In this document: positions 1 to 64,000 of the stretch, in pieces
Layout: the number at the start of each line of letters is the position of its first letter
How positions within the stretch are numbered: the first letter of the stretch is position 1
Assembly: GCA_963422645.2 (NCBI GenBank)
Contig: CAXXVO010000009.1
Span: 256,001 to 320,000, forward strand
Length of the DNA: 64,000 nt
Origin: Alphaproteobacteria bacterium
Lineage (GTDB): Bacteria > Pseudomonadota > Alphaproteobacteria > UBA828
Direction: 5' to 3'
Notes under the pieces: generated by a model
Told to the model about the DNA's origin: nothing
Database searches by the model: none
What the model saw: only the letters and a program-made list of their open reading frames with translations
Position numbers and translations under genes: made by a program

Positions 1-960
1 CGTGCCATCGCGCTTGAGCGCGAGCTTGGCGTAGTAGACCCGGTCGGAGGCGTGGTTGTCGCAGCTCGTGGTGTTGTCGATCCGGTCTTCCATGAACTTG
101 ACCGGCCGGGCAGTCGCGCGCGCCAGCACCGCCGCTAGTACCGGGACCTTGTGCACGAACATCTTGCTGCCGAAGCTGCCGCCCGCGAGCGTCGGTACGA
201 TGTTGAGCTTGTGGGGCGCGACGCGGAGCGTGCTCGCGATCATCCAGCCGCAGTAGTTGTACATCGACGTGTTGCACTGGATGGTGAAGCGCCCCGCGCC
301 CTCGTCGAAGCTCGCGACAGCGCCCACAGTCTCCAGCGGCTGGCCGCCTGAGCGCGGCCAGCGGAAGCGGCGCTCGATGACCAGGTCCGCAGCGGCGAAA
401 TCTTCTTCCACCGGCCCGAAGGTGAGCTTGCGCTCGAGCCCGATGTTGGTGTCGCCGCGCTCGGGGTGGAGGACGGCATCGCCCGTGGACGTCAACGCCT
501 CCTCGGGATCGACCACCGGGGGCAGCGGCTCGTATTCAACCTCGATCAGGTCGCACGCGTCCTCGGCGATGTAGCGGTCCTCCGCCGCCACCGCCACCAC
601 CGCCTCGCCGACGTGGCGCACCCGGTCGTCGGCGATGACGCGCTGGAGCACCGGCGGACTCGCCCAGGTGGGGAGCGGATCGCACACCTCGGCGGCGTCG
701 GCGCCGGTCATCACGCAGAGCACGCCGGGGAGCGCGGCCGCCTTGCTCACGTCGATGGAGACGATCCGTGCATGGGCGTGGGGGCTGCGCAGCACCGCGG
801 CGTGCGCCATCTCCGGCATGTTGATATCGTCGGCATAGACGCCCTTGCCGACGAGGAGGCGCGGATCCTCCACCCGCTTCATGCTCTTGCCGATCCATTG
901 CAGGTCGGCGCGGGGCTTCTCGCGCTGCCGGCTCTCGGGGATGTGACCGCGATCGGTCAT
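1..960 (-). CDS. Molybdopterin-binding large subunit, xanthine/CO dehydrogenase family (5' part; runs off the window start)
   Basis: Not in the ORF track. Manual translation from ATG 960 gives MTDRGHIPESRQREKP...KRVEDPRLL..AAVLRSPHAHARI..GGSFGSK. ATGA overlap with the upstream 2Fe-2S gene; clear paralog of 6058-8532. Confidence 0.9.
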   Translation of the reverse strand, partial: MTDRGHIPESRQREKPRADLQWIGKSMKRVEDPRLLVGKGVYADDINMPEMAHAAVLRSPHAHARIVSIDVSKAAALPGVLCVMTGADAAEVCDPLPTWASPPVLQRVIADDRVRHVGEAVVAVAAEDRYIAEDACDLIEVEYEPLPPVVDPEEALTSTGDAVLHPERGDTNIGLERKLTFGPVEEDFAAADLVIERRFRWPRSGGQPLETVGAVASFDEGAGRFTIQCNTSMYNYCGWMIASTLRVAPHKLNIVPTLAGGSFGSKMFVHKVPVLAAVLARATARPVKFMEDRIDNTTSCDNHASDRVYYAKLALKRDGT

Positions 961-1439
961 GCGCCCTCCTCCCGCATCAGCCGCGCCGCGTGCTGGATCG
1001 ACTCCACGATTGTCTGATACCCGGTACAGCGGCAGAGGTTGCCGGAGATCGCGTCCCGGATGTCTTCGACCGAAGGGTCCGGGTTCGCCTCCAAGAGTTC
1101 GACGGCGGTCATCAGTATCCCCGGTGTGCAGAAGCCGCATTGCAGGCCGTGCTTCTCCCAAAACGCCTGCTGCACCGGGTGCATCGCATCCACCGTGCCG
1201 AGCCCCTCGATGGTCTCGATCTCGGAACCGTCCGCCATCACCGCGAAGGTCAGGCAGGAACGGGCCGTCACCCCATCCATCATCACGGTGCAGGAGCCGC
1301 AGACGCCGTGCTCGCAGCCGACATGGGTGCCGGTGAGGCGCAAATCGTCGCGCAGGAAGTCGCTGAGCAGCCGCCGGGGCTCGACCGCGCGCTCGTAGGC
1401 CTTGCCGTTGACGGTGACGCTGATCGTCTCGCGCTCCAT
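957..1439 (-). CDS. 2Fe-2S small subunit (CoxS-like)
   Basis: [18 protein letters not shown] and NLCRCTGY motifs. Confidence 0.95.
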   Translation of the reverse strand: MERETISVTVNGKAYERAVEPRRLLSDFLRDDLRLTGTHVGCEHGVCGSCTVMMDGVTARSCLTFAVMADGSEIETIEGLGTVDAMHPVQQAFWEKHGLQCGFCTPGILMTAVELLEANPDPSVEDIRDAISGNLCRCTGYQTIVESIQHAARLMREEGA

Positions 1440-1449
1440 GGCTTTCCCC

Positions 1450-2307
1450 TCAGCCGCAGCGCTCGGCGGCCCGGCGCACCGTCCGCCCGGTCAACACGGC
1501 GATCGCGTCCCGCCGATAGGCGGCGTCGGCGTGGCTGTCGCTGTGCGGATTGACCGCGCCCGCGGCGGCCGCCGCAGCGGCATCGACGCGCGCATTGTCG
1601 ATCGGCCCGCCGATGAGAACATTCTCCGCCGCTGTGAGTCTGGCCGCCTTCTCGCCGACCCCGCTCGCCACCACGCGGGCCGCCTCGCAGCGCCCCTTCG
1701 CAAGCCGCAGCGTGGTCGCGACCACGGCGATGGCGAAGTCGCCGTGCCGGTTGCTGATCTCGGCGAAGGCCCAACCGTCGGCGCCGCGGCCGGGAATGCG
1801 AATCTCCACCAGCATCTCGTCCTGTCGCCGCGCCGTCTCGTAGGTGCCGAGGAAGAAGTCCTCCGCCCCGACCTCGCGGCGACCGCTCACGCTCCGCAAC
1901 ACCAGCGTCGCGCCTGTGGCAACCATCACCGCCGGCGTCTCCGACGACGGATCGGCGTGGCAGAGATTGCCGCCGAGGGTGCCGCGATTGCGCACGGTAT
2001 GGTGCGCGATCGATTCGTAAGCCTCAGTCAGCAGCGGGCAGCGCGCCTGAACCAGCGGGGAGTGCTTCACGTCGTTGTGCCGTGCCAGCGCGCCGATGGC
2101 GATGCCGTCGCCATCCTCCCGGATGTAGGCGATGTCGGGCACGCGGTTGATGTCGATGAGGCAGGCGGGCTTGACCATCCTGAGGTTCATCAAGGGGATC
2201 AGGCTCTGGCCGCCGGCCAGGATTTGGGCGTCTTGGTTGTCGGCAAGCGCCTGGAGCGCGTCGTCGACGCTCGCAGCGCGCAGGTAGCGGAAGCGTGCGG
2301 GTTTCAT
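1450..2307 (-). CDS. FAD-binding medium subunit (CoxM-like)
   Basis: LAGGQSL and RNRGTLGGN..ADP motifs. Confidence 0.95.
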   Translation of the reverse strand: MKPARFRYLRAASVDDALQALADNQDAQILAGGQSLIPLMNLRMVKPACLIDINRVPDIAYIREDGDGIAIGALARHNDVKHSPLVQARCPLLTEAYESIAHHTVRNRGTLGGNLCHADPSSETPAVMVATGATLVLRSVSGRREVGAEDFFLGTYETARRQDEMLVEIRIPGRGADGWAFAEISNRHGDFAIAVVATTLRLAKGRCEAARVVASGVGEKAARLTAAENVLIGGPIDNARVDAAAAAAAGAVNPHSDSHADAAYRRDAIAVLTGRTVRRAAERCG

Positions 2308-3104
2308 TGTGCGAGCGCCTCGCGGACCGCTCGCCTCGCTATCACGCCGATGAGGTGCGCGCGGTAGTCCCTGTCGGCGTGGAGATCCTCGTTGAGGTCG
2401 TCGCTTGCCACCGCGATGCCCTCGAGAGCCTCTTCGGCGAAGTTGGCAACGAGCGCCCCTTCCATCTCCGCCACGCGGAAGACGTGGGGCCTAGCGCCGG
2501 TGACCGCGAGGCGTACCGAGCTGCCCGAGAGCGATACCATCACCGCGACGATCGCGAAGCGCGAGGCCTGGTTGCCGAACTTGGCCCAGCCCGCACGCTC
2601 AGGCACCAGGAAGTCGACCGAGACCACGACCTCGCCATCCTCAAGCGCGGTCTCGTAGAGCCCGGTGAAGAAGTCGTCGGCGGCGATGGAGCGCCGGTCG
2701 GTATTGACTGTGGCGCCAAGGCCGAGCAGGCCAGCCGGGTAATCCGCCGCCGGGTCGGCGAAGCAGATCGAGCCGCCGATGGTGCCGCGGTTGCGCACCT
2801 GCACATCGCCGATGGAGCCCGCGAGCGCCGCGAGCGCCGGGATCGCCTCCCTTACCGCGGGCGACTCCGCGACCGCCACGTGCCGTGTCATCGCACCGAT
2901 CCGAACGTGCCCGCCGTCCCGCTCGATCCCGGCCAGCGCCTCGATGCCGTTGAGGTCGATGAGGTCGGCGCACGAAGCGAGACGGAAGCGCATGGTCGGG
3001 AGCAGGCTCATGCCGCCCGCGAGCGGACGGCCGTCCTCGCTCGCGGCGAGCCGGGCCTTGGCGTCATCGAGCGAGACGGGCCGGTGGTAGCTGAAGGGAT
3101 ACAT
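2304..3104 (-). CDS. FAD-binding medium subunit (CoxM-like)
   Basis: LAGGMSL and VRNRGTIGGS..ADPAADYP motifs. Confidence 0.95.
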   Translation of the reverse strand: MYPFSYHRPVSLDDAKARLAASEDGRPLAGGMSLLPTMRFRLASCADLIDLNGIEALAGIERDGGHVRIGAMTRHVAVAESPAVREAIPALAALAGSIGDVQVRNRGTIGGSICFADPAADYPAGLLGLGATVNTDRRSIAADDFFTGLYETALEDGEVVVSVDFLVPERAGWAKFGNQASRFAIVAVMVSLSGSSVRLAVTGARPHVFRVAEMEGALVANFAEEALEGIAVASDDLNEDLHADRDYRAHLIGVIARRAVREALAQ

Positions 3105-3116
3105 CGCTTCCTCCCC

Positions 3117-3620
3117 TCAGCCGTTGTCTTTGCGCCCGCGCGCGTGGGCGCGCGACGCCTCAGCACCGGCCGCGATCGATGCGACGATGTTGTGATAGCC
3201 CGTGCAGCGGCAGAGATTGCCTTCGAGCTCGCTGCGGATCGTCGCCTCGTCCGGCGCCTCGTGGCGCTTCGCGATGTCGATCCCCATCATCACCATGCCG
3301 GGCGTACAGAAGCCGCACTGCAGGCCGTGATGCTCCCTGAAGGCGGCCTGCATCGGGTGCATCCCGTCCGGACCGGCGATGCCCTCGATGGTGGTCACCT
3401 CGGCACCCTCCAGCTGCACCGCGAGCAGGGCGCAGGACTTCGCCGGCGTACCGTCCAGATGCACCGTGCAGGCGCCGCACTGGCTGGTATCGCAGCCGAT
3501 ATGGGTGCCGGTGAGCTTGAGGTTCTCGCGCAGGAAGTGGGCGAGGAGAGTGCGCGGATCGACCGTCGCCGTGACCTCCCGGCCGTTCACGGTGAAGCTG
3601 ACTGACACCTTATCCATCAC
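3117..3620 (-). CDS. 2Fe-2S small subunit (CoxS-like)
   Basis: [18 protein letters not shown] and NLCRCTGY motifs. Confidence 0.95.
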
Positions 3621-3645
3621 CTCTGCCTCAGCCCCGATCCCGGCC

Positions 3646-6015
3646 CTAGTGCCGCGCCCGCTTCGCGTCTTCGATGGCGCGCCAGATCTTCCTGGGTGTC
3701 ATCGGCTGCGTGATCTGGCGCACGCCGAGATGCCAGAGCGCGTCGGTCACCCCGTTGCAGATGCAGGCGGGCGCGCCGATGGTACCGCTCTCGCCCGCGC
3801 CCTTGGCGCCGAGCGGGTTGCCCAACGCCCGCGTGAAGTGGGAATCGAGGCCGAAGGAGGGCACGTCCTCCGCATGGGGTATGGCGTAGTCCATGAAGGT
3901 GCCCGAAAGATATTGGCCGCTCTCGGCATCGTAGGCGCATTCTTCCATCAGCGCCTGGCCGATGCCCTGGACCAGCCCGCCGTGGACCTGCCCGTGCAGC
4001 ACCATGGGGTTGATGACCGTGCCGACATCGTCCACCGCCCAGTAATTGCGGAGCGTTACCGCGCAGGTCTCGGGATCGACCAGCACGACGCAGAGATGGA
4101 CGGCCGAGGGATAGGTGCAGTCGGCGGGGTCGAAGAACGAGGTCTCTTCAAGCCCGATCTCCAGATCAGGCGGCCGGTCGCCGGAATGATAGGAGGCGTT
4201 GGCTACCTCCGAGAACGCGAGCTTGCGGTCAGTCCCCTTGACCGTGAACTCGCCCTCGGCGAGGTCGAGGTCTTCCGGCGCGCACTCCATCATGTGCGCC
4301 GCGAGCCGCTTGGCCTTCGCCACCACCCGATCGGCGGCGGTGTAGACCGCCATGCCGGCGGTCGACAGCGAGCGCGAGCCCCAGGTGCCGATGCCCATGG
4401 GCACGCGGTCGGTATCGCCCTCCACCAGGTCGATATGGTCGATGTCGCAGCCGAGCCTGTCGGCCGCGATCTGGCTCCAGGTGGTCTCGTGGCCCTGCCC
4501 GTGGCTGTGGCTGCCGGCGAAGACGGTGATGCGCCCGTCCGGGTGCACGCGGACGCTGGCCACGTCGTAGCAGCCGACCTTGGCGCCGAGGTCGTTCATC
4601 ATCTTCACGGGGCCGGCGCCGGCCATGTCGAAGAAGGCCGAGATGCCGATGCCCATCCACTGGCCCTCCGCCCTGAGCTTGGCTTGCTCGGCGCGGAGCG
4701 TGTCGTAGTTGGAGAGCGCCTTGGTCTTCTCCATGAGCGCCGGCGGGTCGCCCGAATCGTAGGTGATCCCGAGCGCGGTCTGGAAGGGGAATTTTTGGGG
4801 CGGGATCAGGTTGCGGGCGCGGAGCTCCAGCGGATCGATGCCCATCTCCTGAGCGCCGTTCTCTATCATGCGCTCGACCTGATAGACCGCCTCGGGCCGC
4901 CCAGCCCCGCGATAGGCGTCCACCGGCGTCGCGTTGGTGTAGACCGCGCGCACCGTCGTGTGGATCGCCGGGATGTCGTAGGCGCAGGACAGCATTGTGA
5001 AGTGATAGCCGTTGGTGATGCTCGCCTGCCACTGGCTCTCATAGGCGCCGAAGGCGGCGAGCGTCTCGAACTTCACGCCGAGAATCTTGCCGCTCTCGTC
5101 GAAGCCCATGCGGCCCACCGTGTGGTGGTCCCTCGCGTGCGTGTCGCCCAGCAGGCATTCGGAGCGCGTGCCCACCCAGCGCACGGGCCGGTCGCAGGCG
5201 ATGGCGCCCCAGAGCACCAGCGCCTCCTCGGGGTAGTGGTAGAGCTTCATCCCGAAGCCGCCGCCGACATCGGGCGCGATCACCCTGAGCTTGTGCTCTG
5301 GAATGTGCAGCGACTTGGTGAAGTAGCGGCGCACGATGTGCGGCGCCTGGTTGGTGGTCCACACCGTGTAGCGGTCGTTCACCCTGTCGTAGTGTCCCAG
5401 GTAGCAGCGGGGCTCCATGGAGGCGGCGGTGATGCGGTTGGAGGGCACCACGACCTCGGTCACGTGATGGGCGGCAGCCAGCGCGGCCTCGGTCTCCTCC
5501 TTGCGCCCGTGCTCGGTAACCAGCACCTCGTTGGTGCCGAATGCGGGATGCACGAGCGGGGTCTCGGGGTCGAGCGCCCTGGCGGTGACGGTGTTGGCCG
5601 GCTTCTCCTCGTAACCGACCTCGATGGCCTCGGCGGCGTCGAGCGCCTGGTGGCGGTCCTCGGCCACGACCATGGCGACAATCTCGCCGACGCAGCGCAC
5701 CACGCCATCGACACAAATCAGCGGCCTGTAAGCGGATCGAGCCTCCGCGCCGCTCCTGTCCTTGACCGGCCACACGCCCTCGGCATCGCCGTGGCCGGCA
5801 GCGGTCCAGTCTTCGCCCGTGAGCACCGCGAGCACGCCAGGCATCGCCGCGGCCTGCGCGGTCTCGACCCGCGTCACCGCCGCGTGGGCATGGGGAGTGC
5901 GGACGAAGGCGGCATGGGCAATGGGCTGGTCGAGGGTCACATCCTCGACGAAGCGCCCGCGCCCCCGAAGGAAGCGCTCATCCTCCCGGCGCAGAATCGC
6001 CTGCCCGATATACAT
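3646..6015 (-). CDS. Molybdopterin large subunit, form II CoxL-like
   Basis: Active-site loop AYRGAGR (form II signature, not form I AYxCSFR); GGGFG, HGQGHET and KGAGESG motifs. Confidence 0.9.
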
Positions 6016-6057
6016 GGCCCCCCTCCCCTGGCGCGCCGCTCTTGTCGGATCAGTCGT

Positions 6058-8532
6058 TCAGGCGGCGCTCCGCTGCTCCGCCTCGCGGATCATGCCGCGT
6101 AGCACCTTGGGCGTGAGGGGGAGCGATTCCACCTTGATTCCCAAGGGCTTGAGCGCGTCCTCGATGGCAGTTGCGATTGCTGGCGGGGCGCCCATGCGGC
6201 CGCCTTCGCCGCCGCCCTTGATGCCGTACTCGGTGAAGGGGGAGGGCGTCTCCACGTGGCCTACGCGGATGTCGACCGGCGTCTCCATCGGGGTCGGGTG
6301 CAGGTAGTCGCTCAAGAGCGCGTTCTGCAGCTGGCCGTTCTCGTCATAGTGGAAGTGCTCGTAGAGGGCGCTGCCGATGCCGTTCACCGTGCCGCCCCGC
6401 ACGTGGCCGGCGAGCGTCATCGGGTTGACCATGGTGCCGCAGTCGTGGACCGCCACGTAGTCCAAAAACTCGACCTTGCCGGTCTCGATATCCACCTCGA
6501 CCACCGGGATGTGACACATGTGGCCAACGATCGGGTAGAAGATGCCGAGATCGGTGCGGTCCTCCGACGGCATGGTCGTGACCGGGTGGTCGTAGACGTA
6601 GGCTGCGTCGATGCCGCTGGTGAGGTCGTGGTCCTCCGGCAGGTCCAGCCTGAAATAGTGGGCGTGGAGCGCCACCTCGGCCAGCGTCTTCTCCTTGCCG
6701 GGCACGCCCTGGACGCCGATCGAGCCCGCGCGGAACTCGAGATCGCTCGGGTCCGCCTCCAGCATGTGGCTCGCGACCCGCAGCATCTTCTCCTTGATCA
6801 CGTCGGCAGCACCGCTGACGGCGCCCGCGATCATCACCGTGAAGCGGCTGCCGCCCGGGCCTGACGAGTTGAAGCCCTTGTCGGAATCGGCGTAGCCGAC
6901 GGAGATGTCCGCCGGGTCCATCTCCAGCTTTTCGGCCAGCACCTGGACCGCCATCGTCTCCGGACTGTTGCCCCAGAAGGGCGCGTTCAGCGTGATGAAG
7001 GCCTTGCCGGTGGGGTCGATGTTGACGGCTACGCTTTCCGGCGAGCTCGAGAGCGTGAAGCCCGGGGTCTCGTTCGGATTCCACATCCAGAACTCGGTGG
7101 CGCTGAAGACGCTCCGCTCCTGGCAGGTGGAGATGCCGATGCCGATGTAGCGGCCCTCCTTGCGCGCCTCCGCCTGCTTCTGGCGCCAGCCCTCGTAGTC
7201 CATCATCGCCAGCGCCTTGTCGAGCACGGCGTGGTAGTTGCCGCTGTCGTACATGTTGCCGGTCGGCATGATGTAGGGGAACTGGTCCTGCTCGATCAGG
7301 TTCTGCCGGCGCAGCGCGATGGGATCGATGTCGAGCTCCTCGCAGGCGGCATCGACCAGACGCTCGATCACGAAATTGCCGACCTCCGAGCCGAAGCCGC
7401 GATAGGCCCCCTGCTGGCACTTGTTGGTGAACACGGCGGTGAGATCGACCTGGACGCTTTTGATCTTGTAGGGGCCGGTCACCTGCGCCATGGCGTTGCC
7501 GTGCTGGCCGACGCCGAACTGGAAGTAGGCGCCGTAATCGTCGATCACCTTGAGCCGCATGCTCAGCATCGTGCCGTCGCGTTTCAGCGCGAGCTGGGCG
7601 TCATAGAGGCGGTCCGACCCGTGGGCGTCGCCGCTCGTCATGTTGTCGATGCGGTCTTCCAGATACTTCACCGGCCGGCCGGCGGCGCGCGCGAGCGTGC
7701 CGGCCAGCGTGCAGACCTTGTGGCAGAAGAGCTTGCTGCCGAAGCTGCCGCCGGCGTCGGTGGGCACGATGTTGAGCCGGTGGGGCTCGACCTTGAGCGA
7801 GACCGCGATCAGCCAGCCGACGTAGTTGTACATCGAGGTGTTGGCGTGGATCGTGAACTTGCCGGTGCCGCGGTCGTAGTGCGCGGTGGCGCCGACGGTC
7901 TCGATCGGCGTGCCGCCGGAGCGCGGCCAGCGCAGCCTGCGCTCGATCACCAGATCGGCGGCGGCGAAATCCTCGTCCACCGTGCCGAAGTCGATGAGGC
8001 GATGGTGCGCGACGTTGGTGTCGCCACGCTCGGGATGGAGCACGGCATCGCCGGTGGAGGTCACCGCCTCCTCGAGGTCGACCACCGCCGGCAACGGATC
8101 GTATTCGACCTCGATCAGCTCGCAGGCGTCCTCGGCGATATAGCGGCTCTCCGCCACCACAGCGGCGACCGCCTCGCCCACGTGACGTACCTTTTCCACG
8201 GCGATGCAGTGCTGCGTCGTGGGCGGGCTGGAGAAATCGGCGCAGGGCCCCGTCACCTCCGCCGCCTCCGCGCCGGTCATGACGCAGAGCACGCCCGGCA
8301 GCGCCTCCGCCCTGGACTTGTCGATGCTCACGATGCGGGCGTGGGCGTGCGGGCTGCGGAGCACCGCCGCGTGCGCCATGTTGGGCAGCGACACGTCGTC
8401 GGCATAGGTGCCGGAGCCGGTGAGCAGACGGGTGTCCTCCACCCGCTTCATGCTGTGCCCGATGGCGAAATACTTGGACTTGGGCTTCTCGCGCTGACGC
8501 GATTCTGGGATGTAGTGGCGCTCGCGGGTCAT
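6058..8532 (-). CDS. Molybdopterin large subunit, xanthine dehydrogenase family (substrate unknown)
   Basis: AYRGFG, GGSFGSK and KGGGEGG motifs; start MTRERHY at 8532 overlaps the small-subunit stop (ATGA). Confidence 0.9.
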   Translation of the reverse strand: MTRERHYIPESRQREKPKSKYFAIGHSMKRVEDTRLLTGSGTYADDVSLPNMAHAAVLRSPHAHARIVSIDKSRAEALPGVLCVMTGAEAAEVTGPCADFSSPPTTQHCIAVEKVRHVGEAVAAVVAESRYIAEDACELIEVEYDPLPAVVDLEEAVTSTGDAVLHPERGDTNVAHHRLIDFGTVDEDFAAADLVIERRLRWPRSGGTPIETVGATAHYDRGTGKFTIHANTSMYNYVGWLIAVSLKVEPHRLNIVPTDAGGSFGSKLFCHKVCTLAGTLARAAGRPVKYLEDRIDNMTSGDAHGSDRLYDAQLALKRDGTMLSMRLKVIDDYGAYFQFGVGQHGNAMAQVTGPYKIKSVQVDLTAVFTNKCQQGAYRGFGSEVGNFVIERLVDAACEELDIDPIALRRQNLIEQDQFPYIMPTGNMYDSGNYHAVLDKALAMMDYEGWRQKQAEARKEGRYIGIGISTCQERSVFSATEFWMWNPNETPGFTLSSSPESVAVNIDPTGKAFITLNAPFWGNSPETMAVQVLAEKLEMDPADISVGYADSDKGFNSSGPGGSRFTVMIAGAVSGAADVIKEKMLRVASHMLEADPSDLEFRAGSIGVQGVPGKEKTLAEVALHAHYFRLDLPEDHDLTSGIDAAYVYDHPVTTMPSEDRTDLGIFYPIVGHMCHIPVVEVDIETGKVEFLDYVAVHDCGTMVNPMTLAGHVRGGTVNGIGSALYEHFHYDENGQLQNALLSDYLHPTPMETPVDIRVGHVETPSPFTEYGIKGGGEGGRMGAPPAIATAIEDALKPLGIKVESLPLTPKVLRGMIREAEQRSAA

Positions 8533-9014
8533 TGCCCCTCTCCCTGCATCCGTTCGGCTGCGGCCTGCACCGCCTCCACGATGGTCTGATAACCGGTGCA
8601 ACGGCAGAGATTGCTCGAGATTGCCTCGCGGATGTCGTCGAGGCTCGGGTTGGGCGTGCTCTCAAGCAGTTCGACTGCCGTCATCAGCATTCCGGGGGTG
8701 CAGAAGCCGCATTGCAGGCCGTGCTTCTCCCAGAAGGCCTCCTGCAGCGGGTGCATGTCGTCGACACCGCCGAGGCCCTCGATGGTGCGGACCTCCGATC
8801 CCGCCGCCTGGACGGCGAACATCAGGCAGGAGCGCGCGGCCTCGCCGTTGACCAGCACGGTGCAGGCGCCGCAGACCCCGTGCTCGCAGCCGACGTGGGT
8901 GCCGGTGAGCCCGAGCCGCTCGCGCAGGAAGTCGCTCAACAGCATGCGCGGCTCGGCCTCGCCGGCGCGGCGCTCGCCGTTGACGACAAGCTCGACGTTA
9001 CGTGGCGTCGTCAT
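8529..9014 (-). CDS. 2Fe-2S small subunit (CoxS-like)
   Basis: GCEHGVCGAC, QCGFC and CRC motifs. Confidence 0.95.
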   Translation of the reverse strand: MTTPRNVELVVNGERRAGEAEPRMLLSDFLRERLGLTGTHVGCEHGVCGACTVLVNGEAARSCLMFAVQAAGSEVRTIEGLGGVDDMHPLQEAFWEKHGLQCGFCTPGMLMTAVELLESTPNPSLDDIREAISSNLCRCTGYQTIVEAVQAAAERMQGEGQ

Positions 9015-9026
9015 CTCCGCCTCCCA

Positions 9027-9890
9027 TCAGTTGCAGCGGGAGGCGGCATCGACGAGGGCGCGCCGGGTGAGGCTACGCACCAGATCGCGCCGATAGTCCG
9101 CGTCCGCGTGAAAGTCTTCGCTGGGGTCGATGCTGTCCGCCGCCGCCGCAGCCGCCTGGCGGAAGGCATCGTCGCCCGGCGCCGCGCCCCCAAGCACGTC
9201 CTCGGCGGCGCGCGCCCGGTGCGGCCCATCGCCCACGCCGGCGCAGACGATCCGCGCGCCCGTGCAGGCGCCCTCCGCTACTTGGAGCGTCGCGCCCACC
9301 GCCACATAGGCGAAGTCGCCCTTGCGAGGGCTCACCTCGTGAAAGCCTGCACCCTGGCCGGCCGGCGCGCGGGGCACGCGAACCTCGACCAGAATCTCGT
9401 TTGCCTCAGCCGCCGTGGAGAGCGTGCCGGTGAAGAAGTCTTCGGCAGCGACGGTGCGCGTGCTGCCTGCGCTTTGCAGCACCATCTCCGCATCGCTCGC
9501 CAGCGCCACCGCCGGCATCTCCGACGCCGGGTCGTTGTGGCAGAGATTGCCGCAGAGCGTGCCGCGGTTGCGGATCGGCCCGTGGGAGACATAGGGGTAG
9601 GCCAGAGCCATCAAGGGCGAGGCGTCGCGCACAGCGGCGGATTCCAGCACTGCCTTGTGCCGCGCCAGCGCGCCGACCCTGAGCTGCCCGTTCTCCAGGG
9701 TTACGTAATCGAGGCCGGGAAGGCGGTTGATATCGATCAGCACTCCCGGGTGCAGCGCCCGCAGGTTCAGCATCGGCACCAGGCTTTGGCCGCCTGCGAG
9801 CACCTTGGCCGCCTCGCCGTGCTCGGCGAGCAGCGCCAGCGCCTCGTCCAGGGTATCCGGACAGCAGTAGTCGAACGGTGGCGGTTTCAT
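9027..9890 (-). CDS. FAD-binding medium subunit (CoxM-like)
   Basis: MKPPPFDY start; LAGGQSL and RNRGT motifs. Confidence 0.95.
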   Translation of the reverse strand: MKPPPFDYCCPDTLDEALALLAEHGEAAKVLAGGQSLVPMLNLRALHPGVLIDINRLPGLDYVTLENGQLRVGALARHKAVLESAAVRDASPLMALAYPYVSHGPIRNRGTLCGNLCHNDPASEMPAVALASDAEMVLQSAGSTRTVAAEDFFTGTLSTAAEANEILVEVRVPRAPAGQGAGFHEVSPRKGDFAYVAVGATLQVAEGACTGARIVCAGVGDGPHRARAAEDVLGGAAPGDDAFRQAAAAAADSIDPSEDFHADADYRRDLVRSLTRRALVDAASRCN

Positions 9891-10104
9891 CCAGTCTCTC
9901 CCCTCTTCCGGCCCGCCGCCCGGTGGCGAGCCGGGCGTGGTACGCAGTCGGGTGGCAGTCTAGAGCAAGCCCGCGCCCTCTTCCAAGCCGAGCGCCGCGC
10001 CCCTTAGCGCGCGCCCCGCCGGTCGAATCCGGGATTTCCGCACAAGTGTGCGCTTACTCGGGATGTCGGGAAGGGCCGGGAGGCGGCCAAGCACTTGAAA
10101 TGAT

Positions 10105-10181
10105 TGGTCGGAGTGAGTGGATTCGAACCACCGACCCCCGCCTCCCGAAGACGGTGCTCTGCCAAGCTGAGCTACACTCCG
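10105..10181 (-). tRNA. tRNA-Pro(CGG)
   Basis: Cloverleaf CGGAGTG...CACTCCGACCA; anticodon loop TTCGGGA; GTTCGAATC T-loop. Confidence 0.95.
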
Positions 10182-10302
10182 ACCGGCGCGCGGGGGCGCT
10201 GTGATCGTCGCCCCTGCGCGCGCTCCTTATAGCCCCAGGGGCCCGGAGCCGGCAAGCAATGCGGCGGTCGCCGCGTGCCCCGGCCTTGGCCCGTGCTGCT
10301 CC

Positions 10303-11706
10303 TCAGAGCGCGGGCCGCTTGTCTGCCCAGGGGCGCGCCTGCTCGAAGGCACGCGCGGCCTGGAGCACTGTCAGGTCGGCGAAGCGCTTGCCCACGATCT
10401 GCAGCCCGACCGGGAGGCCTCCGTCGGTAAAGCCGCAGGGCACCGAGGCGGCGGGGTTCTGGCTGAAGTTGAAGGGGTAGGAGAATTCGGCCCAACTGAT
10501 CCAGTCCCATGGATGGGACGGCCAGTGCTCCGGTTGCAGCCGCTCGGCCGGGAAGGCCGGCACGGAGACGGCCGGCGTGAGCAGCAGGTCCCAGTCCTCG
10601 AAGAAGCGGTGCACGGCCTCCACGTAAGCCAGCTTGCGCGCCCGCGTCTCGATGTAGGTCGCGCCGGTCATGCCCTCCGCCGCCCGGATGCAGGCGACCA
10701 GGCCGGGGTCCATGCGGTCTTCGAACTCGGCGAGCAGCGGGCGGTAGCCGTGAAGATGGATCGGCCAGAGCAGGCGAATGATCTCCGGCCCCTGCGGGCC
10801 AAAGGGCAGCGCCGGGCTCTCCACCCTGCAGCCGAGCGATTGGAACGCGTCTGCGGCACTCTGCACCAGCGCCGCGACGTCGGGGTCGACGCGGGCGTGC
10901 CCGAGGTCCGGGCTGAAGGCGACCTTGAGGCCCGCGATCCCGTCGTCGAGCCTGGCCGGGTAATCGGCGGGCGGAGCCTCCAGGCTGGTGTGATCCGACG
11001 GGTGAGGGCCGGCCATCGACTTGAGCATCAGGGCGGCGTCGCCCAAGGTGCGGGTCATCGGCCCGACGTGGGAAACCTGATCGTTGTTCTGCACCGGCCA
11101 ATTAGGCACCCGCCCATACGAGGGCTTCAGGCCGAATATGCCGCTGAAGTGCGCGGGCATGCGGATCGAGCCTGCACCGTCCGAGCCCTGGTGCAGCGGC
11201 CCGTAGCCTGCGGCCGCAGCGGCGCCGGCGCCGGCCGAAGAGGCGCCCGTGTTGTAGCCCTCTTTCCAGGGGTTGGAGGTGATGCCTGTGAGCGGGCAGT
11301 GACTCACGCCGGACCAGCCGAATTCGGAGGTGGTGGTCTTGCCGAGGATGATGGCGCCGGCCTCCTCGAGCCGGGGAATCACCGGGGCGTTCGCCTTCGG
11401 CACGTGGCCCTTCAGCGCATGGGAGCCGCGCTGCGTGGGGATTCCGGCGGTCTCTGTCAGGTCCTTGATGGTGACGGGCAGGCCGAAGAGCGCGCCTGCG
11501 GCATCGCCATTCATCAGCGCCGCCTCGGCGCGTCGCGCGGCCTCCCGCGCCCGCTCGGCGGTGAGCGTCGCGAAGGCGTTGACGCGGGGCTCGCAGGCCT
11601 CGATGCGGGCCAGCACGGCGTCGATCAGCTCGACCGGCGAGAGCTCCTTGCGCCGGATCAGAGGCGCAAGCTCGGTGGCTGGCGTGAAGCAGAGATCATC
11701 GGTCAC
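10303..11706 (-). CDS. Amidase-signature family amidase
   Basis: GASSAG, GSDGAGSIRMPA and GLPVGLQ motifs. Confidence 0.92.
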   Translation of the reverse strand: MTDDLCFTPATELAPLIRRKELSPVELIDAVLARIEACEPRVNAFATLTAERAREAARRAEAALMNGDAAGALFGLPVTIKDLTETAGIPTQRGSHALKGHVPKANAPVIPRLEEAGAIILGKTTTSEFGWSGVSHCPLTGITSNPWKEGYNTGASSAGAGAAAAAGYGPLHQGSDGAGSIRMPAHFSGIFGLKPSYGRVPNWPVQNNDQVSHVGPMTRTLGDAALMLKSMAGPHPSDHTSLEAPPADYPARLDDGIAGLKVAFSPDLGHARVDPDVAALVQSAADAFQSLGCRVESPALPFGPQGPEIIRLLWPIHLHGYRPLLAEFEDRMDPGLVACIRAAEGMTGATYIETRARKLAYVEAVHRFFEDWDLLLTPAVSVPAFPAERLQPEHWPSHPWDWISWAEFSYPFNFSQNPAASVPCGFTDGGLPVGLQIVGKRFADLTVLQAARAFEQARPWADKRPAL

Positions 11707-11766
11707 CGGCGACTCCTCGGCGGTCGTGGATTGGGGGGCGGATCATGGCTGGCGCGGGCACCTGTG

Positions 11767-12885
11767 TCATCCCGCCCCGTCGACCAGCGTGTCACGCAGC
11801 AGGTCCTCGTCGAGCTCGGCACCGAGCCCGGGGCGGTCCGGCAACGTCAGCCATCCCTCGTCGTCGGCCTCGATGGTCTCCTTGAGGCAGAAGTCGCGCT
11901 GCGCCGGCACCCAGTCCGGCGGGTCGAAGGGGAACTCCAGATAGGGCGCGCCGCCCGTGCCGATCGTCAGGTGGGCGTTGGCGAGGAGCCCCAGGCCGCT
12001 GCCCCACGTGTGCGGCGTGAACATCAAGCCGGCCCGGTGTGCCGCCGCGGCGATGCGCGCGAGCCCGGTGATGCCGCCGGTGAACACGCAGTCCGGTTGC
12101 AGCACGTCGAGGCAGCCGCGCTCGATCAGCGTGTGAAACTCGTGGGCATCGCGGGTCACTTCGCCGCCGGCGATCCTGACTGCCGTCTCTGCGCGCAGCG
12201 CGGCCATGCCGGCGTAATCGCCCCGATGCAGCGGCTCCTCCATCCAGTAGACGTCGAGTTCGGCAAGCGCGTGCGCCACCTTGCGGGCGGTCGCGAGCTC
12301 CCACGGCGGCGCGGTGTCCCAGGACATGCGCCAGGCCTGGTTGCAATCGACCATCAGGTCGATATCAGGGCCCACCGCGTCGCGCACGGCGGCGGCACGT
12401 CCGATGTCGCGACGCCAGTCCTCGGTGGAAAAGCGCAGCTTGATGGCCCTGAATCCCCGGGCGACGAGCCCTCGCGCCGTCTCGCGGCTCGCGGCCTCGT
12501 CGCGCCTGAGCGCCGTCGAGGCATAGGCCTGCACCCGGTTGTCTGTGCCGCCGAGCAGGCGATAGACGGGCGCGTTCTCGATCTTGCCGCGCAGGTCCCA
12601 AAGCGCGAGGTCGAGCGGCCACCAGCGCCCGTAGTGGAAACAGAGGTTGTCGAGCACGGCGTGGTGGCGCTCGATGTCGCGGGGGTCGCGGCCGAGGAAG
12701 AGGTCCGCGTGCTCGGCGAAGCCCCCCATGGTATCGCCCGCCGCGACGCCCTCCAGCCCCTCATCGGTGCGGACGCGTACGAGGCTGATGGAAAAACTCT
12801 CGCGGGGCCTGCTGTCCCACGAGACCGCCACGGGCGGGTCGAGCGGAATGCGGTGACGCGTGATGTCGATTGCAGCGATTTTCAT
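11767..12885 (-). CDS. Mandelate racemase/muconate lactonizing enzyme family protein
   Basis: KLR, MVDCN, WMEEP, GGE and LQPD enolase-superfamily motifs. Confidence 0.9.
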   Translation of the reverse strand: MKIAAIDITRHRIPLDPPVAVSWDSRPRESFSISLVRVRTDEGLEGVAAGDTMGGFAEHADLFLGRDPRDIERHHAVLDNLCFHYGRWWPLDLALWDLRGKIENAPVYRLLGGTDNRVQAYASTALRRDEAASRETARGLVARGFRAIKLRFSTEDWRRDIGRAAAVRDAVGPDIDLMVDCNQAWRMSWDTAPPWELATARKVAHALAELDVYWMEEPLHRGDYAGMAALRAETAVRIAGGEVTRDAHEFHTLIERGCLDVLQPDCVFTGGITGLARIAAAAHRAGLMFTPHTWGSGLGLLANAHLTIGTGGAPYLEFPFDPPDWVPAQRDFCLKETIEADDEGWLTLPDRPGLGAELDEDLLRDTLVDGAG

Positions 12886-12888
12886 GGG

Positions 12889-13314
12889 CTAAAGGAGGTC
12901 GCGCAGCACGGGAACAAGCGGCGCATCGGCAGGCGGCATCGGGTAGTCGCGGAGCCGCGCGGGCCGCACCCAGCGGAGCTCCTGGCCTTCCTGCGGCGTC
13001 ACGAAGCCCTTCCACACCCGGCAGACGTAGAGCGGCATGAGGAGGTGGAAGTCATCGTAGCCGTGGGAGGCGAAGGCGAGAGGTGCGAGGCAGCTCTGCT
13101 CCGTGTCGATGCCGAGCTCCTCGCGCAGCTCGCGGATCAGCGCGCGCTCCGGCGTCTCGCCGGCCGCGAGCTTGCCGCCGGGGAACTCCCACAGCCCTGC
13201 CATCGCCTTGCCCGGCGGCCTGCGCGCCAGCAGGACGCGGCCGTCGGCATCGACCAGCGCGACCGCAGCCACGAGGACGATCGGCAGCCCCCCTTCAGGA
13301 GCGGTAGTCGGCAT
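12889..13314 (-). CDS. mutT: 8-oxo-dGTP diphosphatase MutT (Nudix)
   Basis: Nudix box GGKLAAGETPERALIRELREELG; downstream of argJ as in alphaproteobacteria. Confidence 0.88.
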   Translation of the reverse strand: MPTTAPEGGLPIVLVAAVALVDADGRVLLARRPPGKAMAGLWEFPGGKLAAGETPERALIRELREELGIDTEQSCLAPLAFASHGYDDFHLLMPLYVCRVWKGFVTPQEGQELRWVRPARLRDYPMPPADAPLVPVLRDLL

Positions 13315-14530
13315 TAATTTCGATATAGCCGCGGGTCAGGTCGCAGGTCCAGACGGTCGCAGAGCCGGAGCCCGCGCCGATCTCGACGGCGAGCTCGACC
13401 TCTTGCCCCTGCATGTGGCGGGCCGCAGCCGGCTCGTCGAATGCGGGATCGGCCACGCCGTCCTTGGCCGCGCGCTCGCCGCCAAGCCAGATCGAGAGCC
13501 GCTCCTGCTCGAAGGGCACGCCGGCCCGGCCGACCACCGCAACAATTCGCCCCCAATTGGGATCCTCGCCGGCGATCGCTGTCTTCACCAAGGGTGAGTT
13601 GGCGATGGCGAGCCCGAGCTTGCGCGCCGCCCCCTCCGACGCCGCGCCGCTTACCGTGATCGAGACCAGCTTTTGGGCCCCCTCCCCGTCCCGCACGATC
13701 TGCTGGGCGAGATCGGCGAGCACGGCTTCGAGGGCGGTTCGGAACCCGTGGAGCCGCGGGTCGCCCGCCTGCGCAATCCGCCGGTGCCGCGCGGCGCCGG
13801 TGGCGAAGAGCAGGCAGGTGTCGTTGGTCGAAGTGTCGCCATCCACCGTGATGGCGTTGAACGAGCGATTCACGCCGCGCCGGACCAGAGGTCCCAGCAC
13901 CGCCGCCGGCAGATTCGCATCGGTGAACACGTAGGCGAGCATGGTGCCCATGTTCGGCGCGATCATGCCGGATCCCTTGGCGATGCCGTTGATGACGACC
14001 GGCACGCCTTCGATCTCGGCCGTGGCCGAGGCGCCCTTGGGGAAGGTATCGGTGGTCATGATCGCGGCTGCGGCCGTGGGCCAGTCGTCGTCTGCGAGGC
14101 GTGCATGAAGCGCCGGCAGCGCCGCAGTCAGCTTTTCCGCCGGCAACTGCTCCCCGATCACGCCGGTCGAGCTGACGAAGACCTCCCGCGCCTGGCACCC
14201 GACCAGCGCGGCGGCCGCATCGGCGGTCCGGCGCACGGCCGCATGGCCCTGCTCCCCGGTCGCTGCGTTGGCATTGCCCGCATTGACCACCAGCGCCCGT
14301 GCGACGCCATCGCCCTCCCCGAGCAGCGCGCGGCACCACAGCACCGGCGGCGCCGCCGTGTGCGAGCGGGTCAGAGTGCCTGCCACCGCCGTCTTCGGCG
14401 CAAAGGACGCGAGCAGAAGATCGGGCCGGCCCTGGTAGCGCAGCCGCGCCTCGGTGGCGGCAAGCCGAACCCCTGGAACGGGCGGCAAGTCGGGGAAGCG
14501 CGCGGGTGCAAGGGGGGATATCGCGGTCAT
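13295..14530 (-). CDS. argJ: Bifunctional ornithine acetyltransferase/N-acetylglutamate synthase
   Basis: [33 protein letters not shown] and NWGRI motifs. Confidence 0.96.
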
Positions 14531-14685
14531 CGACCTCTCCTGATAACGAGCCGCGCAACCATACAGGCAGAGCCCGAACGAGACGAATACCGCGCGCCGC
14601 GTTGACAGGACCGGAACGCGCGCCTATCTCTCGGTCATTGGCGTCGCTGTGGGCGGCGGCAGACGTCGGCTGTCGGGATGATGCC

Positions 14686-17493
<2,808 letters not shown>

Positions 17494-17550
17494 GCAGCCG
17501 GAGCTCCACCCTCTCCCGGAATTTACTGCCTGCGGAGCGCAGGCAGAGAC

Positions 17551-18159
17551 TCAAATGATGATGCCGCCGAGTAAGCGGCGCCACTTGTTCTCGTGGTCGG
17601 TGCCGAGCACGAGGTCTTGGTCGGCTTCGATCACCGCCCAGTCGCCGCGCGCGATCTCCCCCTCCAACTGCGAGGGCCCCCAGCCGGAATAGCCGAAGAG
17701 CAGCAGGCTGCGGTGCGGCCCCTGGCCAAACGCGATGTCCAGCAGCGCCTCGAGGTTGGTGGTAAGCGCAAACGCGCCGGAGAGGACCCTGGTTCCGCGG
17801 ATCGCGTACTCGGCCGAATGGAGCAGGAAGCCGATTTCCGGCTGGACCGGGCCGCCGTAATGCAGGGTAACGGAGCCGTTGCTCAGCGCGCCCAGGCCCT
17901 CATCGTCGAGATCGATGCCGAGCCGATCGAGAAGTCCCTCGATGGGCCCGGTGCTGACCGGCTTGTTGACGACCAGCCCGAACGCGCCCTTCTCGTCGTG
18001 ATCGACGAGATAGATCACGGTCTCCTGGAAGCGCGGGTCGGGCATGTCCTCGCTCGCGACCAGCACCCGACCGGCCAGCCATGAGTCGGCCTGCGCGGCG
18101 CCGGCGGCGGCGCCCGCGACCAGGAACGCGATCAGGCCGAGGGCTCGCAACAGGCGCAT
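17551..18159 (-). CDS. YqgE/AlgH (UPF0301) family protein with a signal-like N-terminus
   Basis: DPRF..TVIYL, GGPV and GYSGW..QLEGE motifs; start MRLLRALG. Confidence 0.88.
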   Translation of the reverse strand: MRLLRALGLIAFLVAGAAAGAAQADSWLAGRVLVASEDMPDPRFQETVIYLVDHDEKGAFGLVVNKPVSTGPIEGLLDRLGIDLDDEGLGALSNGSVTLHYGGPVQPEIGFLLHSAEYAIRGTRVLSGAFALTTNLEALLDIAFGQGPHRSLLLFGYSGWGPSQLEGEIARGDWAVIEADQDLVLGTDHENKWRRLLGGIII

Positions 18160-18170
18160 GGCTTCGATCC

Positions 18171-18860
18171 TCAGGCGATGCCCAGCAGCGGGGGAAGCTC
18201 CGCGAGCGTCTTGATCTCGGCGTCGGGCGCCTCCGGGATACGCTCCTGCCCCTGGCCGAAGCGGTTGCACCAGGCAACGCGGAAACCGAAGGCGGCAGCG
18301 CCGTTGGCATCCCAGGCGTTGGACGACTGGAAGCTCACCTTGGCCGGCGGCACGCCGAGCCGATCCACCACCAGTTGGTAGACTGAAGGATGAGGTTTGA
18401 AGATGCCGACCTCCTCGACTGAGAGGACGGCGTCGAGACTATCGCCGATCCCCGCCGCCTCGACCGCCGATTCGAGCATCCCCGGCTCTCCGTTGGAGAG
18501 AATGGCGGTCCTCAGCCCCTGCGCCCTCAGCGTTGCCAGCGTTTCCGTCACTTCCGGGTAAGCGTCCAGGGTGCGGTAGGCCTCCATCAGCTGGGCGCGA
18601 AGCGCGTCGTCCTCGATACCGAGCTCCCCCATGGAGAAGTCGAGCGCGTCGCCGGTAACTTGCCAGAACCCCGTGTAGCGGCCCATCAGGCTGCGCAGCC
18701 AAGTGTACTGGAGCTGCTTGTGGCGCCAGAGCTCGGCGAGCGGCGCGGCCCTGTCGCCGAGCGCCGCAACGTGGCGCCCGGCCGCTGCGTTGTAGTCGAA
18801 GAGCGTGCCGTAAGCGTCGAAAACGCAGACCGCGATATCACCGAAGCGCGGATGGGCCAT
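18171..18860 (-). CDS. Haloacid dehalogenase type II (L-2-haloacid dehalogenase-like)
   Basis: FDAYGTLFD, QLQYTWL, LSNG, FKP and SSNAWD motifs. Confidence 0.92.
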   Translation of the reverse strand: MAHPRFGDIAVCVFDAYGTLFDYNAAAGRHVAALGDRAAPLAELWRHKQLQYTWLRSLMGRYTGFWQVTGDALDFSMGELGIEDDALRAQLMEAYRTLDAYPEVTETLATLRAQGLRTAILSNGEPGMLESAVEAAGIGDSLDAVLSVEEVGIFKPHPSVYQLVVDRLGVPPAKVSFQSSNAWDANGAAAFGFRVAWCNRFGQGQERIPEAPDAEIKTLAELPPLLGIA

Positions 18861-18962
18861 GCCCCTCCTCCTCCCGATGCCGGCAGAGTGTGCCGGGGCG
18901 CTGCGACAGCAATCGGGCCGGCGGCCGCGGCCGCCGCGTGTTCTTTCGCCCGCGACCCCGGT

Positions 18963-19181
18963 CTACTTGTGGCGGAAGATGATACGGCCCTTCGACAGGT
19001 CGTAGGGCGTCATCTCGACATCGACCCGGTCGCCGACGAGCACGCGGATGCGAAACTTGCGCATCTTGCCCGCCGGGCGCGCGATGATCTCGTGGCCGTT
19101 GTCGAGCGCCACGCGGAACATCGTGTCCGGCAGCTTCTCGCGAACCGTGCCGGAAAACTCGAGCAAGTCCTCTTTGACCAT
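18963..19181 (-). CDS. infA: Translation initiation factor IF-1
   Basis: 72 aa, MVKEDLLEF...[30 protein letters not shown]. Confidence 0.96.
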
Positions 19182-19480
19182 GGGCGAAGGCGCCGCTTCT
19201 CTATTCAAAGGACGACGCAGCCGATCGCGGGACAATTGTGCCGCGCCATGGGCCGCCGGGCCCGGGTTGTCGCATAGCGCGGCCGCTTTGTGAAGCGCGT
19301 TTCGGGCGGCTCGCGGAAGCAAGCGCTTGTCGTAAGGAAAATAACACCCGCTGCACGGTTGGCAGGCGAGGCCATGATGCTATTGTTGCGCCGCGCGAAA
19401 GGCGGCCGAACGTGGTTCTTGCAGACCTGCTCGACTGCCGCTCGCGGGTCGAAGCGAACTCATCGGAGCGGACTCGTCGG

Positions 19481-20575
19481 ATGGCGCAGGTACGCCTCAC
19501 CGGACTGACCAAGAGCTACGGTTCGGTGCACGCGCTTCGCGGCGTCGACCTGGAGGTCGACGACGGCGAGTTCTTCGTGCTCTTCGGGCCGAGCGCGGCC
19601 GGAAAGACGACGACGCTGCGGGTCATCGCCGGCCTCGAGAGGCCGGACGGTGGGTCGTTGACCGTGGACGGGCACGACATGACCGGCGTGCCCGTCAAGC
19701 ATCGCGACACGGCGATGGTTTTTCAGAGCTTCGCCCTTTACCCCCACATGACGACCTTCCAGAACCTCGCGTATCCGCTGCGCGAGATGAAGATGCGACG
19801 CGCCGAGATCGACGCGCACGTGCGCGAGACCGCGGAGCTGCTGCGCATCACCCACACGCTCGACCGCAAGCCGGCATCGCTCAGCGGCGGCGAGCAGCAG
19901 CGGCTCGCCATCGGGCGCGCCATCATCCGCCGCCCGCGGCTCTTCCTCTTCGACGAGCCGCTCACCAACCTCGATGCCAAGCTCCGCCACGACATGCGCG
20001 CCGAGTTCAAGCGGCTGCACCGGGAGCTCGGCACCACCACGATTTACGCGACGCCAGATCAGCTGGAGGCGCTCGGCATCGGCGAGCGCATCGCCGTGAT
20101 CCAGCACGGGCAGATCACCCAGGTCGATACCCCCGACCGGCTCTATGCCAAGCCCATCGACCGCCACGTCGCCTCGCTGATCGGCGACCCGCCCATCAAT
20201 CTGGTCAAGGGCACACTCAAGCCGGGTGGGAACGCCGGTCCAACCATCGAGCTGCCGTTCATGGAGTTGGATGGCAGCGTCTGGGGCGAGAGGCTGCAGG
20301 CGCTCGACCCGGGAACCGAGCTCCTGGTCGGCATCAGGCCCCACGACCTCTCGCTGGTCGACAGCGGCGGCGACGGCGTGGCGGCAACGATCGAGATCAC
20401 CGAGCCGCAGGGCGACATCACGATACTCGACCTTTCGGCGGCCGGCGTACCGCTCCGCATGGTGGTGGCGGAAGCGACCGGCGCCCGCTATACAGCCGGC
20501 GACAACGTGCGCATCGCGCTTGCCGGCGCGGATACACGGCTTTTCCTGAGCGACTCCGGCACCATGGTGGCATAG
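19481..20575 (+). CDS. ABC transporter ATP-binding protein (MalK-like)
   Basis: GPSAAGKT, LSGGEQQR and DEPLTNLD motifs; start MAQVRL. Confidence 0.93.
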   Translation: MAQVRLTGLTKSYGSVHALRGVDLEVDDGEFFVLFGPSAAGKTTTLRVIAGLERPDGGSLTVDGHDMTGVPVKHRDTAMVFQSFALYPHMTTFQNLAYPLREMKMRRAEIDAHVRETAELLRITHTLDRKPASLSGGEQQRLAIGRAIIRRPRLFLFDEPLTNLDAKLRHDMRAEFKRLHRELGTTTIYATPDQLEALGIGERIAVIQHGQITQVDTPDRLYAKPIDRHVASLIGDPPINLVKGTLKPGGNAGPTIELPFMELDGSVWGERLQALDPGTELLVGIRPHDLSLVDSGGDGVAATIEITEPQGDITILDLSAAGVPLRMVVAEATGARYTAGDNVRIALAGADTRLFLSDSGTMVA

Positions 20576-20665
20576 GATGCGGCGCGCCCGCCGGAGCGGC
20601 CGGCCGACACGATCGACGGCAGGCACCGCCGCGCATCGCGAGTAGACCCAGTGAGGGAGACAAGC

Positions 20666-22099
20666 ATGAGACTCATGACGAAGGGCAAGGCGGCACTGCT
20701 CGCCGGCGCGGTGGCGCTGGTCGGCTCTGCCATGTGGGGAGGCCCCGCAAAATCCGAGGAAATCACCATCAACATGGCCGCGCCAGACTGGCCGCCGACC
20801 CGCATCATGCAGGACATGGCGAACGCCAGCTACATGGCGCCGAGCGGCAACGAAGTGAAGCTCGTGATCGACTTCATCCCGTGGCCCGATTACTACACGC
20901 GGCTCGCGGCCTCGCTGACCTCGGGCGAGGAGAAGTACCAGATGGCCGTCAGCGACAGCCAGTGGCTGGGCGCCAACATCGAGGGCGGCTACTACATGAA
21001 GATCAACGAGTTCATCGATGCCGACCCCGGTCTGCAGGCGGTGTTCGAGGATCTGCATCCCAACCTGGTCGCGTCCTATTCCACCTATCCGCATCGCACG
21101 GAAAACTATTACGGCTTCCCGCAGATGCCGGACGTGCTGGTGGTCTATTACCGCGAGGACCTGTTCTGCCACGAAGGCGAGATGGCCGCGTTCAAGGAGA
21201 TGTACGGCTACGACCTGCCCTGCTCGCCCGAGGAACACAACGAAGTCCATTGGAATCAGGTGGCCGACTTCGGCGAGTTCTTCCGCCGGGGTTCCGGTGA
21301 CTCACTGGGCGGCGAGACCCTGAACGACGACTTCTACGGGATCGCCTACCAGGCCGGTAAGGGCTACGACTTCTCCAGCATGCAGATCAACGGCTTCATC
21401 TGGCAGTACGGTGGCAGCATCTGGGACGAGACCATGGAGCCCGAGGGCCAGGCGCTCGGCGTCGTGAACTCCGACACCGCCGTCCAGGCGTTCGAGCATT
21501 ATCTCTCGATGACCCAGCACATGCCGCCCGTGGTCCAGACCGGCACCATGGACATCTTCAAGGTCGACGAGCTGTTCCGCGAGGGCAAGGTCGCCTGGAT
21601 CATCCAGTGGATCGGCTTCGGCGAGTCGGCGATTTCGCCGGATACCTCGAAGGTCCATGACAAGGTCAACTTCGCCAAGATGCCGGGCCTGCTCGTGGGC
21701 GACGAGATCGTGCGCTGGTCCAACATCGGCGGGCAGCCCTTCGTGCTGACCACCTGGAACAGCGACACGGTGGTCCAGGAGTCGCTCGACTTCTGCAAGT
21801 GGTGGCTCTCCACCCCGGTCCAGCACGAGTTCGCCTCGCGCGGCGGGCAGAGCGGTTTGAAGAGCGTCTACACCACGCCCGAGTACATGGAGTACCGGCC
21901 GTGGAACCACGCCTTCGGCCCGAGCCTCGACTGGCAGAGGGACGTCTGGCACATCCCCGAGTTCTTCGAGCTGCTGGTGCAGCAGCAGGAGGAATTCGAC
22001 AAGGCGATTACCGGCCAGATCTCCGCCAAGGAGGCTCTGGACAACATCGCCGTGTTCCAGGATGACCTCCTGCGCGAAGCAGGGCGCATCGAGGACTAG
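20666..22099 (+). CDS. Carbohydrate-type ABC substrate-binding protein
   Basis: Signal peptide; SBP family 1-like sequence; operon context. Confidence 0.88.
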   Translation: MRLMTKGKAALLAGAVALVGSAMWGGPAKSEEITINMAAPDWPPTRIMQDMANASYMAPSGNEVKLVIDFIPWPDYYTRLAASLTSGEEKYQMAVSDSQWLGANIEGGYYMKINEFIDADPGLQAVFEDLHPNLVASYSTYPHRTENYYGFPQMPDVLVVYYREDLFCHEGEMAAFKEMYGYDLPCSPEEHNEVHWNQVADFGEFFRRGSGDSLGGETLNDDFYGIAYQAGKGYDFSSMQINGFIWQYGGSIWDETMEPEGQALGVVNSDTAVQAFEHYLSMTQHMPPVVQTGTMDIFKVDELFREGKVAWIIQWIGFGESAISPDTSKVHDKVNFAKMPGLLVGDEIVRWSNIGGQPFVLTTWNSDTVVQESLDFCKWWLSTPVQHEFASRGGQSGLKSVYTTPEYMEYRPWNHAFGPSLDWQRDVWHIPEFFELLVQQQEEFDKAITGQISAKEALDNIAVFQDDLLREAGRIED

Positions 22100-22116
22100 T
22101 TGATCGAGGCGGTATC

Positions 22117-22150
22117 GGGGGCGGCTCCGCATCAGGGGCCGCCCCCTTTC
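22117..22150 (+). terminator. Intercistronic GC hairpin after the SBP gene (terminator or mRNA stabiliser)
   Basis: GGGGGCGGCTCC...GGGGCCGCCCCC followed by TTTC. Confidence 0.65.
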
Positions 22151-22196
22151 CTTCTCACCGATTGCCCCAAACAATGCATTGACCGGCCCCTGAGTC

Positions 22197-23117
22197 ATGG
22201 CCGCACCCACCTATCACGCCGAGCACGGCACGCTCCTGGAGCGCTTCTTCGAGCGCAACCGCGGGCCGCTTCTGGTCGCGCCGGCGCTCGCCGTGCTGTT
22301 CATCATGAACCTATTTCCGCTGCTCTGGTCGTTCGGCCTGAGCTTCTATCGGTATCGCGCGAACCGCATCAAAGAGCCCGAATTCGTTTGGTTTAAGAAT
22401 TACCAGAAGGTGCTGACCGACCCGGTGGTCTGGGAGCGCTACCAGACGACGGCCATCGTGGTCGCGGTCGACGTGCTGTTGCAGCTCGTGGTGGGCTTCC
22501 TGCTGGCGCTCCTCTTCGAGAAGACCTTCCCCGGCCGCCGCGTGCTCCTGATGTTGGTGCTGACACCGATGATGCTGAGCTTCGTCGCGGTCGGCGCGTT
22601 CTTTCGCTACTACTACGAGCCGACCTTCGGGCTGCTGAGCCAGGCGATCAAGTCGATCACCGGCGAGCCCTTCATCCTGCTGGGCTCCGAGGTGGGCGCG
22701 CTCGCCGGCATCATCTTCGCCGACGTCTGGATGTGGTCGCCCTTCGTGATGCTGCTGGTGCTCGCCGGCCTCGTCAGCGTGCCGAAGCATCTCTACGAGG
22801 CCGCCGAGATCGACCGCGCCTCCTGGTGGCGGCGCTTCTGGACGATCACCTTCCCCTACATCCGGGGCCTGCTGCTGCTGGCGATCCTCTTCCGCACCAT
22901 CGAGGCGTTCAAGCTCTTCGACATCGTGTTCCTGATCACCGAGGGCGGGCCGGGCACCTCGACGGAGACCATCGCGGTCTACGTCTATCGGGTGGCCTTC
23001 CAGTACTTCAAGACGAGCCAATCGGCGGCGCTCGGCTATATCCTGCTCTTCGTGGTCATCGTGCTGACCAACCTCTATCTCTTCTTCGTCAGACGACGGG
23101 CGGAAGAGGACGCTTAG
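22197..23117 (+). CDS. ABC permease (MalF-like)
   Basis: Transmembrane segments; EAA motif YEAAEID. Confidence 0.93.
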   Translation: MAAPTYHAEHGTLLERFFERNRGPLLVAPALAVLFIMNLFPLLWSFGLSFYRYRANRIKEPEFVWFKNYQKVLTDPVVWERYQTTAIVVAVDVLLQLVVGFLLALLFEKTFPGRRVLLMLVLTPMMLSFVAVGAFFRYYYEPTFGLLSQAIKSITGEPFILLGSEVGALAGIIFADVWMWSPFVMLLVLAGLVSVPKHLYEAAEIDRASWWRRFWTITFPYIRGLLLLAILFRTIEAFKLFDIVFLITEGGPGTSTETIAVYVYRVAFQYFKTSQSAALGYILLFVVIVLTNLYLFFVRRRAEEDA

Positions 23118-23120
23118 GCC

Positions 23121-23990
23121 ATGGCCCGTAGACGACGTGAAATAGGCAAGGCAGGCTGGCGCCGGACCGCGGTCTCGACGGTGATCAGCTTCATCTACTT
23201 CTTCCCGGTGCTGTGGATCATCCTGACCGCGTTCAAGAGCCACACGGACGCCCTCTCCACCCCGCCCAAGTTCATCTTCACGCCGACGCTGGAGAATTTT
23301 TCCAACGTCTTCTCCCGCGCCTACGAGCGCGGCGGCGCGGAGGTGGACACCGGCTTCGCTCTCTTCTTCTTCAATAGCGTCTTCATCGCGGGCGCCTCGG
23401 TCGCGGTCGCGCTGATCATCGGCACGGTCGCGGCCTACGGCTTCTCGCGCTGGCCGCTCAAGGGCAACGAGACCTACCTCTTCATCATCCTCACGACCCG
23501 GATGCTGCCGCCGATCATCGTCATCATCCCGATCTTCATCATGTTCCGGGTGAGCGGGCTGTCGGGCAGCTACATCGGCATCATCCTGCTTTACGCCGCC
23601 TTCAACCTGCCCTTCACCATCTGGATGATGAAGAGCTTCTTCGACGAAATACCGCGCGAGGTGGAAGACGCGGCGCGAATGGACGGCAGCTCGGAGATGA
23701 AGATCTTCTTCCGAATATGCCTGCCGCAGGTGAAGGCCGGCATCGCGGCGACCGCCGTCTTCGGCCTGATCCTGACCTGGAACGAGTTCCTCTTCGCTCT
23801 GCTGCTCACCGGGCGTGACACGCGAACGGTGCCGGTCGCCATGGCGCAGACCATCGGCGGCGATATCGGCGTGCGCTGGGGGCTGCTGGCGGCGATCGAG
23901 ACGCTCTTCCTGATCCCTGTGGTGTTCGTGACCTTCCTGCTGCAGAACCAGCTGCTGCGCGGCGTCACCTTCGGCACCATCAGGCGGTAG
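23121..23990 (+). CDS. ABC permease (MalG-like)
   Basis: EDAARMDG and WNEFLFAL motifs. Confidence 0.93.
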   Translation: MARRRREIGKAGWRRTAVSTVISFIYFFPVLWIILTAFKSHTDALSTPPKFIFTPTLENFSNVFSRAYERGGAEVDTGFALFFFNSVFIAGASVAVALIIGTVAAYGFSRWPLKGNETYLFIILTTRMLPPIIVIIPIFIMFRVSGLSGSYIGIILLYAAFNLPFTIWMMKSFFDEIPREVEDAARMDGSSEMKIFFRICLPQVKAGIAATAVFGLILTWNEFLFALLLTGRDTRTVPVAMAQTIGGDIGVRWGLLAAIETLFLIPVVFVTFLLQNQLLRGVTFGTIRR

Positions 23991-23997
23991 CGGGCCC

Positions 23998-25097
23998 ATG
24001 GCCGACATCGAGCTGCGCAACCTGAGCAAGCACTTCGGAACGCTCGCCGCGGTCGACGACATCGACCTCGACGTGGAAGCCGGCGAGGTGGTGTGCCTGC
24101 TCGGCCCATCCGGCTGCGGCAAGACCACGACGCTGCGCATGATCGCGGGCCTCGAGGACACGACGGCGGGCGATATCTTCATCGCCGGCACGCGGGTCAA
24201 TGACCTCGCGCCCCGCGAGCGAGACATCGCCATGGTGTTCCAGTTCTACGCCCTCTACCCCAGCCTGACGGTGGCGGAGAACCTGGCCTTCCCGCTCCAC
24301 GCCGAGAAGATCACCACTGAGGAGATCGACCGGCGGGTGCGCGAGATCGCGGCCCTTCTCGACCTCTCCCATGCGCTGAACCGCGTCCCCGGCCGGCTTG
24401 CGGAGGGCGAGAAGCAGCGCGTCGCGGTGGGGCGTGCCGTCATCCGCGACCCGCAGTGCTTCCTTTTCGACGAGCCCTTGAGCCGCCTGGACATTACCGT
24501 GCGCCAGGAGATGCGCGGGCAGATCAAGCAGCTTCTCAACGGCCTGCACAAGGCGACGGTGATCGTGACCCACGACCAGATCGAGGCGCTCACCATCGCC
24601 GACCGGATCGCGGTCATGCGCGACGGCATCATCGAGCAGGTGGCCAGTCCTCACGACATCTTCGCCAAACCCGCCAACGTCTTCGTCGCGGGCTTCATCG
24701 GCACGCCGCAGATGAACCTGGTGGAGGCCAAGGTCATCGATGCCGATGAGGATAGGGCGAGCGTGAATACGCTAGGGCAGGAGGTGCTCCTGCCATTACA
24801 CGCAGAGGTCTCCCTGCAGGGCACCGTTGCGCGGCGCAACGCCCCGCTCACCGTGGGCGTGCGCCCGCGCGGGCTCGCGCCGGCGCCCGAGGCGGGCCCC
24901 ACCACGATCTCCGGCCAGATCGATCTGATCGAGCCGATGGGGGCCGAGACCTGATCCATCTCCGCATCGGCGAGAAAGACCTGCGCGTCGTGACCAGCCG
25001 GGGACACCCGGCCGCGATCGGCGAGACCATGCACGTGGCGCCAACGCCGGGGCAGGTTCACATCTTCGACCACGACGGCGTGAGGATCGCGTCATGA
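23998..25097 (+). pseudogene. ABC ATP-binding protein with a 1-nt frameshift at ~24950 (real mutation or sequencing error)
   Basis: GPSGCGKT motif; ORF stops at EPMGAET*, while another frame continues LIHLRIGEKDLRVV...VHIFD to TGA 25097, overlapping the next ATG. Confidence 0.8.
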
Positions 25098-25423
25098 CCG
25101 ACGCGCAGGTGGAGCCCCAGGAAACTCCGGCGGAGGAGAAGCCGGCACCGCGCAACATGTCCCGCCGCACGGCGCGCCTGATCGTGCTCGCGATCATCGC
25201 GCTCTGCCTGCTCGCAATCGTCTTCATCTTCCAGCCTGTGTACCAGCCGCTCTATACGGCTGGCTGCATCATGGTGGTGGCCGGCGGCCTGCTCTTCAAT
25301 CTCGTGCCCTTCGCCAACACCCAGAACCCGGTGCGCCGCGTCTTGCGGGTTGCCGCCATCGTCGGCGCCATCCTGCTCGTCGCCGTTCTGGTCGCCATCG
25401 GCTTCGTCGAAATCCTGCTCTAG
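25094..25423 (+). CDS. Small membrane protein (about 3 TM helices)
   Basis: Three hydrophobic stretches; coupled to the ABC operon. Confidence 0.8.
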   Translation: MTDAQVEPQETPAEEKPAPRNMSRRTARLIVLAIIALCLLAIVFIFQPVYQPLYTAGCIMVVAGGLLFNLVPFANTQNPVRRVLRVAAIVGAILLVAVLVAIGFVEILL

Positions 25424-25448
25424 CATCGGCACGCGGGAGCGGCACACG

Positions 25449-25913
25449 ATGACGAGAGACGACTACGTGGACCTGGTGGAGCGGCGCTACTTCGGGAATG
25501 TCGTGCAGGCCGACATCCCGGCTGTGGTCGCCTGCTTTACGGACGACGCTTCGGTCACGATCTATCACGGCGATGCTGCGCCGCGCTTCTTCAAGGCGCA
25601 GCCCAGCGCCGGTGAGACGCCGCTGCCGCGCTTCTTCGAGCATCTGCTCGCGAACTACGAGCCCCGGTTCACCGAGTTCGTCCACTACGTGGATGTGCCC
25701 AACGAGCGCTGCGCCGCGATGTTTCTCGTGACGCTGACGCCGAAGCCCGACTCAGCCTACAGCGACGCCGGCGTGCAGCGGCTGCGCAACTGCAACTTCT
25801 TCCGCTGCCGGGACGGTCTCATCCACGAGATGACCATCTACTACAGCAATCCCGGCAGCGCAGGCAGCGCAGACGCCCGCGGCTCCCGCCCCACCGGCTT
25901 CCCCCAGGCCTGA
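25449..25913 (+). CDS. NTF2/SnoaL-like protein
   Basis: YF..V...D...VVACFTDDA and NCNFF...DGLI pattern; GGAG RBS. Confidence 0.75.
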   Translation: MTRDDYVDLVERRYFGNVVQADIPAVVACFTDDASVTIYHGDAAPRFFKAQPSAGETPLPRFFEHLLANYEPRFTEFVHYVDVPNERCAAMFLVTLTPKPDSAYSDAGVQRLRNCNFFRCRDGLIHEMTIYYSNPGSAGSADARGSRPTGFPQA

Positions 25914-26071
25914 CCCGCTCAGCGCTTGCACCATGGTGCGAGGCACGGCGCGAACCTCCCGTGCCACGATCGTGCCATGCCGTTCTCGAACAAACACACC
26001 GGCGCATGCAGAAGGGGAGCAAGCAGGCGGCAGGCCCTCACCGCGCGCGACCGATCCGGCCCGCGCGCTCG

Positions 26072-26139
26072 CTTATCCCACTTATCCCACTTACATCCCA
26101 CTTATCCCACTTACATCCCACTTATCCCGGGAATCCCAC
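26072..26139. repeat. Tandem repeat of CTTATCCCA / CTTACATCCCA units (6 units plus one degenerate)
   Basis: Units start at 26072, 26081, 26090, 26101, 26110 and 26121. Confidence 0.95.
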
Positions 26140-26252
26140 ATTAAAATTTTGTAACTGCCCAGGTCTGATTCTGCCGAGCACTCGGACGTGATGGATTGAT
26201 GGTTCTGACCAGCCAGGGGTCAGGCGGCGCTTTCCCGGAGCAGCGCAGGATT

Positions 26253-27794
26253 TCAGAAGCGCAATACGGGGATCAGCTGGATTGGATCGGGGTGCGCCAG
26301 GGTTTCGAGGACATTCCAGCGCTGTTTTCGAGCGGTGGCGATGACGGATCGCAGGTTTGCGAAGTCGCGGGCGCCTTGTATCGAGCGGAAGCCGCCTGAG
26401 ATTTTCTGGCGCAGCTTGCCCATTCGGAGGTCGCGCTCGGCCTCGTTGTTGGAGAAGGGGGTTCGCGGATCGGTGAGGAAGCGCAGGCACCCCTCCTTGT
26501 ACTTCTGGAGTCGGAGGGCGAGGTTGTGACCGATGCGGCGCTTTTGTCGTCCGCGCTTTCCGGTCTGGAGCGGTGGCATTTCTTCGTGAGAGGCGATGGC
26601 ACGTTCGAGGATGCGGTCCCAGGCTCGCGAGATGCGGGCCACCAGTGAGGCGGGCACGTCGCGGTCGTTCTTGTGGGCGAAGCGGGCGGCTCTGTTGGCA
26701 CGGATGAGGAGCCGGTGCGTGCTCGTTGCCCAGTCTTCCTTCTCGATCTCGATGAGGGCTTGGAGCTCGCGCAGGTGATGGGCGTTGCAGGCCCCGTGGC
26801 GCACGCCCTCGAGAGCGAAGTAGGTGGCGTAGTCGTCATGGATGACGATGCCGTTGAGCTTCTCGTCGATGTGGCTGCGCCCGGTGGCGACGCGCAGGAT
26901 GGTGAGCAACGGGGTGCACAGCACATGGAGCCAATGGGTCCGGGCGGCGATGCGGATGCCGGTCTCGTCGAGGTGTTTGACTGGGGCTGCGGTGCGGATG
27001 ATCTCCGCGAGGCGATCGAGGAAGCCCTCGAAGCGCCGGGCGGTGCGCCTTCCCATGGCGACGATGGTGGCTGTTGAGAGCTTGACCGCGAAGAGGTCGC
27101 TCATGACCTCGGCGACCCGCTTCTCGGGAATGAACTGAGCGTGCAGCAGGTAGGTCACCCACGCGGTGATGCGCGGCCCGTATTGGACCGGTGCGCTCAC
27201 GCCGTTCGGGAAGACGGCTGTCGTCACGGTGCCGCAGGCAGCGCAGAGGCAACGATGGCCGCGATGTTCGGTGACCTCGAGGGGCTGCGGCTCGGGCACA
27301 TCGAAGACCTGCCGGCAGACGGGGGCTCCGTGACGGTCAGCGTCCGACAGCGGCGCGCCGCAGCCCTCACAGGCGGACGGATCATGATCGACGACATGGT
27401 CGGGCGTCGCGGTCCGCTCCAGGGTAGTTCCCTTGTGGCCCGGCTGGCCGCCACTGGGCCTGTCGGACTTGCCGCGCTGGCTCCGGGTGCGCTTCTCCCG
27501 GTCACCGCTCTTCTTCTTCAGACCGTCGCTGGCCGGCGGCTTGGAGCTGGTGGTGCTGTCGAGCGCGGCGCTGCGCTCGAGTTCGGCGATCCGCTCGCGC
27601 AAGCGGGCGTTCTCCCGCTCCAGCGCGTCGTTCTCCTTGACCAGGGCCGCGCTCAGGCGCAGCAACCCCTGGCCCCATTCCCGAATGGCTTTGACGGCGG
27701 TCATTGCGAAGGATTGTGGGGTGAAAAGGTCCTGCAGGCACGCGAAGGCCTCGTCGTGGGCAGCGAGGTCCTCGTGCCAGCGCGACACTGTCAC
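26253..27794 (-). CDS. tnpC: IS66 DDE transposase TnpC
   Basis: Coiled coil, SSKPPASD, GGQPGHKG, CxxC zinc motifs, HLDETG, HDD, CNAHHLREL and NNEAERDLR; GTG start overlaps the MTase TGA. Confidence 0.95.
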   Translation of the reverse strand: MTVSRWHEDLAAHDEAFACLQDLFTPQSFAMTAVKAIREWGQGLLRLSAALVKENDALERENARLRERIAELERSAALDSTTSSKPPASDGLKKKSGDREKRTRSQRGKSDRPSGGQPGHKGTTLERTATPDHVVDHDPSACEGCGAPLSDADRHGAPVCRQVFDVPEPQPLEVTEHRGHRCLCAACGTVTTAVFPNGVSAPVQYGPRITAWVTYLLHAQFIPEKRVAEVMSDLFAVKLSTATIVAMGRRTARRFEGFLDRLAEIIRTAAPVKHLDETGIRIAARTHWLHVLCTPLLTILRVATGRSHIDEKLNGIVIHDDYATYFALEGVRHGACNAHHLRELQALIEIEKEDWATSTHRLLIRANRAARFAHKNDRDVPASLVARISRAWDRILERAIASHEEMPPLQTGKRGRQKRRIGHNLALRLQKYKEGCLRFLTDPRTPFSNNEAERDLRMGKLRQKISGGFRSIQGARDFANLRSVIATARKQRWNVLETLAHPDPIQLIPVLRF

Positions 27795-28459
27795 GAACCC
27801 TCGTCGGCCTCGACGGCCATGATCGCGGCCAGCACCGCCAGGCGTTCGCCCGCCGGCATGGCCTCGTAGCGCCGGCCCCAGTTGGCCGCCTTGCGCTTGA
27901 TGCACTGGCGCTCGGTGAAGTTCCGGCCGGCGAAGCTCGCCCAGTGCACCCGGTCAGGCGCGAAGTTGAACCACACGACCTCGGTCCGCACCTGGGCCTG
28001 GGTCGTCACCTGCAGCGCCAGCCGGCGCCAGCCCGCCAGCAGCTCGTCATAGAGCGCAGACGGGTGGCCCGAGACCATCACCTGGCAGGGCAGACCCTTG
28101 AGCAGTTCGAGGAGCGCGACGTGGTCGGCCTCCTCGTACTCGAAGCGGTAGCGCTGCGACGAACGCCGGGTCGCGTGCAGATAGGGCGGATCGCTGTAGA
28201 CCAGCTCCGGGCCCAGAAACGGGAACGAGGCCAGGAAGGAATGGGCGCAGCCGTGCACCAACTCCACCGGGTAGTCGCAGCCAAAGGCCTCAAGCGCCCG
28301 CTCGTCGCGGTCGATCCCGATCGAGCGCATGGCCGCAGGCTTGCGCTTCATCAGCGCCCCGCCCCCAAGATGGCTCTCGATATAGACAGAGTGCCGCGGC
28401 ATCAGCGCAATCAGCGCCTGGCTCAGACCGGTCGTCGCCTTCGACCCGAAATACCCCAC
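27791..28459 (-). CDS. Compact Dam-like (D12 class) DNA adenine methyltransferase
   Basis: YFGSK (motif X), YIESHLGGG (motif I), VYSDPPY (motif IV), VMVSG and RTEVVW. Confidence 0.9.
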   Translation of the reverse strand: MGYFGSKATTGLSQALIALMPRHSVYIESHLGGGALMKRKPAAMRSIGIDRDERALEAFGCDYPVELVHGCAHSFLASFPFLGPELVYSDPPYLHATRRSSQRYRFEYEEADHVALLELLKGLPCQVMVSGHPSALYDELLAGWRRLALQVTTQAQVRTEVVWFNFAPDRVHWASFAGRNFTERQCIKRKAANWGRRYEAMPAGERLAVLAAIMAVEADEGS

Positions 28460-28838
28460 CGGCTGCTCCTCTCATGCGAGAGTGCAACCCATAGGCGAGA
28501 TAACCTATACAGTCAAGCGGGGATCAACGACGCGCCGACGGCGAAACGGCACCGACGGCAAGCAACATCAGCACGCACTCAGAACTGGCGGCGGGGTACC
28601 TGGGTAGTTACAAAATTTTCTTGTCTCGTCCCGCGTCGTGTTCCGTCACCGGGTGCTCGTTGCGCGTGCTCGGGCCCGGCGCTACAGTTCTCACTGTCGA
28701 CGCGGCCCTCCGGGCCGAGCGACCGCCCGAACGACGGAACGGTCGGTCCTTGTCGGCGACGGTCGAGGCGCCGTGGAGGTGCGGGTGCGCTCGCTCCAGT
28801 CGGAACCAGCCTCACACACTGCAGGTTGAGGAGGAGGC

Positions 28839-29672
28839 GTGAGCCCCGCGGGGTCCGCGACGCGCGACGTGTGGCATGCAAGTGGCGACCGGCAACCGCG
28901 CCGGTCGGCGACACTCCGGACGCTTGGGCTGGTGTTCGCCAGTCTCCTCGCCTGTTGCTGGGCCGGGCCCGCAGCTGCCGAGCGGGTGATCGTGCTCGCG
29001 GCCGCGAGCACCGCGCACGTGATCGACGCGCTAATCGGGCAGTTCGAGGCGGGGCCTGGCGACAGTGTCGTGGCCTCCTACGCCGGAACCTCAGCACTCG
29101 CGCGCCAGATCGAGAGCGGCGCCCCGGCCGAAATCTTCCTCGCGGCCAATGCGGCGTGGATGGACTACGTGGACGCGCAAGGTCTGATCGAGCCCGGCAG
29201 CCGGCAGGTGCTCGCCGGCAATCGCCTGGTGTTCGTCACCGGTGACGCCAACATGGCGCCCTTCGAACCCTCGGCGGCGCTCGATTTTTCTGCATTGCTG
29301 AGCGGCGGGCGGCTGGCCATCGGCAACCCCGACCATGTACCGGCCGGCATCTACGCGCGCCAGGCGCTGGAAGCGCTGGGCCTCTGGCGCGACGTGCGGA
29401 GCCAGCTTGCGCCGGCGGCCGACGTGCGGGCGGCACTCGCGCTGGTGGCCAGGGGAGAGGCGCCGCTCGGAATCGTCTACGCCACCGATTCCGCCCGCAT
29501 CGAAGGCGTGCATGTGGTGGGAACGATCCCGGCGTCGCTGCATGAGCCCATCGTGTATCCGATGGCCCTCATCGCGGGCCGCGTCTCGCCGCTGGTGACG
29601 CGCTTCTTCGAATTTCTCGCGGGGCCGGAGGGCCGGGCGGCCTTCGCCCGCGCCGGCTTCATCGTCGACTGA
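28839..29672 (+). CDS. modA: Molybdate ABC substrate-binding protein
   Basis: LAAAS, GTSALARQIESGAPA, VPAGIYA and GIVYATD motifs. Confidence 0.95.
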   Translation: MSPAGSATRDVWHASGDRQPRRSATLRTLGLVFASLLACCWAGPAAAERVIVLAAASTAHVIDALIGQFEAGPGDSVVASYAGTSALARQIESGAPAEIFLAANAAWMDYVDAQGLIEPGSRQVLAGNRLVFVTGDANMAPFEPSAALDFSALLSGGRLAIGNPDHVPAGIYARQALEALGLWRDVRSQLAPAADVRAALALVARGEAPLGIVYATDSARIEGVHVVGTIPASLHEPIVYPMALIAGRVSPLVTRFFEFLAGPEGRAAFARAGFIVD

Positions 29673-29684
29673 AAGACCGGGTGG

Positions 29685-30374
29685 ATGGCGCTGACTCCAC
29701 TGGAGGTCGAGGCGATCAGGCTCAGCCTGCGGGTGGCGGGCTGGGCGGTTCTGATCAGCCTGCCTCTCGGCATCGCTGTCGCCTGGCTGCTCGCGCGCTA
29801 TCGCTTCCCCGGCCGAGAGATCCTCAATGGCCTGGTCCACCTGCCGCTGGTGCTGCCGCCGGTGGTGGTGGGCTTCGTGCTGCTGCTGCTGCTCGGCAAG
29901 CGCGGACCGCTCGGCGCCTGGCTCGACGACTGGTTCGGCATCACTCTCGCCTTTACCTGGCAGGGCGCGGCGGTGGCCTCGGCCGTGGTCTCTTTCCCGC
30001 TCATGGTCCGCGCGATCCGGCTCTCGATCGAGGGTATGGACCGGCGGCTGGAGACCGCCGCACGAACGCTGGGCGCCCCGCCGGTCTGGGTGTTCGCGAC
30101 CATCAGCCTGCCGCACATCGCGCCTGGCATTCTGACCGGTGTCATCCTCGCTTTCGCCCGCTGCCTCGGCGAGTTCGGCGCGACCATCACCTTCGTTTCC
30201 AACATTCCCGGAGAGACCCGAACCCTGCCGCTCGCGCTCTACACTTATACCCAGGTGCCGAGCGGCCTGGACGGCGCCTTTCGCCTGATGGTGATCGCCA
30301 TCGTCATCGCCTTTGCCGCACTGATCGGCTCCGAATTTCTGGCGCGCATCGTCAAGCGCCGGCTGGAGGGGTGA
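29685..30374 (+). CDS. modB: Molybdate ABC permease
   Basis: HLPLVLPPVVVG and LGEFGATI motifs. Confidence 0.96.
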   Translation: MALTPLEVEAIRLSLRVAGWAVLISLPLGIAVAWLLARYRFPGREILNGLVHLPLVLPPVVVGFVLLLLLGKRGPLGAWLDDWFGITLAFTWQGAAVASAVVSFPLMVRAIRLSIEGMDRRLETAARTLGAPPVWVFATISLPHIAPGILTGVILAFARCLGEFGATITFVSNIPGETRTLPLALYTYTQVPSGLDGAFRLMVIAIVIAFAALIGSEFLARIVKRRLEG

Positions 30375-31477
30375 TGCTGGCGGTCCAGGCGCGACTCACC
30401 CGGGGCGAATTCACGCTCGATGCATCCTTCGGCGCCGAGGCCGACGGCGTCGTCGCGCTCTTCGGCGCCTCGGGTGCCGGCAAGACCACGCTTGCGGACG
30501 CCATCGCTGGCCTCGTGCGGCCCGAGGCGGGACGGATCGCGCTCGAAGACCGCGTGCTCTTCGATGCGGAGGCCGGGATCGACCTCAAGCCGGAGCGCCG
30601 CCGGATCGGCTACGTGTTTCAGGACGGCCGCCTCTTCCCCCTCCTCAGCGTGCGCCACAACCTGCTCTACGGGCACCGCTTCGCGCCGCGCGACGGGCGT
30701 TATGCGACGCTGGAGAGGATCGTGACGCTGCTCGGCCTGGAGACGCTGCTGCAGCGCCGGCCAGGCACCCTCTCCGGCGGCGAGCGCCAGCGCGTGGCGC
30801 TCGGCCGGGCTCTCATGGCCCAACCGGAGCTCCTGCTCATGGACGAGCCACTGGCCGCGCTCGACGTGCCCCGCAAGGCGCAAGTCATCGACTACATCGA
30901 GCGGCTGCGCGACGAGATCGGCGTGCCCATCGTCTTCGTCAGCCATGCGGTCGACGAGGTGGCGCGGCTCGCGGGAACCATCGTGGTCATGGCCGGCGGC
31001 AGGGTCGCAGCGGCGGGCCCTGCCGCGGAGGTCATGGCCAGACTCGATCTCGACCCGCTGGCAGGGATCGAAGCGGCCGGCGCGGTGCTGGACGCCACCG
31101 TTCAGAGCCACGACGCGGCTTACGGGCTCACCGAGCTCGCGGTACCGGGCGGCACCCTGCGCGTGCCGCGCCTCAGGCTTGCTCCGGGACGCCGCCTCAG
31201 GGTCCGCGTGCGGGCGCGCGACGTCTCGCTGGCGACTGCGGAGCCGCGCGAGACCAGCGTCCTCAACGTCTTCCGCGGCCGGGTTGTCGAGATCGGACCG
31301 CGCCGAGGCGCCTCGGTCGACGTGGCGGTCGACATCGGCGCCCGGCTGACGGCGCGTATCACGGCTCGCTCCGCCGATACACTCGGCCTTGCCCCCGGCA
31401 GCCAAGTCTACGCGCTGGTCAAGAGCGTCGCGGTCGATCCGGCCTCGCTGGTGCAGGCTGAGCAGGACGGCTCCTGA
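30374..31477 (+). CDS. modC: Molybdate ABC ATPase with TOBE domain
   Basis: GASGAGKT, LSGGERQR and C-terminal SVLN..VYALVKSVA; ATG at 30374. Confidence 0.95.
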   Translation: MLAVQARLTRGEFTLDASFGAEADGVVALFGASGAGKTTLADAIAGLVRPEAGRIALEDRVLFDAEAGIDLKPERRRIGYVFQDGRLFPLLSVRHNLLYGHRFAPRDGRYATLERIVTLLGLETLLQRRPGTLSGGERQRVALGRALMAQPELLLMDEPLAALDVPRKAQVIDYIERLRDEIGVPIVFVSHAVDEVARLAGTIVVMAGGRVAAAGPAAEVMARLDLDPLAGIEAAGAVLDATVQSHDAAYGLTELAVPGGTLRVPRLRLAPGRRLRVRVRARDVSLATAEPRETSVLNVFRGRVVEIGPRRGASVDVAVDIGARLTARITARSADTLGLAPGSQVYALVKSVAVDPASLVQAEQDGS

Positions 31478-31808
31478 CCCGTGGGCGCTGGGGACTCGGA
31501 AGCGTCAGCCCCAGGCCTCACCCGCAGCGGGCTCTCGCACCTGGCGTAGGGGGCGGCAGGCAAGGCCAGTTGGAGCTCGCGGGAGGCACCGCTGTCTATG
31601 CCGGTCTGAAAGGAAGCTGTGCCTACGAGACCAGCTGTCTGGCGAACGATCAGGTCGTAACGACCACGGATTGCACCTGGCAGAGCGATTGATTGTCAGG
31701 GGACGAAGCATTCCACTCGTGTCGACGAGGGCGCCTGCGCGCGGGCTTGCGTAGGGCCCGCCAACCTGCAACGCTTCGCCGCGGCTATTCCTTGCAGTGG
31801 AGGTGGCT

Positions 31809-32090
31809 ATGGGCGCGGCAACGCCAACCGTGCTAATCGACAACGAGCGCGTGCGCGTCACCGAGTGGCGCTTCAAGCCCGGCGAGGCGACGGGTTGGCA
31901 CCGGCACGAATACGACTACGTGGTGGTGCCGGTGACGACCGGACACCTCCACCTCAAGGAGCCCGACGGCGAGCGCACGGTCCAAATTGTCCACGGCTCG
32001 CCCTATTACCGGGGTGAAGGAGTCGAGCACGACGTCATCAACCCGAGCGACACCGACGACGTGGTCTTTGTCGAGGTCGAGGTGAAGTAG
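31809..32090 (+). CDS. Cupin-domain protein
   Basis: GWHRHEYDYVVVP...GVEHDV motif. Confidence 0.88.
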   Translation: MGAATPTVLIDNERVRVTEWRFKPGEATGWHRHEYDYVVVPVTTGHLHLKEPDGERTVQIVHGSPYYRGEGVEHDVINPSDTDDVVFVEVEVK

Positions 32091-32118
32091 GGCCGGCCCC
32101 GGCCATCGCGCCGGACCG

Positions 32119-32147
32119 GAGTCAACGAACCGTCACAATTCCGTATT
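32119..32147 (+). promoter_or_regulatory. Pho box (PhoB-binding site) upstream of pstS
   Basis: GAGTCAA-CGAA-CCGTCAC-AATT-CCGTATT: half-sites at 11-bp period resembling CTGTCAT. Confidence 0.7.
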
Positions 32148-32250
32148 ATTTCCATCTTGGTGCGGCGTTAGCGTACGCCTGCCATCCCGGGAGGCCACGC
32201 GTGGGCGTGGCCGTCGCCATCGGGATGCGAGCGAACCCGGAGGACACGCC

Positions 32251-33297
32251 TTGACCAAGTCAACCCTCGCCATCGCGGCAGCGGCAGCTCTCGCGCTGAC
32301 CGCATCAGTGGCGCTGACCAATGCTGCGGAGGCCCGCGATCAGATCAGGATCGTGGGGTCTTCGACCGTGTTTCCCTTCGCCACCGCCGTCGCCGAAGAG
32401 TTCGGCAAGACCACTGGGCACAAGACACCGGTGGTCGAGAGCACGGGCTCGGGCGGCGGGCTCAAGCTCTTCTGCGGCGGTGTAGGTGTCGACCATCCAG
32501 ACGTCACCAACGCCTCGCGCCGGATCAAGACCTCGGAGGTGGAACGATGCGCCGGGAACGGCGTGACCGCCATCACCGAGGTCAAGATCGGTTATGACGG
32601 GATCGTGCTCGCCAACTCCAGGGCGACCGAGCCCTTCTCGATCACCCTGCAGCAGCTCTTCCTCGCGCTGGCGAAGGATGTCCCCTCGGACGGCGGAATA
32701 GTGCCCAATCCCAACCAGACCTGGAGTGAAGTCGACTCGTCGCTGCCTGCGGTCAAGATCGAGGTGCTCGGCCCGCCGCCGACCTCCGGCACGCGGGACG
32801 CCTTCGTCGAGCTCGCGATGGAAGGCGGCTGCAAGACCTTCCCCGACATCAAGGCGCTAAAGAAGCAGGACAAGAATGCCTACAAGTCCATCTGCCACGC
32901 AATCCGCGAGGACGGCGCCTTCGTCGAGGCGGGCGAGAACGACAATCTCATCGTCCAGAAGCTTGACGCCAATCCCAGCGCGCTCGGGATCTTCGGCTAC
33001 AGCTTCCTCGAGCAGAACCGTGACAAGGTTCAGGGCAGCACCATCAATGGCGTCGAGCCGGACTTCGACACCATCGCCGACGGCAGCTATCCGGTCTCCC
33101 GCTCCATGTACTTCTACGTGAAGAAGGCGCATGTGGGCGTGATCCCCGGCATCGACGAGTTCGTCGCGACCTTCACCGACGAAGACGCCTGGGGACCCTA
33201 CGGCTATCTGGCGGACAAGGGGCTTATCCCGCTCCCCGATGCGGAACGTGAGGCGATGCGCACCCAAGCTACCAGCATGGCTCACCTCTCGATGTAA
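32251..33297 (+). CDS. pstS: Phosphate ABC substrate-binding protein PstS
   Basis: IVGSSTVFP, STGSGGG, GPPPTSGTRD and YPVSR motifs. Confidence 0.93.
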   Translation: MTKSTLAIAAAAALALTASVALTNAAEARDQIRIVGSSTVFPFATAVAEEFGKTTGHKTPVVESTGSGGGLKLFCGGVGVDHPDVTNASRRIKTSEVERCAGNGVTAITEVKIGYDGIVLANSRATEPFSITLQQLFLALAKDVPSDGGIVPNPNQTWSEVDSSLPAVKIEVLGPPPTSGTRDAFVELAMEGGCKTFPDIKALKKQDKNAYKSICHAIREDGAFVEAGENDNLIVQKLDANPSALGIFGYSFLEQNRDKVQGSTINGVEPDFDTIADGSYPVSRSMYFYVKKAHVGVIPGIDEFVATFTDEDAWGPYGYLADKGLIPLPDAEREAMRTQATSMAHLSM

Positions 33298-33332
33298 CCG
33301 GGCTCGCCACAAGACCCTGGAGTCGTGCTACA

Positions 33333-33366
33333 GCGGCGCCCGTTCCTCACCGGGAGCGGGCGCCGT
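33333..33366 (+). terminator. Stem-loop after pstS
   Basis: GGCGCCCGTTCC...GGAGCGGGCGCC. Confidence 0.55.
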
Positions 33367-33425
33367 TCTCAACCAGTGCCGCAGGACAATAGCCAACCGC
33401 AGGGGGAGCGACAGGAGCATGCGCG

Positions 33426-34115
33426 ATGACGGATAGCCCGCTCATCCTCGTGATCGAAGACGAACCCTCGCTGACGACCCTGCTCCGTTACAATCTCGAG
33501 AGTCACCGGTTCCGCGTTGCCTCGATTGAGAACGGCGGCGACGCGATGAGCACGATCGCTTCGACCAAGCCCGATCTGGTGCTGCTCGACTGGATGCTGC
33601 CCGGAGTCTCCGGGATCGAGATTTGCCGCAAGATCCGGCGCGACCCCGAGACCCACAACCTGCCGGTCATCCTGCTCACCGCACGCGGCGAGGAAAGCGA
33701 CCGCGTCCGCGGCCTCGACTGTGGCGCCGACGATTATGTGGTCAAGCCCTTCGTGATTTCCGAACTCATCGCTCGCATTGGCGCGGTGCTGCGCCGGGCT
33801 GCGCCGACGAGCGCGGCCCAATCGCTCGCCAGCGGCGACATCACAATGGACCTCGCCAGCTATCGCGTCAGCCGCAGCGGGCGCTCGATCCACCTGGGGC
33901 CGACCGAGTACCGCCTGCTGCGCCATTTCATGGAGCATCCGGGCCGGGTGCTCTCTCGTGACCACCTGCTTGAGGCGGTGTGGGGGCGCGCGGTGCATAT
34001 CGAGCAACACACCGTGGACGTCCACGTTCGCCGTCTGCGCCAGGCGCTTAACGGTGACGGCGAGGTCGACGTGATCCGGACCGTGCGCTCGGCGGGCTAC
34101 GCCTTCTCCGCCTAA
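33426..34115 (+). CDS. phoB: Phosphate regulon response regulator PhoB
   Basis: LLDWMLP, LTARGEE.DRVRGL, LGPTEYRLL and TVDVHVRRLR motifs. Confidence 0.93.
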   Translation: MTDSPLILVIEDEPSLTTLLRYNLESHRFRVASIENGGDAMSTIASTKPDLVLLDWMLPGVSGIEICRKIRRDPETHNLPVILLTARGEESDRVRGLDCGADDYVVKPFVISELIARIGAVLRRAAPTSAAQSLASGDITMDLASYRVSRSGRSIHLGPTEYRLLRHFMEHPGRVLSRDHLLEAVWGRAVHIEQHTVDVHVRRLRQALNGDGEVDVIRTVRSAGYAFSA

Positions 34116-34841
34116 CGCCGCCCCCCTCAGCCGAACTCTGGCACCGTCGCGACCGCGCTCTCGCGCTCGTCGATGGCAGCCTGCCAGCGGGCGATGTTGG
34201 TCCTCGGGGCCAGCAGCGTCTCGCCCTCCGGCGTCATCTTCAGATAGTGAAGGACGGGCAGCACCATATAGTCCGCGACCGATGCCTCGTCGCCGGCGAA
34301 GCAGGTCCGGCCATCCAGTGCTCCCTCGAGCGCGACAAGCGCCTTGTCGGACTTGGGCACGCTGCTCTCCACCAACGCCTCGTCGGGCTCACCGCCCTGC
34401 GCGGGCACGACCAGGCGCTGCAGCACGATGTCGATCGCCGGGCGGTAGAGATACTGGATGAAGACCGACGTCCATTGCCAGCAGAGGGCGTTGGCGAGCG
34501 GGTCGGCCGGCTGCAGGGGCGGCCCGTCGAACGCGTGGTCGATGTAATTGCAGATCGCCAGCGACTCGTACATGCGCACGTCGCCGTGGGTCATGGCCGG
34601 CACCGACCCCCAAGGCTGCATCGCCTTCTGCTCCGGTGACTGGGGTGCGAGCGGATCGAGCTCGTAAGGGACTCCCTTCTCCATACACGCCATGCGGCAG
34701 GTGCGGACATAGGTGCTCAGCGGTGTGCCATGGATAATCGTAACTGCCCAGGTCTGATTCTGCCGAGCACTCGGACGTGATGGATTGATGGTTCTGACCA
34801 GCCAGGGGTCAGGCGGCGCTTTCCCGGAGCAGCGCAGGATT

Positions 34842-36383
34842 TCAGAAGCGCAATACGGGGATCAGCTGGATTGGATCGGGGTGCGCCAGGGTTTCGAGGA
34901 CATTCCAGCGCTGTTTTCGAGCGGTGGCGATGACGGATCGCAGGTTTGCGAAGTCGCGGGCGCCTTGTATCGAGCGGAAGCCGCCTGAGATTTTCTGGCG
35001 CAGCTTGCCCATTCGGAGGTCGCGCTCGGCCTCGTTGTTGGAGAAGGGGGTTCGCGGATCGGTGAGGAAGCGCAGGCACCCCTCCTTGTACTTCTGGAGT
35101 CGGAGGGCGAGGTTGTGACCGATGCGGCGCTTTTGTCGTCCGCGCTTTCCGGTCTGGAGCGGTGGCATTTCTTCGTGAGAGGCGATGGCACGTTCGAGGA
35201 TGCGGTCCCAGGCTCGCGAGATGCGGGCCACCAGTGAGGCGGGCACGTCGCGGTCGTTCTTGTGGGCGAAGCGGGCGGCTCTGTTGGCACGGATGAGGAG
35301 CCGGTGCGTGCTCGTTGCCCAGTCTTCCTTCTCGATCTCGATGAGGGCTTGGAGCTCGCGCAGGTGATGGGCGTTGCAGGCCCCGTGGCGCACGCCCTCG
35401 AGAGCGAAGTAGGTGGCGTAGTCGTCATGGATGACGATGCCGTTGAGCTTCTCGTCGATGTGGCTGCGCCCGGTGGCGACGCGCAGGATGGTGAGCAACG
35501 GGGTGCACAGCACATGGAGCCAATGGGTCCGGGCGGCGATGCGGATGCCGGTCTCGTCGAGGTGTTTGACTGGGGCTGCGGTGCGGATGATCTCCGCGAG
35601 GCGATCGAGGAAGCCCTCGAAGCGCCGGGCGGTGCGCCTTCCCATGGCGACGATGGTGGCTGTTGAGAGCTTGACCGCGAAGAGGTCGCTCATGACCTCG
35701 GCGACCCGCTTCTCGGGAATGAACTGAGCGTGCAGCAGGTAGGTCACCCACGCGGTGATGCGCGGCCCGTATTGGACCGGTGCGCTCACGCCGTTCGGGA
35801 AGACGGCTGTCGTCACGGTGCCGCAGGCAGCGCAGAGGCAACGATGGCCGCGATGTTCGGTGACCTCGAGGGGCTGCGGCTCGGGCACATCGAAGACCTG
35901 CCGGCAGACGGGGGCTCCGTGACGGTCAGCGTCCGACAGCGGCGCGCCGCAGCCCTCACAGGCGGACGGATCATGATCGACGACATGGTCGGGCGTCGCG
36001 GTCCGCTCCAGGGTAGTTCCCTTGTGGCCCGGCTGGCCGCCACTGGGCCTGTCGGACTTGCCGCGCTGGCTCCGGGTGCGCTTCTCCCGGTCACCGCTCT
36101 TCTTCTTCAGACCGTCGCTGGCCGGCGGCTTGGAGCTGGTGGTGCTGTCGAGCGCGGCGCTGCGCTCGAGTTCGGCGATCCGCTCGCGCAAGCGGGCGTT
36201 CTCCCGCTCCAGCGCGTCGTTCTCCTTGACCAGGGCCGCGCTCAGGCGCAGCAACCCCTGGCCCCATTCCCGAATGGCTTTGACGGCGGTCATTGCGAAG
36301 GATTGTGGGGTGAAAAGGTCCTGCAGGCACGCGAAGGCCTCGTCGTGGGCAGCGAGGTCCTCGTGCCAGCGCGACACTGTCAC
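34842..36383 (-). CDS. tnpC: IS66 DDE transposase TnpC
   Basis: Translation identical to copy 1. Confidence 0.95.
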   Translation of the reverse strand: MTVSRWHEDLAAHDEAFACLQDLFTPQSFAMTAVKAIREWGQGLLRLSAALVKENDALERENARLRERIAELERSAALDSTTSSKPPASDGLKKKSGDREKRTRSQRGKSDRPSGGQPGHKGTTLERTATPDHVVDHDPSACEGCGAPLSDADRHGAPVCRQVFDVPEPQPLEVTEHRGHRCLCAACGTVTTAVFPNGVSAPVQYGPRITAWVTYLLHAQFIPEKRVAEVMSDLFAVKLSTATIVAMGRRTARRFEGFLDRLAEIIRTAAPVKHLDETGIRIAARTHWLHVLCTPLLTILRVATGRSHIDEKLNGIVIHDDYATYFALEGVRHGACNAHHLRELQALIEIEKEDWATSTHRLLIRANRAARFAHKNDRDVPASLVARISRAWDRILERAIASHEEMPPLQTGKRGRQKRRIGHNLALRLQKYKEGCLRFLTDPRTPFSNNEAERDLRMGKLRQKISGGFRSIQGARDFANLRSVIATARKQRWNVLETLAHPDPIQLIPVLRF

Positions 36384-37048
36384 GAACCCTCGTCGGCCTC
36401 GACGGCCATGATCGCGGCCAGCACCGCCAGGCGTTCGCCCGCCGGCATGGCCTCGTAGCGCCGGCCCCAGTTGGCCGCCTTGCGCTTGATGCACTGGCGC
36501 TCGGTGAAGTTCCGGCCGGCGAAGCTCGCCCAGTGCACCCGGTCAGGCGCGAAGTTGAACCACACGACCTCGGTCCGCACCTGGGCCTGGGTCGTCACCT
36601 GCAGCGCCAGCCGGCGCCAGCCCGCCAGCAGCTCGTCATAGAGCGCAGACGGGTGGCCCGAGACCATCACCTGGCAGGGCAGACCCTTGAGCAGTTCGAG
36701 GAGCGCGACGTGGTCGGCCTCCTCGTACTCGAAGCGGTAGCGCTGCGACGAACGCCGGGTCGCGTGCAGATAGGGCGGATCGCTGTAGACCAGCTCCGGG
36801 CCCAGAAACGGGAACGAGGCCAGGAAGGAATGGGCGCAGCCGGGCACCAACTCCACCGGGTAGTCGCAGCCAAAGGCCTCAAGCGCCCGCTCGTCGCGGT
36901 CGATCCCGATCGAGCGCATGGCCGCAGGCTTGCGCTTCATCAGCGCCCCGCCCCCAAGATGGCTCTCGATATAGACAGAGTGCCGCGGCATCAGCGCAAT
37001 CAGCGCCTGGCTCAGACCGGTCGTCGCCTTCGACCCGAAATACCCCAC
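36380..37048 (-). CDS. Compact Dam-like DNA adenine methyltransferase (H-to-P variant)
   Basis: Same as copy 1 except VELVPGC instead of VELVHGC. Confidence 0.9.
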   Translation of the reverse strand: MGYFGSKATTGLSQALIALMPRHSVYIESHLGGGALMKRKPAAMRSIGIDRDERALEAFGCDYPVELVPGCAHSFLASFPFLGPELVYSDPPYLHATRRSSQRYRFEYEEADHVALLELLKGLPCQVMVSGHPSALYDELLAGWRRLALQVTTQAQVRTEVVWFNFAPDRVHWASFAGRNFTERQCIKRKAANWGRRYEAMPAGERLAVLAAIMAVEADEGS

Positions 37049-37401
37049 CGGCTGCTCCTCTCATGCGAGAGTGCAACCCATAGGCGAGAGAACCTATACA
37101 GTCAAGCGGGGATCAACGACGCGCCGACGGCGAAACGGCACCGACGGCAAGCAACATCAGCACGCACTCAGAACTGGCGGCGGGGTACCTGGGTAGTTAC
37201 GGATAATCAGTGTCGCCATCGTTCGCTCTCCCACTCCGATCGGGTCGGCAGGGCCCTCCCCCGGCCGCGCGCGCCTATCTTGCATATCCCGCTCGGGGTT
37301 GCACCGGGTCCGCACCGTGAACGGGTCGTCGGTCGAGTTGTTCGCGCGCAGGCCGCTGACTATGCTCGCGGCAGCAGGATGGCCCAGCGCGGAGACGCGG
37401 C

Positions 37402-39648
37402 ATGCTGACGATTACCGGCTATCCCGACCGGATCAGCGTCCGGCCGGGCGAGACCATCAAGTTCATGGTCAACTGCGAGCATCCGACCTATCAGGCGGAC
37501 ATCGTGCGCCTGATCTGCGCGGACGACACGCCCGCCGGGCCCGGCTTCAAGGAACGACCGGTCCGCACGCCGGTGAGCAAGCGCCACAAGGGGCGCAGGC
37601 AGGCCATCCACGCGGGCTCCTACGCCCTGGTGGAGAGCCGGCCGCTGCTGGAAACGCTCGGCAGCTTTACGGTTCAGGCCATGATCTGGCCGACCACGCC
37701 CGGCAAGGGCGAGCAGGGCATCGTCAGCAAGTGGGACCCGCGCAGCCGGTCCGGCTTCGCGCTCGTCATCGACGAGGCGGGCTCGGTCGCGCTCCGCCTC
37801 GGCATGGCGGACGGCACCGTGGAGCCGGTCTCGGTCGGCAGGCCGCTGCTCGAGCGCCACTGGTACCTCGCTGCGGCGAGCTACGATGCCGAGTCCGGCC
37901 AGGTCACCGTCTATCAGGAAGCGCTCCTGCCCTACGCGCGGGCCAACGACGGCGGCACGGCAAAGCGCAAGCTCGGACCTGCGGCGGCGGGGAACGGCGC
38001 GCCGATCGTCATGGCGGGGACCTTCAAGCGGCGCCAGAAGGGTCGCACGCTGGTGGACTCTCTCTACAACGGCAAGATCGATTCGCCCCGTCTGGTCGGC
38101 CGCGCTCTAGATCGTCTGGAGATCGAGCGCATGCGGAACGAGGCGGTCCCGGCCGGGCTCGCGCCCGACATCCTCTGCGCCTGGGATTTCTCGCGCGACA
38201 TCACGTCGATCAGGATTTCCGACCGTTCTTCCAACCATTGCCACGGCGAAATCGTCAACCTGCCCGCGCGCGGCATGACCGGGTGGAATTTCTCGGGCGA
38301 GGAGATGTGCTGGCGCCACGCGCAGCATGAGTACGGCGCCATTCATTTCCACGACGACGATCTCTACGACGCGGGGTGGGGGGTGGACTTCGAATGGACC
38401 CTGCCTGCGCGCATGGCGAGCGGGGTCTACGCCGCGCGGCTCAAGGGGGCCGAGGAATACGTACCTTTCGTGGTGCTGCCGGCGCCGGGACGGGCTGCGC
38501 GCATCGCCTTCCTGCTGCCGACGGTCGAGTACATGGCCTATGCCAACGAGCATCTGGCCTTCGACGGCTCGCTCGGCGAGCTCCTCACTGGCCAGCTGCC
38601 GGCGCTCAACGCGCAGCAGCTCTTTCTCAACGAGCATCGCGAATACGGCGCGTCGCTCTATGACACCCATTCGGACGGCAGCGGTGTCTGCTATTCGTCC
38701 CGGCTGCGCCCCATCCTCAACATGCGGCCCAAGGCGGAGACGCCCTGGGCCTGCGCCGGCGAAGACTCGACCAACGCGCGCGAATTCATCCTCGACATGT
38801 ACGTGGAAGACTGGCTCACGCACCTCGGCTTCGAGCACGACGTCATCACCGACGAGGACGTCCACCGCGAGGGCATCGACCTCCTAAAGCCCTACAACGT
38901 GCTGATCACCGGCGGTCACCCGGAGTACTACTCGAAGGCCATGCGGGACGCCGTGCACGGCTTCACCCAGCAGGGCGGCCGGCTGATGTATCTCGGCGGC
39001 AACGGCTTCTACTGGCGTGTCGCCATGCACAAGGAGCTGCCAGGCGTGATTGAGGTGCGCCGCTGCGAGGCCGCGATCCGCACCTGGGAGGGCGACCCCG
39101 GCGAGTACTATCACAGCTTCACGGGCGAATACGGCGGGATCTGGCGCCATCAGGGGGACTTCGCACCGCAGCGGCTGGCCGGTGTCGGCTTTGTCGCCGA
39201 GGGCTTCGACAAGTCCTCCTACTACCGGCGCATGCCAGGGAGCTTCGACCCCCGCGCGCGCTTCGTTTTCGAGGGAATCGGCGAGGACGAGATACTCGGG
39301 GACTTCGGCTATCACGGCGAGGGCGCGGCCGGCAACGAGCTCGATGCCACCGATTCCCGCCTGGGCACGCCCCCGCACGCGCTGGTGCTCGCTCGCTCGG
39401 AGGACCACACCGACCTCTATCTGGTGGTGAACGAGGAGGTGCTCGTGAACCATGCCGGCCTCGGCGGCACGGAGCACGAGAAGGTCAAGGCCGACATGGT
39501 CTTCTACGAGACGCCGAACGGCGGCGCGGTGTTCTCCGTCGGCTCGATCTGCTATCCCGCGAGCCTGCCGTGGAACGGCTACGACAACAACATCGCGCGG
39601 CTCACGACCAACGTGCTCCGCCGCTTCGCCGACCCAACGCCTTTCTGA
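37402..39648 (+). CDS. N,N-dimethylformamidase large (beta) subunit family protein
   Basis: LamG-like N-region; YGAIHFHDDD, YMAYANEH, SLYDTHSDGSG, HPEYYS and GGNGFYW motifs. Confidence 0.88.
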   Translation: MLTITGYPDRISVRPGETIKFMVNCEHPTYQADIVRLICADDTPAGPGFKERPVRTPVSKRHKGRRQAIHAGSYALVESRPLLETLGSFTVQAMIWPTTPGKGEQGIVSKWDPRSRSGFALVIDEAGSVALRLGMADGTVEPVSVGRPLLERHWYLAAASYDAESGQVTVYQEALLPYARANDGGTAKRKLGPAAAGNGAPIVMAGTFKRRQKGRTLVDSLYNGKIDSPRLVGRALDRLEIERMRNEAVPAGLAPDILCAWDFSRDITSIRISDRSSNHCHGEIVNLPARGMTGWNFSGEEMCWRHAQHEYGAIHFHDDDLYDAGWGVDFEWTLPARMASGVYAARLKGAEEYVPFVVLPAPGRAARIAFLLPTVEYMAYANEHLAFDGSLGELLTGQLPALNAQQLFLNEHREYGASLYDTHSDGSGVCYSSRLRPILNMRPKAETPWACAGEDSTNAREFILDMYVEDWLTHLGFEHDVITDEDVHREGIDLLKPYNVLITGGHPEYYSKAMRDAVHGFTQQGGRLMYLGGNGFYWRVAMHKELPGVIEVRRCEAAIRTWEGDPGEYYHSFTGEYGGIWRHQGDFAPQRLAGVGFVAEGFDKSSYYRRMPGSFDPRARFVFEGIGEDEILGDFGYHGEGAAGNELDATDSRLGTPPHALVLARSEDHTDLYLVVNEEVLVNHAGLGGTEHEKVKADMVFYETPNGGAVFSVGSICYPASLPWNGYDNNIARLTTNVLRRFADPTPF

Positions 39649-39659
39649 GGACGCGCATC

Positions 39660-40202
39660 ATGCCGGGCTATGTGATCGCCGATGTGACGGTGACCGATCC
39701 GGAGACCTATGCCGACTACCGGGCGCTGACACCCGGCTCGATCGCGGCCTTCGACGGACGCTTCCTCGTCAGGGGCGGCGATCACAAGGTCATCGCCGGT
39801 GGCTGGCAGCCCGGTCGGCTGGTGTTGCTGCACTTCGACAGCCCCGCACGTGCCGCTGCCTGGTACGACTCACCGGCCTACGTGGAAGCACGCGCGATCC
39901 GCCAGCGTGCATCGACCGGCCACATGGTCCATCTAGAAGGCGATGGAGCTGCACAGGGTGGCGGCCATTACGTGATCCTGCGCGGAGCGACCGAAGATTC
40001 CGACATCGATCCTGCAGGCGTCGCAGCTTGCGGCGGGCGGCTGTTGTCTTGCGGCCATGCCCCTGCGGTCAAGGAAGGCTCCTGGCCCGACGGCCGCATG
40101 ACTGTCCTCGAATTCGACGACCGCGCTGCGGCGGAGTCCTGGCGCGAGTCGGCAGACGCCCGGCAGCTTGAGGGCGAGGCGCTTCTGGTCGAAGGCGCCT
40201 GA
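39660..40202 (+). CDS. DUF1330-domain protein (apparently two tandem domains)
   Basis: GRFLVRGG...F.S...A.AWYDSPAY pattern plus a degenerate second repeat. Confidence 0.8.
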   Translation: MPGYVIADVTVTDPETYADYRALTPGSIAAFDGRFLVRGGDHKVIAGGWQPGRLVLLHFDSPARAAAWYDSPAYVEARAIRQRASTGHMVHLEGDGAAQGGGHYVILRGATEDSDIDPAGVAACGGRLLSCGHAPAVKEGSWPDGRMTVLEFDDRAAAESWRESADARQLEGEALLVEGA

Positions 40203-40210
40203 ACCCAGCG

Positions 40211-41428
40211 TCAGGCAGGCGCGCCGACGATGCCGCGGTCATGCAGTGCGCCGATGGCGCCGTCGCTAAGGCCCAGCACCTCCGTCAGAATCTCGTCGGT
40301 ATGCTGGCCGAGCCGGGGCCCCGGTTTGACGGCACCGCGCGGAGCGGCGGCGAAGTCCAGCGGTGAGCCCGGCGTGAGCACAGGCCCGATCCCCGGCTGC
40401 TCGACCCGCTGAAACAGCGGATTCGCCGTCGAGCAGAAGGGGTCTTCCTCCACCATCTGGGTATGGGTGCGAAAGGGCCCCCAAAGCACGCCGGCCTCGG
40501 TGAGCCGGTCGCCGACTTCCTCCAGGCTCAGCGATGCAAACCAGGGCGCGAGCGCGGCGCGAAGCTGCTCCCGCGCCTTCCAGCGGTCGGCCTCGTCGGC
40601 GAGGTTGACGCTCTGCTCCGACTCGATCTGAGCGAAGGTCTCAGTGAGCCCGGCCGCCTGGCCCAGCGCCTTGACGTGGCGCGGAGTTACCACCACCAGC
40701 ATGACCCGGCGGCCGTCCTGGGTCGCGAAATCGCCGCCGAAGGTGCCGTACATGTCGTTGCCGATGCGCGGCCGCTCGGCGCCGTTGATCTCGACATCGC
40801 CGATGTAACCGAGCGAGCCGGTGATGTGATAGCCGACGTCGGCAAGGCTGAGGCGCACCTCCTGCCCCTCGCCGGTGCGGTTGCGGTGGCGCTCGGCGGC
40901 GAGCAGCCCGATGGTCGCGGTGAGGCCGCAGGTCAGGTCCCAGCCCGGCAGCACGTTGTTGACCGGCTCGTCCAGGTCCGCCGGCCCGGTCACGAAGGGC
41001 CAACCCATGCGGGCGTTCACGGTATAGTCGACCGCGACCGTGCCATCCGGGTTGCCGATGATACGGAGCATGATGAGGTCCGCGCGCCGGGCGCTCAGCG
41101 TCTCGTAAGAGAGCCAGTCCCCCACCTGCAGATTGGTGAGGAAAATGCCGGCCTCGGGCCCCGGCGCCGTGATCAGCGCGGCCACCAGCTCGCGCCCCTC
41201 CGCCTCGCGCAGATTGACCGCGAAGGAGCGCTTGCCCTTGTTCATGCCGGCCCAGTAGATGCTCTCGTTCTCCGGCGTAACCGGCCAGCGCCGGTAGTCG
41301 AGGCCACCGCCCAACGGATCGAAGCGGATCACGTCCGCTCCCATCTGGGCGAGCGTCATGCCGCCGAGCGGGGCTGCGACAAATGCCGAGCCCTCGACCA
41401 CACGCAGCCCCTTGAGAATGCCGTTCAC
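40211..41428 (-). CDS. Family III CoA transferase, mesaconyl-CoA (2-methylfumaryl-CoA) isomerase-like
   Basis: GSAFVAAPLGGMTLAQMGADVIRFDP.GGGLDY.RWP and AVDYTVN motifs. Confidence 0.85.
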   Translation of the reverse strand: MNGILKGLRVVEGSAFVAAPLGGMTLAQMGADVIRFDPLGGGLDYRRWPVTPENESIYWAGMNKGKRSFAVNLREAEGRELVAALITAPGPEAGIFLTNLQVGDWLSYETLSARRADLIMLRIIGNPDGTVAVDYTVNARMGWPFVTGPADLDEPVNNVLPGWDLTCGLTATIGLLAAERHRNRTGEGQEVRLSLADVGYHITGSLGYIGDVEINGAERPRIGNDMYGTFGGDFATQDGRRVMLVVVTPRHVKALGQAAGLTETFAQIESEQSVNLADEADRWKAREQLRAALAPWFASLSLEEVGDRLTEAGVLWGPFRTHTQMVEEDPFCSTANPLFQRVEQPGIGPVLTPGSPLDFAAAPRGAVKPGPRLGQHTDEILTEVLGLSDGAIGALHDRGIVGAPA

Positions 41429-41515
41429 GCCCACTCCTCCCCGCTCTCTCCGCTTCACCGGCCCTGAAAGCCGGGCTGCGGCTACGGCGCTGTGTAGTGG
41501 TCGCGTAAGCCGTGA

Positions 41516-44500
41516 TCAACCGTCGCTTTCGCGAAGCCTGAGACTTGGCGACGGATCGTCCTCGACGGCGCTCTCGCCGCCGGCAGGCGTTCGGCCGAAG
41601 AGAGCGGCAATGTCGCCCTGAATCGCGAGCAGGCACGGCACCAGAACCAGCACGATCAGGGTTACGCCGAGCAGTCCGAACACGATGGTGACCGCCATGG
41701 GCTTCAGGAACTGCGCCTGAAGGCTGGTCTCGAAAAGCAAGGGCGTGAGGCCGAAGATCGTCGTCACCGAGGTCAGGATGACGGCACGCAGGCGATCCCG
41801 CGCGCCGCCGACCAGGGCCTCCATCAGTGGTTCGCCGGCGTCAAGCCGGTCCTGGATTGCGCGGACGAGAATGATCGAATCATTGACCACGATGCCGCTG
41901 AGCCCGAGCAGCGCCATCATGCTCAGCACGGTGAGGTCGTAGCCCAGGACGAAATGGCCGAAGACGGCGCCGACCGCGCCGAAGGGAATCACGGCCATGA
42001 CGAAGATCGGCCGGCTGTAGCTTGAGAACACCCAGGCCAGGATGAGATAGATTGCAACCAGGGCGACTACGGCGCCGGTCATCATGTCGCCCATGGTCGT
42101 CGCCTGCTCCTCGGCCTTGCCGCGCAGCAGGACGCCGACACCGTACTTCTGCGCAACCTCCGACAGCCCCTCGGCCTGGAGCGCGCCCAGAACCTCGTCG
42201 GTGTTGGTGAGCGACTCGTCGATCTCCGCGGTGACGGCGATCATGCGCTGGCCGTCCTCGCGGCGGATGCTCGCGAACCCGGTTGCCTCGTCGAAGTCAA
42301 CCACTTCGGCGAGCGGCACTTCGACGCCGCCGGGGCTGCGCAAGTACAAGCGTCGGAGATCGCCTTCGGTGAGCGCGTCGTGCGGCAGGCGGACGCGGAT
42401 CGCGACCTCCTCGTCGCCCCGTGCGAAGCGCCTCGCGATCACGCCCTCGAAGGCGGCGCGCACCTGGCCCGCGGTACTCGCGGTCGTGAAACCGAGGGCA
42501 CGACCGCGGGAATTCACACTAAGGATTGTCTCCTGCTTGCCGTAGGGTGTGTTGTCCTCGATGTCGCTCACACCGGGGAAACGGCCGAGCAGCGCGCGCA
42601 CCTCGCCTGCCGCTAACTTGAGCGTCTGCACGTCGTCGCCTGCGATCCTAATGTCGATCTCGCGACCGGGTGGCCCGGCCGCGCGCTCGAGGATCGTTAT
42701 GGTCTCCAGCCCCGGCAACGGGCGCACTCGGCTGCGCCATTCCTCGATCAGGGCCTGCGTGCGTATGGTGCGCTGATCCGAGGGCTGCAGCTCGACCCGT
42801 ATGGCACCCACGTGGTCGCCAGTACCGAGGAAGAAATTGTTGGAACGGGATGCCGGCTTGCCGACTTGGCCGAGGCTCATGACCACGAGGCCACCGGCGC
42901 CACCTGTCAGCGCGAGCTCGGCCTCGTCCAGCGCCCGCCCGAGCTCGTCCACCATGGCGGTTGTCGTCTCCCGCTTGGTGCCCTCGACGAAGGTGACGTT
43001 GGCGAGAACCGAATCCGCTTCCGGCGAGGGGAAGAAAATGAACGAGATGCGCCCGCCCCCGATCAGGCCCATAGACAGCAGCAAGAGGCCAATCGCCATG
43101 GCGATGGTCAGGTATCGCCAGGCGACGCAACCCCGCACGATGCGGGCGAAGAGCCCGTCGCGGAAGGCCTCAAAGCGCGGGTTGAACCATCGCGCGAATC
43201 TGTTCTCCTTGCGCGGATCGGCCCTCAGACCGATGCGCAAATGGCCGGGCAACACCACGAAGCACTCGATCACGCTCGCAACGAGAACGGCCACGATCAC
43301 CAGGGGAATGGCGCCGATGATCTCGCCGATCTGGCCCGACACCATGAAGAGCGGCAGGAAGGCGGCGACGGAGGTCAGCGTCGCCGCCATCACCGGCGCG
43401 AACATCCGCCGCGCGCCGAGTTCCGCCGCGTCGGCCGGGCTGGCGCCCGCGGCGCGCTGGGTCACCGCATGCTCGCCGACCACGATGGCATCGTCCACAA
43501 TGATGCCGATAGCCATGATGAGCGCGAACAGGCTCACCATGTTGATCGTCTGGCCGGTCAACATCATCACGCCGAGGGTGGCGAGCAGCGAGACGGGAAT
43601 ACCGACCGAGACCCAGAAGGCGACCCGCGTGCTCAGGAAGATGAACAGCACGAGCACCACCAGAGCCAGCCCGCTCGCGCCGTTGCGGAGCAGCATGTTG
43701 ATGCGGTCGTCGATGAGCTCCGACGCATCGTCGTAGTGCTCGACGACCAGAGTCGGCGGCAGCGTCGGCTGCAACTCCTCGAGAAAGTCATCGAGTATGC
43801 CCGCCTGCTCCAGCGCATCGGACGTGCTCGCGCGTCGCACCTGCAGCTCGATGGCGGGATAGCCGGCCCTGAACGCGACCGTATCCCGCTCGTTGAAGCG
43901 TTCGCTGATGGTCGCGATATCGCGGAGGTGGACCTTGGCCCCATCCTGGCGCGCGATGATCTCGACCTGGCCGATCTCATCGGCCGATCTGGCGAGGCCC
44001 AGGCTTCGGATTTGCTTGTTGGTGCCGCCAGGGACGATGCCGGAAGGCAGGTCGGCCGAGCTCGTGCCAATCCGTGACGCGATATCGCCGAGTGTGAGAT
44101 CGAGCTGGCGCAGGCGCCCCTCGCCGACCTCGACCCAGATCTCCTCTCGTCGGCTGCCGAAGAGGTCGACTTTGTCGACGCCAGCGGAAAGCAGACGCTC
44201 CCGGATGTCCTTGGCGTGGGCACGCAGCGCCGCCTCGGAGAACGGGCCCGAGACGACAATATTTCCTATGTTCTCGTAGAAGTAGAGGCGGTTGACGACC
44301 GGCTTCTCGGAGTCCTCCGGCAGCGTCTCGACCCGGCCCACGGCGTTCTCGACGTTGGCCAGCGCCGTATCGAGATTCGTCCCGGGCTCGAACTCCACGA
44401 CGACCGAGCCGATGCCTTCCACGGACTGTGAGGAGACGCGCTTGACCCCGTCGAGGAAGCGGACTTCCGGCTCGATCGCCGCGACGATGTTGGTATCCAC

Positions 44501-44689
44501 GTCCTCGGCGCTGGCGCCCGGCCAGGTCACGCTGACCGAGATCCATTCGACGGCGAAGGTGGGGAAGAACTGGGTGTTCATGCGCGCAAGCCCGAGCACG
44601 CCGAACAGGATCATCAGCACCATCACCAGGTTGGCGGCCGTGCGGTGGCGCGTAAACAGCGCGATCAGACCGCTACCGGTCTGGCTCAT
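41516..44689 (-). CDS. RND efflux permease (AcrB family)
   Basis: 1057 aa; IGIIVDDAIVVGE and R.RAVILTS.TT motifs. Confidence 0.95.
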   Translation of the reverse strand: MSQTGSGLIALFTRHRTAANLVMVLMILFGVLGLARMNTQFFPTFAVEWISVSVTWPGASAEDVDTNIVAAIEPEVRFLDGVKRVSSQSVEGIGSVVVEFEPGTNLDTALANVENAVGRVETLPEDSEKPVVNRLYFYENIGNIVVSGPFSEAALRAHAKDIRERLLSAGVDKVDLFGSRREEIWVEVGEGRLRQLDLTLGDIASRIGTSSADLPSGIVPGGTNKQIRSLGLARSADEIGQVEIIARQDGAKVHLRDIATISERFNERDTVAFRAGYPAIELQVRRASTSDALEQAGILDDFLEELQPTLPPTLVVEHYDDASELIDDRINMLLRNGASGLALVVLVLFIFLSTRVAFWVSVGIPVSLLATLGVMMLTGQTINMVSLFALIMAIGIIVDDAIVVGEHAVTQRAAGASPADAAELGARRMFAPVMAATLTSVAAFLPLFMVSGQIGEIIGAIPLVIVAVLVASVIECFVVLPGHLRIGLRADPRKENRFARWFNPRFEAFRDGLFARIVRGCVAWRYLTIAMAIGLLLLSMGLIGGGRISFIFFPSPEADSVLANVTFVEGTKRETTTAMVDELGRALDEAELALTGGAGGLVVMSLGQVGKPASRSNNFFLGTGDHVGAIRVELQPSDQRTIRTQALIEEWRSRVRPLPGLETITILERAAGPPGREIDIRIAGDDVQTLKLAAGEVRALLGRFPGVSDIEDNTPYGKQETILSVNSRGRALGFTTASTAGQVRAAFEGVIARRFARGDEEVAIRVRLPHDALTEGDLRRLYLRSPGGVEVPLAEVVDFDEATGFASIRREDGQRMIAVTAEIDESLTNTDEVLGALQAEGLSEVAQKYGVGVLLRGKAEEQATTMGDMMTGAVVALVAIYLILAWVFSSYSRPIFVMAVIPFGAVGAVFGHFVLGYDLTVLSMMALLGLSGIVVNDSIILVRAIQDRLDAGEPLMEALVGGARDRLRAVILTSVTTIFGLTPLLFETSLQAQFLKPMAVTIVFGLLGVTLIVLVLVPCLLAIQGDIAALFGRTPAGGESAVEDDPSPSLRLRESDG

Positions 44690-45939
44690 CGCACCTCAAC
44701 TTTGACGCCGGGTCCGATCTCGGGGAAGCGGGTGGTCGCGACACTCTCACCGTCCGCGATCCCGCCGGACACCACCACGTCGTTGCCGACGCGCGCAAGC
44801 AGTGCCACCGGCCGGGGTTCAAGACGGCCGCTGACGACCGCATAAACCGTGTCGCCGCCCACCAACGCCGTTTCCGGCAAGCGCGCAGCCTCTCGGTACA
44901 CGCGGTCCGGGATTCGAACTTCGACGAAGGCCCCCGGCCTGAGCGGAACCCGTGATGCCTCCTGCTCGATCCGAGCGTAGACCCTGACCCCGCCGCTCGA
45001 AGCATCAACCTCTCCATCCGCGCGCTGGACCACCGCGCTGAACGGGAAATTGCGGTCGCCTGCGCGCCACGTCACCTCGACAGGGCGCCCCCGTAAACCC
45101 GCCGCAGAGGATACGAGCCTCCCATAGTCCGCATCGCTCAGATGGATCAGGATATCCAGTCGTGTGTGGTCCAAGAGACGGACGACGCGGTCGTTCACCC
45201 CGAGACGCTTGCCCAGCGCCGCCGAAACGCCCGTGAGATACCCGTCGAAGGGCGCAACGAGCCGCGTCTTCGACAGGTTGCGCTCCGCTCGCTCCAACGC
45301 CACCGCGCTCCGCGCTATCACCGCCTCCTGCCGCGCAATGCGCGCGCGCAGGCCCGCAGTTCGACGCTCCGTCGCAGCCAGCGCCCGCGCCCGGTCGCTC
45401 CGCCGCACCAGGGCGTCGTCGACCGTTTTCTCCGAAGCCGTCCCCTTGGCGAGAAGCGCCTCGCGGCGGTCAAGCTCGCGTTCGGCCAACGCAAGCTGGG
45501 TGCGATCCTCCACCAGACCCGCTTCTTCCGCCCCAACCTCCGCCTTGGTCTCCGCAAGCTGCGCCCGGGCCTCGGCCAGCGCGGCCTCCGCCTCCGTCAC
45601 CGCCGCGCGATACTCGAAGGGGTCGATCTCCACCAGGAGCTCGCCCGCCCGCACCGTGCCGCCGTTCACGAAGTTCTCGCCCACTGCCACGACCGGCCCC
45701 GCCACCAGGGCACGCAGCTCCACATCCCGCTGCGCCACCACCTCGCCGAAAGCGTCGATGGAGGGCTGGATATCGGCGATTTGGACGGTGGATGTGGCAA
45801 TCGGCCTGGCCCGCTCCGCCGGCCCCGTGCGCTCGATCTCGGGCCGCGTCGCCTGCAGGTAGCCGACCGCCAGCACCGCACCCACCAACGTGAGCAGTGG
45901 CAGCACGATCTTCAGGAAGCGGTGGCGGCGACGGGCCAA
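44686..45939 (-). CDS. RND membrane fusion protein
   Basis: N-terminal TM, lipoyl-like halves (APFDG) and coiled hairpin. Confidence 0.92.
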   Translation of the reverse strand: MARRRHRFLKIVLPLLTLVGAVLAVGYLQATRPEIERTGPAERARPIATSTVQIADIQPSIDAFGEVVAQRDVELRALVAGPVVAVGENFVNGGTVRAGELLVEIDPFEYRAAVTEAEAALAEARAQLAETKAEVGAEEAGLVEDRTQLALAERELDRREALLAKGTASEKTVDDALVRRSDRARALAATERRTAGLRARIARQEAVIARSAVALERAERNLSKTRLVAPFDGYLTGVSAALGKRLGVNDRVVRLLDHTRLDILIHLSDADYGRLVSSAAGLRGRPVEVTWRAGDRNFPFSAVVQRADGEVDASSGGVRVYARIEQEASRVPLRPGAFVEVRIPDRVYREAARLPETALVGGDTVYAVVSGRLEPRPVALLARVGNDVVVSGGIADGESVATTRFPEIGPGVKVEVR

Positions 45940-46141
45940 GGGCGGCCTCTCGACTTCGTTAGAGCCGGGTCACAGGGGGAACGGTATCAACCCCGAGTTT
46001 CGTGACGTTGTCCATCCCGTAAAGAAATGTTAACCCGCGACGCTCGTCGGGACGGAGAGACCACCGGCGCGTGCGGCATCCGCTCGCGGGCGACCTTGTG
46101 CCGCGGCCAAGCCGCGGCAACAATCGCGCCCCGAAGAACGA

Positions 46142-47323
46142 ATGGTGATGCGAATGTCCGGCACCCATTACGGTCCCATCGAGATGATCGAGCGGTTGGT
46201 CTCTTTTGACACGACCAGTCGCGAGTCGAACCTCGCGCTGATTCACTTCGTGCGCGATTATCTCGCCTCGCTGGGCGTCGATTCTACACTTATTCACGAT
46301 GAAACGGGAAACAAGGCGAATCTTTACGCCACGGTTGGCCCCAGTGACGTGCCCGGAATTGCACTTTCGGGCCACACCGACGTAGTACCGGTGGACGGCC
46401 AAGCCTGGGACACTGACCCGTTCAGCGTCGTTGAAAAGGACGGTCGGCTTTACGGGCGCGGCACCTCCGACATGAAGAGCTTCAGCGCGATTGCGCTTGC
46501 CCTCGTGCCGGATTTTCTTGCACGCCCGCTCAAGACCCCGATCCATTTCGCGCTTTCCTTCGATGAGGAAGTCGGCTGCTTCGGGGCCCCGCTGATGATC
46601 GACCAGCTTGGCTCCGATCTCGGCGTCAAGCCGCATATCGTGATCGTGGGCGAGCCCACCAGCATGGCGGTCGTGAACGCCCACAAGGGGGTCTACAGCT
46701 TCAGGACCCACGTGCGCGGCCTCGAAGTTCACTCCAGCGCCACTCATCGCGGGGTGAACGCGGTGCAGTACGCGGCAACGCTCGTTCATTTCCTGACTGA
46801 AATCGCAGATGAAATGGCCGCGCGTGCCGAGCCCGAGAGCGGCTTCGACCCACCCTATACGACAGTCCACGTGGGCACGATTGGGGGTGGAACAGCGCAA
46901 AATATCGTGCCGCTCGACTGCAAGTTCACCTGGGAATACCGGTTGATGCCGGGGGCGGACCCCGACGAGATTCGTCGCCGTTTCGAGCGTTTCGCGGAGG
47001 AGACCGTGCTCCCCCGAATGCACGCGGTCGATCCCGGCACCGGGATCACCACTGAGTCCCGCGCCGTCGTGCCCGGCCTGGTGCCCGAGGACGGCTCGCC
47101 GGCGGAGGCGATCGTGATGGCGCTCGCGCGTACCAACCAGACCGAAGTGGTGGCCTACGGCACCGAGGCCGGGCAGTTCCAGGAAGCGGGGATCCCGACC
47201 GTGATTTGCGGCCCCGGCAGCATCCGCCAGGCGCATCAGCCCAACGAGTATATCGAGTTGAGCGAGGTCCGCGCCTGCGAGGCCTTCATGCGCCGCCTGC
47301 TCGATGAGGTGTGCGCGGCTTGA
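46142..47323 (+). CDS. argE: Acetylornithine deacetylase (M20 family)
   Basis: SGHTDVVP, GRGTSDMK, DEEVGC, GEPT and AHQPNE motifs. Confidence 0.92.
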   Translation: MVMRMSGTHYGPIEMIERLVSFDTTSRESNLALIHFVRDYLASLGVDSTLIHDETGNKANLYATVGPSDVPGIALSGHTDVVPVDGQAWDTDPFSVVEKDGRLYGRGTSDMKSFSAIALALVPDFLARPLKTPIHFALSFDEEVGCFGAPLMIDQLGSDLGVKPHIVIVGEPTSMAVVNAHKGVYSFRTHVRGLEVHSSATHRGVNAVQYAATLVHFLTEIADEMAARAEPESGFDPPYTTVHVGTIGGGTAQNIVPLDCKFTWEYRLMPGADPDEIRRRFERFAEETVLPRMHAVDPGTGITTESRAVVPGLVPEDGSPAEAIVMALARTNQTEVVAYGTEAGQFQEAGIPTVICGPGSIRQAHQPNEYIELSEVRACEAFMRRLLDEVCAA

Positions 47324-47339
47324 CGGCGCCTGCGGCACG

Positions 47340-47404
47340 TTTTCAACCGTATTTCCACAGGTTACCCGCAGCTTTTCCACCGACTTATCCACAACTTTTC
47401 CACT
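47340..47404 (+). promoter_or_regulatory. Phased array of six DnaA-box-like 9-mers
   Basis: TTTTCAACC, ATTTCCACA, TTACCCGCA, TTTTCCACC, TTATCCACA (perfect, 47385) and TTTTCCACT at 11-12 bp period. Confidence 0.7.
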
Positions 47405-47426
47405 GAGCAGCAGAAGGACTCGAGGA

Positions 47427-49526
47427 ATGGGCGGCGCGAGCCTGGAGCGCGAGGGCGCGGTCGGCGTCATCACCATCGACAACCCGCCGGTGAACGCCAT
47501 GAGCCCCGGTGTGCCGGGCGCGATTCTTGAGCGGCTGGCGGAAGCCCAGGCCGACAATGCGGTCGAGGCCGTGGTGCTGCGCTGCGCGGGCAAAGGCGGG
47601 CTCGCCGGCGCCGACATTCGCTCGTTCGGCACGCCGTGGCCCGAGGGGGAGCCCACTCTGCGCGACGTGATCCCGGCGATCGAGCGCTCTGCCAAGCCGG
47701 TGATCGTCGCCCTCAACGGCTATTGTCTGGGCGGCGGACTCGAATTGGCGCTTTCCTGCCACTACCGGGTCGCGAGCCGAAAGACCGAAGTCGGCCAGCC
47801 GGAGGTGTTGCTCGGCTTCCCGCCGGGCGCGGGCGGGACCCAACGCCTGCCCCGGCTCGCCGGCGTGGAGACGGCGCTCGCGATGATCGTCGACGGCACG
47901 CACGTCGCTGCTGAAGAGGCGGCCAAGAGCGGCATCATCGACCGGGTGATCGACGGCGACTTGCTCGAAGGCGCGCTCGCCTTCGCGTCGGAACGCATTG
48001 CTGCCGGGCCGCCGCATTCTCTCGCCCGTGAGCGGACGCCGGTGTTGAAGGACCCAGACATCTTCGCTGCAACGCGTAAGCGTCTCGAAGGGCGGGCACG
48101 CGGCCAGCGAGCCCCGATTGCATGCCTGGAGTGCGTCGAGATGGCGCTGACGCTCCCCTTCGACGAGGGGATCCGCAAGGAGCGGGAGATCTTCCAGGAA
48201 TGCATGGTTTCGCCCGAATCGGCAGCGCTCCGCCACGTGTTCTTCGCCGAACGGGCTGTGCGCAAGGTGCCGGGTATCGACAAGGACACGCCGACCCGGC
48301 CCATCGAGCGTGCCGCCATCATCGGCGCCGGCACCATGGGCAGAGGCATCGCGACCTGCTTCGCCAATGCCGGGATCCCGGTGCGGCTCATGGATTCCGA
48401 CTCCGGTGCACTCGAACGCGCGTTCGCCGCGATCCGTAGCGATTACGAGCGCCGCGTGCAGCGCGGCCGGATTGGCGCAGCCGATGCCGAGGCCCGCATC
48501 GGGTTGATCGAGCCAGTCGAGACCATGGACGGCGTTGCCGGTGCCGACCTCGTCATCGAAGCAGTGTTCGAGGAGATGCCGTTGAAGGAGGAGGTGTTCC
48601 AGACCCTCGATTCGGTGTGCGACGAGGGCGCAATCATCGCCTCCAACACCTCCTATCTCGATGTCAACCACTTGGCCGACTTGGTTCCCGGCCGCCAGGG
48701 CAACGTCCTCGGCATGCACTTCTTCAGCCCGGCGCAGGTGATGCGGCTCCTGGAGGTGGTGCGTACCGAATCGGCCTCGCCCGAGACGTTGGCCTCCTCG
48801 CTAGCCCTTGCGCGGCGGCTCGGAAAGATTGCGGTCGTGGCCGGCGTTTGTCACGGCTTCATCGGCAATCGCATGCTGGAAGGCTACACTTGGCAGGTGC
48901 GCTTCCTGCTGGAGGAAGGCGCGAGTCCCTGCGAGATCGACGCCGCGCTCACCGGGTTCGGGATGGCGATGGGGCCCTGCGCCGTCGCCGACCTCGCCGG
49001 CCTCGACGTGAGCTGGCGCAAGCGGAAGGCCGACGCGCACCTCCGCGATCCCTCCAAGCGTTACTCGGCGGTGGCCGACCGGCTGTGCGAGCGGGGCCGC
49101 TTTGGCCAGAAGACCGGCGCCGGTTACTACCGCTACGAACCCGGCAGCCGCACGCCGATACCCGACCCGGAGGTCGACGCGCTCATCGCTGAGGTGGCGG
49201 CGGAAAGCGGCATCGAGCGCCGCACCATCGGTCCGGACGAGATCGTCCAGCGCTGCCTCTACCATCTGGTGAACGAGGGAGCGCGGGTCCTGGAAGACGG
49301 CATCGCACTGCGCGCGAGCGACATCGACATCGTGTGGATCAACGGCTACGGCTTTCCCCGTTGGCGGGGTGGCGTGATGCACTGGGCCAACCACGTTGGG
49401 CTCGATGCCATTCACGACACCATCGCCGGCTTCGATGAGAGCCAGGACTATTGGGAACCGGCGCCGCTGCTGAGCCGGCTTGCGGCGGAAGGCAAGAGCT
49501 TCGCCGACTTCGACCGGGCCGCGTGA
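47427..49526 (+). CDS. Enoyl-CoA hydratase/3-hydroxyacyl-CoA dehydrogenase fusion
   Basis: NPPVNA, GGGLELAL, GAGTMG, SNTS and HFFSPA motifs. Confidence 0.94.
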   Translation: MGGASLEREGAVGVITIDNPPVNAMSPGVPGAILERLAEAQADNAVEAVVLRCAGKGGLAGADIRSFGTPWPEGEPTLRDVIPAIERSAKPVIVALNGYCLGGGLELALSCHYRVASRKTEVGQPEVLLGFPPGAGGTQRLPRLAGVETALAMIVDGTHVAAEEAAKSGIIDRVIDGDLLEGALAFASERIAAGPPHSLARERTPVLKDPDIFAATRKRLEGRARGQRAPIACLECVEMALTLPFDEGIRKEREIFQECMVSPESAALRHVFFAERAVRKVPGIDKDTPTRPIERAAIIGAGTMGRGIATCFANAGIPVRLMDSDSGALERAFAAIRSDYERRVQRGRIGAADAEARIGLIEPVETMDGVAGADLVIEAVFEEMPLKEEVFQTLDSVCDEGAIIASNTSYLDVNHLADLVPGRQGNVLGMHFFSPAQVMRLLEVVRTESASPETLASSLALARRLGKIAVVAGVCHGFIGNRMLEGYTWQVRFLLEEGASPCEIDAALTGFGMAMGPCAVADLAGLDVSWRKRKADAHLRDPSKRYSAVADRLCERGRFGQKTGAGYYRYEPGSRTPIPDPEVDALIAEVAAESGIERRTIGPDEIVQRCLYHLVNEGARVLEDGIALRASDIDIVWINGYGFPRWRGGVMHWANHVGLDAIHDTIAGFDESQDYWEPAPLLSRLAAEGKSFADFDRAA

Positions 49527-49547
49527 GGCCCACAGCAGAGGCCAGCG

Positions 49548-50744
49548 TCAGACCGCCGGCGCGCTCACCGTTTGGGCGAGAGTCCCGCGCCGCCGAGGTC
49601 GCGGCACACTCGCCGACTTGAGCTGCCCGCAGGCAGCCTGAATGTCGCGGCCGCGCGGCGCGCGCACCGGCGCCGCATAGCCGGCCCGGTTGACGATCGT
49701 GGCGAACTCCTCGATGGCCTCCGGCGACGAGCACGCGTAGGGCGCGCCCGGCCAGGGGTTGAAGGGGATCAGGTTCAGCTTGGCGGGGATGCCGGCGATC
49801 AAGCGCACCAGCTCGCGGGCGTCGGCCGGCGAATCGTTCACGCCCCTCAACATCACGTACTCGAAGGTGATGCGCCGTGCGTTGCTGGCACCGGGATAGC
49901 GGCGGCAGGAGTCGAGCAGGGTTGCGATCGGGTACTTGCGGTTGATCGGAACGAGCTCATCGCGCAAGTCGTCGCGAACAGCATGGAGCGAGACTGCGAG
50001 CCCGACGGCGAGCTCGGCGCCACAGCGCTCGATCATCGGCACCACGCCTGCGGTGGACAGCGTGATCCGCCGGCGCGAAAGCGCAATCCCCTCGGGGTCC
50101 ATGACGATTCGCAGCGCCTTGGCGACATTGTCGTAGTTAAACAGGGGCTCGCCCATGCCCATCATCACGATGTTGGAGAGCAGGCGTGGGCCGCGCGGCG
50201 AGGGCCACTCGCCGTAAGCGTCGCGCGCGGTCAGAAACTGCGCGACGATCTCACCGGCGCTAAGATTTCGCACCATCCGCTGAGTGCCGGTGTGGCAGAA
50301 GGTGCAGGAGAGCGTGCACCCCACCTGGGAAGAGATGCAGAGCGCGCCGCGGTCCTCCTCCGGGATGTAGACGGTCTCCACATCGCGGCCGTCGACGAAG
50401 CGCAACAGCCACTTCCGCGTGCCGTCTGACGCGCGCTGCTCCGTCGCCACCTCGGGGCGCGCCAGGGTATGGCGCTCGGCGAGCTCAGCGCGGAGTGTGC
50501 CGCTGATGGTCGTCATCGCGCCGAACTCGACGGCGCCACGGTGGTAAATCCAGTGCCAGAGCTGCTTGGCCCGCATGCGCAGGCGGTCTTCCGGCACACC
50601 GACAACCTGCAGACGCTCGACGAGCTCGTCCCGCGAGAGCCCGATCAGGCTCTCGCGCGCATTCTCCGAGGCGTTCGCTTCGTTTGCTGAGTGGCCGTCC
50701 GTGACGGGCCTGGAGCCCGCAGCGGAGCGTGGGGCTACCGGCAC
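49548..50744 (-). CDS. rlmN: Dual-specificity RNA methyltransferase RlmN
   Basis: [19 protein letters not shown] and AACGQL motifs; exact start uncertain. Confidence 0.95.
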
Positions 50745-51271
50745 GCCCTGATGATGGCGTCGTGGATCTTGGTAAAGCCGATGAGGGAGTAGCTGTCCTC
50801 GGAATACGTATTCTTGAGCGAGACACCGCGCACATTCATCTCGCGGCCGCGGACCATGGCCTTGACGACGTTAGCATCCGCTGCTTCGTCACTGACCCAC
50901 GCATGCTCCCCGTGGGTGAGGTCGAAGTTGAACTGACGCCCGTCGATGGTCACCTTTACGGCCTTCCCTTCGGGATAGGGATAGCCCGAGGTCACGCTCA
51001 CCTCCTCGGTCGTTCTGCTGCCCTGACGTCGAGTGACCATGACGTTGGGCGCACCGCGTCGCTTGTAGTTGCCCTTGGACTTCACCGGCTTCGAGTGCAT
51101 GTAGCAGACCTTGGTACCGTCTCTCATGTAGCTGTGGGCTCTCCAATTCGCATTCTCGGCCAAGGGCTCGGGCTTCACCTGCGCGTTCGCCCCCTGGGGG
51201 CCCGCGAGCAGTGAAACACAAAGAAGGGCGGAGAACAGGAACGCCGGCGTCGCGGCGATGCGTCGGATCAT
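50735..51271 (-). CDS. Invasion-associated locus B (IalB)-like exported protein
   Basis: Signal peptide; W..C Y..S.P and YSL.GFT pattern; upstream of rlmN as in alphaproteobacteria. Confidence 0.8.
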
Positions 51272-51464
51272 GGCCTCTGAAAACCTATGAGAGACGGCGG
51301 CGCAGCATAACCAAATTGATGCTCGGCCGCCAGTACCTCTGCTCGGCAGTTCTCTTCACGATTTCGGATACGGGCGTCTGCCTGCCTCGGCTGCCTTTCC
51401 CTCCAACTGAATGCGCCGCCGCGAAGCGGTTTACGGCAGGCCCGACGCAGGCCATATAGAGAGC

Positions 51465-52031
51465 ATGGCAATACTCAAAATCGCGCGCATGGGCCATCCC
51501 GTGCTGAGCCGCCCTGCATTGCCGGTCGCCAACCCGGCCGCGCCCGCGATCGCGCGCTTGATTGAGGACATGGTCGACACGCTGGTCGACGCCAACGGAG
51601 CCGGCCTCGCCGCGCCACAGGTGCACGTGCCGCTGCGACTCGTGCTCTTCCGCGTGCCGCCAGGCCGCGAGGCGGCCGAGGACGAGGAGGGCGGGGATAA
51701 CGAGTTGGTATCCGAATCGGAACTCGAGTCGCCGACGGTCCTCATAAACCCCGTGATCGAGCCGATCGGTGAGAGCATGGTGGAGGACATGGAGGCGTGC
51801 CTCTCCCTCCCCGGCCTCGCAGGCATGGTGCCGCGACACGATCACATCCGCTATCGTTGGACGGATACTGAAGGCCGGAAGCACGATTGCGAGGCGCAGG
51901 GCTTCCACGCCCGAGTCGTGCAGCACGAGTGCGACCACCTGGACGGAATCCTCTACCCGATGCGGATGACCGACCTCTCGACCCTCACCTTCACCAGTGA
52001 ACTGGGCCGCGCGGCGGCTGGGGAGGTCTAA
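51465..52031 (+). CDS. def: Peptide deformylase
   Basis: GLAAPQ, EACLS and QHECDHLDG motifs. Confidence 0.95.
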   Translation: MAILKIARMGHPVLSRPALPVANPAAPAIARLIEDMVDTLVDANGAGLAAPQVHVPLRLVLFRVPPGREAAEDEEGGDNELVSESELESPTVLINPVIEPIGESMVEDMEACLSLPGLAGMVPRHDHIRYRWTDTEGRKHDCEAQGFHARVVQHECDHLDGILYPMRMTDLSTLTFTSELGRAAAGEV

Positions 52032-52034
52032 GCC

Positions 52035-52724
52035 GTGTGGCGGGCGCTGCCTCTGGACGAGACCCGCGACCGGCTGCTGGGCGCGGCACTCCCTCACGTG
52101 CCCTTCGACGGCTGGTCCGAAAAGGCGCTTGCGGCAGCAGCGGCGGAGCTCGACATCGATCCAGACGAAGCGCGCCACGCCTTCCCCGGTGGGCCGGTCG
52201 CGCTCGTTGCCTATCACGCGGCTTACGCCGACCGCCGCATGGAGGACGCACTCGAAGAGGCCGACCTGACGGCAATGCGGGTGCGGGAGCGCATCGTGCA
52301 CGCTGTGCGTCTTCGGCTCGAACAGAACGCAGCACACCGGGAAGCGATCCGCGCGGCGCTCCCCATCCTGGCGCAGCCCGCCAACGGACCGCACGCGCTT
52401 TCTTCCCTCTACCGCACCGTTGATGCGATCTGGTTCGCGGTCGGCGACAAGACGACTGACTTCGGCTTCTACACCAAGCGGGCCCTGCTTGCCGGCGTTT
52501 ACCTGTCCACCCTGCTTTATTGGCTGAACGACGGGTCCGAGGGAGGAGAGGCCACCTGGGCCTTTCTCGACCGCCGCATCGCCGACGTCATGCGTATCCA
52601 GACTGCGCGCGCGCGATTCGGCGGCTTTCGCCCGCCCGGCTTCGGACTATTGCAGCGCCTACGCGAAGCCGCCCGCGCCGCAGCGGATCCCATGCAAGGG
52701 CATGGCCCGCAGAGGCCGTCGTAG
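52035..52724 (+). CDS. COQ9 family protein
   Basis: VPFDGWS and DAIW..GD.TTDF..YTKR motifs. Confidence 0.88.
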   Translation: MWRALPLDETRDRLLGAALPHVPFDGWSEKALAAAAAELDIDPDEARHAFPGGPVALVAYHAAYADRRMEDALEEADLTAMRVRERIVHAVRLRLEQNAAHREAIRAALPILAQPANGPHALSSLYRTVDAIWFAVGDKTTDFGFYTKRALLAGVYLSTLLYWLNDGSEGGEATWAFLDRRIADVMRIQTARARFGGFRPPGFGLLQRLREAARAAADPMQGHGPQRPS

Positions 52725-52752
52725 AGAGCAGCCCCGGCACGGTCGCCGGCTC

Positions 52753-53946
52753 TTACACCAGAAGTTCGACCAGCAGGCCGTTGAGCAGCGGGCGACCGAC
52801 GGCGGTTGCCCTCAGCCGCCCGTCGCGCCGCTCCAGGTAACCGGCCTCGACGAGGCGGGCGAGGCCAGCACGGTCGATCACCCGGTCCGGGTCGCAGCCG
52901 GTGCGCTGCCTCAAGTGCGCTTCGGACACCCCTTCCGCGAGTCGAAGACCCATCATCAGCATCTCGCGCGCCTGCTCCTGCGGGTCGAGGGCGCGAGTCT
53001 CGGCAGTGCCGTGGCCGGCACGCTCGACGGCAGCGAGCCAGGATTCGGGGCCGGCGTGCTGGCGAGTCGCCTGCCGGCCGCCCTCAGCAAACTGGATGCG
53101 ACCATGGGCACCCGGCCCGACGCCCACATAGTCGTCATAGCGCCAATAGGCGAGATTGTGGCGGCTGGCATCGCCGCCGCGCGCATGGTTCGAGACCTCG
53201 TAGGCCGCAAAGCCGGCCGCCTCCATGACCTCTTGGGTCAGGTCGTACAGAGCGCGGCCGGTATCGTCGTCGGGCAGCGCGATCGTACCGTCGCGCTCCT
53301 GCCGCCAGAATGGCGTGCCTTTCTCGATGGTGAGCTGATAGAGCGAGAGGTGGTGGCCGGCGAAGGACAACGCCTCGGTCAGCTCGTCGCGCCAGGCCTC
53401 GGCGGTCTGGCCGGGCCTCGCGTATATCAGGTCGAAGGAGCTGCGCGGCATGATGCGCTGCGCCAGTGCCACCGCGTGCCGCGCCTCCGCCGCGTCGTGC
53501 CCGCGTCCGAGAAAATGAAGGGCGTCGTCGTCCAGCGCCTGCACCCCGAGCGAGACCCGGTTGATGCCGGCCGCGCGAAAATCCTCGAGGCGCGCCGCCT
53601 CGGTCGAGGTCGGATTGGCTTCGAGGGTGATCTCCGCGTCCTCTGCGAGGGTCCAGCACAGCCTCGCCCGGTCGATGACGGCAGCCGCGGTCTCGGGTGG
53701 CATCAGCGAAGGCGTGCCTCCACCGAAAAAGATGCTGGTTATCGTCGCCCCCGGCAGCAGCCCTGCGAAATGGGCGAGCTCGCGGAGCAGCGCACCCCGC
53801 CACCTGGCCTGATCGACACTTTCCCGGACATGGCTGTTGAAGTCGCAGTAGGGGCACTTGGAAAGGCAAAAGGGCCAGTGGACGTAAAGGGCGAGTGCCG
53901 GGACAGGCGACGCTTCGATAAGGTCCGATTCGGCGTCGTCGGTCAC
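52753..53946 (-). CDS. hemW: Radical SAM heme chaperone HemW
   Basis: [24 protein letters not shown] and YEVSN motifs; GTG start overlaps the rdgB stop. Confidence 0.92.
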
Positions 53947-54560
53947 GGCCGGGACGGCAGGCAGGCTGCCTCCAATTGCTCGAAGGCGCGCGCCCGATGG
54001 GTCAGCGGCTGTTTCTCCTCCGGCAGCATCTCGCCGAAAGTGCGTCCGTGGCCGTCGGGGACGAAGATCGGGTCGTAACCGAACCCATGTTGGCCGCGCG
54101 GCGGAAACGTGAGGGTCCCGTCCACGCGGCCTTCGACGTTCTCGCAGTGACCATCCGGCCAACCGAGGGAGAGCGCGCAGACGAAATACGTCGCGGTGCC
54201 GCCGGTCTCGCGTCCGCGTGACGCAAGCTCCGCCTCGATGCGCGCCATCGCCACGCGAAAATCCTTCCCCGGGCCCGCCCAACGGGCGGAATAGATGCCG
54301 GGGGCATCGTCGAGCGCGGGCACCACGAGGCCGGAATCGTCGGCGAGCGCGGGCTCGCCGCTCGCCTCCGCCGCAGCGCGGGCCTTGAGCGCCGCGTTTG
54401 CGATGAATGTATCGCCGGTCTCCTCCGGCTCCGGGAGGCCCAGCGTCGAAGCGCCCACTGCCTCGATGCCGAGGGAGGCCAGCAGCGCCGCAATCTCGCG
54501 GACCTTGCCGGCGTTATGGCTCGCCACGATCAGGCGCGCCGCCACGAGACGACGGGCCAT
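53943..54560 (-). CDS. rdgB: dITP/XTP pyrophosphatase
   Basis: SHNAGK, ADDSGL, GFGYDP and HRARA motifs. Confidence 0.95.
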
Positions 54561-54565
54561 GGCGC

Positions 54566-55288
<723 letters not shown>

Positions 55289-55499
55289 GGCAGGTCCCTC
55301 CCCCCCTTGGCGGCGCGACACTATCGCGGGGCCCGGAGAGCGTCCACCCCAACCCAGCGCCGCGCAGACCATGACCGTGGCAAGAAGTTCGGTCTGGCAG
55401 TCTGTCGGACTTTGGGTCATCGATTGAGGATGGTCTTGTCGACGGTGGATTTGGCGTCGGTCCGAGCTATCGCCCGTCAGATACGCCGCCCATTGATCC

Positions 55500-55740
55500 A
55501 TCAACAGGCGACGGCTCCCCGCGCCAGGCGGCGGTTCTCGAAGGCCTTGTCGCGGGCCTCGGCCAGACTGACGAGCGGGAATCCGCCCAGGCCGATGTCG
55601 CGGCGTTTTCCCTAAATCGCGATTCGCTGGATCCAGCTCTTGGAGCCCCCCGGTGCCACGTTCAGATAGAGCGTCGGGTCGGCCCGGTACATGCCGGGCT
55701 TCTTGAGCGCCTGCGCCTTCGCGGCCGTGAGCCGATTCAT
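55500..55740 (-). pseudogene. P4-like integrase remnant (Arm DNA-binding domain)
   Basis: [18 protein letters not shown]...GSKSW, in-frame TAG at 55612, then [20 protein letters not shown]; no catalytic domain; next to the tRNA-Leu 3' end. Confidence 0.85.
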
Positions 55741-55875
55741 GCTTTCCCCACGTTTCCCCGCGGTTCGATTGGGGTGCTGTAGGGAATCGAACGGAAGAGA
55801 CAAGCCAATTATTGGTGTTATAACAGTGAGTTATGGAACTTCCGGGAATGCCCCGGAATGCGCAAGAAGGGATCG

Positions 55876-55963
55876 TGGTGCCCGCGCCCGGACTCGAACC
55901 GGGACTCCCTGTCGGGAAACGGATTTTAAGTCCGTTGCGTCTACCAAATTCCGCCACGCGGGC
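55876..55963 (-). tRNA. tRNA-Leu(TAA)
   Basis: GCCCGCG...CGCGGGCACCA; anticodon loop CTTAAAA; long variable arm. Confidence 0.95.
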
Positions 55964-56242
55964 CGGGGGACGCTGCGCCACACGATAGGAAGCGCGGCGG
56001 ATGGCGGCAAGCGGCGTCGCGCAGCCAACCCGTTCATTTCCCTCAATCGGCGGATGCCGGTCTTTTTGATTTCCCTCAAGCGCCGCGCGCTCACTCCGTT
56101 CGCTGGGCTACGCGCCTTATTCGAGACATTCTGATGCATCACACTAAGCCTCTGAACAATGGCACTATTTCACAGTTCCAGTGATCCTTACTCAGCATTC
56201 TTTATCCTGCTTATCCGTGACACTCCGCCTGCGGGGATGTAT

Positions 56243-56257
56243 GTTCTCAATATGTTC
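56243..56257 (+). promoter_or_regulatory. Alphaproteobacterial LexA (SOS) box GTTC-N7-GTTC
   Basis: GTTCTCAATATGTTC, 21 nt upstream of the transposase ATG. Confidence 0.7.
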
Positions 56258-56278
56258 CGTATGGGGGGGGTCACGGTC

Positions 56279-57076
56279 ATGAGGTTCAAGGTTGCATCGC
56301 GCGTGCGCGGTCTGAGCGACGAGGCGTTTCGCGAGGCCTTCGGCACCGAGGAGCAGTGCCGCGCGGCGCTGCTCCGGCTGCGCTGGCCGGAGGGCTTTGT
56401 CTGCCCCTGCTGCGGCAATCGGGAGCATTGCGTGCTGGCGGGTCGGGGTCTCTATCAATGCAACCGGTGCAAGAAGCAGACATCGCCCACGGCGGGCACG
56501 ATCTTCCACGCGACCAAGCTGCCGCTGACACTCTGGTTCGCCGCCATCCACCTGATCGTGACGGCGAAGAAGGGCATCTCGTCGGTGGAACTCGGCCGCC
56601 GTCTCGGGGTCAAGCAGCCGACGGCCTGGGCCGTGAAGCACAAGATCATGGCGGTGATGGCGCGGCGCGAGGGGGAGACGGCGCTTGCGGGGCGGGTGGA
56701 GATGGACGACGCCTATCTCGGCGGGGTGCGCTCCGGCGGCAAGCGGGGCCGCGGCGCGGCGGTTGTGACGGACGGACTGGGCTGCTGGAGCGCACTCGAC
56801 GAGATCGCCTGCAGCCATCAGGCGATCCGTACCGGGTCGGGCCGACAGGCGGCCCGCATGGCGCCGTTCAAATGGGTGAACACGACGCTCGGCAACATCA
56901 AGAGCGCGATCACCGGGACCTATCGCAAGCTCGGCCCCGACCATGCCGGACGCTATCTCGCCAGCTTCGCCTGGCGCTACAACCGGCGCTATCAACTCCA
57001 GACAATGATCCCGCGTTTCGTCCATAGCGCCGCACGAACACAGCCCATGCCCTATCGCCTCCTCATCGCCGGATGA
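56279..57076 (+). CDS. IS1595 transposase with a probable in-frame internal deletion
   Basis: RWPEGFVCP.C..C..C zinc ribbon, GISS HTH, VEMDD, TDG, WVNT and RYNRR motifs. Confidence 0.85.
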   Translation: MRFKVASRVRGLSDEAFREAFGTEEQCRAALLRLRWPEGFVCPCCGNREHCVLAGRGLYQCNRCKKQTSPTAGTIFHATKLPLTLWFAAIHLIVTAKKGISSVELGRRLGVKQPTAWAVKHKIMAVMARREGETALAGRVEMDDAYLGGVRSGGKRGRGAAVVTDGLGCWSALDEIACSHQAIRTGSGRQAARMAPFKWVNTTLGNIKSAITGTYRKLGPDHAGRYLASFAWRYNRRYQLQTMIPRFVHSAARTQPMPYRLLIAG

Positions 57077-57273
57077 CTTTCAGGGATAAGCAGGTTCTTT
57101 ATTGTACTGTGATCACCGAGTCAGCACAGATTGTTGTTAAGCGCGCGATGTTGACCCCTATGAGTCAAAAGAAAACAACTAGTTAGCGCGCCGATCGGCG
57201 TCCAATCCGCGCGCCGACCAACAACGGGGGAAGGCGTGCTGCCGCAGGACCTGCACATACTCCCGCCGTCGCG

Positions 57274-57594
57274 CTACGTCGGCTTGTGAATGTCGATGAC
57301 CGTCCGGGCGGCGTCCTCGAATGTCGGAATGTCCGGCCGCCGCTTGAGCGCCAACGGATCGCCGCCAGCACGGGCCAGTTTGCGGTTGTCGAACGCCGCC
57401 GCGCGCGCTTCGGCCAGGGAGACCAGGGGATAGCCGCCGAGCCCGATGTCGCACCGCCGCCCTTGCACGACGGTCCGCAGGACCCAGGATTTCGCGCCGC
57501 TCGGCTTGACCAACAGATAGAGGCCGTTGCCGTCGCCATGCCGCCCCGCTTTCGTGACCGTCGCGGCGAACCTCGCATTCAGTCTACCCGCCAC
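57274..57594 (-). pseudogene. Second P4-like integrase remnant (Arm domain)
   Basis: [40 protein letters not shown], truncated by TAG. Confidence 0.85.
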
Positions 57595-57841
57595 CGCCGT
57601 TCCCTCATTCGTTCCCACCTACGACATGAGGACAAGGTAGCGTTTGGTAGATATATCAAGCCGTCATTGGCACCGTAACCCTTGAGTGCTCATAGCTCTT
57701 CTGGCATTGCCTAGAATGCGGTGGCAGTGGGGATGCGGTCACTCCCTCCGCCACGCATCGCTGCCCGCATTTGCCCTGCCCTGCGACCGGGCGGGCTTCT
57801 TGCCGCCCCGCACGCCGCTGACAGCTTGAGAGGACGAATCG

Positions 57842-58510
57842 ATGGAACTGTACGAGGCCATGCGCACGACCTTCGCCTGCCGCGACTTCACCGACGATCA
57901 CCTGCCCGACGAGGTGATCCACGAGATGATCGAGAACGCCCGCTTCTCGCCGAGCGGTGGCAACCGGCAGGGCAACCGGGTCATCATCGTGCGCGACATG
58001 GCGACCCGGCAGCGGCTCTCCGACCTGACGGTGCCGGTCGCCAAGCGCTACCGCGCCCAGATGGACGCGGGCGAAAGCCCTTGGAGCGCTTACGTTCCGA
58101 CCAAGCTTACGCCTGAGCAGATCGAGGCGACCTCGGCGCCGGCCATGCTGACCGAGCCGTTGATCAAGTCCTCCGTCGTGCTCGTGATCTGCGTCGACCT
58201 TAAGGTCGTCGCCGCGACCGATCAGTATCTGGACCGCGTCGGCGTGATCGGCGGGGCCTCCATCTATCCCTTCGCCTGGAGCCTGCTGCTGGCGGCGCGG
58301 CAGAACGGGTTCGGCGGCACGATCACGACCCTCCCCATCGCCCACGAGCCCGAGATAAAGACGCTGCTCAACATCCCCGACGATCACGCGGTCTGCGCGG
58401 TCATGCCCTTCGGGCGCCCGCTCAAGCAGCTCACCAAGCTGAGGCGCCGCCCGGTGGAGGAGATCGCCACCCGCGAGCGCTTCGACGGCGAGGCGTTCAC
58501 GCAGAATTGA
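57842..58510 (+). CDS. Nitroreductase family protein
   Basis: RDF..PSGGNRQ and LAAR..GFG motifs. Confidence 0.9.
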   Translation: MELYEAMRTTFACRDFTDDHLPDEVIHEMIENARFSPSGGNRQGNRVIIVRDMATRQRLSDLTVPVAKRYRAQMDAGESPWSAYVPTKLTPEQIEATSAPAMLTEPLIKSSVVLVICVDLKVVAATDQYLDRVGVIGGASIYPFAWSLLLAARQNGFGGTITTLPIAHEPEIKTLLNIPDDHAVCAVMPFGRPLKQLTKLRRRPVEEIATRERFDGEAFTQN

Positions 58511-58548
58511 TGCGTGCCTGCTGCATCGAATAGGGCGGCACAGACGAC

Positions 58549-58581
58549 GAGACCCCGCAGGGACATACCCTGCGGGGTCTC
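58549..58581. terminator. Perfect 14-bp hairpin between the convergent nitroreductase and tRNA-Asn genes
   Basis: GAGACCCCGCAGGG-ACATA-CCCTGCGGGGTCTC. Confidence 0.7.
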
Positions 58582-58621
58582 ATGCCTGCCGGCGGACCGC
58601 CTGCACCGGCGGCCCCGAAGA

Positions 58622-58697
58622 TGGCTCCCCGGGCCGGACTCGAACCAGCGACCCAGCGGTTAACAGCCGCTTGCTCTACCAACTGAGCTACCGGGGA
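58622..58697 (-). tRNA. tRNA-Asn(GTT)
   Basis: TCCCCGG...CCGGGGAGCCA; anticodon loop CTGTTAA. Confidence 0.96.
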
Positions 58698-58859
58698 TTA
58701 TTGATCGCTCTTTGGCCGCTCACCTCCCGGCTGAACGTCCAATTGCACGCCCTATATAGCATCAAGCCGGCCGCCATTCCAGATACCGCCGCCTTGGCGG
58801 CGCCGGCGGCGGGGCCGGTTGCGCCGCGGTCTGAATCGTGGCAAATCTCGGCCGCTTGT

Positions 58860-58935
<76 letters not shown>

Positions 58936-59105
58936 CCAAAACCTCAATAAAATCAGTCGATTAGGCGGCCCCGGAGAGGGGCCGCCAATACGCCGATGGG
59001 CAGCGTGTCACAAGGATGTCATGAAAAACAAAACTTTGGGGGCACCCCTTTCCATATGCTCTAGCCGTCACCACATATGCACGGCGGCGCATTACGACGC
59101 CGAGT

Positions 59106-59417
59106 GTGGCCAATCTGATAGGAGACCTCATCGTGACCCAAGAGTACGTGCTCAAGCCAGAAAATGAGAAATTCACCGTAAGTGAGCCCAAGAACTGTGT
59201 GATGCATGTGACCCGGGGCGAGTTCACCGCGGTCATCAACATTCACGAGAAGACCAACCAATACCGCGAGGCATTGGATGGTTGGGGTCTCGACCACAAT
59301 ACTCTTCAGGCCGCAATCGACTCGGCTTGTCGCCGCATTCTGAACAAGGCCGCCCAACCATCACAGAAAGAGCTGTGCGCAGGGATGGACGAGTTCTACA
59401 AGGGCCTCAACAAGTAG
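59106..59417 (+). CDS. Hypothetical protein (lower GC, accessory)
   Basis: Clean 103-aa ORF with protein-like composition, between tRNA-Lys and an att-like fragment. Confidence 0.65.
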   Translation: MANLIGDLIVTQEYVLKPENEKFTVSEPKNCVMHVTRGEFTAVINIHEKTNQYREALDGWGLDHNTLQAAIDSACRRILNKAAQPSQKELCAGMDEFYKGLNK

Positions 59418-59420
59418 TTT

Positions 59421-59447
59421 CGGGTTCGAATCCTGCCGCCGGCACCA
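59421..59447 (+). other. tRNA 3'-end fragment (att-like, possibly from tRNA-Thr)
   Basis: CGGGTTCGAATCCTGCCGCCGGCACCA: T-arm, acceptor strand and CCA, with no 5' half. Confidence 0.75.
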
Positions 59448-59555
59448 ATCAAATCAACGAGTTATCGTGTAGTCTGGGAAGCTGCGGGACGCCCATGTCG
59501 CCGGATGGCGCCCTTGTCACCGCTCGCGCAGGTGGTCAAATCCGGGCGCGTGGCG

Positions 59556-59846
59556 TTATTCGGCCGCCGCCTGCCGGTCCAGCAGCCGCCGCCGACGGGT
59601 GGACAAGGACTGCACGGGGCGCCCGAACATGATGGCCAGTTCCCCCAGGGCACCGTACTTCACCCGGCCGGACCTTGGCTCGGTAGGCAGGGCCAACAGG
59701 TGCTCATCCTCCCGTTTCGTGTAGAAGCGCCATTGCAGCGGCGCCCTTGCGTCGCCGTACTGGTACTGCCGATTGACGTGCTTTGCGCACAATCCCCGCG
59801 CACGGTGCGGCCGGCCGCAGCCCGTGACCTCGCAGCGGCGCGTCAT
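59556..59846 (-). CDS. Small phage zinc-finger protein
   Basis: C.V.GC......RGLC..H motif; ATGA overlap with the portal stop. Confidence 0.7.
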   Translation of the reverse strand: MTRRCEVTGCGRPHRARGLCAKHVNRQYQYGDARAPLQWRFYTKREDEHLLALPTEPRSGRVKYGALGELAIMFGRPVQSLSTRRRRLLDRQAAAE

Positions 59847-60901
59847 TCCATGAGAATCCCGCTGGCCGCCGCAGCGGCGGTCATGTCCATGCCGGCGCCG
59901 ACCAAACTTTGAAACGCCCGCGCACGTCCCGCGATATCGCCCGCCCGTAGCTCTGCCCAGGACAGGGACACGTTGCCTTCCAGCTTGGCGGTAAGCTCGG
60001 TCTCGACCATGCGGCCTATCGGCGCGATGCAGCTGTGCATGGCCTGCCTGTACGCCTCGCGTGCGGCGGTCTCGCCTTCGGACGTGAACAGCGCCGGGTT
60101 CAATCCGCAAGCGCTGTAGACCTCTAGCGTGGCCCGCTGCATGAGCATAATCAGCCCGTCCGGGGGGGAGGCCCCGAACCTTTGCTGTTGCCACGTGGCC
60201 GCGCCGCTCCCGGCGCTGTCCCAATCGCCAAGCTCGGCAAGCAGGACCGCGCCCCCGGCGCCCTTGATGTCACCCTTGAGGCTGGCCACGGTCGGGTCAT
60301 TGCCGCCGACCGGAATCGGCATGAAGCTGCCGCGCGGGCCGGATGCCTCATCGGCCAGGGCAGCCGCGACCTCAGCCGACAGCTTGCCCGCCAGCACGGC
60401 CACGCCAATCGGGCCATAGCCCTGCCACGCCCGCCCCGGATCGAAGGCATAGCGGAAATGCAGCACGCCTTCCGCCGGCACGGTGTCGGTCGTCTCGATC
60501 TTGTCGGGGCCGGCAACCGTCACCTGGTAACGCCAGGTCATCGGGTCGGCGCCCCCGCGCACGTCCCAATTCTGCGCAGGGAGCAAGCGCAGCCCGTCGC
60601 CCGACGTGTCGATTAGCAGCACAAGGTCGCCGGTGCGCATGAGGGTGCGGCCGATCAGGGACATGCAGCCCGGCGTGAGCGCGCCCTTGATGGTGTCGGG
60701 TGCCTCGACCTCGGCAACCGCGAAGCTGCGGCCGATGAAGCCCGCGCACGCCTCCAGGGCCGCCGTGGCGTGCGGGACGGCGGTCGCCGTGTTCGATTGC
60801 GCGTTCACGATCAGCGTGGTGAGCGCGTCGCTGTAGGACTGTGCGCGCGCCTCCAGGTCTGCAATGCGCGCCTCTAGCTTCCCCTGTCCCGGCCAGCGCA
60901 T
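59843..60901 (-). CDS. Phage portal-like protein
   Basis: ALEAC..I, EGVLHFRY, G.GP and I.PI...VE.EL..KL pattern typical of HK97-type portals. Confidence 0.7.
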   Translation of the reverse strand: MRWPGQGKLEARIADLEARAQSYSDALTTLIVNAQSNTATAVPHATAALEACAGFIGRSFAVAEVEAPDTIKGALTPGCMSLIGRTLMRTGDLVLLIDTSGDGLRLLPAQNWDVRGGADPMTWRYQVTVAGPDKIETTDTVPAEGVLHFRYAFDPGRAWQGYGPIGVAVLAGKLSAEVAAALADEASGPRGSFMPIPVGGNDPTVASLKGDIKGAGGAVLLAELGDWDSAGSGAATWQQQRFGASPPDGLIMLMQRATLEVYSACGLNPALFTSEGETAAREAYRQAMHSCIAPIGRMVETELTAKLEGNVSLSWAELRAGDIAGRARAFQSLVGAGMDMTAAAAASGILME

Positions 60902-60902
60902 G

Positions 60903-61271
60903 TCAGACTCCTACCTCCCGGCGGTACTCGGCACGGATCATCGCGATAATCGCCGCGCGGTTGCTCGCAATGATGTCCATGGCCAATTCCGCGATGGTGT
61001 CCCGGCTGGGGCCGATGCGCAGGAAGCGGCCATAGAAGATGCCCCGCAATTCGATGGCCGGGCCGCGTTGCACGATCTTGAGAGAACGGGACAGCTTGCC
61101 CGTTCTACGCGGCACGCGGGATTTCAGGGCAGGGATCAGGAAACGCCGCAGCACCTTGGCGACGATCCGGCCAAGCACTTCCGGGTCGCGCGCACGCTCG
61201 ATGAACCTTTGCAGCTTGCGCCCGCCCCGGATCGTGACGTGCACCCTGCCGGCGCTTGCGGAGAGGGGCAT
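60903..61271 (-). CDS. HK97 gp10-like basic protein
   Basis: VP.RTGKL.RS motif. Confidence 0.55.
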   Translation of the reverse strand: MPLSASAGRVHVTIRGGRKLQRFIERARDPEVLGRIVAKVLRRFLIPALKSRVPRRTGKLSRSLKIVQRGPAIELRGIFYGRFLRIGPSRDTIAELAMDIIASNRAAIIAMIRAEYRREVGV

Positions 61272-61600
61272 TACGTCACCTCCCGCACCACTTCGATTCC
61301 GATGTAGCGGCGCCGCGCGTCCGACTCACCTATGCCGGTCGCCTCCCACGTAAAGCCGAACTCATCAATGACGGATATCTCGGCAATTGACGCGCGGGCA
61401 AGCGCCTCAAACCATCGCACCGTGTACGAGCGGGCGGCCGTGACTAGCAGCCCGCCTTCCGTCTCCGCGTCCGACGATCCGGCGCCGCGCTGTTCGGCCC
61501 AAAGTTGATAGTCGGTTATAGGGCCGGGTGCAGGTTCCCCGAACTCGTTGACGGTAGAGGGCGCGCTGTGGCGCACCGTTATCCTGCGGTCGAGCGGCAC
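61271..61600 (-). CDS. Head-tail adaptor/head closure protein (SPP1 gp16-like)
   Basis: LDRRITV....NEFGE......WA pattern. Confidence 0.7.
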   Translation of the reverse strand: MPLDRRITVRHSAPSTVNEFGEPAPGPITDYQLWAEQRGAGSSDAETEGGLLVTAARSYTVRWFEALARASIAEISVIDEFGFTWEATGIGESDARRRYIGIEVVREVT

Positions 61601-61603
61601 GGC

Positions 61604-63115
61604 TTAGACCTTCACCACCAGGGTGCCGGATAGACGGCTGTTCGCCGCCGCCGACGGGAAGCCGATTAGCAGCTGCCGCGCGCTGTCCATTATCAGCTGC
61701 ACGTCGAAGTTGCCGAGCCTGAAAACCGCGCCGCGATGATCGTCTGTCGCTGCCTCGGGATTCGTCACCGCGTCGTCTCCCGTCGCGCGCGCCGTGGCGG
61801 TCTCAAGCTCAGGAATATCAACGGTCGCCGACGCGGTCCGCTCATAGGTCCGGTCGATGGCTTGCGTGTCGTGGTCCCACTCGAAGTCGCGGGCAGAGAC
61901 GTACATGAGCGGCTTGCCGGTGGGCACCGTTATGCCCGTGGCGACGAACGTCGGCGACGTCGTGTCGAAAGCGTAGGTATGTGTCGTACCCGGCGTGCCG
62001 CCACCCAGGCCGGCCAGGTCGTCTTCGGTAAGGATGCGCGCCCCGCCCGTCACGACGCGAATGGTCGCGCCCACCACAGACTGCGGCAGCCGCAGAGTCG
62101 ACGTGCGGAAATGCCCGGCCACGCCGTTGACCGTCAGGGCCGTTTTGCCCGTGAAAGCGACGCCGCCGGCAATGTCTTCAACGAGCGGATCGCCCGCAAG
62201 CCATAGCCCGAGATAGAGCGTCGCGTCGGTATCGAGCGCCGGCGGAAATGGCGGGACCGTCATACCGCTTGTCGTGCCGAGCGCCGCGCCGTCTATGGGG
62301 TGCAGGCTCGCGCGCGTGAAAACCGCCGCGCTCATTGTGCGAGATTGATTCCAGCCGAGCCGCATGGCGACGGGCGGGCCGGGCAGCCGACCGTCTCGCA
62401 CGTTGACCACCGCGCCATGACTGTCGATGACGCCCGCCACCTTGGCCAGCGGAACCGGAGTCGTGGCGTCGCGCGCCCATTGCGGAACGGCGGCTTCAAC
62501 GAGCACGCGGATCAGCTGTGCCGACCAACCCCGAATCGCCGTAGCCGCGCCGTTCTGCGCTTCCGCCGGTGACGGCGGCATGAGCGCGTCCTGCTTTTCG
62601 TCCGCCGTCGCCTGCGCAGCATCGGCCGCCGCCTGCGCTTCCTGCGCGGCCGTGCGCGCCGATTCGTCGATACCGTCGCCGCCGGTCGGCAGGTCTTCGC
62701 GCGTCACACTGCCATCGGCCAGCGTCACGACAAGCGCGCCCGCATCGACCGCGACGCCGACAACCGGGTTCTCAACACTGCCGAGCGCTTCCTGCGCAGC
62801 GGCCACGGCGTCGCCAGTGCTGCCGAGGCGATGCACCCTGTAGCCCAACAGCATCCGACCGGCGCCGGAATTTCTGACCGCATTAGCGAACGCCGCACCC
62901 CGGCTCGCGTGCGGGCTGTCGTAGATGTAGCCGACGATGGCACGGGCCGCCTCGTTCACCACGGCTTCCGAGGTCAAGGCGTAGGCCGCGCCTAGATACC
63001 GCTCAATCTCGGTCGTGGCGTAGGTCAGCAGCCTCCCGACCTCGGCCAGTTCCTCCGTCGTCGTGCCGATCCTGTTGGCAGCCGCAACCTGCGCAGGGGT
63101 GATTGTGACCGGCAT
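61604..63115 (-). CDS. Head-tail connector-like N-domain fused to a long fibre-like extension
   Basis: N-terminal LL..A...IERY...VNEA....YIYD..SGA..LL..YR; then an Ala/Gln coiled coil and a Thr/Gly-rich region. Confidence 0.55.
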   Translation of the reverse strand: MPVTITPAQVAAANRIGTTTEELAEVGRLLTYATTEIERYLGAAYALTSEAVVNEAARAIVGYIYDSPHASRGAAFANAVRNSGAGRMLLGYRVHRLGSTGDAVAAAQEALGSVENPVVGVAVDAGALVVTLADGSVTREDLPTGGDGIDESARTAAQEAQAAADAAQATADEKQDALMPPSPAEAQNGAATAIRGWSAQLIRVLVEAAVPQWARDATTPVPLAKVAGVIDSHGAVVNVRDGRLPGPPVAMRLGWNQSRTMSAAVFTRASLHPIDGAALGTTSGMTVPPFPPALDTDATLYLGLWLAGDPLVEDIAGGVAFTGKTALTVNGVAGHFRTSTLRLPQSVVGATIRVVTGGARILTEDDLAGLGGGTPGTTHTYAFDTTSPTFVATGITVPTGKPLMYVSARDFEWDHDTQAIDRTYERTASATVDIPELETATARATGDDAVTNPEAATDDHRGAVFRLGNFDVQLIMDSARQLLIGFPSAAANSRLSGTLVVKV

Positions 63116-63517
63116 TAGAGTAGGACCGTTCGGGCGCTGGGCAGGGCGGGCGCCTCGGCCTTGTCGCGGACCTCCACGCCGTTGCCATAGGCCGCGTCGT
63201 CCACCAGGGCCGCCGCGTGGAGGCTGGCACGGCGCACAAGGCGCATCCCGTCGCGCTGCCCTTCCTCCAGCGCCCGAAATTCGACGCTCAGGCCCCGCAG
63301 GGTGGCGTTGCGCACCATGACCGCCGCGTCCCTGCCCCGGCTTGTGTCAGGCAACGCCACGTCGATCATGACGGCATTGCCGCGCTGTTCTGGCGTGAAG
63401 CGCACCACGGGTTGGCGTCGGTCGTGCGAGAGATTCAGAATCACGCCGTCGGCGGGCCACGTCAGCGCGCCGGCCGCGAACATTTCGGGCCGGTCCTTGG
63501 CCCGCGTCTCATACTCG
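63115..63517 (-). pseudogene. HK97-family prohead protease interrupted by an IS66 element
   Basis: E.F..GA, LN..H, GLSVEF and LVD..AY motifs; frame stays open (EYETRAKDRPEM) up to the IS end at 63518. Confidence 0.8.
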
Positions 63518-64000
63518 GTAACTGCCCAGGTTCTTGCTGTGAAAATTCTCTGGGATTCGGCACAACGCTACCCACGCGACGCCCGTGTGCTCCTCTGGGG
63601 TCGCCGGGTTTCACAGCTCACGATGCCCCTCTTGCGGACTGCGACCGGTAAGCTACCCCGATGTGGCCCGAAGTCCGCCCGCGCGACGGGCACCGATTTT
63701 CATTCTATGGGGTGGTCCAGCACGGCGTCGACCATGATCGTTTATGAGAATGGCTCCGCTGTTGGAGAACCCGTGCCAGGTGAGCTTACGCGCACTTGAC
63801 GGTGGCGATGAGCCGATCCGATGGGCTGGTCAGGGCTTCGATGATATTCCAGCCCTGCTTTCTGGCGGTGGTGATGACGCTGCGCAGGATGGCGAAGTTC
63901 TCGGCCCCCTGCGCGGACCGGAAGCCCCCGGAGATCTTCTGGCGCAGCTTCATCATCCGAAGGTCGCGCTCGGCCTCGTTGTTCGTGAACCCGACCTCGA
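63518..64000 (-). mobile_element. Third, divergent IS66-family element (partial)
   Basis: TIR GTAACTGCCCAGGT at 63518; TnpC C-terminus at 63786-64000 (FTNNEAERDLRMMKLRQKISGGFRS...VKCA*). Confidence 0.92.

What the first reader, a model, noticed from the sequence alone, without database searches (positions are those of the whole stretch)
26151..28611. IS66 element with a translationally coupled DNA adenine methyltransferase in place of tnpA/tnpB
Seen: between 14-bp TIRs and an 8-bp target duplication there are only two genes. A 222-aa Dam-like MTase (YFGSK, ESHLGGG, DPPY) has its TGA overlapping the GTG of tnpC (GTGA at 27791-27794, GAGG upstream). The whole unit occurs twice with different target duplications, so the MTase moves as part of the element. 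Known: canonical IS66 elements encode tnpA-tnpB-tnpC and the ISBst12 group encodes tnpC alone; host Dam methylation controls IS10 and IS50. Inference: this is a self-methylating transposon that co-expresses an MTase with its transposase, either to regulate its own ends/promoter, to shield DNA from restriction, or to alter the host methylome as it spreads.
Basis: partly seen in the sequence, partly recalled or inferred. Interest (0 to 1): 0.9.

Follow-up and report, generated by a model that had tools for sequence, protein, structure and literature searches.

The report
Insertion sequence led by methylase-like repressor
This is a real, highly active jumping gene whose transposase sits behind a small methylase-like gene with its own conserved control site, and the same gene-plus-control-site cassette has been picked up by several unrelated families of jumping genes in many bacterial phyla.

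Summary
Window 26151-28611 is a 2461-bp IS66-family element on the minus strand. It has 13/14 TIRs, an 8-bp duplication, a 222-aa Dam-fold gene, and a 513-aa tnpC that starts in a GTGA overlap. The genome holds 15 full-length copies, 11 with distinct perfect 8-bp duplications, and 91 matches to the small gene.

The interpretation needs revising. The small protein lacks the Dam target-recognition insert. It aligns end to end (45% identity) with IncP-1beta plasmid Upf31. Elg et al. 2025 found that Upf31 gave no detectable methylation and represses its own promoter through inverted repeats.

The IS gene carries the same design: TTGACx-17 bp-TATGGx with CATAG-N10-CTATG between the -35 and the -10. 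The strict pattern is found in 68 of 80 related loci. In all 80 loci a DDE transposase gene follows, but of different kinds: three IS66 lineages, ISAs1-like, IS701-like and IS1634-like. Elements of each kind checked have their own ends.

Best reading (0.55): a mobile promoter-operator-autorepressor cassette, of plasmid origin, gates expression of the coupled transposase. The catalytic motifs are nearly invariant, so operator-specific methylation stays open. No description was found in the papers searched; ISfinder could not be queried.

The parts
26143..26150 (.). Target-site duplication AAAATTTT, copy next to the tnpC end
   Evidence: same 8 bases at 28612-28619
26151..26164 (-). Terminal inverted repeat at the tnpC end (GTAACTGCCCAGGT read inward)
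   Evidence: identical in 15 of 15 full-length copies
26253..27794 (-). tnpC, IS66-family DDE transposase. 513 aa from the GTG at 27794. Domains: DUF6444 + weak zf-IS66 + DDE_Tnp_IS66
   Evidence: PF03050 3e-38; PF20042 1.8e-10; PF13005 7.9e-4, below its cut-off. (NF033517 1.5e-84). (homologues of 511-513 aa)
27791..27794 (-). GTGA stop/start overlap that couples the two genes
   Evidence: The same overlap is in the sister family, in L039 (IS66a), and in the ISAs1-type elements L060 and L061
27791..28459 (-). Upf31-like gene: 222-aa methyltransferase-fold protein (GxK, HLGGG, IGID, DPPY) with a basic C-terminal two-helix tail
   Evidence: weak Dam/MTase_II/phrog_56 matches. (fold nearest E. 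coli Dam, TMq about 0.55). (45% identity, end to end, with the IncP-1 upf31.0-type protein)
28488..28516 (-). Candidate promoter TTGACT-17 bp-TATGGG (-35 at 28511-28516, -10 at 28488-28493)
   Evidence: Same layout in 68 of 80 related loci. The scan tool calls it in L061 and L057 (10 of 12) but not in the window copy, whose -10 lacks the final T
28490..28509 (-). Candidate operator: inverted repeat TATAGG-N8-CCTATG (family consensus CATAG-N10-CTATG). It sits in the spacer and overlaps the -10
   Evidence: 79 promoter-context hits against 81 palindrome-like hits in the genome. (same position upstream of plasmid homologues)
28598..28611 (-). Terminal inverted repeat at the promoter end (GTAACTACCCAGGT read inward)
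28612..28619 (.). Target-site duplication AAAATTTT, second copy
34740..37200 (-). Second full copy of the element in the window (99.9% identical), flanked by GGATAATC
   Evidence: G000:C10:290740-293200; the window starts at C10:256001

Best explanation
The unit is an active IS66-family insertion sequence. Its first gene is a member of the plasmid Upf31 family: a small Dam-fold protein without the Dam recognition insert. With its own promoter it forms a self-contained cassette.

Proposed mechanism. The protein binds the inverted repeat CATAG-N10-CTATG, which lies between the -35 and -10 of the only promoter-like site in the element, and represses it. Because tnpC starts inside the stop codon of this gene, transposase is made only from this gated transcript. 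In a cell that already carries copies, repressor from all copies keeps every copy low. In a newly entered cell with no repressor, both genes are expressed in a burst.

Shown here: the anatomy, the mobility, the conserved promoter and palindrome, the homology to Upf31, purifying selection, and transfer of the cassette between IS families. Inferred: DNA binding, repression, and the consequence for transposition. These rest on experiments with a 45%-identical plasmid protein.
For: (1) Mobility. 15 full-length copies, 11 of 15 with distinct perfect 8-bp duplications. There are 91 tblastn matches to the small gene in the genome, and every downstream partner found is the IS66 tnpC.

(2) Family. The IncP-1 'site-specific DNA-methyltransferase' (upf31.0-type, L103) aligns over its whole length at 45% identity with all motifs kept. 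All 198 plasmid records with a match are below 60% identity, and 134 of 198 are conjugative. The three plasmid contexts read have no transposase next door.

(3) Experiments on Upf31 (PMC11997246 and its preprint; sections 11-12 and passages read). No GATC methylation and no SMRT signal were found. The promoter was repressed from 4.76 to 0.09 XylE units. The operator was proposed as inverted CAGCATCG repeats, and a C-terminal domain was required.

(4) I found the equivalent site before reading that paper. TTGACx-17-TATGGx with CATAG...CTATG occurs in all seven elements inspected, covering four partner types. The strict pattern is in 68 of 80 loci. CAT(A/C)G-N10-C(T/G)ATG lies upstream of 5 of 7 plasmid homologues, including CATCG in IncP-type records.

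(5) In the host genome the palindrome is almost confined to these elements: 79 promoter-context hits against 81 palindrome-like hits. A host regulon is therefore unlikely.

(6) The cassette is what moves. Between an IS66a and an IS701-like element the only shared DNA is 761 bp (83% identity), running from 73 nt upstream of the gene to 18 nt past its stop. IS-borne proteins form one clade against 7 plasmid homologues (100/99), with IS701-, ISAs1-, IS1634- and IS66c-linked copies nested among IS66-linked ones.

(7) Coupling recurs. The GTGA overlap is also in the ISAs1-type elements.

(8) dN/dS is 0.22-0.32 for the gene.
Against: No binding or repression was measured for this protein. The inference crosses 45% identity and a different half-site (CATAG against CATCG).

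The window's own promoter is a weak match (TTGACT/TATGGG, 8 of 12) and was not called by the scan tool. Its left half-site is TATAG.

DPPY and the SAM-binding glycines are nearly invariant across 86 rows at 37-72% identity (D90 86/86, P91 86/86, P92 85/86, Y93 83/86, G32 83/86). A pure repressor would not obviously need this.

About 85 copies in one genome argues that any copy-number brake is leaky.

12 of 80 loci miss the strict pattern, and at least one (L025) has lost the right arm. 2 of 7 plasmid homologues show no such repeat.

For the IS1634-like, second IS701-like and IS66c partners only single or unmatched loci were seen, so inclusion of the gene within those elements' ends was not verified.
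Confidence: 0.55

Rival explanations
1. Self-encoded methylation switch, IS10-like logic. The protein is an active N6-adenine methyltransferase whose real targets are the few operator half-sites. Methylating the adenine of CTATGG, which is the -11 A of the -10 hexamer, silences the promoter. Replication leaves one daughter copy transiently unmethylated and gives a pulse of transposase.
For: Catalytic and cofactor motifs are nearly invariant family-wide and the gene is under purifying selection. The right half-site overlaps the -10 in every partner type. The published SMRT test looked for motifs in a methylase-free E. coli carrying an expression vector (PMC11997246, methods passage). If the site is long or rare, few or no targets were present; this is my inference. 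The authors themselves keep open that Upf31 may still methylate something.
Against: No methylation was detected for Upf31 (PMC11997246). The Dam recognition insert is absent. Repression by the plasmid protein was seen with the protein supplied in trans, which binding alone explains. No methylation data exist for any IS-borne member.
Confidence: 0.22
2. Orphan methyltransferase carried for the benefit of the element or its vector. It methylates many sites and so shields incoming DNA from restriction or alters the host methylome.
For: Matches to Type II methylase models (PADLOC PDLC03244 5.9e-22, phrog_56 4.6e-20). Relatives sit on conjugative plasmids (134 of 198 records). A protein without a recognition domain could have relaxed specificity. 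The elements are spread across phyla.
Against: The only tested relative gave no genome-wide signal by SMRT and no GATC methylation (PMC11997246). A general methylase does not explain a conserved palindrome in its own promoter. It also does not explain the strict position in front of, and coupled to, the transposase in 80 of 80 loci.
Confidence: 0.12
3. Neutral passenger. The gene was trapped between the ends of one IS and merely hitch-hikes, with no role in transposition.
For: IS elements with passenger genes are known (recalled, not checked here). The ISSp1 case shows that plain adjacency of a homologue and a transposase can arise by insertion.
Against: Purifying selection (dN/dS 0.22-0.32). 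The same upstream, same-strand, mostly overlapping or closely spaced arrangement occurs with at least four unrelated transposase types, each with its own ends. The cassette was acquired repeatedly.
Confidence: 0.05

Closest known systems
Upf31 (upf31.0) of IncP-1beta plasmids such as pBP136 (Elg et al., Mol Biol Evol 2025, PMC11997246)
   Same: Same length class (about 222-225 aa) and end-to-end alignment at 45% identity with the GxK, HLGGG, IGID and DPPY motifs. Dam-like fold. Basic C-terminal helical tail. An inverted repeat with a 10-bp spacer between the -35 and -10 of its own promoter.
   Different: Upf31 is a plasmid backbone gene with no transposase attached. Its half-site is CATCG rather than CATAG. 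It has further repeat groups on the plasmid and a predicted KorB contact. The IS-borne proteins form a separate clade (100/99). From the passages I read, the paper treats upf31 as nearly exclusive to IncP-1beta and does not mention insertion sequences.
IS66 family, including the single-gene ISBst12 group
   Same: DDE_Tnp_IS66 transposase, 8-bp duplication, and ends starting GTAA. The family's usual values are recalled from ISfinder descriptions, not checked here.
   Different: No tnpA or tnpB. An unrelated Upf31-like gene precedes tnpC, so it is neither the three-gene nor the one-gene form.
Dam-controlled IS10 and IS50 promoters
   Same: A site for an adenine-methylase-fold protein overlaps the -10 of the transposase promoter. 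This could couple expression to replication or to entry into a new cell.
   Different: There the methylase is the host's and the site is GATC (recalled knowledge). Here the protein is encoded by the element, the site is CATAG-N10-CTATG, and methylation is unproven.
IS-encoded repressors (IS1 InsA, IS3-family OrfA, Tn3 TnpR)
   Same: The proposed logic is the same: a small element-encoded DNA-binding protein made ahead of the transposase lowers transposase expression in trans (recalled knowledge).
   Different: Those proteins are helix-turn-helix or resolvase folds native to one family. This one has a methyltransferase fold, comes from plasmids, and is shared as a cassette among unrelated IS families.
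E. coli Dam, DpnM, T4 Dam
   Same: Best structural matches (Foldseek E about 5e-7, TMq 0.49-0.56). Shared motif I and DPPY.
   Different: DpnM residues 55-186 correspond to only about 40 residues here. TIGR00571 scores 27.1 bits against a cut-off of 114.85. There is no Pfam PF02086 hit for the window protein.

Membership tests
IS66 family insertion sequence | DDE transposase of the IS66 type (TnpC) | tested here: met
   PF03050 3e-38, 132 bits against cut-off 23.1. NF033517 284 bits against cut-off 180.
IS66 family insertion sequence | Terminal inverted repeats and an 8-bp target duplication | tested here: met
   13/14 TIRs. 11 of 15 full-length copies have perfect 8-bp duplications. The family norm itself is recalled.
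IS66 family insertion sequence | Accessory genes tnpA and tnpB upstream of tnpC (canonical form) | tested here: not met
   The only other supported gene is the Upf31-like one. No PF05717 or PF01527 match was found in the element's two proteins.
ISBst12 group of IS66 | tnpC is the only gene | tested here: not met
   A second, conserved and coupled gene lies inside the ends. The tnpC type (DUF6444 N-terminus) has relatives at 55-60% identity on short contigs. That fits descent from a one-gene form but does not prove it.
Dam family (TIGR00571 / PF02086) | Score above the curated family threshold | tested here: not met
   TIGR00571 27.1 bits against 114.85, over residues 85-154 only. No Pfam family at E 0.01 or below.
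Dam family (TIGR00571 / PF02086) | Target-recognition region between the cofactor-binding motifs and DPPY | tested here: not met
   Query 19-42 aligns to DpnM 31-55 and query 82-146 to DpnM 186-255. About 90 residues are therefore missing.
Dam family (TIGR00571 / PF02086) | SAM-binding glycine motif and DPPY catalytic motif | tested here: met
   HLGGG and DPPY are invariant in A1 and nearly so in 86 rows.
Upf31 family (plasmid autorepressor with methyltransferase fold) | Full-length homology including the C-terminal tail | tested here: met
   45% identity with the IncP-1 record and 50-53% with other plasmid records, with no large gaps.
Upf31 family (plasmid autorepressor with methyltransferase fold) | Inverted repeat operator inside its own promoter | tested here: met
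   Window 28490-28509. Strict pattern in 68 of 80 loci. Present upstream of 5 of 7 plasmid homologues.
Upf31 family (plasmid autorepressor with methyltransferase fold) | Represses its own promoter; no detectable DNA methylation | not testable with these tools
   Known only for pBP136/R751 hybrid Upf31 (PMC11997246). Needs reporter and methylome experiments.

The most novel reading that the evidence does not exclude
A plasmid regulatory gene has become a portable 'ignition lock' for transposons. One roughly 0.76-kb promoter-operator-Upf31 cassette was captured once by an IS66-type element. It was then passed to at least four other DDE transposase lineages across at least seven phylum-level groups. 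In this reading the cassette reads its operator with a methyltransferase active site (SAM plus base flipping, with or without methyl transfer). That would give each element zygotic induction on arrival in a new cell and trans-repression afterwards.
Probability: 0.3. Interest if true: 0.8.

Novelty: new variant of a known kind. Interest (0 to 1): 0.66.

Why it matters
Insertion sequences are usually described family by family, each with its own regulation. Here one regulatory module of plasmid origin is shared among unrelated transposase families. It is also more conserved than the transposases it precedes: 68-95% identity, while the transposases are about 30% identical or unrelated. This suggests that control of transposase expression can itself be a horizontally exchanged commodity.

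The finding also gives the poorly understood Upf31 family thousands of natural replicates, each with one clear operator. That makes it directly testable whether a methyltransferase fold is being used as a sequence-specific repressor, as an epigenetic latch, or as both.

In practice these genes are annotated as 'DNA adenine methylase' in many metagenome-assembled genomes. That label probably misleads methylome and defence-system surveys. In this genome alone the elements make up roughly 85 copies of about 2.4 kb.

Tried and rejected
Near-identical DNA search of the element against plasmids found no match.

Pfam gave nothing for the small protein. The profile search of PDB sequences gave only DpnM plus spurious TPR-repeat hits caused by a repetitive chain.

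A homodimer prediction (two copies, alignment A1) returned 'no answer' with scores of 0.19 and 0.24 against a mark of 0.42. It is not used for or against anything.

The promoter scan did not call the window's own promoter.

I checked whether the half-site occurs in the element's ends. It does not; the extra CTATG at element position 560 lies inside the coding region. Regulation of the ends was therefore dropped.

I checked whether the Sphingobium plasmid homologue followed by an ISSp1 (IS1380) transposase is another such element. It is not. ISSp1 occurs alone in many plasmids and the homologue occurs without it, so this is a plain insertion.

RNA evidence. Only assembled contigs of RNA libraries were available, and DNA carry-over cannot be excluded. 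Four runs from four studies hold 90-99% relatives. One 253-base contig spans the gene junction (X2 record 11). The RNA shares of 0.05-0.13 are not used to name a habitat.

Literature searches found no description of an IS66, ISAs1 or IS701 element with a methylase-like or Upf31-like first gene. ISfinder, TnCentral and REBASE could not be queried. Subscription papers such as the 2010 IS66 review are not in the library. The supplements of Elg et al. (alignment, promoter figures, XylE table) were closed and may bear on the operator and motif claims.

PMC9796809 and PMC7314908 were opened at passages only and proved irrelevant; upf31.7 of RP4 is another gene.

Full report
ANATOMY AND MOBILITY

The element lies on the minus strand of window 26151-28611 and is 2461 bp long. 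Read in coding direction it has these parts:
- a terminal repeat GTAACTACCCAGGT (28611-28598);
- a 152-nt leader;
- a 222-aa ORF (28459-27791);
- a 513-aa IS66-type transposase gene, whose GTG (27794) overlaps the TGA of the first ORF and which ends at 26253;
- 102 nt of trailer;
- the second repeat (13 of 14 matching).

AAAATTTT flanks both sides.

The transposase carries DUF6444, a weak zf-IS66 match and DDE_Tnp_IS66, and it passes the NCBIfam IS66 equivalog threshold.

The window lies in a 5.9-Mb, 23-contig genome. My BLAST of that genome found 15 full-length copies. Of these, 11 of 15 have perfect 8-bp duplications that all differ. The other 4 of 15 have unlike flanks, consistent with later rearrangement. 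One of the 15 is the second copy in the window, at 34740-37200.

A tblastn with the small protein gives 91 matches in the genome. About 28 are of this family. About 55 are of a sister family (87% protein identity; its tnpC is 76% identical). Every downstream partner found is an IS66 tnpC.

WHAT THE SMALL PROTEIN IS

It has no Pfam match at E 0.01 or below. It has only a partial, sub-threshold match to the Dam subfamily (27.1 bits against 114.85, residues 85-154). Matches to Type II methylase models are clearer: PADLOC PDLC03244 at 5.9e-22 and phrog_56 at 4.6e-20.

An AlphaFold model built from a 24-row alignment (mean pLDDT 76) is closest to E. coli Dam, DpnM and T4 Dam. TM-scores are only about 0.5. 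Alignment to DpnM shows why. The cofactor motif (residues 19-42) and the DPPY block (82-146) match DpnM 31-55 and 186-255. Roughly 90 residues of the Dam-type recognition region are therefore missing.

The family is large. There are 2873 proteins in the 90% collection, most of about 220 aa. In the 50% collection there are 8507 clusters at E 0.001 or below and 1142 at 1e-30 or below. The IS-borne proteins collapse into essentially one of these clusters.

THE GENE ALWAYS PRECEDES A TRANSPOSASE, BUT NOT ALWAYS THE SAME ONE

A scan of one genome per species found 424 confirmed loci, and the 80 best were kept. They are 68-95% identical to the window protein. They come from Alpha- and Gammaproteobacteria, Binatia, Tectimicrobiota, Chloroflexota, Planctomycetota, Thermodesulfobacteriota and Bacillota assemblies, often many per genome.

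In 80 of 80 loci a DDE transposase gene or remnant follows on the same strand. The partners are:

| Partner type | Loci |
|---|---|
| IS66 lineage of the window (74-95% identical tnpC) | 27 |
| Second IS66 lineage, about 30% identical to the window's tnpC | 26 |
| Third IS66 lineage, with the IS66_C domain | 2 |
| ISAs1-like (DDE_Tnp_1_assoc + DDE_Tnp_1) | 20 |
| IS701-like (DDE_5), of two kinds | 4 |
| IS1634-like (DDE_Tnp_1) | 1 |

These counts describe only the 80 closest of at least 424 loci.

Where several copies exist in one genome, the repeated unit is exactly leader + small gene + transposase, with ends proper to the transposase type:
- ISAs1-type: CAGCAGTTCTCATTTTG ends and 9-bp duplications, in 8 of 8 copies in one genome and 5 of 7 in another;
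- second IS66 lineage: GTAACTACTC(A/G)CCCCC ends, with duplications of about 8 bp visible in most but not all copies;
- IS701-like: a pair of 2790-bp units with their own inverted ends.

For the IS1634-like, second IS701-like and IS66c cases I saw no matching second copy. Inclusion of the gene within those elements' ends is therefore unverified.

A CONSERVED PROMOTER WITH A PALINDROME

I compared the leaders of seven elements covering four partner types. All seven share TTGACx, a 17-bp spacer and TATGG(T/G). An inverted repeat, CATAG(R)-N8-(Y)CTATG, starts two bases after the -35, and its right arm overlaps the -10.

A strict pattern finds this in 68 of 80 loci. The other 12 carry near variants, and at least one has lost the right arm. 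The scan tool calls this site as the only plus-strand promoter-like match in two whole elements (10 of 12 positions). It does not call the window copy, whose hexamers are TTGACT and TATGGG.

In the host genome the palindrome-like pattern occurs 81 times, against 79 promoter-context hits. No half-site lies in the element's ends.

THE LINK TO PLASMID UPF31

A tblastn against 72,556 plasmids found 198 records. All are below 60% identity and 134 are conjugative. They are annotated 'DNA adenine methylase', or in IncP-1 records 'upf31.0 putative site-specific DNA-methyltransferase'. Three contexts that I read have no transposase beside the gene.

The IncP-1 protein aligns end to end with the window protein at 45% identity and keeps every motif.

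Upstream of 5 of 7 plasmid homologues lies the same kind of repeat with the same 10-bp spacing. In three it is CATAG-like. In the IncP-1 and a Pseudomonas megaplasmid record it is CATCG-N10-CGATG, again between TTGACA and the -10.

Only after noting this did I find Elg et al. (Mol Biol Evol 2025, PMC11997246; preprint sections 11-12 and passages of both versions read). They report:
- Upf31 of pBP136 restored no GATC methylation;
- it gave no SMRT modification signal in methylase-free E. coli;
- it repressed its own promoter from 4.76 to 0.09 XylE units;
- its likely operator is the inverted CAGCATCG repeats;
- it needs its C-terminal domain.

This is independent experimental support for reading the IS palindrome as an operator of the small protein.

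THE CASSETTE MOVES BETWEEN ELEMENTS

Between an IS66 element (L039) and an IS701-like element (L049), the only shared DNA is 761 bp at 83% identity. It runs from 73 nt upstream of the small gene, which includes the promoter, to 18 nt past its stop.

In a maximum-likelihood tree of 47 distinct IS-borne proteins, partner labels need 7 changes where 6 is the minimum. The IS701-linked pair is nested in the window's IS66 clade (100/99). ISAs1-, IS66c-, IS1634- and the other IS701-linked proteins are nested among proteins of the second IS66 lineage.

With 7 plasmid homologues as outgroup, the IS-borne proteins form one clade (100/99) whose unresolved base is mostly second-lineage IS66. The outgroup branches are long and the base is a polytomy, so the order of captures is only suggested.

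Within this genome, synonymous divergence between the two sister families is half as large for the small gene (0.32) as for tnpC (0.63). This also hints at exchange. dN/dS is 0.22-0.32 for the gene across comparisons and 0.24 for tnpC.

HOW IT MOST LIKELY WORKS

Shown here:
- one promoter-like site per element;
- a conserved palindrome in it;
- a family-specific protein encoded directly behind it;
- a transposase gene that starts in or just after that protein's stop codon (GTGA in the window, its sister family, L039 and the ISAs1-type elements; 3-10 nt gaps in the second IS66 lineage; 74 nt in the IS701-like element).

Inferred from the plasmid experiments: the protein binds the palindrome and shuts the promoter, so transposase synthesis is tied to a negative feedback that acts in trans on all copies and is absent on first entry into a cell.

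What this does not explain is the near-invariance of DPPY and the SAM-binding residues across 86 rows at 37-72% identity. Either the active site is used for operator recognition, or the protein does methylate a few specific adenines. The A of CTATGG is the -11 position of the -10 hexamer. A motif search in a host lacking the operator could have missed such methylation. I rate binding-based autorepression at 0.55, a methylation switch at 0.22, general protective methylation at 0.12 and a neutral passenger at 0.05.

COMPARISON WITH WHAT IS KNOWN, AND NOVELTY

By transposase, ends and duplication the element is a member of the IS66 family. It fits neither the tnpA-tnpB-tnpC form nor the single-gene form.

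The small protein is a member of the Upf31 family by sequence and by promoter design. It is not a member of the Dam family by the curated thresholds or by domain content.

Element-encoded repressors and methylation-sensitive transposase promoters are both known ideas (recalled). What I did not find described in eight literature searches is:
- a plasmid-type, methyltransferase-fold autorepressor cassette inside insertion sequences;
- its sharing among unrelated transposase families.

WEAK EXPRESSION HINT

Contigs assembled from four RNA libraries of four studies contain 90-99% relatives of both genes. One contig spans their junction. Contigs cannot show transcript ends, and DNA carry-over is possible.

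Noticed in passing
G000 genome-wide; example L108 (G000:C21:60300-63400); operator hits e.g. G000:C9:125980-126128, C8:779561-779634, C13:104604-104677, C10:211062-211135: A second very abundant mobile element has 118 matches to its 74-bp subterminal unit, which is sometimes in tandem. It encodes an HTH + Transposase_29 (PF21804) protein in two overlapping frames. It is inserted exactly into one or the other arm of the operator palindrome in at least 10 copies of the IS, separating the -35 from the -10. Its flanks often read CTAT/CTAG-like, so the half-site may simply be a good target.
   Followed up: partly
G000, about 55 places, e.g. C10:224110-224769: A sister IS family has the same architecture (small protein 87% identical, tnpC 76% identical, 82% DNA identity). 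It is about twice as numerous as the window's family. Together they are about 85 copies of roughly 2.4 kb in a 5.9-Mb genome.
   Followed up: partly
G000:C11:34694-35990, C8:42366-43662, C3:12066-13362: A more distant IS66 tnpC (65% DNA identity, no small-gene match beside it) lies within a few hundred bases of three copies of the element. This may be a preferred target or a duplicated block. C11 and C15 copies also share one flank but not the other, which suggests recombination between copies.
   Followed up: no
window 26070-26135: A short tandem array of CCCACTTAT / CCCACTTACAT-like units lies immediately next to the insertion site of the first copy.
   Followed up: no
window 28612-34739: The two window copies lie in the same orientation, 6.1 kb apart, and bracket host genes (an ORF at 28839-29672 among them). 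Each has its own duplication, so they are independent insertions. They could nevertheless act as a composite unit or a deletion substrate.
   Followed up: no
window 28460-28487 (leader, minus strand): Between the -10 and the start codon the leader can pair CTCTC...GAGAG, overlapping the GAGAGGAG ribosome-binding stretch. A similar pairing is visible in L039. Possible translational control; not folded or tested.
   Followed up: no
P0137, P0146, P0166 and similar: Some relatives of 270-390 aa match in two stretches, with an insert near residue 65, the position where Dam carries its recognition domain. The family therefore contains both insert-bearing and insert-free forms.
   Followed up: no
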